Below are positions 1 to 64,000 of a stretch of DNA of 64,000 bases, in pieces; position 1 is the first letter of the stretch; each line of letters starts with the position of its first letter. This stretch comes from an uncultured cyanobacterium (GTDB lineage: Bacteria; Cyanobacteriota; Cyanobacteriia; Cyanobacteriales; Cyanobacteriaceae): NCBI GenBank assembly GCA_963710605.1, contig CAVQBA010000006.1, positions 448,001-512,000 of the forward strand, in the 5' to 3' direction. The position numbers and the translations under genes are program-made. The notes beneath the pieces are model-generated. The model was not told the DNA's origin and made no database searches. It saw only the letters and a program-made list of their open reading frames with translations.

Positions 1-1
1 T

Positions 2-199
2 GCACCACTAATTTATACTGGTGCGACTATACTCATTTTATCGATCGGTTTTAGTCGTCTATATTTAGGCGTACATTGGCCAACTGATATTGTTGGTGGA
101 TATTGTATTGGTTTTTTCTGGGCTATTTTGTGTATCACGATGTTAAAACTACTTAATAGTAAACAACAAAAAGAAAATCTGAGCAAAGATGAAAGCTGA
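2..199 (+). CDS. PAP2-family phosphatase, 3' end (partial)
   Basis: Frame 2 reads ...IGFSRLYLGVHWPTDIVGGY...KDES*, containing the PAP2 SRxYLGVH motif. Confidence 0.85.
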   Translation, partial: APLIYTGATILILSIGFSRLYLGVHWPTDIVGGYCIGFFWAILCITMLKLLNSKQQKENLSKDES

Positions 200-291
200 A
201 GAATTAGCAATCAACAATTAAACTACTTTACCTATTCTCTGTTAGTTCATTTTCATTATTAATTATTAATTATTAATTATTAATTATTGAA

Positions 292-588
292 TTACCAATC
301 GGAAATTGTGTCTGGTTCGGTTTCTCTAACAAATTGCTTTGGCTTCGATCGATCTACGTTTTTAATTCTGGCTTTGTTCTTACTAGTAAATAATAAAGGT
401 ACGATCGCTCCAACGATAAAACCTAAACCAAGAATCATCGATAACAATACACCGATCGGAATTTCAACCGATTTAAAAAAGAAAAATTTTAAGCTAACTA
501 AAGTAATATTTTGAATTGAAAAAGTAGCTACTAAAACAATCCAAATTGTAAATATACAGGCAATAAAAAGATTTTTAGTTGTATTCAT
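292..588 (-). CDS. LapA/DUF1049-family small membrane protein
   Basis: Two hydrophobic helices around FSIQNITLVSLKFF, then a charged tail. Confidence 0.7.
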   Translation of the reverse strand: MNTTKNLFIACIFTIWIVLVATFSIQNITLVSLKFFFFKSVEIPIGVLLSMILGLGFIVGAIVPLLFTSKNKARIKNVDRSKPKQFVRETEPDTISDW

Positions 589-651
589 ATTTGCAAGATT
601 TAATTAATATTATTATAGTTTTTGTATTTTGAGATAAGCTTAAAATTGGTA

Positions 652-940
652 AGTCCCCCTTTCAAAGGGGGATTTAGGGGGATTAGTTTATACTTTGTGT
701 CGAGCTTATACCTTTAGTTTTTATTTCGATAATGGAGAAAATAGCAAGTAATAAGTAGGTTAGGACGTTTCAACCACCCCTAACCCCTCCTTCAAAGGAG
801 GGGAAATCTATTTAATACCAATTCAATTTATTAAAGCGACACATGAATAGATGAAGTCCCCCTTTCAAAGGGGAAGGGCTGTCACCTGAATTTATTTCAG
901 GCGTTTATAAGCCCTGTGGATTTAGGGGGATTTAGGGGAA
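652..940. repeat. Cluster of CCCCCTT-N-AAGGGGG hairpin repeats with TTAGGGGG tails and a nested palindromic insert at 876-920
   Basis: aagtccccctttcaaagggggatttaggggg at ~652 and ~855; related copies near 2685, 5811, 60520, 61987, 62220, 62910. Confidence 0.8.
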
Positions 941-952
941 TAGAGATTTAGG

Positions 953-2551
953 TTATTTTAGGTAACTAACTTTGATGTTATCAAGAGAGTCTTGGTTATC
1001 GTCCATTGAAATACCTCGATCGTTTACCGATAAATGACGTAAAATTTTGTAAATAGCTTCGATTTGTTCTGACTCACCTATTTTACTGGCTATCTCTGCA
1101 ACAGTAAGAAGTTGACTACTTTGTTTAACCAAATCTAAAGTTTTACCCTGTAAATCGAGAATAGAAGCGGCGGCTTTTTTCCCTGCTTCCACACCTGGTT
1201 GATGATAAGCATTAATATTAACTAAATAAGCATAAATACTAACAGCTCTTTCGTAAAGGGCAATTAAAGCACCGACAGAATAAGGAGTAACCTCATCGAC
1301 AGTAACTGTAACCGAATCTCTACCATTGTCAAAAAGTGCTTGACGAGTACCTTGTAACAAACCAGAAAGATAATCACCTGCGGTATTTTTACCATCCAAG
1401 AAGATAGATTTACCATCTCTATCTTTTAACACTTCAATAAAAGTAACGAAGAAATTGGCAACACCTTCTCTTAATTGTTGTACGTAGGCGTGTTGATCGG
1501 TCGAACCTTTGTTACCATAAACAGCGATACCTTGATAAACTTTATTACCATCTAAATCTTCTTCTTTACCCAAAGATTCCATCACCAGTTGTTGTAAATA
1601 GCGACTGAAAAGGAATAGACTATCTTTGTAAGGTAAAACTACCATATCCTTTTCGCCTTTACCATTACCTGCATAATACCAAGCCAGAGCTAGTAAAGCG
1701 GCGGGATTATTTTTAATTTCTCGGTTTCGGGTAGCAATATCCATTTCTTTTGCACCTGCCAACATCGCCTCAATATCAACACCTTCTAAAGCCGCAGGTA
1801 ACAAACCTACTGCTGATAATTCTGATGTACGTCCTCCTACCCAATCAAACATGGAGAAACAATCGAGCCAATTTTCTGCTTTAACGACTTGATAAAGTTT
1901 GCTACTGTCATCCAGCATAGTGATAGCTACAGCATAACGAGCAAAATCTAAACCTTGTTGCTCGTAAGCGTGTTTGGCTTCTATCATTCCGTTACGAGTT
2001 TCTGGCGTGCCACCTGATTTACTAATAACGGTGACTAAAGTTGTCTTGAGTTTGCCTTTAAGTTCGCTAAAAACTCGAATCGATACCATTAGGATTCTGT
2101 GTTATCAATAAAGTGTATTTTTAATTTAGGATTAGAATCAGTTAAGGCTTGAGAGACAAATTGAGGTGCCTAAAGCTGAGCCACCGATACCAATTGAGAG
2201 TAAATCGGTAAATTTTTCTCCTGTGGGGGTGGTGATTGTGCCATTATGAATTTTCTGGGTAAATTCTTTAATTTGAGCGAGGCTTTCTTTAATTTCTTTT
2301 TTTATTTCTTGATTGGGGGCAATATCTGTGTTTCTTAACCAATAATGTCCAACCATTCTTTTTTCGTCGGGATTAGCGATCGCACCTTGTTCTAATTTCT
2401 CTACAGAATCAAAGGCATCGGCAAATTTAGGTTTAATATCATTATAAAAATCTTCATCAAATCGCATCCGACTAATATCAACATAGATATTTAATTTCTC
2501 GTTGTAATAAAGCCAATCTTGATAACGTTGCCAAAGTTGTAGTTTATCCAT
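953..2551 (-). CDS. pgi: Glucose-6-phosphate isomerase, split by three 1-nt insertions (probable sequencing errors)
   Basis: [34 protein letters not shown] motifs; both ORF pieces are in one frame; removing extra bases near 2168, 2095 and 2079 restores GPQFV...DNTDPNGIDRVF. Confidence 0.93.
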
Positions 2552-2642
2552 GAATTTTATCGTCAAACAATAATCAATTTATTTATACTTCGTTATTTAT
2601 TATGATTGACTTTTAGTCTGAAAGAACGTTTAAATCTTAATT

Positions 2643-2750
2643 TATAGCGTTTATTACATTCATGAGGTACAGTTTCTATTTGTAAGTCCCCCTTACGAAG
2701 GGGGATTTAGGGGGATTAGTCTGTATCTTATGAAACTGAGAATTGCTATA
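2643..2750. mobile_element. MITE-like element with TATAGC...GCTATA termini and an internal hairpin
   Basis: TATAGC at 2643, GCTATA at 2745-2750, internal cccccttacgaaggggg; same design at 14314 and 40566. Confidence 0.6.
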
Positions 2751-2833
2751 TTCAATTATATATTGATGATAATTATTGAGACTCAACCATTGCATAATTT
2801 GAATACGATTCATCGCATTTTCAATTTGGAGAA

Positions 2834-3514
2834 TTATTTTGCATTAATAACCTCATTTAATTTAGACACTAATTGATAAACTGTAGTTGAAGGGTTGATG
2901 TTATGTCTTTGAATCAACTCTGATAATTCCAAATCTTCTGATTTACTATTGTGTTGTGAATAACTTAACCATAATTTTCTGGCATTTTTGATCGCTTGAC
3001 TTTCTTTATCCTTTAATTGTTTATAAATTTGCTCGGCATTTTTTTCATACTTTGTACCTAATCGCTGAGTTAGTTTCTGATTAATTTTGCTTCTGTGAGT
3101 GTCACTAGTATAATACTCGTAATGAAGTAGTAACCATAATTCAAAAGCATCATTAGAAATAGCTAAATTACATTGATCATTAAACGCTAATTCTATAGCA
3201 GTGTTAAAATTTTGCTGATTATAATTTTCTGATTTTGCATCTCGATCGAAAACACACCACACTTCATCATCTCCATAATCACCATCTTTTGCTTTGAATT
3301 TAATAGCTTCTCTTACAACAGTTATACCTACTGCTTTAGCATTTTCTATTTTAAGAGAAATTGTTGCCGTTTTTGTTTCTCTTCCTAAGACTTGAAACTC
3401 TCTAAAATATTTTTCTTCTGTATGCCCTTCACAAACAATCAAAAACCTTTTTCTAATTTTTCTGGTATTAGATTTTCTTCTAGAATAAGGAGGTTGAGAT
3501 TTCTTTCTAGCCAT
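2834..3514 (-). CDS. RloB-family protein
   Basis: FLIVCEGHTEEKYF, VWCVFDRD, SNDAFELWLLLH and NPSTTVY motifs; directly downstream of an AAA ATPase. Confidence 0.85.
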   Translation of the reverse strand: MARKKSQPPYSRRKSNTRKIRKRFLIVCEGHTEEKYFREFQVLGRETKTATISLKIENAKAVGITVVREAIKFKAKDGDYGDDEVWCVFDRDAKSENYNQQNFNTAIELAFNDQCNLAISNDAFELWLLLHYEYYTSDTHRSKINQKLTQRLGTKYEKNAEQIYKQLKDKESQAIKNARKLWLSYSQHNSKSEDLELSELIQRHNINPSTTVYQLVSKLNEVINAK

Positions 3515-3520
3515 ATTCAA

Positions 3521-4828
3521 TTATTCAGATAAAATATTATCAATATTACCAATGAAAGGAATTGCACCATATTTACCTTTAATATAATCAGATTCAAAAG
3601 GAGTATCTTCAGGAACATCATATTCGACTAAAGAATATAAATCTGTTGCACCTTCTTTGTCTTTCTCTGTAAACCAAATTTGATCTCTTCTTAATAATTG
3701 ACCACCAAATAACTTTCGATTTAACAAGTTCGTATCATGAGTTGTAAAAATTAACTGTGCATTTTCTTTGTTATGTTCTTTAGAGTTAAACAATTCTATC
3801 AATTTATGAGTTATGGAAGGATGTAATCTTGTATCTAATTCATCAATAATTAATATCTCTTCAGAAGTTAAAACTCTTAAAAAAAGAGGAATAAAATAAA
3901 ACATTTTTTTTGTTCCTTCTGATTCATTTTGTTCCAAATCAAAATTTACTTGACCAACAACTTTACCTTCTTTGTTATATTTTTGATGCGATGTAACAAC
4001 ATTAATAGATTCAACTTCTTGAGATGATTTTAATAAAAAAGATTTTAATTCTGGTGGTAAAGCTGAGTTATCTAAATCAACTTTTTCTTTACTAATACTC
4101 AAATTATCGATTGAAAAGTCTAATTCTTTGATAACTGTCAAAGTATCTTTCTTTATTCCTTCTGATTCTAATAGTTGTAAAGCATTATTTTTATTAAAAT
4201 TATCATAAATTCCTAGTCCTGAAATCACTAATAACTTATCAAACCATGTCACTATTATTGTTGATATTTTGCCATTAAATTGTGAACAAACAGATATAAA
4301 AAGAGAGTTTGGCTTGGTTTGTTCGATTGAATTAAATCCTTCTTTGAAAAATTTTTTGCTTATAAACGTAAAATTTTGATTTTCTCGTTCAAATAATCTA
4401 TATTCTTTTTGATGAAGAGTCTGACAAAGCCATTCTTTAATGACAGCTTTTGATGAAACCTCGAACCCATATCGATAAATTCTGTCATCAAAATAAAAGA
4501 TAATTTGAAAAAAACTTGGTTGATTTTCTGTTTCCGTATTTAGTCTGAAAGATTCAACAGGTATTAAATCTGTGATTTGCATTTTTGTCGAAGAATTAAT
4601 CACAAAATATCTCATAAAACCTATAGCTTTGGTTAAATTACTTTTACCACTAGCATTAGCACCATAGATAGCAGTTGATTTTAATAAGCTCAATTCTTCA
4701 TTAACACTAAAAACATTATTTTTATCAACATCTTCATCTTCGCTATGTATTTCATCAGAAGCAACCATGCTGAATGTAACTTTATCTTTAAAGGATAAAA
4801 AATTGGCAACTTGAAACTCTATCAGCAT
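3521..4828 (-). CDS. RloA-like AAA_21 ATPase
   Basis: MLIEFQVANFLSF start, Walker A YGANASGKSN, ESEGTKK, Walker B IIDELD, QLIFTTHD, RRDQIWFTEK, YIKGKYGAIP. Confidence 0.88.
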   Translation of the reverse strand: MLIEFQVANFLSFKDKVTFSMVASDEIHSEDEDVDKNNVFSVNEELSLLKSTAIYGANASGKSNLTKAIGFMRYFVINSSTKMQITDLIPVESFRLNTETENQPSFFQIIFYFDDRIYRYGFEVSSKAVIKEWLCQTLHQKEYRLFERENQNFTFISKKFFKEGFNSIEQTKPNSLFISVCSQFNGKISTIIVTWFDKLLVISGLGIYDNFNKNNALQLLESEGIKKDTLTVIKELDFSIDNLSISKEKVDLDNSALPPELKSFLLKSSQEVESINVVTSHQKYNKEGKVVGQVNFDLEQNESEGTKKMFYFIPLFLRVLTSEEILIIDELDTRLHPSITHKLIELFNSKEHNKENAQLIFTTHDTNLLNRKLFGGQLLRRDQIWFTEKDKEGATDLYSLVEYDVPEDTPFESDYIKGKYGAIPFIGNIDNILSE

Positions 4829-5074
4829 GAATTATAACTTGTTTTGATTTTCTAAAAAATTGCTTGATACAACTAGATTACTACAGGTAAGTAGTAATTT
4901 GAGTACGAAATATACAACTACCTTCACAATAGCCGTCGATCGTTTGCCTAAACAACCTAAAAATTATAAAATCATAAAATCTCATGACTTATGCTTTCTT
5001 TACTAAAGTTGAGTAGCCAAATTAAGCATAAGCTAATTACATTAACAAGATAAAAAAAATATATAGAAACAATA

Positions 5075-5800
5075 GTGAGAAAAATTATTATCGCTGGTAA
5101 CTGGAAAATGTATAAGACTCAAGCTGAGTCTATGGAATTTTTAAAGAATTTTTTCCCTTTTTTAGAAGAAACAAGAGATAGTACTGAAGTAGTATTGTGT
5201 GTTCCTTTTACAACTTTAAATTTGATGTCCAAAAATCTACATGGTAGTCTGATAAAGTTAGGTGCTCAGAATATTCACTGGGAAACAGAAGGTGCATTTA
5301 CTGGCGAAATATCAGGCGAAATGCTTGATGAAGTAGGAATTGATTATGTTATTGTCGGTCATAGCGAGCGTCGTCAATACTTTGGTGAAACTAACGAAAC
5401 AGTGAACAAACGTTTGTTAGCGGCTCAAAAATATGGCATTACTCCTATTTTATGTGTAGGTGAAAGTAAAGCTCAAAGAGATGCAGGAGAAACCGAATCT
5501 GTAATTATCGAGCAGTTAAAAGAAGGTTTGGTTGATGTCGATCAAAATAATTTAGTTATCGCTTACGAGCCTATTTGGGCGATCGGTACGGGCGATACTT
5601 GCGAAGCGAAAGAGGCTAATCGAGTTATTGGTGTGATTCGCTCTCAACTCAAAAACCAAGATGTAACTATTCAATATGGTGGCTCTGTTAAACCGCAAAA
5701 TGTTGATGAAATTATGGCTCAATCAGAGATTGATGGTGCTTTAGTTGGTGGTGCTAGTTTAACTCCCGATAGTTTTGCTCGTTTGGTTAATTACGAGTAA
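5075..5800 (+). CDS. tpiA: Triosephosphate isomerase
   Basis: [38 protein letters not shown]. Confidence 0.98.
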
Positions 5801-5968
5801 ATAGATCTAAATCCCCCACCCCTCTGCCTATCGGCATCTCCCCTTTCAAGGGGAGATTAAGGGACTTGTAACAATAACTTTTGCCAATTTTATTTTAATT
5901 GTTATAACCATTAATTCCTAAAATAAGGGTTCTTTGCCCTTACTACAAACAAGAGTAAAATTCTTCTA

Positions 5969-6817
5969 ATGTCTAATTTTTTGCAGATTAGAAATCAAGT
6001 CTTAGAATGGGGTAAACGTACCTATATTATGGGTATTCTCAATGTTACTCCCGATAGTTTTAGTGACGGTGGAGATTACCATGTTTTAGATAAAGCGATC
6101 GCACAAGCAGAAAATATGATTGCTGAGGGTGCTGATATTATTGATATTGGCGGACAATCAACTCGCCCAGGTGCAGAGCAAATTACTGTTACTGAAGAGT
6201 TAAATAGAGTTATCCCTATAGTCGAAGCCTTACGAAAACGATCGGATGTTATCATTTCTGTTGATACAACTAGAGCAGAAGTAGCACAAAAAGCGATCGA
6301 GGCAGGAGCAGATCTTATTAATGATATATCGGGGGCAACTTTCGATTCTAATATGTTATCCGTTATCGCTAATCTAGAAGTACCGATTATTTTAATGCAC
6401 ATCAAGGGTACTCCTGTCAATATGCAAAGCATGACTAATTATCAAGACTTAATTAAGGAAGTTAAAGATTTTTTATTAGAACGAATTGAAATTGCTTTAA
6501 AATTAGGTATTAAAAAAGAACACTTAATAATCGATCCCGGAATTGGCTTTGCTAAAAACTACGAGCAGAATATAACTATACTGCGTAATATAGCCAGTTT
6601 CAAACAATTAGGTTATCCCGTTTTAATCGGTACATCTCGTAAAAGTTTTATCGGTCAAATTTTACAACAACCACAACCAAAAGATCGTGTTTGGGGTACA
6701 GCAGGTAGTTGTAGTTATGCGATCGTTCAAGGTGCTGACATACTCAGAGTTCATGATGTTGCTATCATGACTGATGTGGCTAAAGTCACCGATACTATCC
6801 ACCGCCTTAACAGTTAA
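5969..6817 (+). CDS. folP: Dihydropteroate synthase
   Basis: MGILNVTPDSFSDGG, STRPGA, DPGIGF, SRKSF, RVHDV. Confidence 0.97.
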   Translation: MSNFLQIRNQVLEWGKRTYIMGILNVTPDSFSDGGDYHVLDKAIAQAENMIAEGADIIDIGGQSTRPGAEQITVTEELNRVIPIVEALRKRSDVIISVDTTRAEVAQKAIEAGADLINDISGATFDSNMLSVIANLEVPIILMHIKGTPVNMQSMTNYQDLIKEVKDFLLERIEIALKLGIKKEHLIIDPGIGFAKNYEQNITILRNIASFKQLGYPVLIGTSRKSFIGQILQQPQPKDRVWGTAGSCSYAIVQGADILRVHDVAIMTDVAKVTDTIHRLNS

Positions 6818-6909
6818 CAATTAACTAAATTCTTCTTACTCATTACTCCTTACTCCTTACTCCTTACTCAAAAAAACTCTTAACTCTTAACTTTTAACTT
6901 CAAAAAATC

Positions 6910-8058
6910 GTGGCTTCATTAGATGAATATTTAGGCGAATCTTTAAATACAATTAAACGTGCTAATTGGTATCGGCAAGAACAATTAATTAGCTCAATGC
7001 CTTCTGCTGTAGTCGAAATAGAAGGGCGAAAACTGGTTAATTTTGCTAGTAATGACTATCTGGGTTTAGCTAGTGACAAACGTTTAATTACGGCGGTAAA
7101 GAATGCGGTTGAGCAGTATGGTACGGGTAGTACTGGTTCTCGTTTATTAAGCGGTCATCGATCGTTACATCATACTTTAGAAAAATCGATCGCACTCTGG
7201 AAAAAAAGTCAAGACGCTTTAGTTTTTAGTTCAGGATATACCGCAAATTTAGGCACAATAACCGCTCTGGTTAATAAAAAAGATTTGATTCTAGCTGATG
7301 AATATAATCACTCTAGTCTTAAAAATGGAGCAAAACTCAGTCAAGCTAATGTAATTAACTACCAACATTGTCATAGCCAAGATTTAGTCAAAAAACTAAC
7401 TACTCATCGAGATAATTATCGTCATTGCTTAATTGTTACCGATAGTGTTTTTAGTATGGATGGTGATTTATGTCCTTTACCCGAACTAATTGCGATCGCT
7501 CACAAGTTTGATTGTTGGTTATTAATTGACGATGCCCACGCCACAGGAGTAATCGGTAAAACGGGTGCAGGAAGTTTAGAACATTTTGGCATTCAAACTG
7601 ATAATGTTATTCAAATTGGTACTTTAAGTAAAGCTATTGGTAGTTTGGGCGGTTATGTTTCAGGAAGCTCAATTTTGATTGATTTTTTACGCAATCGTTG
7701 CCCTACTTGGATTTATACCACCGCCCTTTCTCCTGCGGATACCGCCGCGGCGATCGCTGGAATTGAGGTAATTAGAAGCGAACCCGATCGTCGAAAACAA
7801 TTATGGCACAATATTAATACTTTAAAACAACGGCTAAAACAATTAAATTTGGACTTTTTCCCTTCCGATTCAGCTATTATTTGTTTGAAGTCAAAAACAG
7901 CAACTTCTGCTCTAGAATTATCCTCTAAGTTGCGTAGCGAAGGTTTTTGGATACCTGCTATCCGTCCTCCTACTGTTCCTACTAGTCGTCTGCGTTTTTC
8001 GGTGATGACAACTCATCAAACAGAGCAAATCGATCGACTACACAAAATCCTTACATAA
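6910..8058 (+). CDS. bioF: 8-amino-7-oxononanoate synthase
   Basis: [43 protein letters not shown]. Confidence 0.95.
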
Positions 8059-8219
8059 TCAATAATTAATTATCTTACTAGTTTGAGTGTTTGACTTTCA
8101 ACTCTCAACTCTTAACTCTTAACTTATTAGTTGGTTAACTTTTACAAAAAAAGCAGTTAGGATCTTGATAATCCATTAAAATTAAGCACATAGTTACTCA
8201 GAAAAATCTTGTTATTATT

Positions 8220-9182
8220 ATGCGAATTTTAACTCTCATACCAGGTGGGATTAGCGACCAAATTTTGTTTTTTCCTACCTTACAAACTTTGAGCGAACAA
8301 TATCCGGATGCATCGATCGATGTAATGGTTGAACCACGTTCAAAAAGTACTTATAGAGTTTGTAAAAATGTTCAAGAAGTTTTAGTTTTTGATTTTCAAG
8401 ATCGTAACGGTTTAGCTGACTATCTTAACTTGTTGGGTATGATTAGAGATAGAGAGTATGAAGTTGTGATTACGATGGAGAAAAACTGGGTAATTAGTTT
8501 CTTACTCTGGTTGAATGGTATTCCTGAACGTATAGGTTATGAATATAGTAACTCTTTATTCTTAAACAAAATCGTACCTCTAAAGGAAAAACAATACAAC
8601 GCTTTTATGTATCACGATTTACTTAAGGGTTTAGATATTAATACCCCTTGTCCAGAATTAAGTATTAATGTACCAAAAGAGGATATTGATTGGGCTCAAT
8701 CACAGCAAAGATTATTAGACATTACATCGGGTTATATATTAATTCATGGTGGGGCATCTCCTCTTACTGTTGTTCAAGGGATTAATAAAATATATCCTGT
8801 ACCACAATGGCAAAGAATCATTGAAGATATTCAGATGAAACAACCAGAGCAAATATCGATCGTCTTATTATGTGGTCCAGATGATGTTCGGTGGACTGCT
8901 GAAGTGTTAAATGTTTGCCCTAATGTTAAGGTAGTTAATACTCCTGATATTGGTAAATTAGCGGCGATGATTGCGGGGGCTAATCTCATGTTATGTACCG
9001 ATAGTGCACCGATGCAGTTAGCTGTAGCTGTTGGGACTTATACGATCGCATTATTTGGTCCGACTAAATCTGAAAAACTTTTACCTCCTCAAAGCGATCG
9101 TTTTATCGGGCTTCAATCACTTAGCGATCAAATTGGCGATATTCCGACTGACAAAATTCTTGAACAAATCTGGAAACAATGA
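8220..9182 (+). CDS. Glycosyltransferase family 9 (heptosyltransferase-like)
   Basis: PGGISDQILFFP N-terminus, CTDSAPMQLAVAVG, ALFGPT. Confidence 0.88.
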   Translation: MRILTLIPGGISDQILFFPTLQTLSEQYPDASIDVMVEPRSKSTYRVCKNVQEVLVFDFQDRNGLADYLNLLGMIRDREYEVVITMEKNWVISFLLWLNGIPERIGYEYSNSLFLNKIVPLKEKQYNAFMYHDLLKGLDINTPCPELSINVPKEDIDWAQSQQRLLDITSGYILIHGGASPLTVVQGINKIYPVPQWQRIIEDIQMKQPEQISIVLLCGPDDVRWTAEVLNVCPNVKVVNTPDIGKLAAMIAGANLMLCTDSAPMQLAVAVGTYTIALFGPTKSEKLLPPQSDRFIGLQSLSDQIGDIPTDKILEQIWKQ

Positions 9183-9424
9183 TTTAGGAGTAACAAGTAA
9201 GCAGTAAGGAGTAAGGAGTTAAGAGTTACAGCGAAAAATAGTTATTTAATTGGGATATTTGCCAAGTAATTATGAACCGTTTTAATTTTCGCTCCAAAGT
9301 TAACTTTAGTTAACGCACATGATTAGCCTTGAACTTAAGTTCAAGGCCAGAGTAAAACAGTTATAGCAACGCCAGAATTAGTAAAGAGGTAATAATTAAT
9401 TATTAATTATTAATTATAATATGC

Positions 9425-11320
9425 CTACTTTTTATCTTTGTTAGAAATAGGATAAGAAGGGGGTACGCCTTTAATACTAATAATTGAATCAATCACTTCT
9501 TTAACTATTGGTGCGGCTACTGTCGAACCGTAAGTATTTCCGCCCTTTGGTTCGTCTATGACAGAAACAATTACATAACGGGGTTTGTCGGTAGGAAAAA
9601 TAGAGACAAAACTGGTTATTTTTGCTGTCGCTTGATATCTACCTTTACCATCATGTTTTTGTGCTGTACCTGTTTTACCACCTATATGATAACCATCAGT
9701 TATTGCGGCTTTACCTGAACCGTTAACTACTACAGATTGCATCATTTTGACCACACTTAATGCTGATTCTTCTTTAAAAACTCTTTTACTTTCAAATTCA
9801 GGAATTTTCTCTAACTCTCCTTGAGCATTAACTAAACCTTTGACGATATGAGGAGTAACTAAAATACCACCATTAGCTAAAGCCGCATGAAGTTGAACTA
9901 GTTTTAGTGGTGTCATCGAAAACCCTTGCCCGAATGCAGATACCGCAGGTTCGATCTCTCTGGCTGTAAAAATAGATTTTGATTTAAGATATCCTGTAGC
10001 TTCAAAAGGCATATCTACTCCCATTAATTGATCTAAACCTAATTCTTTGAGTCTTTGGTAATATTTTTGTCAATCGATTTTACGCATTGTGTGAACCATG
10101 CCTGTGTTACTAGAAACTTCTAAAACTTTGGTAATACTTACCCAACCTAACCCTCGCTTAGAAGCATTAGAAATTGGCCAACCATCAACCACAAGAGAAG
10201 CCGCATCTAAAATTTGGCTATTGGGATTGATTACACCTTCATCTAAGGCAATTGCTACATTAATTGGTTTAAAAGTTGATCCTGGCTCATAACTATCTGT
10301 TACTGCCCAATTATTAAATAAAGATAAATCGTAGCGAAAATATTCATTAGGGTTATAAGTTGGTTCACAGGCTAAGGCTATTATCTCACCGTTATTCACA
10401 TCCATTACGATCGTCACACCTCTTTTGGCGTTAAACTTTTGTAATTGGCTTTTTAAACTATCTCTAACGGCTCTTTGTAAACGTAAATCTAAAGTAAGTT
10501 GTAATTGTAAATCATCTAATTTAACGATACCTTCTGGTAAAGAAGAGGGAATAAATTCACCTTGTCCGTTTTGACGCACCCTTACCATTGCCTTTACTTC
10601 AGGTTGATCTAAATTTCTTTCTATCCATTCTCTTTGACTATATTCAACACCTGCTTGACCAATATGTTCGGTATTTACATACCCTAAGATATCAGCAAAA
10701 AGCTCTTCTTGAGGATAAAAACGAGTATAACGACGTTCAAAATCAACTCCATCTAATTTTAAGCGTCTAATTCTTTGAGCATGTTCTTCACTAATATTTT
10801 TACCTAACAAAACTCCTGTGTTTTTACTATTAATTAGGTTAAGAATTTGTTGTTTATCTCGGTCAACTAAAATTTGAGCTAATTTTTCAGCAATCAAATC
10901 ATTCCAATTTTGACCCGTTGCAGATACTTCTTCTTTTAAATCTTCATCTTTTTGGATGATAACTGGATGTAGATAGATATTATAAACTAGTTTGTCTAAA
11001 CCAATCACATTACCATTCGCATCAACAATCGAACGACGAGGAATATAAGGGCGAAAATTCGATGTTTGTTGTTGATTTGCCCGTTTTGGCAGATTAATCG
11101 TATTACCTTCGGCGGTAGTTACTTCTTGTTGTATTTGTAATTTATATAATCGCCATCCCAATCCACTGACACCTGTAATTAAAACTAACCACACAATGAC
11201 AAGTCTTAGCCAAGAATCAAAATCAATGTTTAAATTCATTGATTTTAACAAGCTACTATTTTTGATTGTTACTAAAATATTGTTTTGACGGGAATTAGAT
11301 TTATAAACTTTCATCGGCAA
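9425..11320 (-). CDS. ftsI: Class B penicillin-binding protein FtsI; in-frame TGA at 10070-10072 (probably CGA)
   Basis: PGSTFK (SxxK), SSN and KTGT motifs; both ORFs in one frame, separated only by ATC GAT TGA CAA. Confidence 0.9.
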
Positions 11321-11322
11321 AA

Positions 11323-11868
11323 TTAATATGCTACAGGGGAAACAGAATTAAGAATAACTTTAGGTTGTACTGTTGTTGTTGTATTTAACTTAATCGGTTT
11401 AGTTGGTGTGTCGGGTAAGAAGATTGGTTGCTCATTAGGGTTAGGTTTGACAAAACCCGATTGATCATTGTCTGCTGAATTAGCTAGTCTGTTTTTAAGC
11501 ATTTCTTCTGTATAAGTGAATTGTCTTTCTTGTTTTTGAAGTTGTTGTAATTCACTGTGTTTTTGACTCCATAATTTAGGAGCATAAACTGTCATGCCAT
11601 ACATTACTAAGGTAGCCGCTACGGTAGCATAACACACTATTGCTGAACTATGATTAAGATAGATCAAACTCTTTAACCACAAAGGTGTATTGACAGTTGG
11701 TGTTGGTGTTGAATCAATTTTAACTGCTTTTTTTTCTGGGGTTGTTTTACTGGTTATTGATTGTACTTTAGATGAGTTGTTAACAACATTGACAGGTTTG
11801 GAGTATTTTTTGCGTCTGACAACGTTTCTACCTCTTAATTTTGCTGGTGGAAGATCTCGGAGTAACAT
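11323..11868 (-). CDS. Single-TM coiled-coil protein upstream of ftsI (FtsL-like position)
   Basis: One TM segment followed by a QKHSELQQLQKQERQ coiled coil; abuts ftsI. Confidence 0.6.
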   Translation of the reverse strand: MLLRDLPPAKLRGRNVVRRKKYSKPVNVVNNSSKVQSITSKTTPEKKAVKIDSTPTPTVNTPLWLKSLIYLNHSSAIVCYATVAATLVMYGMTVYAPKLWSQKHSELQQLQKQERQFTYTEEMLKNRLANSADNDQSGFVKPNPNEQPIFLPDTPTKPIKLNTTTTVQPKVILNSVSPVAY

Positions 11869-12204
11869 AATCAAAGTTCCTTCAATATGGTTCTGTGTGA
11901 ATAATAATAGTAAATATAACAAAAATGATCTTTTTTTTGATCTTTCTCTAGTTTGAATATTAAATTAGTTTTTTAGTACTAATTATTAATTGTGTTATAC
12001 TGGCTCAACCAACAATAATGAAAACAAGATTAGCTGATTGTTAATTTAATTTATTTAAATAAAAGCTTTATCTAGTAATGGTTACAAGATTTTTTATCCA
12101 AAATCTTTTCGATTGGATTATATTTTTGACTCTTAAATTGCATAACGATCGTCAATTGTATATATTTGTAAAGAAATAGTTAGCACTTTTTAGTTAATGA
12201 TAAC

Positions 12205-13002
12205 TTATCCTTTATGACGAGCGTTAATTAACCCTCTTCTACCTTGATGATTAATTGAAGTATTCATAAATTGATAAAGGTGATTGATATGTTCGTTATC
12301 GGTAGTCATTGGCGAGATTTTTTCTAATGCTTGAACGATCGTATTTCCTGAACGGTATAACAGAGAATAAGTTTTTTTCATTAAAGATATTTCCTCACTA
12401 GAAAAACTATTTCGTCTCAAAGCCACCAAATTGAGCGAACGTACATGAGAAGGATTCCCTTCAACTAACATATAAGGAGGAACATCTCGATCGATTCGAC
12501 TCATCCCACCAAGCATTGCCATGCGACCAATTTTGACAAACTGATGAACACCTAGCATCCCACCGATAACAGCCTTGGATTCCACCTCTACATGACCTGC
12601 AAGGGCGACAGAATTAGCAATAACGATCCGATCGCCTAAAATGCAATTGTGAGCCACATGAACATAAGCCATCAATAAATTATCATTCCCAATTACAGTT
12701 TCTTCTCCTTCTCCTGTCGCCCGATTAATAGTGACATATTCACGAAAAGTATTGCGATCGCCAATTTTGACAGAACTTTTTCCCCCCTTATATTTTAAAT
12801 CTTGAGGAGCAAGACCGATCGCCGCCCCCGGAAAAATATGATTATCACAACCTATTTCTGTTGAGCCAGAAATGACGACATGAGCACCAATAGTAGTATT
12901 CGCACCAATTTTTACATCAGCACCAATAACAGCATAGGGTGCAACTTCTACAGTCGGGTGAAGTTGGGCTTTAGAATCGATAATGGCAGTAGGATGTATC
13001 AC
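12205..13002 (-). CDS. lpxA: UDP-N-acetylglucosamine acyltransferase
   Basis: IHPTAII, PQDLKY, HVAHNC, hexapeptide repeats. Confidence 0.97.
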   Translation of the reverse strand: MIHPTAIIDSKAQLHPTVEVAPYAVIGADVKIGANTTIGAHVVISGSTEIGCDNHIFPGAAIGLAPQDLKYKGGKSSVKIGDRNTFREYVTINRATGEGEETVIGNDNLLMAYVHVAHNCILGDRIVIANSVALAGHVEVESKAVIGGMLGVHQFVKIGRMAMLGGMSRIDRDVPPYMLVEGNPSHVRSLNLVALRRNSFSSEEISLMKKTYSLLYRSGNTIVQALEKISPMTTDNEHINHLYQFMNTSINHQGRRGLINARHKG

Positions 13003-13161
13003 GAATAATTAATAATTAATAATTGATAGTTGATAATTATAGTCCTCAATCATTTGTCAAAAAACAGGCGATCGATAAAAGAGATTCGCACAAAAAAACA
13101 AACTTATGTTGTCTTTAATATTTTTGGCAACTTAAATTATATCCGAGACTGAAATAAAAAA

Positions 13162-13617
13162 TTAATCAAGTAAAGAAAATAACATCTCGGCTTGTACTGC
13201 TACTTGACCATCTACAGTACCTTTACCTTGCATTTTAGCAATTCGCTGACGTTTAAATGAAAGTAGTTCAACTGTCATTATTAATTGATCTCCGGGGACA
13301 ACTTGACGACGAAAACGTGCTTTATCAATTCCAGCAAAAGCAAAAAATTTACCTTTCATTCCTGGTAACAAAGTTAAAATAACTCCTCCTACTTGTGCCA
13401 TTGCTTCTACTTGTAACACACCCGGCATTAATGGTTTAGTTGGTATATGTCCGGGGAAAAAAGGTTCATTAATTGTTACATTTTTGATTCCTACCGCTTT
13501 TTCTTCAGGTACATAGTCAATAATTCGATCGACTAAAGCAAAAGGATAACGATGGGGTAATAACTCTTGAATTTCGGTGACGGAGAAAGTTGTTTTTATC
13601 GGTTGTGTTTCGACCAT
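13162..13617 (-). CDS. fabZ: 3-hydroxyacyl-ACP dehydratase
   Basis: [30 protein letters not shown]. Confidence 0.97.
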
Positions 13618-13897
13618 TGCACAATATAAGTAATGACTTGGATGTTTGATAGCTGTTAAATGGCTATACTTTAAGCCTTCAATAGAATATCACGCTAATG
13701 GACAATGAACAATTATCAATTAGTAATCGCATAACATACTATAGTCTTACTAGATAATTATGTATTTGGAACAAGAAAAAACAATCACTTTTATCAAATA
13801 AGAAATATTAATTATTAATTATCGCCACCTTTTTTGCATATACTAAAAAATAAAGACCGATAAATTGGTAAACGTTCTCAAAATACTTTTAACCTAA

Positions 13898-14312
13898 ATG
13901 AGCAACAAAAGTATAACAGTTCCATTCGATTCGATCTATTCCAGGCTATGCCGAATTATCCGAATGGCCGAAACAACCTGGATTTCCCGAAACTATTTTG
14001 TATCTATCTACATATCGAGATGGTGGTACTGTCGGGGTGGGTATCAAAGGTAAAAAAGGTAATCATAGTATAGACTTTTTCTTCGATCGATTTTTAGGAC
14101 GACTTTGTTATGGTAAGGATGAAACTAAATTTGATGCAGCCTATATAAAGCGAGGTTCAAAATTTGAGAAGGAAGTTTACTCATATTTACAGACGGCTCG
14201 AAAGAGACTCAATCCCGATAAATGTCATCCAGCGATTTTAAATATTGAACTTTTCGATAAGTGCTTTCAAAAAGCCAAAGTGTATTCTGGTTACACAAAT
14301 ACAAATACTTAA
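13898..14312 (+). CDS. Hypothetical protein; real start probably ATG 13898 with a 1-nt insertion near 13931
   Basis: Removing one T from CGATTCG joins MSNKSITVPFDRSIPGYAELSEW... to the 13998 ORF. Confidence 0.6.
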
Positions 14313-14313
14313 G

Positions 14314-14466
14314 ATAGCAACAAACAAGTCAGTTAGGACACCTTGAGCGATTTCCCCTCCTTATTAAGGAGGAGGGACTGTCATCTGAATTTAATTCAGA
14401 TGAATGTCAACGCCCCGTAGGGTTAGGGGTGGTTAAACGTCAAGAGCGAACTCATTATCCGCTATA
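14314..14466. mobile_element. MITE-like element (ATAGC...GCTATA) with nested palindromic insert at 14374-14420
   Basis: Near-identical to the reverse complement of 40566-40676 apart from the insert. Confidence 0.7.
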
Positions 14467-14553
14467 AAAAGCTGTTTACTGACAGATACTTTACACAGCT
14501 TCAATTATAAGCACGATACGATTTAGACTTAAGTATTAAGAGCAAGCCTTTTT

Positions 14554-15014
14554 ATGAACGAACCGTTATTTAAAAATGTCCAGAATGAAGATGAGGAGAG
14601 ATTAAGAGCATATTCTCAAGCAGAGTCAACAATTACAGATTTTATTACATTAGTAAGGTCTAATATTAGTGCCGTTTATATGGCTAAGCTAAAATTTAGA
14701 GAATCTAGATTTATCTGAAAAATTAGGAGAGGATAGATTTTTATATTTATGGCTTTGCGATGTTTACTTTCATGAAGACGAAGATATGTTATCTGGTGAG
14801 TTTTTTGAAATACCAAAAGAGTTGAGGAAATGGCATCAAGTAGGGCAAAGATTAGCATTCGAATCGAGAAGATGTTTTTGATTGGATGGTAATTGAAAAT
14901 GGTCATGCTAAAGGTGGATTTACAATTCGTCTCACGAGAAATAAATTAGCCACAGAAACAGAAAAATTAGAATATGACGAATACGTGGGAATTTCATCAT
15001 ACGAGCCAATCTAA
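14554..15014 (+). CDS. DUF2314/YegJ-like protein hidden by two 1-nt insertions
   Basis: Correcting GAATC to GATC at 14701 and 14861 gives 152 aa MNEPLF...RAYSQAEST...YLWL...EDVFDWMVIENGHAKGGFTIR. Confidence 0.7.
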
Positions 15015-15036
15015 GTTATGGCAAAGGGCAAAAGTC

Positions 15037-15176
15037 AACCACCCCTAACCCCTCCTTCTAAAGGAGGGGGATTAGATACAGAGTTAAATGGAATGGCTTC
15101 AACAGACGATCGATGGCATAATTAAAACTAGTCTCCCCTAACAGGAGAGATGCCGTTCACGGGGTTAGGGGTGGTT
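15037..15176. repeat. Inverted pair of hairpin repeats (REPIN-like)
   Basis: Perfect 16-bp IR aaccacccctaacccc (15037-15052) / ggggttaggggtggtt (15161-15176). Confidence 0.75.
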
Positions 15177-15282
15177 AGAAACGCTATCAATTAGTCGGTA
15201 TTTTTGGTTCGTGATATTTTATTAATTGCTGGAGTGTGCCTCGCCCTACTAAGTAGTTTTAGTAATTTTAGTCTGGTACGAT

Positions 15283-15750
15283 ATGGATAGAGAAAAACTT
15301 TTGAAAAAACGAAATAAATTAAAAGCTAAAATCTATACTTCTGTCCGTATTGGCTTAATTAGGGAACTCATTAATTATCTCGACAGCAAGAAAGTTGAGT
15401 ACAACCTACATTTAGAATGCGATCGTGTTTTCAAAAAATATCCCACTAATTTTTCAGGTTTAAACTGGGGAATTATTCCTAATTCCCAACTGATTCATTA
15501 CCACACTATAGAGCAAAGAAATCAAATTATATCTAACGCCCTAACTGAGTATTTGAATAAGTCAGATCGGGTTTTTGTAGTTTGGAGCAATGGATTAACA
15601 CCTATATTAGAGTTATCTGTAAAGCAACTTATGGATAATATTGAACCTATTGTTAATGAAGATTTCGATATGTGGATTTTGCAGTTAGAAAAAGGGTTTT
15701 GTCTGGAGCATTATCACGAAGGATATGTAGCTTGGACAATTAACTCATAA
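15283..15750 (+). CDS. Hypothetical protein resembling CDI/polymorphic-toxin immunity proteins
   Basis: Intact 155-aa ORF; C-terminal DFDMWI...FCLEHYHEG pattern recalled from CdiI-like proteins (not searched). Confidence 0.5.
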   Translation: MDREKLLKKRNKLKAKIYTSVRIGLIRELINYLDSKKVEYNLHLECDRVFKKYPTNFSGLNWGIIPNSQLIHYHTIEQRNQIISNALTEYLNKSDRVFVVWSNGLTPILELSVKQLMDNIEPIVNEDFDMWILQLEKGFCLEHYHEGYVAWTINS

Positions 15751-15820
15751 TTTGAAATACTTAGGTAATAATGACAAATTAGAAATTAGCTCTAACTTAC
15801 TCAATTCAAAATTTTTGTTT

Positions 15821-15910
15821 GGTGGGCATTGCCCACCCTACTGACTATATTTGGCTCAAATACAATCGTTTGATCATGATATTTTGATTGGTGGGCAATG
15901 CCCACCCTAC
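15821..15910 (-). repeat. Two direct copies of a GTAG-type REP palindrome
   Basis: ggtgggcattgcccaccctac at 15821-15841 and ggtgggcaatgcccaccctac at 15890-15910. Confidence 0.8.
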
Positions 15911-15937
15911 TTTTCAATTATTAATTATTAATTATTC

Positions 15938-18131
15938 TTAAAACCAATCATCGTCATCCCAATCGTTTTCGTAGGGAATATTACGTTTACTATCCACTCG
16001 GTAACGTCTGTCTCGCTCGTCTCGAGGAGGATAATCATCATAACGGCGAGGAGATGGTTGATTAGCAGGAGGATTATTAGGTGGATTACTTGTAGGGCGA
16101 GAGATACTACTACCGCTATAAGGATAATCATTGCCACTTCTACGAGGAGGATAATTATTCACATCGTCATAATCTCTTCTACCGCCACCATAATAGTCTG
16201 GTTCTGGGTTACGATAAACATTACGTCCATCACGAGGATTATAATCATAATCGTCATCATCATCACCAATCAAGGTTTTTTTAATAGACTCAAATAACCC
16301 TTCATCTTCGTCTTGATATTGTAGTCTCACCTCTCGATTTAATTCGTATAAAACATCCTCTAAATCCGCTTGAGCCCTATCTAAACGTCAATCGTCATTT
16401 TTTTCTAAACTATCTAAAATCTCTGTACACAAATTTTCGACATCACGACGATAAGGAGTGGTAAACTGACTACCAAAATCAAGAGTCACCTCTCTTAACT
16501 TCCGTTGGGCTTGATTCTGTCATTGCCTTAGCCCGATTGCGTTTTTCGACTCTATCTCTTCTTTCTCTATCCTGTCTAGCAAATTCATCAGCTTCTGCTA
16601 CCATCCGTTCGATTTCTGATGTCGAAAGAGTTGATGCACCTTGAACAATAATACTTTGCTCTCTACCTGTAGTTTTGTCTCGTGCAATTATTTGTAGAAT
16701 ACCATTAGCATCAATATCAAAAGAGACTTGTACTTGCGGTACACCTCTTGGTGCTGGGGGAATACCCGTGAGCTTAAATCTACCTAAAGACTTGTTATCC
16801 TCCGCCATTTCTCTTTCGCCTTGCACTACATGAATTTCGACTGAAGTTTGATTGTTTTCTGATGTCGAAAAAATATCCGATCGTCTCACAGGTATAGTTG
16901 TATTACGAGGAACAATCTTTTTGGTTACCCCACCGATGGTTTCCACACCGATCGATAACGGACTCACATCAAGGAGTAAAATATCTTTAACCTCCCCCCC
17001 TAATATCCCTGCTTGTACTGCCGCACCGACTGCCACAACCTCATCTGGATTAACATTTTGATTAGGTTCTATCTCAATAAAACTACGAACTAATTCTTGT
17101 ACCATCGGGATGCGAGTTGAACCACCAACTAAAACCACCTCATCAATTTGCACAGGGCTTAAACCTGCATCTTTTAACGCTCTTTGAATCGGACGACGTA
17201 AACGAGAAACCAAGTCACCACAAAGTTCTTCAAATTTTGCCCTTGACAAAGCGGTCTCGATATGTTTAGGACCATCTTCGTTAGCGGCAATAAAAGGTAA
17301 ATTAATCTCAGAATTGCTAACACCAGACAATTCAACCTTGGCTTTTTCGGCGGCTTCTGTTAATCTTTGTAAGGATTGTCGATCGCTTCTTAAATCAATT
17401 TTTTCTGTTTCTAAAAATTCTTCAGCGAGATAATCGACTATTTTCTTATCAAAATCATTACCACCTAACTGAGTATCACCGCTAGTTGCCCTTACTTCTA
17501 AGACACCATCGCCAACTTCTAGGATTGAGACATCAAAAGTACCGCCTCCTAAATCAAATACCATCACTTTTTCCGCCCGTCTTTTTTCCAAACCGTAAGC
17601 TAAAGAAGCGGCAGTCGGCTCATTTACAATCCTTAAAACTTCTAAACCAGCAATTTTTCCGGCATCTTTTGTCGCTTGTCTTTGGGCATCATTAAAATAA
17701 GCAGGCACAGTAATCACCGCCCCTGTAACTTCTTCACCTAAATATCTTTCTGCTTCTTCGGCGAGTTTACGTATAATCATTGCCGAAACTTCTTCGGGGG
17801 CAAATTCTTTTTTGATGCGAGGGCAACGAATTTTAATGTTATCCATATCATCCCGACGGATAGTATATGGTACACGTTTACTTTGATCATTTAATTCGCT
17901 GTATCTACGCCCCATGTATCTTTTTAATCCATAGTAGGTATTTTTAGGGTTTAAAACAGCTTGTCGTCTCGCCATTTGCCCTACTACTAATTCGCCGTCT
18001 TTATTAAAACCGACGACAGAGGGAGTGGTGCGACTACCTTCAGAATTCGGAATGACTAATGGTTTTCCTCCTTCCATTACTGCTACTACTGAGTTAGTTG
18101 TACCTAAATCTATACCTACTACTCTTCCCAT
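15938..18131 (-). CDS. dnaK: Hsp70 chaperone, cyanobacterial DnaK3 type with low-complexity tail ending DWDDDDWF; 1-nt insertion near 16515 and TGA at 16388
   Basis: [23 protein letters not shown]; repairing GAATC to GATC and CGATTG to CGATCG joins it to the 15938-16330 ORF. Confidence 0.93.
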
Positions 18132-18514
18132 TGCTAATTTTTTCTCCAGTTTTACGATCGCTATTTATTAATGGACAATTGATAATTGATTAATCAATAT
18201 TAAAAAACTTCTCAAAAAAAAAGAGGATAAAATTTTTCATCTTTCTTTGTTTTCCCATTCTCTACTTCTAAGTAGAGGTGATTGTTAATTGTCCATTGTA
18301 CATTGTTAATTGTTGAAAATTTACTATTAATTATGATAGTGTCTATTGTATCGAATCACGTTTCATAGTTGATAGTTAATAGCTTAAACTTTAAAGCTCT
18401 ACGCCAATCACTTTGATTTTACTTTTTACTTATTATTTCTTCTCTATTATTTTCATACCTAATACCTAAACTCTATAAGAGCAATAAATTAGATTTATTG
18501 CTCTGCCAAAATAC

Positions 18515-20273
18515 CTAGAAAGTGAAGGTTAACCTTAATGTACCAATTACCACATCAGGATTTCGAGAAGATTGATTAGGTGCAGTTAACCAGATAACAC
18601 CAGGAGTTAAAGAAATATTATTTGTCATTTTGTGAATGTAAAATGCCTCAATATGCCAAGGAATAGAATTTCCGGCAATTAAATCTGTATAATCATCTCC
18701 TAAATCTGACCCAAACCAATTACCTCCAGTACGATAAACTTCGGGAACTTCTGCTTTGCTTGCGTAGGGTGATGCTCCCACTACAATACCTCCTAAATTA
18801 CCTTCTTTAAACAAGTCTGGAAATGCAAAAGCAATTCCATAGGTTAAGATATCGGCTTTACTACCTTGATATTCCACTAGATTAAATGCGTCTGTACCAC
18901 CTGAAGTATTAACCTGATTATAGGCAAACCAACCATTTACAGCAAACTTAGGACTTAATTCCCATAAAGCTTGGAGACCATAGGAATTAACATTTACTTG
19001 TTGAGTCGGAACTACAGGGAAATTTGCTAAAGTCGTTCCCTGATCGTTGAAAAAAATCGGTAAACTGTTAAAAGGAGTTTCTACAGAATGGTAGCTATGG
19101 CTATAGGTTAAACCAAAGGAAAAATTATCGCTCGGTTGAACGGTTAATTGTGCTAAGGCTGAGTATCTACCATTAAATAACCCTCCTGCAAAGGGATTAC
19201 TTGCGTCTGGACTGCTAGGATTATTAGCATAAGTAGCTAAGTAACCCGCACTGAGGCTAATACTGTCGCTAAAATTATAGGTGACACCGATACCCGAATC
19301 CTATATAGTTATAAATTGCACTACGTTGTCCAAAAACCGAAAGAGAGCCTGTACCTCCATTATCGTCATCCCAACTACTAAAGGTGGTGGGTACATAGTC
19401 GTGGTGTTCTCCTCCTGTACCCATGATTACAACTTCAGCTTTATCCCCGATCGGAAATTGATAGCTTAATTCAGTTATCCCGACTGAATTATCACCAGGT
19501 AAATCGGCAATATCGTTAAAAGTTTGTTGAGCTTCAGAAGAAAAAGCTAAACCTCCTTGATACCCCCGTAAAGGGTTAGGTTCCATATTGAAATCCCCCG
19601 GACGATTAGGATGGGGAAAATTACCACTAGTCAGACGAATTTTGAGTCGATCTTGACCTGTAAAACTGGTGATTAAATCCAAACGAACTCGGTTAGCAAA
19701 AACAGTTTGTTGACTAGGATTGTCTATATCTATATTTCCCGTAGGACTAAAAATAGCAGGAAAAGTTGAGGTTGAATCATCTCCTGCTAAAACATCTGTT
19801 ATGGCAAAAATAACTTCCCCTTGTAATTTGGTGGTGGTGGAAAATTGATTATCTTCTAAGAACGCTACTCTGCCTTCTAGGTTATCAACTCTTGCACCTA
19901 AAGCGGCTAATTCTGCTTCAAATTCAGTAACTAAACGCTGTAGTGTGGCTACATCTTCTCTTAATACTGACTCGCTACCTGCGATTAAACGCTCCATTTG
20001 TTGCATACAAGCATTTAAACCTGCGGCAAATTCGTAACGGCTTAAAGCACGATTGCCACGGAAGGTACAATCTGGGTAACCGACAATACAACCGTAACGT
20101 TCCACTAAACTTGTTAAAGCTTCGTAAGCCCAATCTGTAGGGGATACATCTCTTAACTGGGATACTGAGTTAACTTGGTTGAGTTTATTCTCTTCTAACT
20201 CAATAGCGATCGCTCCTTCTATATTCCAAAGCAACGATAATCCTAAGATTACCTTAATACTAGGCTTCCACAT
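18515..20273 (-). CDS. SLH-domain OprB-type outer membrane porin (iron-uptake porin family); 1-nt insertion near 19298
   Basis: Signal peptide, SVSQLRDVSPTDWAYEALTSLVERYGC SLH domain, NQFSTTTKLQGE, terminal GTLRLTFTF; AGGAG before ATG 20273; frame restored by GATTC to GATC. Confidence 0.9.
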
Positions 20274-20406
20274 AAATCTCCTCACTAAATAATTATGATA
20301 ATGATTCTCATTATTTTTAATAGTAATATAATAATGGTAATCATTATCATTTTTTTAAGAGAACCAATGATTGAATTTTCTCAATGGTATAGAGGTCTTA
20401 ACTTAC
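20206..20406. repeat. Copy 1 of a ~200-bp direct repeat (porin 5' end, divergent promoter, lanM 5' end)
   Basis: Near-identical to 21209-21409; both begin at HIP1 GCGATCGC. Confidence 0.95.
20297..20348. promoter_or_regulatory. Two Fur boxes
   Basis: GATAATGATTCTCATTATT (20297-20315, 16/19) and AATAATGGTAATCATTATC (20330-20348, 17/19) against GATAATGATAATCATTATC. Confidence 0.8.
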
Positions 20407-20483
20407 AGGAACGACAAATCTTACTTGAACAAAACGAGTTTGATGAAGCTGAGAAGGTAATCTTTTTTGATAAAGGGTGATCG

Positions 20484-20906
20484 CTATCTCGTCCAATCTT
20501 CTACACGAGCAATACCAATACTGACAAAATCATTAACATTAACCGTAATTATGGTCAATTTATTAGCATTGGCAATAGCGGCAATACGACAGTCTTGTGT
20601 ACCAATTCTTTTTATTTTGGCAGGAAGTAACTGATAAATGCTTTCAGCTTCTGGGGTATAAGACAAAATTTGAAAGTGATGTAGTGCAACAAATAAGTCT
20701 TCAAAATATTGGTAAGCATAGGTTACAGATGATTTTCTTTTGACTTTTTGCACAGAGGCTAAAGCACCTTGTAATATCTCTTCAACGGTAATAATGCTAA
20801 TGAAAATTTGTTCAGGTGGTTGACTCAAAATTTTAGCTGTTAGTTGAGGATAGTAACGTCTCTCATCCAAGAAATTACTAACAACACTAGTATCCAGAAG
20901 GTACAT
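20484..20906 (-). CDS. vapC: PIN-domain VapC toxin
   Basis: MYLLDTSVVS, ITVEE, DCRIAAIA, TVNVNDF, VEDW. Confidence 0.92.
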   Translation of the reverse strand: MYLLDTSVVSNFLDERRYYPQLTAKILSQPPEQIFISIITVEEILQGALASVQKVKRKSSVTYAYQYFEDLFVALHHFQILSYTPEAESIYQLLPAKIKRIGTQDCRIAAIANANKLTIITVNVNDFVSIGIARVEDWTR

Positions 20907-21097
20907 TAATCTTGTTTGTCCGATTTAAGATCTAAAAGCTTTTTTGTTTCTTCTCTATCTATTTTGCGACAATGTTTAATTTCTGACTGCGTAAAATGCC
21001 AAAATTCTCCTCCAAACTTACCAGCGATATTAATTAAAGGGTTATCAATTACTTGTTTTTTTTCAGACTGTTTGTGAGAAATTTTATTTTCCATCAT
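20906..21097 (-). CDS. Putative antitoxin of VapC
   Basis: 63-aa ORF overlapping the vapC start by 1 nt (TAATG coupling). Confidence 0.65.
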   Translation of the reverse strand: MMENKISHKQSEKKQVIDNPLINIAGKFGGEFWHFTQSEIKHCRKIDREETKKLLDLKSDKQD

Positions 21098-21208
21098 TTT
21101 GCCCGTAACTGTTGCTTGTAATGTTCATTATAGTTTAAACAGTTGGTCAGTACGATCGAATTTTAGAAGAGTTTGGAGTACGATCGCCTTTTTGTCGAGG
21201 TGAGAGGT

Positions 21209-21409
21209 GCGATCGCTCCTTCTACATTCCAAAGCAACGATAATCCTAAGATTACCTTAATGCTAGGCTTCCACATAAATCTCCTCACTAAATAATTATG
21301 ATTATTATTCTCATTATTTTTAATAGTAATATAATAATGGTAATCATTATCATTTTTTTTGGAGAACCAATGATTGAATTTTCTCAATGGTATAGAGGAC
21401 TTAATTTAC
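21209..21409. repeat. Copy 2 of the ~200-bp direct repeat
   Basis: Offset 1003 bp from copy 1; holds a dead-end porin start and the real lanM start. Confidence 0.95.
21333..21351. promoter_or_regulatory. Fur box upstream of lanM
   Basis: AATAATGGTAATCATTATC (17/19), 18 nt before the lanM ATG; neighbouring box at 21300-21318 is only 14/19. Confidence 0.8.
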
Positions 21410-24400
21410 GTGAAAGAATAACTTTACTAGAAAAAATCAAGACCACAGATTTCGACTTAGCCGATCGTCATCTCCAGCGTTGGCGATCGCAAAAACCTTT
21501 GACAGATGAGAATTATTATGCACAGAAATTGTCCCAAGAGGGATTAACAGAGAATGAATTTATGAGGATATTGGGGGAATCAGATGATTCTTTAGCCCAA
21601 CGTTGTGCTAGTCCAGATTGGTTAGATAAGTTAATTCAAGATTTTGAGGTTGAAGAGATTGCTAAGGTGAAGATTGCCCCTGTAGAAACTTTAAGCGACA
21701 ATCGATTAAATTTAGGGTTTTTGCATTTAGTGAAACCATTATTAAATCAAGCCCTAGTAAGTTTAGAGGTAGGAATCGAAAAATTAGGAAAAAATACTCC
21801 CTTCGCCCCAGAGAAAATTAAGGGAATTTTATCGGCTAAAATTCCAGAGCAATTATTGGGAATAGTTAGTCAAACAATGGTTTTAGAGTTAAATGTTGCC
21901 AGATTAGAAGGAAAATTATTGGGAGAAACTACGAGGGAACGTTTAATCGATTTTCTGCACAAATTAGAGCAAAAACAATCTTCTTTAGAGATACTTCAAG
22001 AATATCCAGTCTTAGCACGACAAATAGTGATTTATCTAGAACAGTGGGTAGAAGTAAGTTTAGAATTTTTAGAGCGTCTTTGTCAGGATTGGGAACTAAT
22101 TTGCGATCGCTTTAGTGGTGATTCTCCCCTTGGTATGTTAGTGAAAATACGATCGGGTGCAGGAGATTCCCATAAAAAAGGGCGATCGGTTTTTATTTTA
22201 GAATTTAGTTCTGGATTAAAACTAGTTTACAAACCCAAATCTTTAGGGATAGACGAGCATTTACAAGAGTTACTAATCTGGTTAAACCAACAAGGATTAG
22301 AGTTGCCATTTGCGATCTTAAAGATACTTAATCGAGGTGAGTATGGCTGGGTAGAATTTGTCGAAGCCAAAAGTTGTACCTGTATCGAGGAAGTTGAGCG
22401 ATTTTATCAACGAATGGGCAGTTATTTGGCTTTGATGACAGCTTTAGAAGCAACGGATTTTCACCTGGAGAATATTATCGCCCGTGGGGAAACTCCTGTT
22501 TTGATTGATTTAGAAACCCTATTTCGTCCCGAACGTCTCGATCGTAATTCCCCAGAATCTCGTTTAATAGCGAATCAAAAAATAGGTCAATCGGTGATGG
22601 CAGTAGGATTATTACCACAGAGAATAGCGGTCAAAGATGGTTCAGGGGGTTTTGATTCTAGCGGATTAGGTGCAGTGGGAGGTCAAGTTCTACCCACTCG
22701 TACTGCTGAATTAACAGGGATGGGAACGGATCGAATGCAAGTAGAACGAAAGTTTGCGACTTTATTAGAGAGTCAAAATCTTCCTTATTTAGGAGAAAAA
22801 CCTGTGGAAGTCTGGACTTATCGAGAGAATATTGAAGCAGGATTTATTGAAACTTATCGCTTATTACTAAACCATCGAGATTTATTCCTAAAACTTTGGC
22901 TACCTAAATTTGCTAATGACGAAATTAGGGTAGTTTTGCGAGATACAAGGTTATATGGATTATTATTACAAGAGAGTTTTCACCCCGATGTTTTAAGAAA
23001 TGCCCTCAATCGCGATCGCCTTTTCGATCGTCTTTGGATTGATGTTCCTAATCACCCTAGTTTAGCAAATGTGATTCGATTGGAACAAAAAGCTCTTTGG
23101 CAAGGAGATGTACCTTTCTTTTCTACTCAGGTAAATAGTCGAGATATTTGTGGAGAAGGGGAAAAACTCAGTAATTTTTTTGATAAATCAGGCTTAGAAC
23201 GAGTAAAAAATCGATTTAAACGTTTAAGTGAAAAGGATTTAGAAGAACAACTCTGGTTTATCAGAACATCGTTAACCAGTTTAGCCATGTCGGTGTCAAC
23301 TAAACCTAAAAAAATAACAGATAAGGTGCAAGAATCAGAAAAAATTGAGAATTGGGAACTACTTCAAGCTCGATTATTAGCAACATCTGAGAAGATTGCC
23401 TCTCGTTTGGAATCGTTAGCAATTCGAGCCGAAAATCAAGCAAGTTGGATTGGTTTAACTTCAGCAGGAGAAAAACATTGGACAGTCAAACCCTTAGCTT
23501 GGGATTTATTTGGCGGACTTCCCGGAATTGCTCTATTTTTTGCCTATTTAGGAGAAGTCACCCAAAAACAAAAGTACACCAAATTAGCGAAAGATACCTT
23601 AGAAACTATCTTAATTCAGACCGATTTCGATCGAGATTTAATCACTTCTGTGGGGGGTTTTGATGGCTGGGGAGGAATTATTTATACTCTTACCCATTTA
23701 GGAAATTTGTGGCAACAACCAGAATTAGGCGATTTGCTTGCAGCAGCGCTTCGCTCCCGTGCTTTAGCATTGGTCAAAAAATTATCTCCTCTAATTGCTA
23801 AAGATGAACAATTAGATATTGTAGCTGGTTGTAGTGGCTGTATTTTAGCTCTAATTAATCTCTACGATTGGGTTCAAGATGAAAATATTAAAACTGTGGC
23901 AATTCAATGTGGCGATCGCTTAATTGAAAAAGCCATTACCATGAAAAAAGGAATCGGATGGGGGACAATTGCCAATCAAAAACCTCTGAGTGGTTTTTCT
24001 CACGGAGTTGCGGGTATTTCTCTAGCTTTATTAAAATTAGCCACTTTTACAGGAGATGAACGTTATCAAAAAATAGCTCTAGAAGCATGGGAATACGAAC
24101 GTAGTCTTTTTTCTGTTACCGAAAAAAATTGGCACAATAGCGAACAAGACCAAGAAAACTTGGCAGTTGCTTGGAGTTATGGAGCAACAGGAATTGGTTT
24201 AGCCCGTTTAGGTAGTATTTCTCAGGTAAAAACAACGCAAGTTAATTTAGAAATTAATATAGCGATGGAAACTACCATAGCGTCGGGTTTTGGTAATAAT
24301 CATTCCCTCTGTAATGGAGATTTAGGTAGTTTAGAACTACTCCTACAAGCAATCAGCACCAAATCTCAACCCGAACTTACCCATACTTATTACCAAAAAA

Positions 24401-24582
24401 TTAACCAAGTACTTAATAGCATCGAACAACAAGGTTGTTATTGTGGAGTTCCCTTGGGGGTGGAAACGTTAGGATTAATGACGGGTTTAGCTGGTATTGG
24501 TTACCAACTAATTCGTTTAGCATTCGCCGATCGTATTCCTTCTTTATTATTACTTGAATCTCCCCTCAATCGCAAAATATGA
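21370..24582 (+). CDS. lanM: Class II lanthipeptide synthetase LanM (intact dehydratase, atypical cyclase)
   Basis: GDSH, YKPKS, TDFHLENIIA, IDLETLF, GLLP, RVVLRDTRLY; LanC-like GFSHGVAG and GLMTGLAGIG; GGAGA before ATG 21370. Confidence 0.93.
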   Translation: MIEFSQWYRGLNLRERITLLEKIKTTDFDLADRHLQRWRSQKPLTDENYYAQKLSQEGLTENEFMRILGESDDSLAQRCASPDWLDKLIQDFEVEEIAKVKIAPVETLSDNRLNLGFLHLVKPLLNQALVSLEVGIEKLGKNTPFAPEKIKGILSAKIPEQLLGIVSQTMVLELNVARLEGKLLGETTRERLIDFLHKLEQKQSSLEILQEYPVLARQIVIYLEQWVEVSLEFLERLCQDWELICDRFSGDSPLGMLVKIRSGAGDSHKKGRSVFILEFSSGLKLVYKPKSLGIDEHLQELLIWLNQQGLELPFAILKILNRGEYGWVEFVEAKSCTCIEEVERFYQRMGSYLALMTALEATDFHLENIIARGETPVLIDLETLFRPERLDRNSPESRLIANQKIGQSVMAVGLLPQRIAVKDGSGGFDSSGLGAVGGQVLPTRTAELTGMGTDRMQVERKFATLLESQNLPYLGEKPVEVWTYRENIEAGFIETYRLLLNHRDLFLKLWLPKFANDEIRVVLRDTRLYGLLLQESFHPDVLRNALNRDRLFDRLWIDVPNHPSLANVIRLEQKALWQGDVPFFSTQVNSRDICGEGEKLSNFFDKSGLERVKNRFKRLSEKDLEEQLWFIRTSLTSLAMSVSTKPKKITDKVQESEKIENWELLQARLLATSEKIASRLESLAIRAENQASWIGLTSAGEKHWTVKPLAWDLFGGLPGIALFFAYLGEVTQKQKYTKLAKDTLETILIQTDFDRDLITSVGGFDGWGGIIYTLTHLGNLWQQPELGDLLAAALRSRALALVKKLSPLIAKDEQLDIVAGCSGCILALINLYDWVQDENIKTVAIQCGDRLIEKAITMKKGIGWGTIANQKPLSGFSHGVAGISLALLKLATFTGDERYQKIALEAWEYERSLFSVTEKNWHNSEQDQENLAVAWSYGATGIGLARLGSISQVKTTQVNLEINIAMETTIASGFGNNHSLCNGDLGSLELLLQAISTKSQPELTHTYYQKINQVLNSIEQQGCYCGVPLGVETLGLMTGLAGIGYQLIRLAFADRIPSLLLLESPLNRKI
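23729..23754. repeat. In-frame 18-nt SDR5-like insertion in a HIP1 site inside lanM
   Basis: GCGATTTGCTTGCAGCAGCGCTTCGC, GC-rich, with HIP1 halves at both ends. Confidence 0.65.
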
Positions 24583-26725
24583 AATATCAGGTTATCCTTC
24601 AACATAATGAAGAAGATTGCGGTGCCGCTTGTTTAGCCACTTGTGCCAAATATTACGGTCAAATTTTTTCCCTCCATCGAGTTCGTGAGGTAGCAGGTAC
24701 AGGAGCTTTAGGCACTACTTTATTAAATCTTAAACAGGGGGCAAAAACTCTTTTATTTGATGCTAAGGGGGTGAAAGTTCCCCTCGAATTAATCGATCGA
24801 CAAATAATTCCTTTACCCGGTATTATTCACTGGCAAGGTATTCATTGGGTCGTTTTATACGGCAAAAAAGGTCGCAAATATGTGGTGGCAGATCCAGCCG
24901 TAGGCTTGCGTTATCTATCCAAACCAGAATTATTAAAAGGTTGGACTAATGGAGCGATGTTATTACTTGAACCTCGCCCTGAATTTTCTCACCAACTTGA
25001 CGATCGTCATAAAATTAATAATTATCAACGTTTTTTAGCTTATTTCTCGCATAAAAAGCGTCTTTTAGGGCAAGTTTTTTTGCTGAACTTGATGATTGGG
25101 ATTTTAGCTTTAACTTCCCCCTTTTTCTTACAAATTCTCACCGATGAAGTATTAGTTACCCAAGATATAACACTGCTTAATGGGGTAATTATTGCTGTTT
25201 TTATCTCTAATTTATTTAGAAGTAGTCTTAGGTTTATCCAATCCTATTTAGTAACCCATTTTTCCCAAGGTTTAGAACTTAGTTTGGTTTTAGAATTTTG
25301 CCGTTCAATTTTATTTCTGCCTTTAGCCTATTATGAATCCCATCGTAGCGGGGAAGTAGCCAGTCGTTTGCGAGATATCCAAGCAGTTAATCAACTTGTA
25401 TCTCAAGCTTTAATCCTATTACCTAGTCAATTATTTATTGCTTTAATTTCTTTAATTTTAATTTTTATATACAATCATAATCTCCTTTTTATTACCTTAA
25501 TTATTGCCATAATTATGTGTGCTTCTACTTTAATTTTTTGGAATCGAATTAAGAAGAAAACACAAAAGCTTTTAGCCTTGACAGCAGAAAATCAAGGAAT
25601 TTTAGTGGAAACTTTTAAGGGTGCAATTGTGATGAAAACTAAAAATGCTACTTCTCAATTTTTAGATGAATTTCAAGCTAGATTTGGTCGGCAAGCGAAA
25701 ATTAATTTTCAACGATCGCAAATTGCTATCTTTAATTCCACTTTTTCTGGTTTTATTTTATGGACTGGAGAAGCGATTCTACTTTGGTTTGGCAGTCAAC
25801 TGGTTTTTCAAGGCAATTTAACCATCGGTCAATTAGTTGCCTGTAATATCATGAGTAAAAACGGCTTGAGTTTTATTATTTTAATTATCGATTTTGTGAA
25901 CCAGTTAGTTTTTGTCCAATCAGCCTTAGAACGTTTGGGTGATGTCATTGATGCTACCCCCGAAGTTCAACCCAATCAAATTAAACCTAGGGTTAAATTA
26001 TTAGCCAATAGCGATATCTTAGTTGCCATGATTTAACTTTTAATCATCCTGGTAGAGTGGAACTACTCCATAATTTTAATCTTACTCTCCCTGGAGGGAA
26101 AGCGATCGCTTTGATTGGTGAATCGGGTTGTGGTAAATCAACATTAGCTAAATTGATCGCACGGTTATATTTTCCTCAAACTGGACAAATCCGCATCGGT
26201 GATTATAACCTCAATGATTTAGCCCTCGATTCTATTCGAGAACAAATTGTTTTAATTCCCCAAGAAACTCACTTTTGGAGTCGATCGATTATTGACAATC
26301 TCAGCTTAGGTAACGAGGCGATCGATTTTGCCACAATTGTTCGAGCTTGTAAAATTGCTCAAGCAGATGAATTTATTAGTAAACTTCCTAATCAATATCA
26401 AACTATATTAGGAGAATTTGGTGCCAACCTTTCTGGTGGACAAAGACAACGACTTGCCCTCGCCCTTGGTATTGTTACTAATCCGCCAATTTTGATCCTT
26501 GATGAATCTACTGCTAATCTCGATCCAGTTTGTGAAGCTGAAGTTATCGATCGTCTTCTTGATTATCGTCAAGGTAAAACTACAATTTTGATTAGTCATC
26601 GCCCTCAAGTCATTACCCGTGCTGATTGGATCGTCTTTTTGGAAGTGGGCAAAGTAAAACGACAAGGAACACCACAGCAACTATTTTCTCAATCGGGTTC
26701 TCATCTTAATTTTTTGACTCCTTAA
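24579..26725 (+). CDS. lanT: C39 peptidase-containing ABC exporter (LanT type); apparent frameshift near 26015
   Basis: QHNEEDCGAACL, HWVV, TM domain, GESGCGKS, LSGGQ, LDE; GATATC to GATC restores SDLSCHDLTFNHPGRVELL. Confidence 0.9.
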
Positions 26726-26760
26726 AAAAACTGCAAAAATAATTCCTTATTTCAAGACTC

Positions 26761-26789
26761 GTAGGGACGTAGCATTGCTACGTCCCTAC
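26761..26789. repeat. GTAG-type REP palindrome
   Basis: gtagggacgtagca-t-tgctacgtccctac, a perfect 14-bp inverted repeat. Confidence 0.85.
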
Positions 26790-26801
26790 TTAAAAAACTG
26801 C

Positions 26802-26837
26802 AAAAATGATAATCATTCTCAAAAAATACTGTATAAT
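26802..26837 (+). promoter_or_regulatory. Fur box and TATAAT -10 element upstream of lanA
   Basis: AAAAATGATAATCATTCTC (26802-26820, 16/19); TATAAT at 26832-26837; GAGGT RBS before 26886. Confidence 0.72.
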
Positions 26838-26885
26838 ATTTGCAGGACTGAAAAGTCTCCATAACTAAAAAATAACGAGGTAAAA

Positions 26886-27125
26886 ATGTCTAATATTGAT
26901 ATTATTCGTGCTTGGAAAGATGAAGATTACCGTAACAGTTTAAGTCAAGAACAATTGAATCTCTTGCCAGAAAATCCTGCGGGGATGATTGAATTAAACG
27001 ATGAAGATATGTCTTCACTTTCAGGAGGTTGTACTACCTGTACTGGTGGAACTGGATTTACCCATACCTGTAATTACTCTTGCAAAAGAGGAACTCTTGA
27101 TAGTGACGAAATGACTATTATGTAA
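26886..27125 (+). CDS. lanA: Mersacidin/lichenicidin-type leader lanthipeptide precursor
   Basis: Leader IIRAWKDEDYRNSLS...LPENPAG..ELNDEDM...GG (48 aa); 31-aa core CTTCTGGTGFTHTCNYSCKRGTLDSDEMTIM. Confidence 0.93.
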   Translation: MSNIDIIRAWKDEDYRNSLSQEQLNLLPENPAGMIELNDEDMSSLSGGCTTCTGGTGFTHTCNYSCKRGTLDSDEMTIM

Positions 27126-27190
27126 AAAAAATTCACCATCAGGAAAGCAAGAAGATTTGTCCAGCTAATTACTTTCCCTAGATGAATTTC

Positions 27191-27222
27191 AGGAGACCTA
27201 GAATTTATTTCTGGGTCTTGCC
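27191..27222 (+). terminator. Stem-loop downstream of lanA (terminator or RNA stabiliser)
   Basis: agacctagaa-ttta-tttctgggtct imperfect hairpin; no clear U-tract. Confidence 0.4.
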
Positions 27223-27257
27223 CCTAGATATAATTATAGAGAAGTCTAGATTTATTA

Positions 27258-28670
27258 ATGATTAATTTCGATGAAAAAGCTCTTTTACCAACTATTTCTG
27301 AGGAAGAATTTTTACCCTCCATTAGTCTTTGGTTGAGTTTAGGAGGGCTGGTTTTAGCTACTACGATCGTTTCAGCTTTTATTTTAGCGGCTGTGACTAG
27401 ATATAAGGTTACAGTTAAAGCGATCGCTACAGTTCGTCCCGAAGGAGAAATACAAATTGTAGAATCCACTCAAGAAGGCACTGTTAAAACCATTGAGGTT
27501 AAAGAAAATCAATTTGTGCAAACGGGGGAAACAATAGCCCTTCTAGATAAGTCCCAATTGCAACTTAAAAAATTACAGTTACAGGGTTCTTTGGAGAAGT
27601 TAAATCAACAACAAAGCCAGATTAATCAACAAATTGTGGCTTTAGATCGTCAATTGATGGCAGAAACAGAGAAATATAATCGTATTGTCCTTTCTCTTGA
27701 AGCTCAATTAGCTGGTCAAAAACGTGAATATGACGATCGTCAATCTACCACGGAAAAGGATTTAGAAGAAGCCCAAGCTGATATCAGACGAACAGAAGCA
27801 GAATTAAAAATATCCTACGCCCGTTTAGCTGCTGCCAAAGCCGATTTAAAAGCCGAGCAAGAAAGATTGAAACGATATGCCCCCTTGACTGAAGAAGGAG
27901 CAATTTCCCAAGAGCAATTGATGGAAATCAAGCTCGGTGTGGAACAAAAAGAACAAAATGTTCTGATCCAAATTCAAGAAATTGAAACAGGCAAACAAAC
28001 ACTTCAAATTGCCCAAGGAAAAGGGGAAAAAGCTAAAATTGCTTTAAATCCTAGTAACTCTGAACTAAAAATAACACAACAGGCTATTGCTAGAGAAAAG
28101 GCTGCCCTTATGGCAATACAAGCTGATTTCAAAAGGGAAAAGAATTTATCGATCGGACAAAATATTGAACTACAAAAACAAAGCGATCGTGAAAAATTGG
28201 AATTAAAACAAGTTAAAAAGCAGATTGAGCAAGGGATTATTACCGCTCCGGTTAGTGGTACAGTTCTTAAACTTTTATTACGTAACCCAAGTCAAAGGGT
28301 ACAAGCGGGTACAGAAATTGCTCAAATTTCACCCCAGAATGCTCCTTTAGCTATTAATGCTCAAATTTCGGCGGCTGATATTCATAATCTCGAAATAGGT
28401 CAAACAGCACAAATTAGAATTTCAGCTTGTCCTTATCCTGATTATGGTACTCTTTCAGGGGTGGTTAAAGAAATATCTACAGATACTTTTATCAGTAATA
28501 ACCAATCCTTTTATAAAGCTATTATTGCACCACAAAATAATGTTTTTGGTAATACCGACTCGCCTTGCATTTTACAAGCTGGAATGGAGGGGGATGTTGC
28601 TATTGTGACCAAAGAAGAGACTTTTTTAGTATTTATTTTGAGGAAAGCACGATTGGTTACAGATTTTTAA
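27258..28670 (+). CDS. HlyD-family membrane fusion protein
   Basis: N-terminal TM, VKENQFVQTGE and ITAPVSGTV hairpin halves, long coiled coil, CPYPDYGTLSG, LQAGMEG. Confidence 0.92.
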   Translation: MINFDEKALLPTISEEEFLPSISLWLSLGGLVLATTIVSAFILAAVTRYKVTVKAIATVRPEGEIQIVESTQEGTVKTIEVKENQFVQTGETIALLDKSQLQLKKLQLQGSLEKLNQQQSQINQQIVALDRQLMAETEKYNRIVLSLEAQLAGQKREYDDRQSTTEKDLEEAQADIRRTEAELKISYARLAAAKADLKAEQERLKRYAPLTEEGAISQEQLMEIKLGVEQKEQNVLIQIQEIETGKQTLQIAQGKGEKAKIALNPSNSELKITQQAIAREKAALMAIQADFKREKNLSIGQNIELQKQSDREKLELKQVKKQIEQGIITAPVSGTVLKLLLRNPSQRVQAGTEIAQISPQNAPLAINAQISAADIHNLEIGQTAQIRISACPYPDYGTLSGVVKEISTDTFISNNQSFYKAIIAPQNNVFGNTDSPCILQAGMEGDVAIVTKEETFLVFILRKARLVTDF

Positions 28671-28783
28671 TTGTATTTAAAAGAAGATTTAAAGGTGAAG
28701 AATTCATTTCCATTCTCTATTCGCTATTTTCATTTATTGATATTTCTTTTCTATATCTTGTAAGAAGCTATCAATACTATTAT

Positions 28784-30607
28784 CTATTTTCGGTTGGTTT
28801 GTTGTGGTTGTCTGTGGAGAGTTTTTACTTGTTGTGGAGGGTTGTTGTTAGTTGAAGAATCAGCACTGACAATAGCACGATTCTTTTGTTTTTTTGATCT
28901 ACTTACCAAACTCCATATATCGATAAGTATCTCTAAATATTCTTGGTGTTTTTGCTCAACTGTTGGTAGATTCCATTCGTTTTCATTAATTATTTTAATC
29001 GTGATGGGGAAAATTGTCGGATTAGTGTCTTTGAAATATTTTGTTTTTTTCTTTTCAAAATCGTAATTTTGTGCCGAAGAATTCTTTTTTCTGGAAAGTA
29101 ATGCTAAATTACCAACTCGATGTACCCATTTTGCTCTTGTTTTATCATCCCAATTTTTGCACCAATCACTATTAGGCTTAGGATTTTGTGGTAACACGTG
29201 TTCGATCGTTACCATTTTACTATCAAAACTAGGACTTAATCCACCTTCAGCTAAAGCCGAATCTAATCTCTTTAAGACATAAAGACGACTACGAGTTTGC
29301 TCATACAAATTACTATCAAGAATTTTAATTATTTTCTTTTTTTCTGGTGTTGATAACAGTTGTTTGGTTTTAGCTATCGCTTCTTCTATTCCTTGATCAA
29401 TCGCATTTAAAATTTGAGCATAACGTTTTCCTCTTTCATTAATATCTGCTCGTAAAATCATCAATCCTGCGGCGAGTCTTTCTAGTTGCTGAAAAAAAGT
29501 TTTAATTTGTTGAGAGTGATTGTAAGATTTTGCTAAAAAATAAATAGCAGGAGGTAACCAATCAGAATTATCTATCTGATTTAACCAGCCAAAAAGTCGA
29601 TTTATTTCTTGTTTATTTTGATTATTATTACAATGAAATCTTTGATCTCTAATAATTTCAAACATCTTAGAACAAGGTTTTAAAACTCGATCGATAAACC
29701 GAATTGGATCATTTTGAGGTTTAATTTTGTGGCGAAATTCTGTTAGTAAATTTTCTTTAGGTCTTTCCCTTAATTTGATACGATGAATATGAGAAAATAA
29801 AGTTTCAAAATCTTTTCTACCTATATCACTTTCTTCTCCTTCCCAAATATCGGTATATTTTTTCTTATCTGCTTCAACTTGAATATTACCGATAATTTCT
29901 GACTTGAGAATATCATTTAATTGTAAATTTAAACCACGAGTATTAATAGTTGAAAAAATACGATAAGCTGTATCAAAATCAGAAGTTGAAACAACAACTA
30001 AATAACATTTATTAAAGATGTTTTTAAATAGATGTAAAATCCATGATTCTAAAGCCGTATTCTCAGGACAACGATCGATTAATTCTTCTTTAAAAAAACG
30101 AGCATTATTTTGGAGTAAAATTTGACTATCTGTAGTTAATCCTGTGTCTATTTCTTCTTTTTCTAGAAGTTGATTAATGCCACCGCCACTACGTATTTTT
30201 TCGCCGAAAAATCGATCGTCTTGAGGGCGTAATTTTAAACCAGATAAGTTTTTTTCATTGAAATCTTCATCTTCAAGACAAGCACTTATTTTTTGATAAA
30301 TTTTATTTTCCCTTGGTACTAAGTAACGAAACACAGATAGTAAAAGTGTTAAAGTGGTTAAACGTTGTTGACCATCAATTACTTCTGCGTAGGGTTTGCC
30401 ATCCTCTTTAATTAAAATAATACTGCCAAAAAAGTAGTCTGGACTATCTTCATCAGTATAAGGAAAAGCATCTAAAAGATCATCAATTAATTCGGAGGCT
30501 TGATCTTTTGTCCAAGCATAAGGGCGTTGATAAGAGGGTATTTCAAATTGATAATTAGTTAAGTTGAAAATTTGATTAAGTTGTTTTTGAGATGCTTGAA
30601 TCGCCAT
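28784..30607 (-). CDS. DUF262-DUF1524 protein (GmrSD/SspE-like nuclease)
   Basis: IPSYQRPYAW, IDGQQRLTT, FSTINTRG, EHVLPQ...GNLALL...N (HNH). Confidence 0.9.
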   Translation of the reverse strand: MAIQASQKQLNQIFNLTNYQFEIPSYQRPYAWTKDQASELIDDLLDAFPYTDEDSPDYFFGSIILIKEDGKPYAEVIDGQQRLTTLTLLLSVFRYLVPRENKIYQKISACLEDEDFNEKNLSGLKLRPQDDRFFGEKIRSGGGINQLLEKEEIDTGLTTDSQILLQNNARFFKEELIDRCPENTALESWILHLFKNIFNKCYLVVVSTSDFDTAYRIFSTINTRGLNLQLNDILKSEIIGNIQVEADKKKYTDIWEGEESDIGRKDFETLFSHIHRIKLRERPKENLLTEFRHKIKPQNDPIRFIDRVLKPCSKMFEIIRDQRFHCNNNQNKQEINRLFGWLNQIDNSDWLPPAIYFLAKSYNHSQQIKTFFQQLERLAAGLMILRADINERGKRYAQILNAIDQGIEEAIAKTKQLLSTPEKKKIIKILDSNLYEQTRSRLYVLKRLDSALAEGGLSPSFDSKMVTIEHVLPQNPKPNSDWCKNWDDKTRAKWVHRVGNLALLSRKKNSSAQNYDFEKKKTKYFKDTNPTIFPITIKIINENEWNLPTVEQKHQEYLEILIDIWSLVSRSKKQKNRAIVSADSSTNNNPPQQVKTLHRQPQQTNRK

Positions 30608-30905
30608 GAAATATTCACATCAGTTTAATTTGATAATTTTATTTTACTCTGTCTAGTTATTTTTGTTGAGTTCTTTATAGCACATTTATTTAGAGCTAAT
30701 TAAATAACAAAATCGCCGATTATATTTCATAGTATTATAGTTAATTAATACAAATAAAAATCTATTATCTATTTTTTTATTAAGTTAGATTATGAATGTT
30801 TACTAAAGGTAAAAAATCGCCTTGAGAGCCATCTATCTTAACTAACTTTAAATATCTACTCCACTAACTATGAATAATTAAGTGAAAATTGCTCATTGTT
30901 AATTG

Positions 30906-31067
30906 TTATCTACTATTAAATTTCGCTTTGGCTTCAGTATAAATTTCTGCTGTGATTAAATCAACGCCTTTTTCAGTAGCAAATTTTTCAATCTTTTTTC
31001 TCGCACCAGGGCGGACAAAAAAAGGAATTTCTTTCAGTTTTTCTTGAGCTTCAGTTGTCCATTCCAT
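30906..31067 (-). CDS. PCP_red-domain small protein (53 aa)
   Basis: MEWTTEAQEKLKEIPFFVRPGARKKIEKFA...; below the ORF-track cutoff. Confidence 0.85.
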   Translation of the reverse strand: MEWTTEAQEKLKEIPFFVRPGARKKIEKFATEKGVDLITAEIYTEAKAKFNSR

Positions 31068-31198
31068 ATTGTGTTAATTAGTCTATATATAATTGTTTGA
31101 ATTAATCAGAAAATCAGAATTATTTTAATTGATGTCGATCGAGATGAGAAGAACTAAAATTATTTAATTTGATTTTAACAGTTATTTATTGATGATAA

Positions 31199-31438
31199 CT
31201 ATTTATCATTTGGTTTTGACTCTGGTTTAGCTGACTTATTGTAAGCTTTAGCTGATGCTTTTGTCCAATAGACTACAGCGATCGTAAATGGGATTGTAGC
31301 CGCCCCCATACCTGTTATCAAAGAGTGATTTTGGGCAAAAGGAGAGATTAGGAAAAAAGCAAGAATACCCAAACAATAAATTAAACCTAAAAAGGGTAAG
31401 CCGATAACTAAAATAGCGAAACGTGTATCTTTGTCCAT
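31199..31438 (-). CDS. Small two-TM hypothetical protein
   Basis: MDKDTRFAILVIGLPFLG..., two hydrophobic segments. Confidence 0.7.
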   Translation of the reverse strand: MDKDTRFAILVIGLPFLGLIYCLGILAFFLISPFAQNHSLITGMGAATIPFTIAVVYWTKASAKAYNKSAKPESKPNDK

Positions 31439-31740
31439 TAGATCTAAAATTATTAATTTAAAATTGAGAATTAAATAGGACTATTAATTATTAAATATTG
31501 ACGATTAGATTATAACTAATATTATAATCATGAAATGTATCCTTTAGATTTAAAGGGATTAGACTATATCTTTATCTCACAAGCCTGATAGATTGCATTT
31601 GACTAAGCAAGGTTGAGAATGCGAGGTATTAATTTGTCTAACGTTAAACTAAAGCTAAATAGCAAGAATCTCAAAATAATATTAAATAGTTGATCAATTC
31701 TATTATGATTTAAACAGTTGAAACAACAAGTAAGTTGCTG

Positions 31741-33615
31741 ATGAGTAATTGGAAAAAAGGAACACAATTAAATGATGGTCAATACGTCATTGAATCTATT
31801 TTACTAAGAGATGGCTATGGGTTATTTTATCGTGCAAAAGATACTTTAAACGATCGATTAGTAACTATCAACACTACAAAAATAGCAGAATATCAAACAA
31901 CAAATCTCCAACAACTTCAAGATAGATTAATACAACAAGCTCAGCAAATAGCTGATAATTGTCAAAATTCTTATATTATTCAACTCAAACCAGAAGTTTT
32001 TTGGGACGAAGATCATATTTATATGGTGATGGATTATCCAGATGGTGAAGATTTAGCGACTTATCTTGATAATAACGGTCAAATTCCCGCAGAAGAGGTA
32101 TTAAATATCATCACTAAAATTGCTTCGGCTTTAAATTTACTTCACCAAAGCAAAGTATTACATCAAGATATCAAACCACAGAATATAATTATTGATTCAC
32201 AAACACAAAATCCTGTTTTAATCAATTATGGTATGGCAATCAAATTATTTACCATTACATCACGCAAAAACGCTAATAATATCAATGATTGTTTTCTACC
32301 TCCAGAAAAGTTTAATGAGAAAAAAAAGTTAGGTATTGGTAGTGATGTATATTCAATTGCCGCCACGGCTTACACATTAGCAACAGGGCAATTACCAACT
32401 TCAGCTTATCTGAGGGTTAAACAACAATTACCTTTAATCCCTCCTCAGCAACTTAATCCTAGTTTAAGCGATCGTTTTAATCAAGCAATTATTAAAGGGA
32501 TGGATTTAGATTTAAAACAACGTCCACAATATCTTAAAGATTGGTTAGATTTATTCAAAGAAAAACAAAAGCTATCACAATCACAATATGAAACTCTTGA
32601 TGATTTACCTACAGATATCAGTGACATACCTCCAGAAAACCTAGCTATTTTCAATGCCATAGTCAACAATGATGAAACAATCGTTCAAAGAGTAAGTTCA
32701 AATGTTGCCCCCCCAACAATTACTAATCGAGAAAAGAATTACCCCAATATTGAAAAATACACTTTTGAAACCATAGAAATAGAGGAAAAAAAAGGGTTTT
32801 TTAGTTTGTTTCCTAAACAGAAGAAAAAGACAAATACTAGTGAAGGACAATTTTTTGTTGAGTATTTAGGTACAGGAGTTAATTTAGAAATGATTTTTAT
32901 TCCTGCCGGTACAATGATGATGGGAGGAAACAAAAACGAAAAAGGAAAAGATAAAAACGAAAATCCCCAGCATTTAGTTAATCTTAAATCTTTTTATATT
33001 AGTAAATACCCGATTACTCAAAAACAATGGCGAATCGTTTCTCGTTTCCCCAAAATTACTCGTAATTTAAAACAAAAACCTTCTTTTTTTAGAGGCGATA
33101 ATCTACCTGTAGAAAGAATTTCTTGGCTAGATACTCAAGAATTTAGTAAAAGAATTAGTAAGTATAGTGGGCGTACTTATCGTTTACCAACAGAATCGGA
33201 ATGGGAATATGCTTGTCGAGGTAATACAACAACGGCTTTTTTCTTCGGGGAGACAATGACTCCTGAATTTGCTAATTATGATCAAAGTAGTAATACTCGT
33301 AATAATCAACAAAATCTTAAGACTAATACGAAAAAAACTACCTCAGTAGATAATTATTATCCTAATCCATTCGGTATCTATGATTGTCATGGTAATGTTT
33401 GGGAATGGTGTGAGGATAATTATGTTGACAATTATCTATCTCATCCTATTGATGGCTCAGCTTATTATGCCCCTAATGATAATCCTGAACGAGTTGTTCG
33501 TGGTGGCTCTTGGTCGTTACCTGCATATTACAGTCGTAGCTCTCGTCGTAATGGTTACATCACTGATTCTACTTATAATTTTATTGGTATGCGAATAGTT
33601 TGTGTTCTTGATTAA
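31741..33615 (+). CDS. Ser/Thr kinase-like domain fused to an FGE-sulfatase (SUMF1) domain
   Basis: HQDIKPQNI, SDVYSIAAT; RLPTESEWEYACR, HGNVWEWC, VVRGGSW. Confidence 0.88.
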   Translation: MSNWKKGTQLNDGQYVIESILLRDGYGLFYRAKDTLNDRLVTINTTKIAEYQTTNLQQLQDRLIQQAQQIADNCQNSYIIQLKPEVFWDEDHIYMVMDYPDGEDLATYLDNNGQIPAEEVLNIITKIASALNLLHQSKVLHQDIKPQNIIIDSQTQNPVLINYGMAIKLFTITSRKNANNINDCFLPPEKFNEKKKLGIGSDVYSIAATAYTLATGQLPTSAYLRVKQQLPLIPPQQLNPSLSDRFNQAIIKGMDLDLKQRPQYLKDWLDLFKEKQKLSQSQYETLDDLPTDISDIPPENLAIFNAIVNNDETIVQRVSSNVAPPTITNREKNYPNIEKYTFETIEIEEKKGFFSLFPKQKKKTNTSEGQFFVEYLGTGVNLEMIFIPAGTMMMGGNKNEKGKDKNENPQHLVNLKSFYISKYPITQKQWRIVSRFPKITRNLKQKPSFFRGDNLPVERISWLDTQEFSKRISKYSGRTYRLPTESEWEYACRGNTTTAFFFGETMTPEFANYDQSSNTRNNQQNLKTNTKKTTSVDNYYPNPFGIYDCHGNVWEWCEDNYVDNYLSHPIDGSAYYAPNDNPERVVRGGSWSLPAYYSRSSRRNGYITDSTYNFIGMRIVCVLD

Positions 33616-33898
33616 TTTAGTCGGTTTAAATCGGTTTTTTTAAAGCGGTAAAATATGATTCATTCGTGTCAACTTAAGAGATAATTATCGCTCTGACTGA
33701 GGTTTCAGCCCTGCCTTGAGCTATCGTGCAAGGCTAACAAAAATCGTTCATTATTTATGAACTTAAAGTGGAATTTCTTGGGCAAAAAGTATTTAAAATA
33801 AGTAGATTCTAGTTGTTTGAATTTGAGCAATGCAGATTTATTAGGTACAAATATAAACCCTTTATTCATAATCAATTTTCGATCGATTACGATCGTTT

Positions 33899-35254
33899 TT
33901 ATTTATTTTTAGTTGACCAATCCTGAATAACTTTTTGTCTTCCTCGTGCGATCGCTAAAGCATTGTCTTCTACATCGTGAGTAATCACCGAACCTGCGGC
34001 GATAGTAACATCTTCACCGATCGTTACAGGAGCAACAAATACACTATTAGAACCTGTTTTAGTTCGATCGCCAATAACAGTCGGATGTTTGTTAACACCA
34101 TCATAATTAGCGGTAATTGTACCTGCACCAACATTTACTTGATTTCCCAGAGTAGCATCACCAATATAGGATAGATGAGCGATATTGGTTTTGTTACCGA
34201 TTTTACTTTTTTTAATCTCGACAAAATTACCCACACGACAACCTTCTCCTAAATTAGCACTTCCTCTAAGATGAGCATAAGGACCAATTTTACTATCTGA
34301 AGCGACTTTACTATCAATAACCACCGAAAATAAGACCTTGATATTATCTTCTAACTGGCTATTTTCAATCATTGACCCCGGCCCTAGATGACAACCTGAA
34401 CCGATGCTTGTATTGCCTTTTAAATGTGTTTGTGGTTCAATTATCACATCACTACCTAACTCAACTGATTCATCGATCGTTATACTATCAGGATTAATCA
34501 TCGTTACCCCTGCCATCATCCATTTTTGCTTAATACGAGTTTGCAGGATATCATTGGCATTAGCTAACTGAAGACGATCGTTTATACCACTAATTTCGAG
34601 ATAATCATCAACATCTAAAGCCATCACCTTATCTAGATAATCAAATACCTCAGTTAAATAATACTCTTGTTGATCGTTATTCGTACTTAGCTTTGGTAAA
34701 ACCTCTTTTAGTTGTTGCCAACTGAAACAATAAACACCTGCATTGATACGATTATTTTGTTTTTGTGTTTGAGTACAATCTCTATCTTCGATGATTTGTG
34801 TTACTAAATTATTTTGCTCACAAAAAACACGTCCATAACCTTGAGGATTAGGTAAATTAGCTGTTAGTAGCGTTGCTTCATTACCATTTTCCTGGTGAGT
34901 AGAAACCAGTTTTTCGATCGTTTCTGGACGTAATAAGGGTACATCTCCATTTAATACCAAAACATCCCCTTCAAAATTATCATCTAAGTGAGGTAAAAGC
35001 TGTTGTATAGCATGCCCTGTACCTAACTGTTCGGTTTGCTCAACAAATTCTAACCCCAGAAGATGACTCAGTGCATTAATCACTTCTTGGGCTTGATAAC
35101 CAATAATGATAACGGTATGATCGGGTTTTACTGCGTGACAACTATCGATCGCCCTTTCCACAAGACTTTTACCACCTAAACAATGTAATACCTTAGGAAG
35201 TTTAGATTTCATCCTTGTACCTTTTCCTGCGGCAAGAATTGCAACTGCTAACAT
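33899..35254 (-). CDS. glmU: Bifunctional GlmU
   Basis: [35 protein letters not shown]. Confidence 0.98.
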
Positions 35255-35470
35255 GAGTTCATCTAATTTTTTTTCGCTTTTGAGTATATCAGCAAATTAT
35301 CATCTTTGTGCAAAATAATCTCTAAATCATAAAAGATAAAGGATGAAGGATGAAGCATAAGGGATAAAGGATAAAGGATGAAGGATGATTACCAACTAAT
35401 ACTTTGAGATTTATCTCCTCCATTACCTACTTCCTATTGTTATTATCTGTTCACTGTTATTATCTGTTAT

Positions 35471-35641
35471 CTAAAGAAGTCCTAACCAACTTAATAAACC
35501 TTGTTTACTAAAATATTCAATTGCTAAAGCGATTACAAAGCCGAGCATTGCCGCTCTACCATTTAACTTTTCAGCATAATCGTTAAAACCAAATTTTGGT
35601 TCTTCAATCTTCGGGGTTTGAGTAGGTTGAGGCTGAGTCAT
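35471..35641 (-). CDS. High-light-inducible one-helix protein (Hli/Scp, 56 aa)
   Basis: MTQPQPTQTPKIEEPKFGFNDYAEKLNGRAAMLGF with the ExxNGRxAM chlorophyll-binding motif. Confidence 0.93.
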   Translation of the reverse strand: MTQPQPTQTPKIEEPKFGFNDYAEKLNGRAAMLGFVIALAIEYFSKQGLLSWLGLL

Positions 35642-35678
35642 AATTTTATCTTCCTATGTATTTGAATTTTTATTAAAT

Positions 35679-35696
35679 TTTGTTAACTTTTGTAAA
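35679..35696 (-). promoter_or_regulatory. HLR1 (RpaB) site upstream of hli
   Basis: Minus strand TTTACAAA-AG-TTAACAAA. Confidence 0.65.
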
Positions 35697-36105
35697 TATA
35701 TTATTACATTATTAAACAGATAATTGTCAAGAATAGACAATTCAAAATGTTTTCTTAAGCTTTTAACTAGTTCAATTACTAATTCTCATATCAGGGTTGA
35801 TATTAAGTCTATAAAGTCAAAAGGGCAAAGGGCAAGTTAAAAGTTAAAAGTTAAAAGTTAAAAGTTAAAAAAGGCACTCCATGCAAGAGTTGAATTCACT
35901 CACTCTTCTTACTCCTTACTCCTTACTTCTTACTCATTACTCATTATCCTTGGCGGGGCGTAATTACCCTTGATTTTTTTGGTAACTTTTTTCGGTAAAG
36001 CGTAGATAAGAGAATGAAGGGGCTTGTGTCTGCTTATATGCGCTTGCGTCCACTATTTATTATATTATTGATTATTGATTCCTAATTTTTAGTTATATAT
36101 ATCAT

Positions 36106-37335
36106 CTACTGAGATTGTAAAGGAATGGTAAAGCTAAAAATAGAGCCTTGATTTAAAGTTGATTCTACCCATATCTTGCCAGCATTTTTCTCAACAAATT
36201 CTTGACAAAGTAATAGACCTAACCCTGTACCTATTTCTCCGGCTGTACCCTCAATAGTGTAACAAGTAGCTATATTGAAAAGGTTCTTTATTTGTCTTTG
36301 TGTCATTCCGATACCATTATCGATAATATTGACTTGAACAAAATTATCTTTTTGCTGAAGATTGATTTTAACTTGTCCTCCATCTTCAGTAAATTTGATC
36401 GCATTATTAATCAAATTTTGTATTGTTGAAAATAGCATATTATAGTCGCCCATAACTTTGAAATTAGATTGTAAATTATCAACATATAAAGTAATGTTTT
36501 TATTTGTCGCTTTATCTTTCATTAATAAAACAGATTCATAAACTAAACTATTGAGGTCAATACTTTTAGGATGGACTTGCATTTTACCACTTTCTAACAT
36601 TGACCATCTTAAGAGATTATCAACTAGTTTAAATGCCATATCCGAAGATTCATAAATTGCTCCTGCTAACTCAGAAATTGTATCTTTATCCATGTTATGA
36701 ATATCATAATTAAGCATTTGAGCTAAATTAAGAATACTATTAAAAGGAGATTTCAAATCGTGAGAAATAATCGAGAAAAATTTATCTTTACTATTGTTTA
36801 ATTCTTGTAATTCCTGAGAAGATTGTTGTAGTTTTTTATACGCTAATCTTAATTCTAATTGAGCGATAATTTGTTTGGCTAAAATTACTAAACAATTTAA
36901 TTGTTCGTCGGTAAGTTTTTTAGGCTGAGAATCGATCGCACATAATGTACCTAAAGGATAACCATCAGGTGTTACTAAAGGTGCACCTGCATAAAAACGA
37001 ATTGAAGGTGGTTTTTCTTTTACTAAAGGATTATCTGCGAATCGTTCATCTTGAGAGGCATCTTCGACGACAAATATATCATCTGTATTAAGAATAGCAT
37101 GAGAACAAAAAGCCAAATCTCGATGAGTTTCTCTAACTGACAAACCGACTTTAGCTTTAAACCATTGACGATGATCATCAACAAAACTGATTAAGGCTAT
37201 AGGGGTTTCGCAAATAGTGGCGGCTATCTGTGTAATTTCATCATAGGTTCGCTCAAATTCTGTGTCTAAAATATTATATCTTTCCAACGCCTTTAATCTT
37301 TGGAGTTCGTTCATTGGTAAAGACGCTATCTTCAT
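36106..37335 (-). CDS. GAF sensor histidine kinase
   Basis: [49 protein letters not shown]. Confidence 0.93.
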
Positions 37336-37816
37336 CGCTACTTACTACTTTATCTGATTGAGTTGTGTTTCTATAAGTTCTCATCTTACTCCATTTTTTC
37401 AACCTAAACAAATAAATACTTTATTTTTTCATTAATTTATCGGTTTTCTAATATTTGCTTGCGGTTAAATCGATTAATTTTAGATAGCTAAGAGTAATCA
37501 TTATAAAATATAAAACCAAAATGAATTAATTTTTAATTGTTAATAACTTAATTTTGTTGTAAGTATTCTATTTATTACTTTTAAAAGCTTTATTTTTTTA
37601 TTTTTGGGATAACATTAATCGTTTTTCTTTAATTAGGATAGCTATTATTAAGTTATCTATTTTCTAATTAATAACCTAAAATTTGCTGACAGATCATTGG
37701 TGATTTTTGTACTATATGCGATTAATTCATTAAGTAAAAGGTAAACGATTAGCTTTATAATAAATAATTTGAAAGTCGATCGACAATAAGGCTTTTAGAT
37801 TCAACCACTGAGAGCG

Positions 37817-39133
37817 ATGATGTTATTAAATAAAACATCAATTTATAAAAGCAATACTATGAGCAAGATGATCTCAGAATATAATTATTATTGGTTAAAA
37901 AACGTCCATATACCTAGTTGCTTACTTCCCGAAAATCAGATTAAAGCAACAACTAGAGAAAATTTATGTTTGTGCGACGTTAAAATAGAGGCAGGAAAAA
38001 TAGCGGCGATCGTACCTGCTTCTAATCATACTGTTGGTATTAATTTACAACAAAAAATAGTCTTACCTTGTTTTGTCGATATTCATACTCATTTAGATAA
38101 AGGACATACATATGAACGATCGCCTAATTTAGTCGGTGATTTTGCGACTGCTTTAACAGCGGTACAAAAAGATCATCTATTGTGGGATGAAGTAGATTTA
38201 TATTCTAGAATGGAATTTGCTTTGCAATGTAGTTATGCTCATGGCTCGATCGCTATTCGGACTCATTTAGACTGTTTTGGTTCACAATCAGCAATTAGCT
38301 TAAAAGTATGGCAAGAATTAAAACAAAAATGGCAAGACAAAATCCATTTACAAGCAGTATGTTTGGTTAGTTTAGATTATTTCCTGACTACTGCAGGAGA
38401 AATACTCGCCGATAAAATAGCGCAAGTCGGAGGTATTTTAGGTGGTGTTGCTTATATGAATCCTCGAATTGATGAGCAGTTAGACAGAGTTTTTCAGTTA
38501 GCAAAAGAGCGAAATTTAGAGTTAGATTTTCATGCGGATGAAAATGGAGAGATAGATTCTATTTGTTTACAGAAAATAGCGGCTACAGCAATTAAATATA
38601 ATTTTTCTCAGAACATCCTTGTCGGACATTGTTGTAGTTTATCACAACAACCACCCGAAATGGTAAATAAAACGATCGAATTATTACAACAACAAACTAA
38701 TATCAGTATTGTCTCTTTACCGATGTGTAATCTTTACTTACAAGATAGACAACCAGAAATTACACCTAGATGGCGAGGAGTCACCAGAGTCAAGGAATTA
38801 AAACAAGCCCAAATCAAAGTTGCTTTAGCTAGTGATAATTGTCGTGATCCTTTTTTCGGTTTTGGCGACCATGATATGTTAGAAGTGTTTAGTCAATCTG
38901 TGCGGATTGCTCACTTAGATACTCCTTATCATGACTGGATTGCGTCGGTGACTAAAATACCTGCTGATTTGATGGGTTTACCTAATTTTGGTCGTATAGC
39001 CGTAGGTTTACCTGCTAATTTAATTATCTTCAATAGTCGTTACTTTAGTGAATTACTTTCTCGTCCACAAAACGATCGACAAGTAATTAGAGACGGTAAA
39101 ATTATTGATGCGACGTTACCTCAATACAACTAA
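37817..39133 (+). CDS. codA: Cytosine deaminase-family amidohydrolase (start may be 37859)
   Basis: DIHTHLDK, DFHADE, GHCCSL, SDNCRDPF. Confidence 0.85.
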   Translation: MMLLNKTSIYKSNTMSKMISEYNYYWLKNVHIPSCLLPENQIKATTRENLCLCDVKIEAGKIAAIVPASNHTVGINLQQKIVLPCFVDIHTHLDKGHTYERSPNLVGDFATALTAVQKDHLLWDEVDLYSRMEFALQCSYAHGSIAIRTHLDCFGSQSAISLKVWQELKQKWQDKIHLQAVCLVSLDYFLTTAGEILADKIAQVGGILGGVAYMNPRIDEQLDRVFQLAKERNLELDFHADENGEIDSICLQKIAATAIKYNFSQNILVGHCCSLSQQPPEMVNKTIELLQQQTNISIVSLPMCNLYLQDRQPEITPRWRGVTRVKELKQAQIKVALASDNCRDPFFGFGDHDMLEVFSQSVRIAHLDTPYHDWIASVTKIPADLMGLPNFGRIAVGLPANLIIFNSRYFSELLSRPQNDRQVIRDGKIIDATLPQYN

Positions 39134-39244
39134 TACTTAATAATTATTTCTACTCTCACCAAGTTAAGATCGTATTTCTATATTCTTGATCGGTCATTGA
39201 GATTAAATAAAGTGTTTATTTTTTTGCTCAAAAACTTTTTATGA

Positions 39245-39526
39245 CTACGATCGAGGGCGAGTTTGCCACCACATATTAATACCTGTAATCGCTAAGGTTA
39301 ATAATCCAAAAGCATTAAAAAAAGGATAAATCATCTCCAAATTAATTCGCCCAAATTTTCCACGGTGTAATTCTAATAACCACAAAAAATTATTAACATC
39401 ACCTGTAACTACTGCAATTTGGAATAATGAGCCTGTAATTAAAGTAAGTAAAAGTGGGAAAATCATAATTGGAGCAAACCAACTATGTATTTGCCGTATT
39501 CTCATTTCATTGATTAACTTACCCAT
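39245..39526 (-). CDS. Small PepSY-TM-like membrane protein
   Basis: RQIHSWFAP...LTLITG...LLELHRG...LAITG. Confidence 0.7.
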   Translation of the reverse strand: MGKLINEMRIRQIHSWFAPIMIFPLLLTLITGSLFQIAVVTGDVNNFLWLLELHRGKFGRINLEMIYPFFNAFGLLTLAITGINMWWQTRPRS

Positions 39527-39924
39527 TAATTAGACTCCTTCTGATACACTTTCTTTTTGATGGTGTAGAGTAAAAATGGACTAGCTAAAAGTAAAAAGAA
39601 AACTAATTCTGTCGGTTGTGGAATTAAATTCGATCGTTTTAAAAAAGAAGTAGAAGTAGAAGGCGATTTTTGCAAATCTTCTGAGGTAGGAGAGACTAGA
39701 GGCTTATTAGTAGGATTCGATATTGGAGTCTCCATCTTTTGTCTATCATCATCGTCATGATTAGTTTTAGTTTCTTCTTCAGAAGGCTTTTGTAATTGCT
39801 TTGTTTGAGAATTACTATTATTATGTTTTCCAGCATGACTTAAAGAAGGTTTTGCCGATGAAATTAATCCCATTGAGCCAACTAAAATAGTTGTGATAAA
39901 AATACTGTTTAATTTTAGTAACAT
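39526..39924 (-). CDS. Hypothetical exported, C-terminally anchored protein
   Basis: Signal peptide followed by HAGKH, polar linker, C-terminal TM and basic tail. Confidence 0.65.
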   Translation of the reverse strand: MLLKLNSIFITTILVGSMGLISSAKPSLSHAGKHNNSNSQTKQLQKPSEEETKTNHDDDDRQKMETPISNPTNKPLVSPTSEDLQKSPSTSTSFLKRSNLIPQPTELVFFLLLASPFLLYTIKKKVYQKESN

Positions 39925-39971
39925 AAAACCTATCTTTATTTATTTTCTAAAGCTCAGGCTAACAGTGAATT

Positions 39972-39988
39972 ATGAAATGACGATGAAA
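39972..39988 (-). promoter_or_regulatory. CopR-type box
   Basis: ATGAAA-tgacg-ATGAAA = TTTCAT-N5-TTTCAT on the minus strand. Confidence 0.7.
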
Positions 39989-40165
39989 TTTTATCTATCC
40001 TTAAAGTGATTTATTGAAAAAAACTGCAGTATAAATCAATTAATAATATTGCTTGTCAATAATTTTTACGAGTCAACTTCTTGATAATTTCGGAGTAAGG
40101 GCTTCAGTCCTGATTTTTGTAGTAATTTAAAGATGTCAATTTATTTTTTAAACTGTACCTCATCA

Positions 40166-40182
40166 TTTCATCTTCATTTCAT
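40166..40182 (+). promoter_or_regulatory. CopR-type box
   Basis: TTTCAT-cttca-TTTCAT. Confidence 0.7.
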
Positions 40183-40232
40183 TTTCTTTGATTATTCTAA
40201 AAACATCCTCAATTTATAGGAATGTGAAAATT

Positions 40233-40475
40233 ATGGAAAAATTTACTAAAAATGCTTTTATTAAGATTACTGTAGCTACCTTTACAGTTACCAGTTTGAT
40301 GGGAATTGTGACTAAATCGGCAACTGCCCAAACTTTAGATTCTACTCACAATCATCTAATCAATAGCCAAACTCATAATAATTCTGATCATCACCAAAAA
40401 CATGAAAGCCATGAAAATCATGAAAATCATGGCAAGACTAAAAAGAAACCACAACCTTCTTCTGCTGGAAAATAA
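40233..40475 (+). CDS. Small secreted His-rich protein
   Basis: Signal peptide ending ATA-Q, then ...DHHQKHESHENHENHG. Confidence 0.65.
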   Translation: MEKFTKNAFIKITVATFTVTSLMGIVTKSATAQTLDSTHNHLINSQTHNNSDHHQKHESHENHENHGKTKKKPQPSSAGK

Positions 40476-40565
40476 ACTAAATTATTTTGTTTGTTGATTA
40501 TTTTCTGATTACTTTTTTTAAGTTACAAGGTAGAGTTTGAGTTTATTAATCTCTTTTTATCAAGA

Positions 40566-40676
40566 TATAGCAGATAATCAGTTGACTCTTGACGTTTAAC
40601 CACCCTTAACCCCTCCGAAGTCGAGGAGGGAGACTCGATCGAGCGAGGTGTCCTAACTTACTTGTTTGTTGCTATA
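40566..40676. mobile_element. MITE-like element TATAGC...GCTATA
   Basis: Inverted homolog of 14314-14466. Confidence 0.7.
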
Positions 40677-40817
40677 ATTGACACTCTCCCGCTAAATTAA
40701 AAATTATAACGGGAGATTCTTGCTTTACAGACACTTAACTAGTTTAGTCAGATTACTCTGAGAAAACCCCGTCAGTACGTCTCCACAAGCATTTTGATTT
40801 ACGGTATGCCCTACCGC

Positions 40818-42000
40818 TCAAGAGTGCAGTTGTTCATGAGGGAAACCCCCTAGACCACACTGCACCGCATTAATCCCTCTTTGTTGAATTATTTCTGCGC
40901 TCACTACGTCACGAGCCGCAGTGTACCCACAAAATTGACAGCGATGAGTTCTCTGACTTAAATGTTTTTTACCCGTGTGTTTTCCACATTTTGAACATTT
41001 TTGTGACGTACCATTTTTATCTACTTTGAGGTAAAACTTATGTCTTTTCCAACAAATATAAGGCAAAATCTCATTGATAAATTGCCCTATTCCTGAGTCT
41101 AAGGATTGTTTTCTGACTATACCTCGACTCCAAGAAATAAAGTTAATGTCCTCGACAAAAATATTATCTGCTTGGTCGCAAAGATAATGTGCTAATTTAA
41201 AATGCCAGTCACGTCTAGTATTAGCGGCTGTTTCGTGTAATTTAGCTATTTTATTTTGCAGTTTTAACCAATTACTAGAACCCTTGATTTTGTGTTTTAA
41301 GCGTCTTTGTAGCGATTTAAGCTGACTCTGTACTTTTAACAAAAACTTTGGTGCTTTGATTAATTCTGCTTGATCGGTAGCTATAAACGATTCAATTCCT
41401 GCATCTAATCCTAAACTTATTTTACCCACAGGTGCATCTGGGCAAGACTCTTTTGATTGAAATGCAATCATTAAATAATACCCACTTGCAGATGCGAACT
41501 ATTCTCGCTTGTTTTGGGGTGAATCCCTGTGGATACTCTCTTGATTGTCTAATTTTCAACCAACCCAATTGAGGTAGCTTTACTTTCCCTTGTTCCAAAC
41601 AATCTTTGAGCATTTGAGCAAAAACAAAACTTCTCATCTTTTTCTTAAAGCGAGGAAAACCTTTCCCTTTAGTTTTCATCTCGGCAAACGCTTTGTCCAA
41701 GGTCTTTAGAGTCTGCTGTAACACTTGGGCATTTACTGACTTCAATCTTGGATTTGATTTTTTTGCTTGAGTCAAACTTGTAGCTTGATGGTGATAGTTA
41801 GGGTAACTTATGTCCGCAGCAATAATGTATTCTGAATAGATTGAACAACTGTTAACCGGTGATTTTCTACTTCTAAGCCAGTGTTTGCGTTCAGACAAGG
41901 CAAAATTGTAAACAGATTGACAGATACTCAATATATGTTCTACTTTCTGAGTCTGCTGTCTATTCAGTTTCAACTTGTACTGATAAGTTAGATTGATCAC
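40818..42000 (-). CDS. tnpB: TnpB RNA-guided nuclease; 1-nt insertion near 41494, tail cut by a 51-bp insert
   Basis: GFPRFK, GLDAG (RuvC I), VED, TSQKCSKCG...CQFCG, RDVVSA; GCATC to GATC restores RSASGYY. Confidence 0.9.
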
Positions 42001-42050
42001 TGTTATCTTTGCTTGGTAATATAAACAATATTACCACTCACTGCTATTAA

Positions 42051-42464
42051 ATGACAACCAATTATCATAAAAGTTTTAGGTCTGTTTATAGTCTCACTGC
42101 TCATGTTGTTTTTGTAACTAAATATCGTAAAAAAGCTATTTCTCCAAAAATACTCGATATTTTAAATGATATTTTTGAGACTACCTTAAGTAAATGGGAA
42201 TGCACTCTTTTAGAATTTAATGGGGAAAGCGATCATGTCCATTTATTACTTGAATACAACCCTAAAGTATCCTTATCAAAATTAATTGCTAACCTCAAAA
42301 ATGTTAGTAGTCGTTTGATTCGTCGTGATTTTCCTCAGTTACAAGATCAATATTTTGATGGCAAGTCTTATTTTTGGTCAGGCTCTTATTTTGTTGCTAG
42401 TTGTGGTGGTGTAACTGTTGAACAATTAAAGCAATACGTTGAAAATCAAAAACTAATTAAATGA
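42051..42464 (+). CDS. tnpA: IS200-type Y1 transposase
   Basis: HVVFVTKYR, ESDHVHLL (HUH), FWSGSYF, YVENQ. Confidence 0.95.
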   Translation: MTTNYHKSFRSVYSLTAHVVFVTKYRKKAISPKILDILNDIFETTLSKWECTLLEFNGESDHVHLLLEYNPKVSLSKLIANLKNVSSRLIRRDFPQLQDQYFDGKSYFWSGSYFVASCGGVTVEQLKQYVENQKLIK

Positions 42465-42611
42465 TGACTAAAGGTTTGTTTGTTGGTCAAAATTCATCTC
42501 ACCGTTAAATTGAAAATTATAACGGGAGTCCTCTTTTGACATTTATTGATAGAATGATTTCCATTTCCATACATACAAATTTTTATCAATTTTTTTAATT
42601 AAATTCTGATT

Positions 42612-44558
42612 ATGACTCAAACCACAAGACGTAATTTTTTACAATTTACAGGGGGAATAGCTAGTACTTTACTACTCAATCAGATTCTTCCCGCTCAAGC
42701 AAAAAATCAATTACTCAATAAAAATTATCTTGAAGGAGATGTCATTGATTTAAAAGTTGAAAAAATGAAGATCATGATCGACGATCGTCAAGGAAAAGCA
42801 ATAGTTCTTAATGAAAGTTTACCTGCTCCCACACTTCGTTTCCAACAAGGGCAAACAGCAATTATTAATGTTACCAATAATCTTCAAGAAGATACTTCAA
42901 TTCATTGGCATGGTTTAATTTTACCCAGCAATATGGATGGAGTGCCAGGAGTTAGTTTTAGAGGTATCAAACCAGGAGAAACCTTTACTTATAAGTTTGA
43001 TCTTAATCAAAGTGGTACGTATTGGTATCACAGTCATAGTAATATGCAAGAGCCATTGGGAATGTATGGTGCAATCATTATTGAGCCGATTCAACCTGAG
43101 TCTTTCCAATACGATCGAGACTACACAATTATTTTATCAGAATGGAGTTTTGAACATCCCCATCAAATTCTCAGTAATCTTAAAAAAAGTCCTACCTACT
43201 ACAACTATCAAAGACGAACAGTTGCTAACTTAGCCGAAGATTGGGATTGGAAACAAATGCGGATGGATTTAGCTGATATAGCCGATGTCACAGGGGCAAC
43301 TTACAGCTATTTGATTAACGGTAAAACCAGCGACAAAAATTGAACCGGTATTTTCCAACCTGGTGAAAAAATTCGTTTAAGATTCATTAACGCTTCAGCG
43401 ATGACGTTTTTTGATTTACGTATTCCCGGCTTAAAAATGACTGTCGTACAAGCAGACGGACAAAATATTCAACCTGTATCGGTGGATGAATTTAGGATTG
43501 GGGTAGCAGAAACCTATGATGTAATCGTCGAACCAACTACCGAAGAAGCTTATACTATCTTTGCCGAAACAATGGATAGAAGTGGTTATGCTCGTGGTAC
43601 ATTAGCAGTAAAAGAAGGATTACAAGCGGCAATTCCCCCCCGTAGAGAACGCCCTTTACGTACTATGGCAGATATGGGAATGGATCACGATAATCATGGT
43701 GAGCATAATAACCATACCAAATCTTCAGACAAAAATAATCAAAATAAAGATAATATGTCGGAGATGAATCATGAAAATCATGATGGGCATAACATGGAGA
43801 AGATGAACCAGAATAATTCTCATGATGGACATAATATGGAGAAGATGAACCAGAATAATTCTCATGATGGGCATAATATGGAGAAGATGAACCAGAATAA
43901 TTCTCATGATGGGCATAACATGGAGAAGATGAACCAGAATAATTCTCATGATGGACATAATATGGAGAATATGAACCAGAATAATTCTCATGATGGACAT
44001 AATATGTCTAATGTCAAAGATAAATTAGACTTTAGTTGGCAACCTCATGGAGATATTGATCATGGTTTAGGTAATGCTACTAATCCCATGATGGTCAAAA
44101 ATCGTCTGAATGAACCGGGAATTGGTTTAGAATCTGCTCCTCATCGTGTGTTAGTTTATACTGATTTAAAAGGTGTGAATAAGGTAAATAGACGCAAAAT
44201 CGATCGAGAGATTGAACTACATTTAACAGGTAATATGGAACGTTATATGTGGTCATTTGATGGTAAAAAATACTCTCAAGAAAAAGAAATTAAGTTTTAT
44301 TATGGAGAGCGATTAAGACTTACTTTTGTCAATGATACAATGATGGAACATCCAATTCATTTACATGGAATGTGGATGGAATTAGTCAATGGTAATGGTG
44401 ACTATCAACCTCGTAAACATACCATTATTGTTAAACCAGCCGAAAAACTTTCCACCGAAATTGACGTAGATGCCAAAGGTAAATGGGCTTTTCATTGTCA
44501 TTTAATGTATCACATGGATACTGGTATGTATCGCACCATTAATGTAGTTAATAGCTAA
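42612..44558 (+). CDS. copA: Copper-resistance multicopper oxidase (CopA/PcoA type); in-frame TGA at 43341 (probably TGG)
   Basis: Tat RRNFL, HWHG, WYHSH, HPIHLHG, HCHLMYHM; N*TG where NWTG is expected. Confidence 0.92.
43779..44006 (+). repeat. 42-bp coding tandem repeat (HDGHNMEKMNQNNS), five full copies plus a partial
   Basis: Units start at 43779, 43821, 43863, 43905, 43947, 43989. Confidence 0.95.
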
Positions 44559-44631
44559 TTTAATTAGCGGTTATCTTTTTTCGTCCGAGTATTTTTTGCC
44601 TTAACTAATTTTGCCTTAACTAATTTTTTTC

Positions 44632-45555
44632 ATGTCTATTTTTAATCGTTTAATTAAAATTTCTACTACTAGTTTTTTATTATTATCTAGTGTGATTATT
44701 AGTAATAATGTTAGCCAAGCTGAAGAAGTTGATTCTAATTATTATCAAAAATCGATCGATATTCACTCTTTTGAGTTAGAGAATCAAAACCAAAATAAAA
44801 ATCAATTTTTAGAAAGTTTTACCCTTGAGCAATCCAATCAAACAATAAATGATTTAATATTTTCTCGATCGGAAATTGAATTAGAAGAAGATTTTGGTGA
44901 GCCTATTCATGATAGTCAAATTTTTTATTATTTATTATTTGAGCAATTAGAATATCAAGTTAATGACAACGAAAATATTTTCAATTGGGATATTACAGGT
45001 TGGGTAGGAGGAGATTATCAAAAACTTTGGCTCAAAAGCGAAGGTGATGTCAGTCTTGATGATGGTAATGGAGAAGCAGAATTACAGCTATTATATGGTA
45101 AACAAATTACTCCTTTTTTCGATTTACAAACTGGATTAAGATATGATCAATTATATGGTGATGAGGGGAATGCTAGAGGTTTTGCTGTTATCGGTGTACA
45201 AGGATTAGCACCCTATTTTTTAGAAATAGATACTTCATTGTTTGTTAGTCATCAAGGTGATATTTCGGCTCGTTTTGAAGTGGAATCTGAATTTTTATTA
45301 TCACAAAAAGCGGTTTTACAACCTTCTCTTGAGACTAATTTTGCGATTCAAGAAGTAGAAAAATTTGGTGTTGGTAGTGGTTTTAATGATTTAGAATTAG
45401 GTTTAAGATTACGTTACGAAATTACTAGAGATTTTGCTCCTTATATAGGTATTAGTTGGGAAAAATTATTTGGTAAAACTGCTAAATTTGCCGAAGAAGA
45501 AGGCGAAAGTAGTGATGATTTAAAATTCGTAACGGGGGTGGGATTATTGTTTTAA
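44632..45555 (+). CDS. copB: Copper resistance outer membrane protein CopB/PcoB
   Basis: GWVGGDYQKLWLKSEG, QGLAPY, GLRLRYEI..FAPYIG, terminal F. Confidence 0.92.
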   Translation: MSIFNRLIKISTTSFLLLSSVIISNNVSQAEEVDSNYYQKSIDIHSFELENQNQNKNQFLESFTLEQSNQTINDLIFSRSEIELEEDFGEPIHDSQIFYYLLFEQLEYQVNDNENIFNWDITGWVGGDYQKLWLKSEGDVSLDDGNGEAELQLLYGKQITPFFDLQTGLRYDQLYGDEGNARGFAVIGVQGLAPYFLEIDTSLFVSHQGDISARFEVESEFLLSQKAVLQPSLETNFAIQEVEKFGVGSGFNDLELGLRLRYEITRDFAPYIGISWEKLFGKTAKFAEEEGESSDDLKFVTGVGLLF

Positions 45556-45833
45556 TTACTATTAAATATAGTAAATTGTCAAGTTATTATATTTATTTAA
45601 GCGTAAAAAATAGATAATTACAGTTTTATCAAAAAACTACTTAATTAATAACGTTACGTCTAACTAATGAATAAAAAAGATGAAACTTTACAGAACATAA
45701 TTATGAAATAAAAATTAAATAAAAATATATTAATAGACATTAATATATTTTTCAAAACAGATTAATAAACTATTTTTTGCGATTAATATTTAAGTTATAA
45801 AAAGTAGAATAACCGACTATAAAGCTAAATAAA

Positions 45834-46637
45834 ATGAAACAAACAGCGATCGAACAGGCAAAGAATACAACAGTAAAATTATACAGAATGTCAACTCCAG
45901 AAAATGAATGTCCTTGGGGTATTAAAGCAGTTAATTTATTTGCAGAAAAAGGAATCGAATTTGAAGATTATAAATTAAAATCACCAGCAGAAATTGAAGA
46001 TTTTAAACAAAAACACGGGGTAAAAACTACACCACAAATATTTTTTGGTGATGAAAGAATTGGTGGCTATACAGATTTAGCAGACAAGTTTGGCGTAGAA
46101 GTAGAAGAAGCTGAATATTCTTATACTCCTGTTATTGCCGTTTTTTCCTCCGCCGGTTTGATGGCATTAGCCACTAGTCTGGGGTTAACAGGATTTATGG
46201 GTTTTTCGCTTTCGGTGTTAGCAACCTTAAAACTGATGGATATTGAATCATTTGCTGAAAGTTTTACTAAATATGATTTAATTACTCAAAAAGTTAGACC
46301 ATATGCTAAAGTATATCCTTTTGTAGAAAGTGCGATCGCTTTAGGTTTGCTTTCTGGTATTGCCCCATTAGCTACAGGTATCACCTCTTTATTTGTTGGT
46401 GTTACTGGTGGTATTTCAGTTTTAAAAGCAGTTTATGTCGATAAATTAGCCCTTAATTGTGCTTGTGTCGGCGGAAATACTAAAACACCTTTAGGTATCA
46501 TTAGTTTTAGCGAAAATGCAATTATGGCGGTGATGGGTGCAGTACTTATTTTCAATACTGTTACTTCCGAAAGTGAATCAGCCAAACTCAAAGAAATTGA
46601 ACCAACTACAATTGTTAAAATACAAGAATCAAAATAA
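45834..46637 (+). CDS. Glutaredoxin-like plus MauE/DoxX membrane protein
   Basis: ECPWG, TTPQIF, IGGYTDL, CACVGG. Confidence 0.82.
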   Translation: MKQTAIEQAKNTTVKLYRMSTPENECPWGIKAVNLFAEKGIEFEDYKLKSPAEIEDFKQKHGVKTTPQIFFGDERIGGYTDLADKFGVEVEEAEYSYTPVIAVFSSAGLMALATSLGLTGFMGFSLSVLATLKLMDIESFAESFTKYDLITQKVRPYAKVYPFVESAIALGLLSGIAPLATGITSLFVGVTGGISVLKAVYVDKLALNCACVGGNTKTPLGIISFSENAIMAVMGAVLIFNTVTSESESAKLKEIEPTTIVKIQESK

Positions 46638-46811
46638 ACCAACCATCAAAAATATAGCCTTTATGCCCATAATAGCTTAATAGCTCGTAGTAAAAACATT
46701 AGCCGTTGCAGGATACCTATCTTCTTATAATTAAAAGACTAATTTCATTCAAATTGCCTATTTTTTTGTCACTCTAAAATAATAAATATTGAATCTTTTT
46801 TGGAATTACTT

Positions 46812-47378
46812 ATGTTTAAATTTAATCGAAACAGTCTGATTAGTGCGACAGCGTTTATTGTTGCTATTATTATCGGATTTTGCTTGAGTACGAATAATTC
46901 GGTGGTGGCTCAAACTCTCTATAATCAAGAAAATAATCAGACTTTACCTTTAGCCTCAGTCTGGGATAAACCGTCAACAACTTCTTATAATGGAAACACA
47001 AAAATGACAGTTTATCGTAGCCCAAATTGTGGCTGTTGTGGTGGTTGGATTACTCATTTAAAAAAACATGGTTTTGAAATTACCGACATCAAAACAGAAG
47101 ATATGGAAACTGTTAAACAAAACAATAACCTTCCTGAAGAATTAGCTTCTTGTCATACTGCCGTTATTGATGGTTACGTTTTTGAAGGGCATATTCCCGC
47201 TGATGATATTAAACGTTTTTTAACCCAGAAACCTGAAAATCTCAACGGTTTAACAGTACCTGCAATGCCAATTGGCACACCGGGAATGGAATCTGATGAG
47301 ACGAAGCAACCTTTTGCTGTAGTAGCTTTTGATAATCAGGGTAAAACTGAAGTATTTAATAGCTATGAAAAGTATTAA
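46812..47378 (+). CDS. DUF411 (CopG-like) metal-binding protein
   Basis: SPNCGCCGGW, SCHTA, EGHIP, MPIGTPGM. Confidence 0.9.
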   Translation: MFKFNRNSLISATAFIVAIIIGFCLSTNNSVVAQTLYNQENNQTLPLASVWDKPSTTSYNGNTKMTVYRSPNCGCCGGWITHLKKHGFEITDIKTEDMETVKQNNNLPEELASCHTAVIDGYVFEGHIPADDIKRFLTQKPENLNGLTVPAMPIGTPGMESDETKQPFAVVAFDNQGKTEVFNSYEKY

Positions 47379-47656
47379 TTATTGAGTTAATTAATATGTT
47401 TTGATATTCTGTTTTATGAAAATTGAAATTAGTTAATTAAAAAGTAAAAAATAATACATTATGTTAATAAATAAAATCGTTAAGAAACAAACTCCTATTC
47501 TCTTAAAATAATGACCGAAAGCCTGTAAATTAACCTCTGCGTCTTCTGCGTCCTCTGCGGTTTAAAACATAGACGATAAAGATTTTAACCAACTCATTTT
47601 TTCGATCGAACTAAACAATCAATTTGAGCAAAAAAACATTTTGGTTTTATAAATAA

Positions 47657-48358
47657 ATGCGAATTTTATTAGTTGAAGACGAACCAGATTTAGGTAAAGC
47701 AATCAAACGCACCCTCAATCAAAATAACTATATTGTCGATTGGGTAGTTGATGGTAATCAAGCATGGAATTATCTAGAAGACTCTTATGTAGAATATAGT
47801 TTGGCTATTTTTGATTGGTTATTGCCTCATTTATCAGGGATTGATTTACTTAAACGTTTAAGAAAACAAAACAATCCTTTACCTGTATTGATGCTAACGG
47901 CAAAAGATAGTATGGCAGATAAAGTAGTTGGCTTAGATGCAGGTGCAGATGACTATTTAGTCAAGCCTTTTGGGATGGCTGAATTACTAGCGAGGTTGAG
48001 AGCATTACAAAGACGATCGCCTCAATTGCAACCTCAACAACTTACAGTAGGGAATCTGGAGTTAGATTATCGTAATAATAGGGTTAAATGTACCGAAAAA
48101 TCAGGACAAATAAAAATTATTCCTCTCACGAGTAAAGAGTTTCAGTTATTAGAATATTTCATGCGACATCCTAACCAAATTTTAACCAGAGATCAACTTT
48201 TAGAGCGATTATGGGAATTAGGTACAGAAACTATCAGTAATGTAGTCGCCGCTCAAATGCGATTGTTACGCAAAAAATTATCAGAATATGGTTGTGAGCA
48301 TCTGATTGAAACTATATATGGTTTAGGTTATCGTTTATTGGTTAATGAAACAAAATAA
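47657..48358 (+). CDS. OmpR-family response regulator (CopR/RppA type)
   Basis: MRILLVEDE, FDWLLP, SNVVAAQMRLLR. Confidence 0.9.
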   Translation: MRILLVEDEPDLGKAIKRTLNQNNYIVDWVVDGNQAWNYLEDSYVEYSLAIFDWLLPHLSGIDLLKRLRKQNNPLPVLMLTAKDSMADKVVGLDAGADDYLVKPFGMAELLARLRALQRRSPQLQPQQLTVGNLELDYRNNRVKCTEKSGQIKIIPLTSKEFQLLEYFMRHPNQILTRDQLLERLWELGTETISNVVAAQMRLLRKKLSEYGCEHLIETIYGLGYRLLVNETK

Positions 48359-49691
48359 ATTATTTAATCAGACAAGGTGGCGATTAGCTAAATGGTATGC
48401 AGTTATTTTTAGTTTGATTTTGGGTATATCTGCTTTAGCTGTTTATGAAGCGATTGCTCATGCTCATAAAATAACTCTTAATCAAGAATTAGAAACTGTT
48501 GGTGCTACGATTCATGATAGTTTAGAACCAATTTTACTACAACCAGAAACTCTTAATCATAAAGTAGTTGATATTTTACCTAATCTGTGTTTAATTGCGG
48601 ACAACTGTTTTAATAATCATCATAATCGTAATTTGATTGGTGCGATCGCTAATGGTCAATATTATTTACAATTTTTTGATTTATCGCAAAACTTATTAGC
48701 TGTAGCGGGTATCAAACCAGAAGGATTATCGATCGAATATAGTTCAGAATCATTAAAAACAATTCAAGATAGTCAAGGTATTCGTTATCGTCAAATATCA
48801 CTGGAATTACATACTCAAGACGATCGAATTTGGGGTTATTTACACATCGGTAAAAGTTTACGAGATTTTGATATTTATGTTGCTAATGTTAAATGGGTTT
48901 TGTTACTCACATTACCTGTATTGATTATCGGGATTATGTTTGCGAGTTGGTGGTTAGCAGGATTTGCCATACAACCTATATACCAGTCTTACCAACAAAT
49001 ACAACAGTTTAGTGCCGATGTTGCCCACGAATTAAGAACGCCTCTAGCCGCTATTCAGGCAACAATTGAGTCTTCTATGATGTTATCTACTTTAAGCGAA
49101 AAAGAAGGTAGAGAAGTTTTAGGCACTATTAAACGGCAAAACCAACGTCTTTCTTCTTTAGTTGCTGATTTATTAATGCTTTGTCGGATGGAGAGACAAT
49201 TAGATCAAAATTATCAGTTTTTAAGTAAACCAGTTATTCTTAATGATTTAATTAATGATCTCGCTGAAGAATTTGCCGCTTTAGCCAAAACCGAGAGTAT
49301 TAGTTTGATTTCGCAAATAAAGGTTAATCAGCCATTAAAAGTAATGGGGAATGAAGAACAATTGTATCGTCTGGTAACTAATTTAGTAATTAATGCGATT
49401 CAGCATACTTTAAAAGAAGGTAAAGTAACTTTAGTTTTAAAGCAGGAGAATCACAAAGCTTTAATTGAGATTATTGATACGGGAGTTGGAATTGCTGAGG
49501 ATGAACAAAATAAGATATTCGATCGTTTTTATCGAGTAAATAAAGCACGCTCAAGGGATAAAGGTGGTTCGGGTTTGGGTTTAGCGATTGCGAAAACGAT
49601 CGTTCTCAATCATGGTGGTAAAATCGAAGTTGGCAGTAAATTAAATCAAGGAAGTACTTTTACTATTTACTTACCCACAATTTTAAAATAA
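48345..49691 (+). CDS. Sensor histidine kinase (CopS/RppB type)
   Basis: LFNQTRWRLAKWYA, HELRTPL, GGSGLGL; overlaps the regulator. Confidence 0.9.
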   Translation: MKQNKLFNQTRWRLAKWYAVIFSLILGISALAVYEAIAHAHKITLNQELETVGATIHDSLEPILLQPETLNHKVVDILPNLCLIADNCFNNHHNRNLIGAIANGQYYLQFFDLSQNLLAVAGIKPEGLSIEYSSESLKTIQDSQGIRYRQISLELHTQDDRIWGYLHIGKSLRDFDIYVANVKWVLLLTLPVLIIGIMFASWWLAGFAIQPIYQSYQQIQQFSADVAHELRTPLAAIQATIESSMMLSTLSEKEGREVLGTIKRQNQRLSSLVADLLMLCRMERQLDQNYQFLSKPVILNDLINDLAEEFAALAKTESISLISQIKVNQPLKVMGNEEQLYRLVTNLVINAIQHTLKEGKVTLVLKQENHKALIEIIDTGVGIAEDEQNKIFDRFYRVNKARSRDKGGSGLGLAIAKTIVLNHGGKIEVGSKLNQGSTFTIYLPTILK

Positions 49692-49812
49692 GTCAATTAG
49701 AACAATAACTCTCAATTCTTTCTTCAGATATCCCAAATTCATCATTAATTATCTGAATAGAAAAAAATGGACATCGTTTAAATATTGTCCACTTTCCTCC
49801 AGAAATTGTATT

Positions 49813-51018
49813 TTAATTAGAAGGATTTAGCATAATCAATTGTTTTTTAATTAACGATCGTACTTCGTCTAAACTAAAATCAACCTTAGCTAAAATATCA
49901 TCTACCTTTAATTGTTCATTTTCGTTACCATCACAATGACGCATAAATGTCAACTCTCGATCGTTAATTACCACAGGTTTAAATTGATAATCTAATAAAT
50001 TTTTGCTTTCCCAGCCAAACAAACAAGGATTTAACTCAGGCATAGCTGTTTTAAGTAAATTATCATCCTGCCAATCTTGTTTAACTAAAGGTGGTTTAGC
50101 GAGGAAAAACTCATAATGAGTGATATTTTCAGGATCTAAAACTTCAATTAAACGGTAACGTTGTTTTTCACTTAAATCATTTGCTCTTGCCATCAAATCA
50201 GGATTATCACCAATTAATCTCTCGATTTGCCAAATATCAGGGTTAGAAAAACCAACAAATTCCAACCCAGAATGTTTAATAAAATCAAACAGTGTCTCGA
50301 CATTATAATCTGTTTCGCAGGGATGAACGTACATATCAGCAAAACTTTCGTCTCTTTTGTTTTCCCATTCCCAACGCTCTTTTTCTCGTTTAACTAAACG
50401 ATTATTTTCTGGTAAACAAGCAAATACATCTCTACCTACTTTCACGCCATCAACGTAATCGCCTTGTTTTTCTCCTTGCAAGAGTGCGATCGCATTTTGC
50501 ATTAATTGTATTTCCCATCTACCTAATTCACCATAAACAAAAATGTGCATAATGCCACCCTCTGCCAATTTTTCGGCTAAGGCTTTAATTCCTGCATTAG
50601 GATCAGGTAAGTGATGTAGTACGCCTACACAATTAATTAAATCAAAAGTACCGTCTAATTCCACAGCAGTTTCTAAAGGCATTTGCTTGAAGGTAATACT
50701 CCCCTTAAACTGTTCTAGGATACCTGACTTTTTAATTCTTTTTTGGGCAGTTTCTAAGGCTTTTTCGCTAATATCGATCGCAATTATTTCGGCAGTTGGA
50801 TTATGTAACATCAAATATTCAGTACCCGAACCTGTACCACAACCTGCATCTAAAATACGTAGCTTTTCTGGATTAGGTTTGATACCTGTACAAAAATTAT
50901 ACGCTGACTGATAATGCCAACGCCAATTATAACCACCCGGTGGCTCATCCATTAAAGGATCTGGAGGGAATGGATATGTGTTATAAAGTTTTTGTACCGC
51001 TTCTCTGGTTTTAGGCAT
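49813..51018 (-). CDS. Class I SAM-dependent methyltransferase
   Basis: ILDAGCGTG, FDLINCVGVLHH. Confidence 0.9.
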   Translation of the reverse strand: MPKTREAVQKLYNTYPFPPDPLMDEPPGGYNWRWHYQSAYNFCTGIKPNPEKLRILDAGCGTGSGTEYLMLHNPTAEIIAIDISEKALETAQKRIKKSGILEQFKGSITFKQMPLETAVELDGTFDLINCVGVLHHLPDPNAGIKALAEKLAEGGIMHIFVYGELGRWEIQLMQNAIALLQGEKQGDYVDGVKVGRDVFACLPENNRLVKREKERWEWENKRDESFADMYVHPCETDYNVETLFDFIKHSGLEFVGFSNPDIWQIERLIGDNPDLMARANDLSEKQRYRLIEVLDPENITHYEFFLAKPPLVKQDWQDDNLLKTAMPELNPCLFGWESKNLLDYQFKPVVINDRELTFMRHCDGNENEQLKVDDILAKVDFSLDEVRSLIKKQLIMLNPSN

Positions 51019-51259
51019 TTATTATATATTTTGAGTTTTTTTGAATAATTTAATCATTAATTTTATCTTAGAACGTTCGTACGATCGAATCATTAAATTT
51101 GCTATCCCTGAAAAACTCGCCGAAGAAAAAGAAACTAAATTGGCTGTCCACTATTTAACAAATAAAGACATAGCGGTGTGCTACATCTTTATTAAAACTT
51201 AAAATACTAGCGATCGAACAGTAACGTAATGTTGTTAATTGTTAACTGTCAATTACTAA

Positions 51260-51757
51260 TTATTTACCGACTTTAGAAGCCATATCTTTAAATTTGTTTA
51301 AGCTACCACCGGGGCGACGACGAGCAGAAGCAACATTATTACTAACGTATTTACCAGCAAAGTTATTTTCTGTACCAGAAGAATTACCAATACCATTACC
51401 TGAGCCGTCAGAATAGTTTTTGATTGCTTTTACCCATTCTGGTGGATCATAATTTACAGGAGTCGGTGCTGGTGCTTCTGCTGGTTTAGCTTCTGTTTTG
51501 GTTGCTTTAGCTTTAGAATTATCTTTAGCTTTTGTTTTAGTTGCTTTAGCCTTAGAATTATCTTTAGCTTCTGTTTTGCTTGGTTTTACTTGTGAATCAT
51601 CATTGGTAAGAGTTTCAACTGATGTTGTTGGGGCTACAGGAGTTGGTACTTCGAGGGTTTCCGATTTTGATTCTTCTTTATCATCATCATCGTCGCTAAT
51701 TATTTCTAAAAAGTATTTTGGTAGTTTGTTTTTGTTAAAAAGTTTATCTAAAATCAT
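51260..51757 (-). CDS. apcG: ApcG-like phycobilisome linker
   Basis: N-terminal LDKLF...YFLEI and C-terminal RRRPGGSLNKFKDMA resemble Synechocystis Sll1873 from memory; disordered middle. Confidence 0.7.
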   Translation of the reverse strand: MILDKLFNKNKLPKYFLEIISDDDDDKEESKSETLEVPTPVAPTTSVETLTNDDSQVKPSKTEAKDNSKAKATKTKAKDNSKAKATKTEAKPAEAPAPTPVNYDPPEWVKAIKNYSDGSGNGIGNSSGTENNFAGKYVSNNVASARRRPGGSLNKFKDMASKVGK

Positions 51758-51983
51758 GTTTTCACCTTGGTATGTGTGGAACTATAAATTATTATTAAGA
51801 AATATTGAGACAAATTAATCACGATCGATCGTGTAGTGCCGAGCCTAAAGCTCGATCGTCTATTATCGACATATGATTAATATACCAGAAAATACTTCTG
51901 ATATAGAGTTTATTTGTTTTTTATTCTTTCATTTTTACCTTTAAAAAAATATTAAGTTTTTTGCTCTTCTAACTTAAATAAAG

Positions 51984-52001
51984 GTTACAAAAATTTACAA
52001 A
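51984..52001. promoter_or_regulatory. HLR1 (RpaB) site
   Basis: GTTACAAA-AA-TTTACAAA, exact consensus, upstream of the apcG-like gene. Confidence 0.7.
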
Positions 52002-52060
52002 TAAGATTACTTTTTTCGGATAGACAAATCATGCTTTATCTCTTTGTTATCGATTAATTC

Positions 52061-52705
52061 TCAACTATCAATTACTTTTAGATTAATATATTCAATTATT
52101 TGTTGATGTATTTCTTCGGTAGTTTTAGTTGCGTCGATTATTAATTTAGGATATTCATATTCTTGAATTATTTTTTGAAAATTATCACTAACTTGAATTA
52201 GTTTTTGATGTGTTTCGTAAACTTCTTTAACTGAGCGATTTTTAATTCTGTCTAAGGCAACATCAACGGGTATATCAAAATAAATTAACAAGTCTGGTGG
52301 CGGAAATTGCTGATTTAATAAACTGACAAATTGATATTCTTCTTTATTTTTAGCGTTATAAGCCAAAGAAGAAAAATAGTATCTAGTCGTGATAACGTGA
52401 GTACGATCGTTAATTATTTTTTGGACTCCATCAATTTTATTATAAAGGTGATGATGACGATCGGCGGCAAATAAATAAGCCATTTGCTGATCAAATAGTT
52501 CTTGCGTAGCAAAGTCTTTTTGCTCGCTTAAAAAATCTCTTAATAACTTACCTATCTTACCTGAAGAAGGTTCGGGGCTAAGAACAGCTTGTTGTTTATT
52601 TTCAACAAAATATTGATATAATAATTCAGCTTGAGTTGAAGAGCCAGAACCATCAATACCTTCAAAAACAATAAAATATCCTTTCTTTTTGCTATTTTCA
52701 GTCAT
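52061..52705 (-). CDS. tmk: Thymidylate kinase
   Basis: FEGIDGSGSST, FAADR, RYYFSSLAY. Confidence 0.92.
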   Translation of the reverse strand: MTENSKKKGYFIVFEGIDGSGSSTQAELLYQYFVENKQQAVLSPEPSSGKIGKLLRDFLSEQKDFATQELFDQQMAYLFAADRHHHLYNKIDGVQKIINDRTHVITTRYYFSSLAYNAKNKEEYQFVSLLNQQFPPPDLLIYFDIPVDVALDRIKNRSVKEVYETHQKLIQVSDNFQKIIQEYEYPKLIIDATKTTEEIHQQIIEYINLKVIDS

Positions 52706-52711
52706 ATTAAA

Positions 52712-54052
52712 TTAGCCATTTTTCCAAATTAAAAAGGTTTTAGTCAAATCTGTTATTATATCACTTTTTTTTTGCTTTTCTTGCTGCCATTTTTGTTGAA
52801 TATCTTTAACTATTTCATAAGTTATAGAATGAGTAAAATTTAATTTGAACAAATAATCTAATGGTTGATTATTTTTAATCATTGAGGTGATAACTGGTAA
52901 AATTTCGGGAATATCACCTAAACAATGAAAACCGACAATTTGTTGCGATCGATTTAAAATAATTTTGAGAAAATAACTATGATAACTATTATTAGTCATG
53001 AAGCTAGAAGAAGAGATTAAAGAAGAATGTAAACGAATAATTTTAATACCTTTACCATATAATAACCGAGCTTGTTTTTCGGTACAACCTAAATGATAAA
53101 TAGGTGGATTTGTGGGTAAGCAATATGGTATTTGACTATAGTCTGTATGTTGCCAAGGAATGAATAAAGCATTTTTAACCGCTATTTTACTTTCATACTC
53201 ACTGATATTGTCTAAACGATAACCACCTAAAGAATCACCACAGGCATAAATATTAGGGTTATCAGTTTGTAATTTAGAATTGACAATAATTTTGTGACGA
53301 TCGATTTTAATACCAAGATTATTTAATTGTAAACGATCGGGCTTTTTCTGCGTATCAGTTTCAGTAAAAATTACTTGCTCATATTGAGTATCAATATCAA
53401 TATGTTGATAATTTATTACACTAAAATGAAACTTAATTCCTTGAGCTTCTAAATATAGTTGTAATTGCCATGATATATCTTCATCTTCGTAAGGTAATAA
53501 GCAGTTATTTGTACTAAACAAACTAATATCTTTACCTAAATTAATTAAACGAATAGCTAAATAAATAGCGGTAATATCTTGACCGATAATTGCTATTTTT
53601 GTTGGTAAACTTGACCATTTATTTTCTAGAATAATTTGATCAAGAGTAACTGACTTCAAATGAGAGTGATAATTATCAAAAAGAATAACCTCTGGTGGAA
53701 TATTTAATAAATAATCAGAAGTAGTTATTATATCTCTACTAGTTTGGATAGCTAGTTTTTTATTGGGAATAAACTTAAACTGATCATTAATAATATCAAG
53801 CCCTAATTGTTGGCAATGAGAAATTAAATATTGATCCAAAATAAGCTGTTCTTCAGCTACAAACTCATCATAATTAAGAGAAGATTCATTTATTAGATAA
53901 TGGTTTTTATACTTATTAAGAAATAACGACTTATCATCTAAATAATTAAGATTAATTAAAGCCGTTCTTGCCTGAAACCGAAGAGCATATTCAGCGATTA
54001 ATAAACTTTGGGCTAAATTACCAATAATAATCAGATCATATGCTACTTTCAT
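52712..54052 (-). CDS. Divergent pyridine nucleotide-disulfide oxidoreductase-family protein
   Basis: YDLIIIG, LLPYED, VNSKLQTDNPNIYACGD; GxGxxG motifs and redox Cys pair not seen. Confidence 0.7.
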   Translation of the reverse strand: MKVAYDLIIIGNLAQSLLIAEYALRFQARTALINLNYLDDKSLFLNKYKNHYLINESSLNYDEFVAEEQLILDQYLISHCQQLGLDIINDQFKFIPNKKLAIQTSRDIITTSDYLLNIPPEVILFDNYHSHLKSVTLDQIILENKWSSLPTKIAIIGQDITAIYLAIRLINLGKDISLFSTNNCLLPYEDEDISWQLQLYLEAQGIKFHFSVINYQHIDIDTQYEQVIFTETDTQKKPDRLQLNNLGIKIDRHKIIVNSKLQTDNPNIYACGDSLGGYRLDNISEYESKIAVKNALFIPWQHTDYSQIPYCLPTNPPIYHLGCTEKQARLLYGKGIKIIRLHSSLISSSSFMTNNSYHSYFLKIILNRSQQIVGFHCLGDIPEILPVITSMIKNNQPLDYLFKLNFTHSITYEIVKDIQQKWQQEKQKKSDIITDLTKTFLIWKNG

Positions 54053-54207
54053 AAATGAGTAACGAGTAATGAGTAATGAGTAAGGAGTAAGAAGTAAAAA
54101 GTGTTCATTGTTGATTATTCATTGTTAATTGTAAAGATTGCTTTTTAGTGAGTGGATGTTTCATAATTAATTTAAGGATACATGAATCAACAAAACAAGA
54201 CGATAAA

Positions 54208-55203
54208 ATGGTAACAGACATCGAATCTCAACTACAAACTTTAAGCGAATCAGCCCAAAATGCGATCGCCGAGGTAGATAGTTTATCTTCATTAGAAGAA
54301 TTAAGAATTAAATATCTCGGTAAAAAAGGAGAATTATCCCTAATTTTAAAGGGAATGGGTAAATTATCAGCCCAAGAGCGTCCAAAAATTGGTGCGATCG
54401 CTAACGAGATAAAAACCAAGATTCAAGATCGTCTCACTAATCAACATCAAGAATTAGAAAAAGCTCAGATTAAGGCTAAAATAGCCTCAGAAACGATCGA
54501 TGTCACCATGCCGGGGGTGAGTAGTCCTTTAGGTAAAATTCACCCGTTACAAAGCACGATCGATCGAGTTATTGATATATTTGTTGGTTTAGGATACACA
54601 GTAGCAGAAGGACCGCAAATAGAGAGTGACTATTACAACTTTACCGCACTCAATACCCCGCCTGATCATCCGGCTCGTGATATGCAAGATACCTTTTATT
54701 TTGATGATGGTAATCTATTACGAACTCATACTTCTTCTGTACAAATTCGCTACATGGAAAACCACGAGCCACCAATTAGAGTGATTGCCCCTGGGCGTGT
54801 TTATCGTCGTGACACTGTTGATGCGACTCATTCGGCTGTTTTTCACCAAATTGAAATATTAGCGATCGACAAAGGTTTAACCTTTGGTGATTTGAAAGGT
54901 ACAATTAAAGAATTTCTCAAACAAATGTTTGGTGATGACTTACCCACTGTCTTTCGTGCCAGTTATTTCCCTTTTACCGAACCATCAGCAGAAGTTGACG
55001 TACAATGGCAAGGTAAATGGCTAGAAGTTCTCGGTTGTGGTATGGTCGATCCTAATGTATTAAAAGCCGTTGGTTATGATCCAGAAGTCTATACAGGTTT
55101 TGCCGCAGGATTAGGTGTAGAACGTTTTGCCATGATTCAACACAAAATTGATGATATTCGTCGTCTTTACAATAGTGATCAACGTTTCCTCAAACAATTT
55201 TAA
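54208..55203 (+). CDS. pheS: Phenylalanyl-tRNA synthetase alpha subunit
   Basis: [28 protein letters not shown]. Confidence 0.98.
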
Positions 55204-55425
55204 TGTGAGTAAGAAGTAATAGGTAATAAATAGCGAATTTATCACCTAAGTACTAAGACAAAATGAATTGTGTATTTTGATTCTGCTTTTATTTTAAATC
55301 AATTAAATATTTACGTGAGGAAAGGGTACAATCCCAATCCCCCTAAAATTAAATGTACAAACAACTTTTTTGGACAAGTACTTATTAACTCTTAACTCTT
55401 AACTCTTAACTCTTAACTATTTATT

Positions 55426-56355
55426 GTGTTTTTTAGTATTGTAATTCCTACATATAACCGTTTACCAATTTTGCAAAAATGTCTTTCTGCTTTAGAAAAA
55501 CAGCAACGGCAAGATGATTTAATCACCGATTACGAAATAATTGTGGTTGATGATGGATCTACCGATGAAACATTGTCTTGGTTAGATACAAATCAAGCAA
55601 ATCTACCTCATGTCAAACTGTTTTGTCAAAATCATCGTGGAGCGGCGATCGCTCGTAATTTTGGGGTAGAAAAAGCTCAGGGAGATTGGATTATTTTTAT
55701 TGATAGTGATTTAGTCGTTACCGAAAATTTTTTACAAGCCCATGCCCAAGCATTAGATTTAGCTCAAAAACAACAAAGAGACGATCGTGTTTTTACTTAT
55801 GGTGCAGTAATTAATACTTGTAACTTTGATCATCCTACCTCCGAACCATACAAAATTACTGACTTTTCCGCCGCCTATTTTGCCACAGGTAATGTAGCGA
55901 TCGAGAAAAAATGGCTCGTAGAAGCAGGATTATTTGATCCCATGTTTAGTCAATACGGCTGGGAAGATTTAGAATTAGGAGTCAGACTAAAAAAATTAGG
56001 ATTAAAACTAGTTAAATGCCCTCAAGCAGTTGGTTATCATTGGCATCCGCCATTTGAGCTAGAACAAATACCTCAACTGATAGAAAAAGAAATCGAAAGG
56101 GGAAAAATGGGAGTGTTATTTTATCAAAAACATCCTACTTATGAAGTCAAAATGATGATCCAAATGACCAAACTACATCAAATTTTATGGGGCGTTTTGT
56201 CATTAGGAGGTAAACTTAACGAAAATACTCTTAAGCCATTATTACAATGGTTGATTAATCAAGGTAAACCACAACTAGCCTTAGAAATAGCTCGAATATT
56301 TTTAAATTGGTATAACGTGCAGGGAGTATATTCTGCTTACAATCAAATTAAATAA
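55426..56355 (+). CDS. Glycosyltransferase family 2
   Basis: SIVIPTYN, VDDGSTD, FIDSD, GWEDLELG. Confidence 0.92.
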   Translation: MFFSIVIPTYNRLPILQKCLSALEKQQRQDDLITDYEIIVVDDGSTDETLSWLDTNQANLPHVKLFCQNHRGAAIARNFGVEKAQGDWIIFIDSDLVVTENFLQAHAQALDLAQKQQRDDRVFTYGAVINTCNFDHPTSEPYKITDFSAAYFATGNVAIEKKWLVEAGLFDPMFSQYGWEDLELGVRLKKLGLKLVKCPQAVGYHWHPPFELEQIPQLIEKEIERGKMGVLFYQKHPTYEVKMMIQMTKLHQILWGVLSLGGKLNENTLKPLLQWLINQGKPQLALEIARIFLNWYNVQGVYSAYNQIK

Positions 56356-56471
56356 CAAAATAATTTTATAAAAAAAATAACTATCTATAAAATTTGTCCA
56401 TATAATACTGTTAGACCAAAAATATAAAAACAAACATAAAATAAAAATTTATCAAGATTGAAGGGGGAAAA

Positions 56472-58604
56472 ATGACTGAAGTTTTAATTTTTTTAGCAGG
56501 TTTAGTAATTGGGGCGGGGATTTTATTTTTTCTCAATAAGGACAAAGTATCTTCTTCGGTTTTAGATAAAGAAAAACAAAAAGTATTAACTCAACAAGAG
56601 ACAGAATTTGAGAATAGAAAACAACAATTAATCTCATCATTAGAACAAGAATATCAAATTCGTGAAAATAAAAAATTAGCAAGTGCCGAAAAAAGTTACC
56701 AAAATAAAATTAGTGAGCTAGAAGCTAATCTCGTTTATTTACAATCAGGTAGTAACGATGTAACACAACTACAAAATCGCATCACTGAATTAGAAACTAA
56801 TAATACACAGCTAGAACAACAACTACAAAATCGCATCACTGAATTAGAAATCACTAACTCAGAATTAGAACAACAATTACACAATCGTATTGCCGAAACC
56901 CAAACTAACAGTCTAGAAATAGAACAACAATTACAAAATCGAATTAGCGAACTAGAAACGACCAACTTAGAAATAGAACAACAATTACAAAGTAAAGTTG
57001 CTCAATCAGAAGTTGAAGAAAATCAGCTAAATGAACTTAATCAGACAATAGCTAATTTAGAACAACAACTAGCTCAAACTCAAGAAAATAATCAATTACA
57101 GATAGAAGATTATCAATCACAAATTAATAATTTACGTGAGACGATAGCCTCTAACAATGAAGTTGAAGATACCGCTCAAGTAATGCTTGGTACAGCAGTT
57201 GGTTTAGCCGCCGCTAGTGAAGTAATTAATGCAGTTACTGAAGAATTAGAAAATATCGCATCTACTGAAGAAGTTGAAGTTGAAGAATTAGAAGACATCA
57301 CACCTGAGAATGATCAAACCGATCAAGCGATCGAAGATATTGCTTATCAAAGTACCGAAGATTTTATTCCCGAAGAGGAAATAGAAGACGATAATTCTCC
57401 TAGTGTAGAAATGAGTCTTGGTAATAATGATGTCTTTGAAGAAGAAATTGAAGCTGAAGAATTAGTCGATTTTGAACCGGCAGTTGAGGTATATGACGAT
57501 CAAACTCCAGAAATTTTATCCTTAGATGAAATTAGTAATGAAGCAATACAACAAATAGATGATATCGAATCGATACCCGAACTTTCTAATAATGTAGAAG
57601 GTGTTATTAAATTAGACGAAATTAGTGATCAACAAATAGATGATTTTAATGAGTTTGAACTTAATCAAGATGTCAATGATGATGTAGAATCTTTTGAGCC
57701 ATTCTTGGAGTTAAATGAAGACGATAATCTAGTTGATGAAAATGACAATGAGGAATTTAATTTTGCTACTGATGAAGTAGAAGAGTTAAGCGAATCAGCT
57801 TTTGATTTTGCTTCAGAATCAGATAACGAAGAAATTCAAACTTCTCTTGGATTAAACGAGCTTACCCCAGAGCAAACAACTGATTTTGGTATAGTTAGTG
57901 ATGAAAATATTGATTTAAACAATGATGAAGAGGCACTGTTTGATTTTGATTCAGAAATTGAACAAGAAAATATTGACACTAATTTAGAGCTACCAGATAT
58001 TATCGGTGAAGAAAGTAATGATTCTTCTCAAGTAACTGATTTTAGTGATGATGAAGATGCACTGTTTGATTTTGATTCAGAAATTGAACAAGAAAATATT
58101 GACACTAATTTAGAGTTACCAGATATTATCGGTGAAGAAAGTAATGATTCTTCTTTTGATTTGACGGGAGAAGTTGAAAGTTTAGATGATAACGATTTAA
58201 ATTTATCTTTGAATGATGAAGAGTTAAATTTTGATGAAATTGATGATTCTCCTGCGATAATTGAATCGGACAATTTATTTGGTGAAGATTTAGAGTTAAC
58301 TGATAACAATCAAGATTTGAGCCAAGTGGGTAGTTTAAATGATGATATTTTTGGTGAGGATTTAGAGTTAACTGATAATAATCAAGATTTGAACCAAATT
58401 GATGATACTTCCTCCGATAATGAGTTAAATTTTGATATTTTCAGCGATTCTGCTAGTGCAGAAGCCCAACCTGATTTAGATTTGTCATCTACTAACGATA
58501 ATGAAGATGATTTTGATTTTGATTTTGATTTCGGAGATGATGATTCTGATGAAGAAGTCGATTTAGATGCTTTATTAAATGATGATGATAATGACTTGAA
58601 ATAG
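56472..58604 (+). CDS. Membrane-anchored coiled-coil protein with long acidic repetitive C-terminus
   Basis: N-terminal TM, 18-aa LEQQLQNRITELE repeats, duplicated ALFDFDSEIEQENIDTNLELPDIIGEESNDSS. Confidence 0.8.
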   Translation: MTEVLIFLAGLVIGAGILFFLNKDKVSSSVLDKEKQKVLTQQETEFENRKQQLISSLEQEYQIRENKKLASAEKSYQNKISELEANLVYLQSGSNDVTQLQNRITELETNNTQLEQQLQNRITELEITNSELEQQLHNRIAETQTNSLEIEQQLQNRISELETTNLEIEQQLQSKVAQSEVEENQLNELNQTIANLEQQLAQTQENNQLQIEDYQSQINNLRETIASNNEVEDTAQVMLGTAVGLAAASEVINAVTEELENIASTEEVEVEELEDITPENDQTDQAIEDIAYQSTEDFIPEEEIEDDNSPSVEMSLGNNDVFEEEIEAEELVDFEPAVEVYDDQTPEILSLDEISNEAIQQIDDIESIPELSNNVEGVIKLDEISDQQIDDFNEFELNQDVNDDVESFEPFLELNEDDNLVDENDNEEFNFATDEVEELSESAFDFASESDNEEIQTSLGLNELTPEQTTDFGIVSDENIDLNNDEEALFDFDSEIEQENIDTNLELPDIIGEESNDSSQVTDFSDDEDALFDFDSEIEQENIDTNLELPDIIGEESNDSSFDLTGEVESLDDNDLNLSLNDEELNFDEIDDSPAIIESDNLFGEDLELTDNNQDLSQVGSLNDDIFGEDLELTDNNQDLNQIDDTSSDNELNFDIFSDSASAEAQPDLDLSSTNDNEDDFDFDFDFGDDDSDEEVDLDALLNDDDNDLK

Positions 58605-58741
58605 TCAGTCATCTTTATTTGATGGGAATAATTTACTCGGTAAATTGTCAATCGAACTAAGGAAAATATGGGTAAGGTGAAGAATTTTAATTGCCCATAA
58701 TTTTTTTGTAAATTTAAATTTTTTACTCTTCCTTATTCGGG

Positions 58742-58950
58742 CAGGGCTGTTTCATTCTCAAAAAGAAGAAAATAGCTATCTGCTCACAATAAATAGCTAG
58801 AAGCAAAAAATGAATAGCTAGAAGCTATTACTACATACTCGATCGAGTGATTTAGTCACATTGTCTTTTAACTATTAGAAAAAAACGGCTAAATTTACTG
58901 GTATTTCTGGCGTTGTAGAAATCACAAAAATAAGACATGAAACAGCCCTG
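58742..58950. mobile_element. 209-bp MITE with 14-bp TIR CAGGGCTGTTTCAT
   Basis: Perfect TIRs; flanks ccttattcggg / ctttattcggg form a near-perfect target duplication. Confidence 0.8.
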
Positions 58951-59049
58951 CTTTATTCGGGGGGATGACTACATCTAAATAATCGATTAGTTTTTGGATT
59001 TATTCTTAATCGTTAGTTACGCTTTTTTTTTAAAATCGTAAAATAGTCA

Positions 59050-59496
59050 TCAATAATCTTTTTTCTTAGGAATGATTATTTTTTTGATCATTAGACAATT
59101 GCGATCGTCTTTCATGCAATCGTATCTTAATTCATCAGCAATAGCATACATCAATAAAATACCTTTGCCACCGACTACTAATGTTTCTTCTTCCTCTTTC
59201 TTTTGTTCTAGCAAAATTTGTTCTAATAAATTCCATGGTTTACCATAATCCCAAATTTTAATGACAATTTGCTCAAAATTAATTTTAATATCGATATCAA
59301 TTAAGGTTTCGGAAGGATGACAACAATGAGCATGACGTACCGTATTAGTAAAACCTTCAGCTAAAGCAAGTTGACATTTTAACCAGTCTTTATTGGCTAT
59401 CCAAGGTTGTTTGATTGTCTCAAATTTAGACAATACATATGGTAAGTTAATTAAATCACTTTTAACTTGAAATAAAATTTGATAAACAGGTTTCAA
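59050..59496 (-). CDS. Anti-sigma factor kinase (RsbW-like HATPase)
   Basis: LAEGFTNTVRHAH, IWDYG, GGKGI. Confidence 0.85.
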   Translation of the reverse strand: MKPVYQILFQVKSDLINLPYVLSKFETIKQPWIANKDWLKCQLALAEGFTNTVRHAHCCHPSETLIDIDIKINFEQIVIKIWDYGKPWNLLEQILLEQKKEEEETLVVGGKGILLMYAIADELRYDCMKDDRNCLMIKKIIIPKKKDY

Positions 59497-59598
59497 GGTT
59501 GATTTTATCCTCTTTCGTGTAGTGGTGCTACAGTAGGGAATTGGATTGACATCCCCATGATATATTCGTTATTTTAACTCGTATTTTTTTTTATAACT

Positions 59599-60501
59599 AT
59601 GGATTTAGAGACTACAACTAAGTATTATCAATGGCAAAAATATAAATGTGCTTATACTAGCTACAATACAGATTTAGATAGTGAATATGCGATCGTTTTA
59701 ATTCATCCCGTCGGCGTGGGTTTATCAGGTATATTTTGGCATCGTTTCCTTAAAGCACAATCAGCTACTTCTTCATTACAAATGCCAATTTACAATCCTG
59801 ATTTATTAGGTTGTGGTGAAAGTGACTTAGTACGTATAGCCTATGATCCTAAAGATTGGGCAAGTCAATTAAATTATTTTATCAAAACGATCGTTAAAAA
59901 ACCTGTTATTTTAATCGTACAAGGGGCATCATTTCCGATCGCTATTTATATGGCTAGTGGAGAAGACAAGTCAGAGCAAATTAAAGGAATGATTTTATCA
60001 GGACCTCCTGCATGGAATATCATGATTAATGGCGGTAACTTAAGAATTAGTGAAATTGTCTGGAATGTCTTTTTTGACAATATCTTCGGTTCATTATTTT
60101 ATAAGTATGCTCGCCGTCGAGAATTTATTAAATCTTTTTCAATTAAACAACTTTTTGCTAACCCCGAAGACGTTGATGATGAATGGTTAGATATGCTAAG
60201 CGAAGCCGCAGTTGAGCCGAAAAATCGTTATGCCGTATTTTCTTTTTTAGCAGGTTTTTGGCGGAAAAATTACATCAAATTAATGAAAAAATTAGACCAA
60301 AAAATTCTTGTTTTAATGGGAGACAAAGCCACTAGCGTCAGTAAAGAAGGTTTTAAAGAAACACCTGAGCAAAGAATCGAATTGTATCAAAAAAATATAC
60401 CTAATGTAACAGGTGAAATCATCTCAGGTAGAAACGTATTACCCTACGAATCAACCGAGGAATTTTCAGCAAAAGTAGTTGATTTTTGTCAAGACTTTTA
60501 G
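59599..60501 (+). CDS. Alpha/beta hydrolase fold protein
   Basis: LIHPVGVG, PDLLGCGESD, GRNVLPYE. Confidence 0.8.
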   Translation: MDLETTTKYYQWQKYKCAYTSYNTDLDSEYAIVLIHPVGVGLSGIFWHRFLKAQSATSSLQMPIYNPDLLGCGESDLVRIAYDPKDWASQLNYFIKTIVKKPVILIVQGASFPIAIYMASGEDKSEQIKGMILSGPPAWNIMINGGNLRISEIVWNVFFDNIFGSLFYKYARRREFIKSFSIKQLFANPEDVDDEWLDMLSEAAVEPKNRYAVFSFLAGFWRKNYIKLMKKLDQKILVLMGDKATSVSKEGFKETPEQRIELYQKNIPNVTGEIISGRNVLPYESTEEFSAKVVDFCQDF

Positions 60502-60716
60502 TTAATAATAAATAAGAACAATCCCCCTCAATCCCCCTCAATCCCCCTCAATCCCCCTTCGTAAGGGGGACTTAATGATAATAACTGTTATCAGTTTTAT
60601 TTAAATTGGTATAAAAATGAACGATCGTTAATTATCAAAAACAAGCTCTCAAACTAAATAATTCAACTAACCAAAAGATTTAATAAAGAACATTATTAAT
60701 TATTAATTAGAAAACC

Positions 60717-61982
60717 ATGGATAAAATACAAGCTGTTAAAGGCACAAAAGATATTCTCCCGGAAGAGATAGTTTATTGGCAATATTTAGAAAAAACAGCC
60801 GAGCAAATTTTAAACAAAGCCTGTTACCAAGAAATTAGAACGCCAATATTTGAATATACACCTTTATTTGAAAGGGGAATTGGTGAAGCAACCGATGTAG
60901 TTGGTAAGGAAATGTATAGTTTTACCAGCAAAGGACAAAAAAGTAAAAGTATAACATTACGCCCAGAAGGTACAGCCGGTGTTGCTAGAGCTTATCTTGA
61001 AAATAAACTGTTCGCTAGTGGCGGTGTGCAAAAACTATGGTACTCAGGGGCTATGTTTCGTTATGAACGTCCAGGTGCAGGAAGACAAAGACAGTTTCAC
61101 CAGATAGGATTGGAATTATTAGGTAGTGATTCTCCTCGTGCTGATGTTGAAGTGATTGCGATCGCTACAGATATATTGAATAATTTGGGTTTAAAAAATT
61201 TGAGTTTACAGTTAAATTCAGTAGGAGATAAGATAAGTAGAGAAAAATATAGACAAGTATTAGTAGATTATCTAACCCCATACAAGGACGATTTAGATAC
61301 TGATTCAGTCGATAGGCTTACTCGTAACCCCCTGCGTATTTTAGATAGTAAAGACCCTAAAACACAAGAAATAACTGTTAATGCTCCTAGTATTATTGAT
61401 TATCTCAGTGATGAATCTCGTCAACACTTTGAACGTGTTTGTATTTTATTAACCGAATTAGGTATTAGCTATGAACTAAATCCTCGTTTAGTTAGAGGTT
61501 TAGACTATTACACTCACACAGCTTTTGAAATTCAATCGGCTGATTTAGGCTCTCAAGCTACGGTTTGCGGAGGTGGTAGGTATGATGGCTTAATCTCTCA
61601 ATTAGGAGGGGGAGAAACACCAGCTATTGGCTGGGCAATGGGTATGGAAAGATTAATCTTACTTTTACAAAATCTTCAACCACAACAAGCGGATGCACCT
61701 GATATTTATTTTGTTTCTCGTGGCGAAAAAGCGGAAAATAGAGCTTTAGTTGTTGCCCAAGAATTACGTAAAGCCAGTTACACTGTTGAATTGGATTTGA
61801 GCGGTAGTAAATTCACTAAGCAATTCAAAAGAGGTAATAGTAGTGGTGCTAAAATGTGTTTAATTTTGGGTGAAGAAGAAGAAAAAGCGAATATGATTCA
61901 ACTCAAAAATTTAGAAACAGGAGAGCAAGAAACTCTCGCTCAAGGTAATTTAATTACGTTCTTATCGTCTTTGAGTTCGTAA
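60717..61982 (+). CDS. hisS: Histidyl-tRNA synthetase
   Basis: LRPEGTA, FRYERP, RGLDYY, GGGRYD. Confidence 0.98.
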   Translation: MDKIQAVKGTKDILPEEIVYWQYLEKTAEQILNKACYQEIRTPIFEYTPLFERGIGEATDVVGKEMYSFTSKGQKSKSITLRPEGTAGVARAYLENKLFASGGVQKLWYSGAMFRYERPGAGRQRQFHQIGLELLGSDSPRADVEVIAIATDILNNLGLKNLSLQLNSVGDKISREKYRQVLVDYLTPYKDDLDTDSVDRLTRNPLRILDSKDPKTQEITVNAPSIIDYLSDESRQHFERVCILLTELGISYELNPRLVRGLDYYTHTAFEIQSADLGSQATVCGGGRYDGLISQLGGGETPAIGWAMGMERLILLLQNLQPQQADAPDIYFVSRGEKAENRALVVAQELRKASYTVELDLSGSKFTKQFKRGNSSGAKMCLILGEEEEKANMIQLKNLETGEQETLAQGNLITFLSSLSS

Positions 61983-62360
61983 TATAACCCCTCTAAATCT
62001 CCCGTTGGAAAGGGGAGACTTTAATTAATAAATGTGGTGAGCTTTTGAGCATATATGTAGGTTGGGTTGAGTCGTAAAACCATTAACATATATGAGATTA
62101 ATAAAATATCAACGAAACCCAACAACCAACGTAATTAAGACCAAACTCAAAAAACAAAAAGATAGACAAAGACGATTTTAAATTATCAATCTTTCTTCCT
62201 AAATCCACAGGGCGTTCAATCCCCCTAAATCCCCCTTCCGAAGTGGGACTTACCAATAAATAATAACTGTTGCACATTTTATTTGAATTGGTATAAGGTT
62301 ACATATTATTAAGCACTAGAGAGATGGCGATATATCAAATTAACACAGCAGAGAATAACT

Positions 62361-62816
62361 CTATTCATCAAAAGAGCATTCAACAGTGATTTTGAGGCTA
62401 CTATTTGCTGTTCCTTCTGTTACATAAGGAATACCAGCTTTACCACCGATACTGACACCAAACTCTAGAGTAACTGTTTTGATATTGGCATTGGCAACTT
62501 TTTTGAAGGCGTTGAGAGTATAGTCAGTATAAGCTCTAATTGTATTTTCAATCGCTTGAAAATTTTGACTCATAGCATGATTAGTAGTGGAAGTTTCTTG
62601 GCGATTACCTCCTAAAATATTGTCTAATAAACCTTTATCTTCTAATTGTGCTTCTTCGGGAGTTAGTATTCTTGGCTGTTCTTCTGCTTGCTTTTCTCGA
62701 TCGTCTTGAGGTATATTAACTTCTTCTATCGCATTTTGAGCTTCAATGTAAATAATTGTATTATTGTCTAACTTGACAGGAGTAAGACGAGTTTTATTTC
62801 TAGACATTTTATTCAA
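62361..62816 (-). CDS. CU044_2847/Trypco1-like protein
   Basis: IIYIEA N-terminus; VTLEFGVSIGGKAGIPYVTEGTANSSLKITVEC C-terminus. Confidence 0.7.
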   Translation of the reverse strand: MNKMSRNKTRLTPVKLDNNTIIYIEAQNAIEEVNIPQDDREKQAEEQPRILTPEEAQLEDKGLLDNILGGNRQETSTTNHAMSQNFQAIENTIRAYTDYTLNAFKKVANANIKTVTLEFGVSIGGKAGIPYVTEGTANSSLKITVECSFDE

Positions 62817-63092
62817 GAGACAATCGTTAATAATTTAAGTAAATCATAACCCAAAAATCTAAAGAAATATACAGCAAGTAACTGATACGTCTGGACATTT
62901 TAATCAAGTTTCCCCCTTATGTAAGGGGGATTAAGGGGGATTGAATCTTTTGGTGTTTTGAATTTGGTCTTAATTACGTTGGTTATCAATTAAAGTCTCC
63001 CCGTACCAAGGGGAGCAACACGAGGGGTTGTACATAGATAAAAATTAGAGCTAAAATAAACAAAATGTCAGCTAATCTCATAGATACATTTA

Positions 63093-64000
63093 ATGAGTAA
63101 AGAAGCTCTTGTTGTCGGTATTAATAATTATCAAAGTGAAAGATTACCACATTTAAAAAGTCCCGCTGACGATGCAGAAGCAGTGGCTCAAATCTTAGAA
63201 AAACATAGTGATTTTACCGTTAACAGATTACCTTTAGGCATTCTAGCTGATACCAAAGCTGACATCGTTAATCCTAACTCGGAGATCGAAAAAAACGAAT
63301 TAAAACAAGCTCTAGAAAAACTATTTACCCCTCAAGGAAAAAATATTCCCGATACGGTATTACTATACTTTTCAGGACATGGAATTAGAGAAGAAGGAGC
63401 TGTTAAAGAAGGTTTTTTAGCTTGTAGTAATGCCTTAGTGACAGATGGTTTAATTTCCTTACAGTGGTTGAGACGTTTATTACAACAAAGCCCGATTCCT
63501 ACTCAAATTATCTGGTTAGACTGTTGTCATGCAGGGGAGTTACTTAACTTTCAAGAAGCTAACCCCGGCAATCAAGGCAAAACTCAAAATCGCTGTTTTA
63601 TCGCTTCATCAAGAGATTATCAGTCTTCCTTTACCAGCTTAAAATCCAAACATAGCGTTTTTACGGAAATTTTATTATCTGCTTTCAATTGCGAAAGTTT
63701 ACAAGAATCCATCACTAATTATAACTTAGTTGATTACATCGATCGTCATTTGCAAACACCTCGTCAAAAACCTATTTATAGCAACTTTGGTGAAGTGATT
63801 GAAATACTTCCTCATCGATTTGTAGAAGATACTCAAGAAAATTTTGATAATAATATAACTGGCGAAAACTATTATATTTGTCCTTATAAAGGTTTAGAAT
63901 ATTTCACCGTTGATGATGCTCAATATTTTTATGGTCGAGAAAAATTAACCGATGAGCTATTAAATCATATCCGAGAAGATAACTTTATGGCAGTAGTGGG
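63093..64000 (+). CDS. Caspase-like C14 peptidase fused to an nSTAND1-type NTPase (runs off the window)
   Basis: MSKEALVVGINNY, LLYFSGHG, WLDCCHAG, then in-frame CPYKGLEYF...FYGRE...FMAVV; absent from the ORF track. Confidence 0.88.
   Translation, partial: MSKEALVVGINNYQSERLPHLKSPADDAEAVAQILEKHSDFTVNRLPLGILADTKADIVNPNSEIEKNELKQALEKLFTPQGKNIPDTVLLYFSGHGIREEGAVKEGFLACSNALVTDGLISLQWLRRLLQQSPIPTQIIWLDCCHAGELLNFQEANPGNQGKTQNRCFIASSRDYQSSFTSLKSKHSVFTEILLSAFNCESLQESITNYNLVDYIDRHLQTPRQKPIYSNFGEVIEILPHRFVEDTQENFDNNITGENYYICPYKGLEYFTVDDAQYFYGREKLTDELLNHIREDNFMAVV

Follow-up and report, generated by a model that had tools for sequence, protein, structure and literature searches.

A conserved porin and class II lanthipeptide module of cyanobacteria that is probably controlled by Zur

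A porin encoded divergently from a lanthipeptide cluster, with Fur-type boxes at the promoters on both sides, raises two questions: which metal governs the locus, and what the modified peptide does. The original prediction was of a metal-scavenging circuit, or else an iron-triggered weapon or signal, with iron starvation inducing both a secreted peptide and an uptake porin through Fur. The window analysed here is a 64-kb stretch of contig CAVQBA010000006.1, in which genes were called with Pfam and NCBIfam profiles. All five genes of the predicted set, porin, lanM, lanT, lanA and hlyD, are recovered by these profiles and are arranged as follows:

18515–20273 (ORF to 20285), minus strand: SLH and OprB outer-membrane porin (por_somb, NF033921; 315 and 166.7 bits, cut-off 100)
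21298/21370–24582, plus strand: lanM, class II lanthipeptide synthetase with DUF4135 dehydratase and LanC-like cyclase (TIGR03897; 964.1 bits, cut-off 304)
24579–26725, plus strand: lanT, C39 peptidase/ABC exporter (Pfam/NCBIfam)
26761–26789, no strand: hairpin with a perfect 13-bp stem between lanT and the lanA promoter (read off the sequence directly)
26886–27125, plus strand: lanA precursor (TIGR03898; 71.8 bits)
27258–28670, plus strand: hlyD-family membrane-fusion protein of the exporter (Pfam/NCBIfam)

The porin probably starts at the ATG at 20273, which is preceded by AGGAG, and its family, NF033921, is labelled 'iron uptake porin' by NCBIfam. LanA carries a mersacidin/lichenicidin-type leader ending in GG, followed by the core CTTCTGGTGFTHTCNYSCKRGTLDSDEMTIM. 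Consistent with the predicted lack of immunity genes, the 13 ORFs scanned from 15 to 33 kb match no LanI/LanFEG-type family.

The claimed head-to-head arrangement of porin and lanM stands as a divergent pairing but not as strict adjacency, since a VapC gene and a small ORF intervene, bracketed by a direct repeat:

20206–20438, no strand: left 233-nt copy, with the 5′ end of the porin, the intergenic region and, from the ATG at 20367, a dead fragment of the lanM 5′ end (92% identity to the right copy)
20484–21097, minus strand: inserted toxin–antitoxin pair of VapC (PIN) and an upstream 63-aa ORF (Pfam/NCBIfam)
21209–21441, no strand: right 233-nt copy, running from a dead fragment of the porin 5′ end through the working lanM promoter region into the 5′ end of lanM (repeat comparison)

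VapC occupies 20484–20906 and the 63-aa ORF, which has no family match, 20906–21097; the pair is missing from the closest intact locus (genome G486). Each repeat copy thus corresponds to porin 5′ end, intergenic region and lanM 5′ end, and the module of this genome is a modified one, in which the VapBC cassette and the duplication part the porin and lanM promoters. Additionally, the assembly carries a +1 frameshift in the porin near 19297–19298, seen in alignments with L025 and G486, and a +2 insertion near 26014–26017 that splits lanT, a single unbroken gene in relatives, into pieces 24579–26036 and 26012–26725. The zur-like gene is likewise frameshifted, and with all three genes so affected the module may be inactive here.

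Candidate operators were located by scoring Fur-type 19-mers against the E. coli consensus and by scoring the 7-1-7 motif TGATAATNATTATCA out of 14. The 19-mers predicted to match at 16–17/19 before porin, lanM and lanA are present at 20297 (16/17), 20330 (17/16), 21333 (17/16) and 26802 (16/15), and the only other 16/19 site in the window is at 33349. These cluster boxes are 7-1-7 palindromes that match TGATAATNATTATCA at 13/14:

20296–20310, no strand: Zur-type 7-1-7 box TGATAATGATTCTCA (13/14) on the porin side (motif scan)
20335–20349, no strand: Zur-type box TGGTAATCATTATCA (13/14) in the left repeat copy (motif scan, repeat analysis)
26807–26821, no strand: Zur-type box TGATAATCATTCTCA (13/14), 65 nt upstream of lanA (motif scan)

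The box at 20296 overlaps the predicted porin −10 element and forms with that at 20335 an inverted pair of 21-mers, while the right repeat copy carries boxes at 21299 (12/14) and 21338 (13/14). Because the 233-nt segment is duplicated around VapBC, box 21333 duplicates box 20330, so the cluster holds three independent boxes. A 15-mer identical to box 26807 also lies upstream of lanA in G047 and G080. Promoter-like hexamers such as those that the boxes overlap occur no more often than in shuffled sequence.

The cluster motif is that of published Zur-binding sites of Anabaena, such as TGATAATCATTATCA (alr3242), TGATAATCATTATCG (all3515) and similar sites given in Table S3 of PMC10957091. In the genome's own DNA, an operon of znuA, Metallophos_2, an unknown gene and a Fur-family gene (the znuA-zur operon) is directly preceded by overlapping boxes, and 7-1-7 boxes also precede a COG0523 gene. 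Relatives give a similar picture. All four perfect genome sites in G023 lie at znuA, COG0523/znuCB, SufE-COG0523 and a TfuA-YcaO locus adjoining the cluster, and both perfect sites in G255 lie inside the cluster. The sole perfect site in G486 is in the porin–lanM gap, accompanied by six with one mismatch that include lanA, znuA, COG0523 and a Metallophos_2 operon; five of these seven best sites are at zinc genes or at the cluster. The metal of the module is thus probably zinc rather than iron, with Zur in control. For Anabaena, co-regulation of znuAB by FurA is reported (PMC4005646), so iron cross-talk may occur.

Conserved porin–lanM–lanA synteny with boxes, proposed as a check on the prediction, is found elsewhere. 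A box of at least 13/14 is present in the porin–lanM gap of 17/17 mapped porin-linked lanM loci, which are not independent, as a single change on the LanM tree accounts for the porin/box label. Before lanA, such a box occurs in 8 of the 12 loci where both lanT and hlyD are visible, and none of 16 related lanM loci lacking the porin has a box of at least 13/14. Porin-less lanM clusters adjoin a boxed znuA in G045 and G137, and a boxed hemB (ALAD) paralog lies near the cluster in G051, G255, G519 and G346. Moreover, the porin ortholog tier (at least 514 bits) is found in 19 of 401 genomes of the order, and all 19 carry lanM or its remnants, either adjacent or, in the fragmented G047 and G668, on another contig. 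Together, these patterns point to a module of porin and class II lanthipeptide that is conserved, horizontally moving and probably Zur-controlled.

Our preferred reading, held with moderate confidence, is of a horizontally acquired Zur-regulon module in which the SLH/OprB porin diverges from a class II lanthipeptide operon, lanM-lanT being followed by lanA-hlyD from a separate promoter. When zinc is sufficient, Zn-Zur would bind the 7-1-7 boxes overlapping the porin, lanM and lanA promoters and repress them; when zinc is scarce, all three would become active. LanA would then be dehydrated and cyclised by LanM, cleaved after GG by LanT and exported with HlyD as a peptide of ~24–31 residues whose core in every case has CxxC at its N terminus, His-Thr and, further on, another Cys, while the porin would raise the zinc permeability of the outer membrane.

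That the module is instead an iron-scavenging circuit of peptide and porin under FurA appears unlikely. The boxes do match the E. coli Fur 19-mer at 16–18/19, the porin family bears its iron label, and an iron-induced porin of the por_somb family in Synechocystis 6714 has two Fur boxes within a bidirectional promoter (PMC8634477). The window boxes are hybrids, with one half-site, TGAGAAT/ATTCTCA, known also in cyanobacterial Fur boxes. Against this, the cluster boxes are unlike the Fur boxes of Synechocystis and fit the Anabaena FurA consensus at only 10–14/19, a background level given 40 sites of at least 14/19 in the 64-kb window alone. The E. coli 19-mer itself scores 17/19 at the genome's own znuA and 12/19 at its own furA, and no site of at least 12/14 lies near the starts of that furA or of four other por_somb paralogs. 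The isiA-like genes of four relatives have only weak TGAAAAA-type sites, and none of the perfect G023 or best G486 sites is at a recognised iron gene, the one G486 site that adjoins an ExbB gene being compatible with iron or zinc uptake. The forecast of Fur-family repressor sites shared by all three promoters is supported, and that of iron as the metal is not. A still more sceptical account, in which the boxes are chance matches in an AT-rich genome (33% GC) around an ordinary unregulated lantibiotic cluster, is very improbable. Sites of 12/14 do number 203 genome-wide against ~86 expected, and about half of the 28 genome sites at 13/14 outside the cluster fall within ORFs. However, 4 of the 32 genome-wide 13/14 sites (~3.7 expected per genome under a first-order Markov model) lie within ~6.5 kb, and boxes keep the same promoter positions at 17/17 related loci despite LanM identity falling to ~45%. 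Across 282,864 nt of locus DNA, 19 of 40 boxes of at least 13/14 fall in porin–lanM gaps (6,418 nt), 10 in lanT–hlyD gaps (10,933 nt) and 11 elsewhere, an enrichment of ~70-fold over the remaining DNA.

Zur control could also be real while the peptide, released under zinc starvation, works as an antimicrobial, a competition factor or a signal, and the porin is a zinc-influx channel that merely shares the promoter region; we regard this as possible but less likely. It would suit the mersacidin/lichenicidin-family leader, export by a standard C39-ABC exporter with HlyD, and the fact that G346 keeps porin and perfect box beside a mere lanM remnant, so the porin can be kept alone. Porins also offer a poor path for a peptide of 2.5–3 kDa. 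Yet no immunity genes are present among the ORFs scanned, the cores lack the Glu-Cys motif that we take to mediate lipid II binding in this family, and the occurrence of lanM or remnants with every porin ortholog suggests more than a shared promoter. Across nine type-A LanAs, C1, C4, His, Thr and one later Cys do not vary, CxxC and His are invariant in box-linked cores, and His occurs in 16/16 of these versus 9/25 cores from box-less loci. The invariant Cys and His of the core make zinc scavenging plausible. Extracellular zinc capture or buffering (a zincophore-like role) is a serious candidate at somewhat less than an even chance; a zinc-starvation weapon is a little less probable, and a signal or something else accounts for the rest. 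Several points weigh against a zincophore: lanthipeptide Cys residues are normally consumed in thioether rings, a 2.5–3 kDa peptide is large for a porin, known metallophores enter by TonB-dependent receptors, and the LanM cyclase domain itself requires zinc. The presence of a porin in place of such a receptor thus counts against the metallophore idea.

Among known systems, the Zur regulon of Anabaena sp. PCC 7120 was reportedly treated in Napolitano 2012. As presented in Sarasa-Buisan 2024 (PMC10957091, main text and Table S3), that regulon has the same 15-bp 7-1-7 operator, promoter-overlapping and overlapping double sites, and common target types (znuA, COG0523, the ALAD paralog all4725 and secreted or outer-membrane components); neither 'lanthi' nor 'porin' occurs in the main text. 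According to PMC9705863, Zur regulation was found for none of the Anabaena porin-like genes examined there. The cyanobacterial bacteriocin clusters of group IV (LanM) treated by Wang, Fewer and Sivonen 2011 (PMC3140520), and class II lanthipeptides of the mersacidin/lichenicidin family, have the same parts: LanM, a precursor with a GG leader (TIGR03898), a C39-ABC exporter and HlyD. Neither 'porin' nor 'zinc' occurs in that paper. In contrast to those systems, lanA here follows lanT and has a boxed promoter of its own, a porin is inherited along with the cluster, and the cores have invariant CxxC, His-Thr and Cys. D082_28000 of Synechocystis sp. PCC 6714 belongs to the same porin family and has twin Fur-family boxes in a bidirectional promoter that also regulates its neighbour, but it is iron-responsive (PMC8634477), its box is aaattgaaagctattctcaattg rather than of TGATAAT type, and the neighbour is an ankyrin gene, not lanM.

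No published description of a porin and lanthipeptide module was found, and the retention of this pairing by several cyanobacterial families may reflect an as yet undescribed response to scarce zinc. We know of no lanthipeptide metallophore. Zur-controlled zincophore loci, such as those for staphylopine/pseudopaline (cnt) and [S,S]-EDDS, share with the module the logic of placing biosynthesis, export and outer-membrane uptake under a zinc repressor, but their products are small opine or aminocarboxylate chelators rather than ribosomal peptides, and in Gram-negative bacteria these chelators enter through a TonB-dependent receptor instead of a porin. Methanobactins and bufferins are metal-regulated ribosomal peptides in which modified Cys-derived groups bind metal; they differ in binding copper and in being made by MbnBC/DUF692-type enzymes instead of LanM.

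The module at 18515–28670 consists of an SLH/OprB porin gene divergent from four lanthipeptide-type genes, whose products were assigned as follows.

minus strand: porin with SLH and OprB domains; por_somb (NF033921) matched in two pieces at 315 and 166.7 bits, SLH at 26 bits, with further OprB matches
plus strand, likely start ATG 21370 with GGAGAA ahead: lanM; TIGR03897, 964.1 bits (cut-off 304)
plus strand: lanT; C39, ABC_membrane and ABC_tran domains all found, frame split by a +2 insertion
plus strand: lanA, precursor of 79 aa; TIGR03898, 71.8 bits (cut-off 23.5), mersacidin/lichenicidin-type leader
plus strand: HlyD-family protein, from Pfam/NCBIfam scans

LanM is bifunctional, joining a dehydratase domain (DUF4135, 422.8 bits) to a cyclase domain (LANC_like, 229.2 bits; both Pfam), and the LanA leader ends in GG, followed by the core CTTCTGGTGFTHTCNYSCKRGTLDSDEMTIM with four Cys and ten Ser/Thr residues. 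By its predicted synthetase and precursor the cluster is of class II (LanM) lanthipeptide type, for which thioether rings are predicted. The stretch from lanT to the lanA box contains a hairpin with a perfect 13-bp stem and no T-run (GTAGGGACGTAGC...GCTACGTCCCTAC, 26761–26789) that could serve as a terminator or processing site dividing two transcription units. The GC content of the cluster (0.37–0.39) exceeds that of the genome (0.335), in keeping with a foreign-gene island. The flanks encode a CdiI-like immunity protein (15283–15750), a GmrSD restriction enzyme (28784–30607) and a Ser/Thr kinase joined to an FGE-sulfatase domain (31735–33615).

The original prediction read the cluster as a candidate iron-responsive RiPP metallophore system, pointing among other things to 19-mers matching the Fur consensus. 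These 19-mers, of the E. coli Fur type, are indeed present at 20297, 20330, 21333 and 26802, matching at 16–17 of 19 positions, with one other 16/19 site in the 64 kb. The same places carry a 7-1-7 palindrome, TGATAATNATTATCA, scoring 13/14 at 20296, 20335, 21338 and 26807, a pattern that matches published Anabaena Zur sites. Specifically, the Zur-binding sites listed in Table S3 of PMC10957091 include TGATAATCATTATCA (alr3242), TGATAATCATTATCG and TGATTATGATAATCA (all3515), TGATAATAATAATCA (alr4028) and TGAGAATTATTATAA (znuA), and on direct sequence comparison these and the cluster boxes share one motif. The iron-type operators available for comparison are the Anabaena FurA consensus AAATAAATTCTCAATAAAT, as given in PMC4005646, and Synechocystis Fur boxes of the TGAGAAT/TTGCAAAT type, such as taaatgagaatttatagcaacta, as given in PMC8634477. 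Across the promoters of the cluster and six relatives, the FurA consensus fits at 10–14 of 19 positions, which is background (the window alone holds 40 sites of at least 14/19), and the Zur pattern fits at 13–14 of 14 in the same promoter regions. Additionally, matches to the E. coli Fur 19-mer reach 17/19 at the genome's own znuA versus 12/19 at its own furA, so that in this lineage an apparent E. coli Fur box marks Zur targets.

Across the window's own genome, the strongest sites of the palindrome give a mixed picture. The whole 3.93-Mb genome contains 32 sites of 13/14 against about 3.7 expected under a first-order Markov model, and none of 14/14; about half of the 28 outside the cluster fall inside ORFs, the informative one being at a COG0523 gene alone. 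This gene (TGATAATCGTTATCA) belongs to a zinc island on contig 7, together with divergent znuC/znuB and an operon of znuA, Metallophos_2, an unknown gene and a Fur-family gene that is preceded by the overlapping boxes CAATAATGATTATCA and TGATTATCATTCTCA; the znuA sites score 12/14 and were noticed by a targeted look. No comparable site occurs near the starts of furA or of four other por_somb paralogs in this genome. Predicted -35/-10 hexamers of lanM and the porin overlap the boxes, yet are equally frequent in shuffled sequence (6 versus a mean of 5.8).

Iron controls were taken from relatives, since the genome itself yielded no isiA (two PSII-family matches only), no convincing FeoB and no long-chain flavodoxin scoring above threshold. 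The isiA-like genes of four relatives (G023, G051, G047 and G045) show no site of at least 13/14, only weak TGAAAAA-type sites, and one class of znuA paralogs in the same genomes carries boxes of 11–14/14 near the start. The four perfect sites of G023 lie at znuA, at COG0523/znuC–znuB, at SufE–COG0523 and at a TfuA–YcaO pair adjoining the cluster, and both perfect sites of G255 lie within its cluster. In G486, the closest intact relative, seven sites with at most one mismatch occur genome-wide, against one for a reversed-pattern control; they comprise the porin–lanM gap (the sole perfect site), lanA, COG0523, znuA, a flavoprotein/unknown + Metallophos_2 operon, one site beside ExbB and one that is probably chance. 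The part of the original prediction that survives is that metal starvation would induce a secreted peptide together with a porin, as predicted from the operators; iron as the metal does not survive, the boxes being of the Zur motif and the FurA fit at background.

The conserved porin–lanM linkage with boxes, which the original prediction had named as a check, is borne out in other genomes. At E <= 1e-180, LanM orthologs are found in 13 of 401 genomes from a phylum-wide sample and in 40 of 401 sampled within the order; the 19 further genomes of the family to which the window belongs have none. A related-locus search with a single LanM protein as query returned one locus, and loci were mapped by tblastn plus the box pattern. 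The porin is divergent from lanM at 17 loci: the window, locus L025, and those of genomes G051, G023, G255, G213, G207, G215, G080, G409, G486, G494, G473, G519, G666, G460 and G534. All 17 gaps are boxed at 13/14 or better, eleven of them perfectly. The locus DNA totals 282,864 nt and holds 40 boxes scoring 13/14 or better: 19 sit in porin–lanM gaps (6,418 nt), 10 in lanT–hlyD intervals, that is, before lanA (10,933 nt), and 11 in the remaining 265,513 nt, several of these 11 at znuA, ALAD or TfuA–YcaO genes. No box of this strength is found at 16 porin-less lanM loci (L047, L125, L132, L152, L153 and L155–L165). Two lanM clusters without a porin, in G045 and G137, adjoin a boxed znuA.

Searching the order with the G486 porin separates a top tier of at least 514 bits (51–100% identity), present in 19 of 401 genomes, from paralogs of at most 471 bits by a clear gap. 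An intact lanM ortholog accompanies the top-tier porin in 17 of these 19 genomes and adjoins it in 15; in the other two, G047 and G668, lanM lies on a different contig and the porin at a contig end. Of the exceptions, G434 has a lanM with an internal deletion and the same match pattern as L025, with which it was counted once, and in G346 the porin and a perfect box are still there, with lanM/hlyD reduced to a short remnant alongside. Among second-tier paralogs, L197, L199, L201 and L202 carry no box of at least 12/14, and L198 has a single 13/14 site beyond the 3' end of the gene. The alignment of box-linked porins contains no His-rich or other metal-binding insert specific to them. A role for the porin as the outer-membrane duct of the exporter was considered unlikely, because type I exporters pair with TolC-like proteins.

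In a quick IQ-TREE analysis of 37 LanMs, the box-associated proteins form a clade of 16 (SH-aLRT 95) and a separate clade of 5, and a single change suffices to explain the porin/box label on the tree, which indicates that the loci are one lineage rather than independent inventions. This lineage spans eight taxonomic families (f1, f5, f7, f8, f15, f29, f31 and f33) and is otherwise missing from the window's own family, a distribution that speaks for horizontal transfer of the whole unit. Even where LanM identity has dropped to about 45%, the boxes are retained, and this speaks for selection acting on them.

Several further genes stand near Zur-type boxes in these genomes. A TfuA-like protein (~460–480 aa) and a YcaO protein adjoin the porin in G023 (L049:2667–5336), G051 (L048:2917–5520) and G255 (L124:13863–16436), with remnants in L187 and L200. 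In G023 the pair has a perfect Zur-type box ahead of it, and in G051, G255 and G346 it is succeeded by a boxed ALAD (hemB) paralog. This putatively Zur-controlled pair could modify the same peptide or serve a separate zinc-sparing function. A FAD/NAD(P)-binding oxidoreductase (NAD_binding_9, with weak Lys/Orn oxygenase similarity) is Zur-boxed in G051 (L048:13717–14934), where it sits between lanT and lanA, and in G486 (L177:205–1476). A Metallophos_2 phosphoesterase gene and genes for unknown proteins form an operon behind Zur-type boxes in three genomes (L062:3503–5232, L025:3791–6076 and L177:1583–3015); in the window's own genome this set is located inside the znuA–zur operon, and it looks like an undescribed member of the Zur regulon.

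The window copy differs from its relatives by a duplication, an insertion and broken frames. A 233-nt direct repeat (20206–20438 and 21209–21441, 92% identical) flanks an inserted VapC(PIN)/small-ORF pair at 20484–21097, each copy running from ~70 nt of the porin's 5' end through the entire intergenic region to ~70 nt into lanM. The left copy therefore serves the porin and the right copy lanM, and the box at 21333 is a duplicate of that at 20330, so that the independent boxes number three rather than four. Within the inserted pair, the PIN domain scores 45.8 bits with VapC models below their cut-offs, and the upstream 63-aa ORF, which overlaps VapC by one base, has no family match. The HIP1-type palindrome GCGATCGC opens both copies (20206–20215 and 21209–21218) and may have mediated duplication and insertion of the VapBC cassette. 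The G486 locus (LanM 81% and LanT 91% identical) has no insertion, a single intergenic region, and an unbroken porin and lanT. Alignment against G486 and L025 places one extra T near 19297–19298 in the window porin and an extra AT near 26014–26017 in lanT.

Indel errors in the assembly and ongoing gene decay could each account for these breaks. The assembly (7 contigs, 84.9% complete, 3.93 Mb) contains other broken genes, namely a second porin, the sole TonB-dependent receptor (in-frame TGA), znuC and the zur-like gene, which makes assembly error a live possibility; the +2 AT duplication in lanT is unlike a typical homopolymer error. The one sequencing run listed contains 0.07 of the sampled words, as low-depth fragments giving no cover at the frameshifts or across the duplication. 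The module may accordingly be disabled in this genome. On contig 7, the last gene of the znuA operon, a Fur-family member that is presumably zur, is broken across two frames (L062:3103–3502), and znuC (L062:6606–7172) matches just the C-terminal part of ABC_tran. Should the zur break be genuine, this strain would express its Zur regulon constitutively.

The precursor cores share potential ligand residues. In an alignment of nine type-A precursors from porin-linked loci, core C1 and C4, a His-Thr pair and a later Cys are invariant. Two other core types occur in boxed clusters, CTCGSSQCSMPWHHY... in G051, G255 and G023, and ...HTKTCNHCC... and ...GHPVCHTNCSHC... in G137, G045 and a second system of G666, both with His beside Thr or His and several Cys. 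G666 has two adjacent LanM systems (L170:9400–15100), with two perfect boxes after the first lanT, and the second system has a His/Cys-rich precursor core (...HGTSHEETCHTDCEHCGE...) behind 13/14 boxes. With groups defined by genomic context, His is present in 16 of 16 box-linked cores versus 9 of 25 cores from box-less loci, a contrast for which the hand-calculated Fisher value of ~2e-5 is overstated because the loci are related; a comparison by motif-defined core types was circular and was replaced by this grouping. Lantibiotics of the mersacidin/lichenicidin group have a conserved CTxTxEC-like lipid II-binding ring in the core. A Glu-Cys motif occurs in none of the aligned type-A cores, and the likeness to this group is confined to the leader. 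Of 256 leader homologs in the database, nearly all are unnamed or called just "mersacidin/lichenicidin family type 2 lantibiotic", and none bears the name of a characterised compound.

On the observed parts and operators, with their conservation and linkage, a working scheme can be placed in which zinc-bound Zur would repress the three promoters, zinc starvation would induce the porin, LanM/LanT and LanA/HlyD, and the peptide would be cleaved at GG and then exported. A part in zinc capture or buffering is the favoured role for the peptide, tentatively and at clearly less than an even chance, owing to the type of regulator, the conserved ligand-type residues, the absence of immunity genes among the scanned ORFs and the linkage to znuABC. 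The fuller proposal is bolder and rather doubtful: the mature peptide might be the first lanthipeptide-type (RiPP) zincophore, secreted under Zur control, binding Zn(II) through its conserved N-terminal CxxC and His, possibly with the free amino terminus, and working with a dedicated, co-inherited SLH/OprB porin as a horizontally spread, TonB-independent zinc route.

Lanthipeptides are treated almost solely as antibiotics or morphogens, and for most of those from cyanobacteria no role is known. A lanthipeptide operon that is conserved, co-inherited with a porin of its own and predicted to be among the top-affinity targets of the zinc repressor offers a testable physiological context for them. 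Full-text searching, with subscription literature and bioRxiv supplements outside its reach, returned no paper tying a lanthipeptide to Zur or zinc in cyanobacteria, and a 2011 survey of cyanobacterial bacteriocin clusters mentions neither a porin nor zinc (PMC3140520). If the peptide binds zinc, it would represent a new chemical class of metallophore. For zinc homeostasis in cyanobacteria the module would be a further arm at the outer membrane and outside the cell, where TonB-dependent receptors and ZepA are the only components known so far. Its biosynthesis and export genes lie under predicted metal-repressor sites, with boxes preceding lanM–lanT and lanA–hlyD. Metallophore systems have a dedicated outer-membrane receptor, usually TonB-dependent, whereas the co-inherited protein here is a porin.
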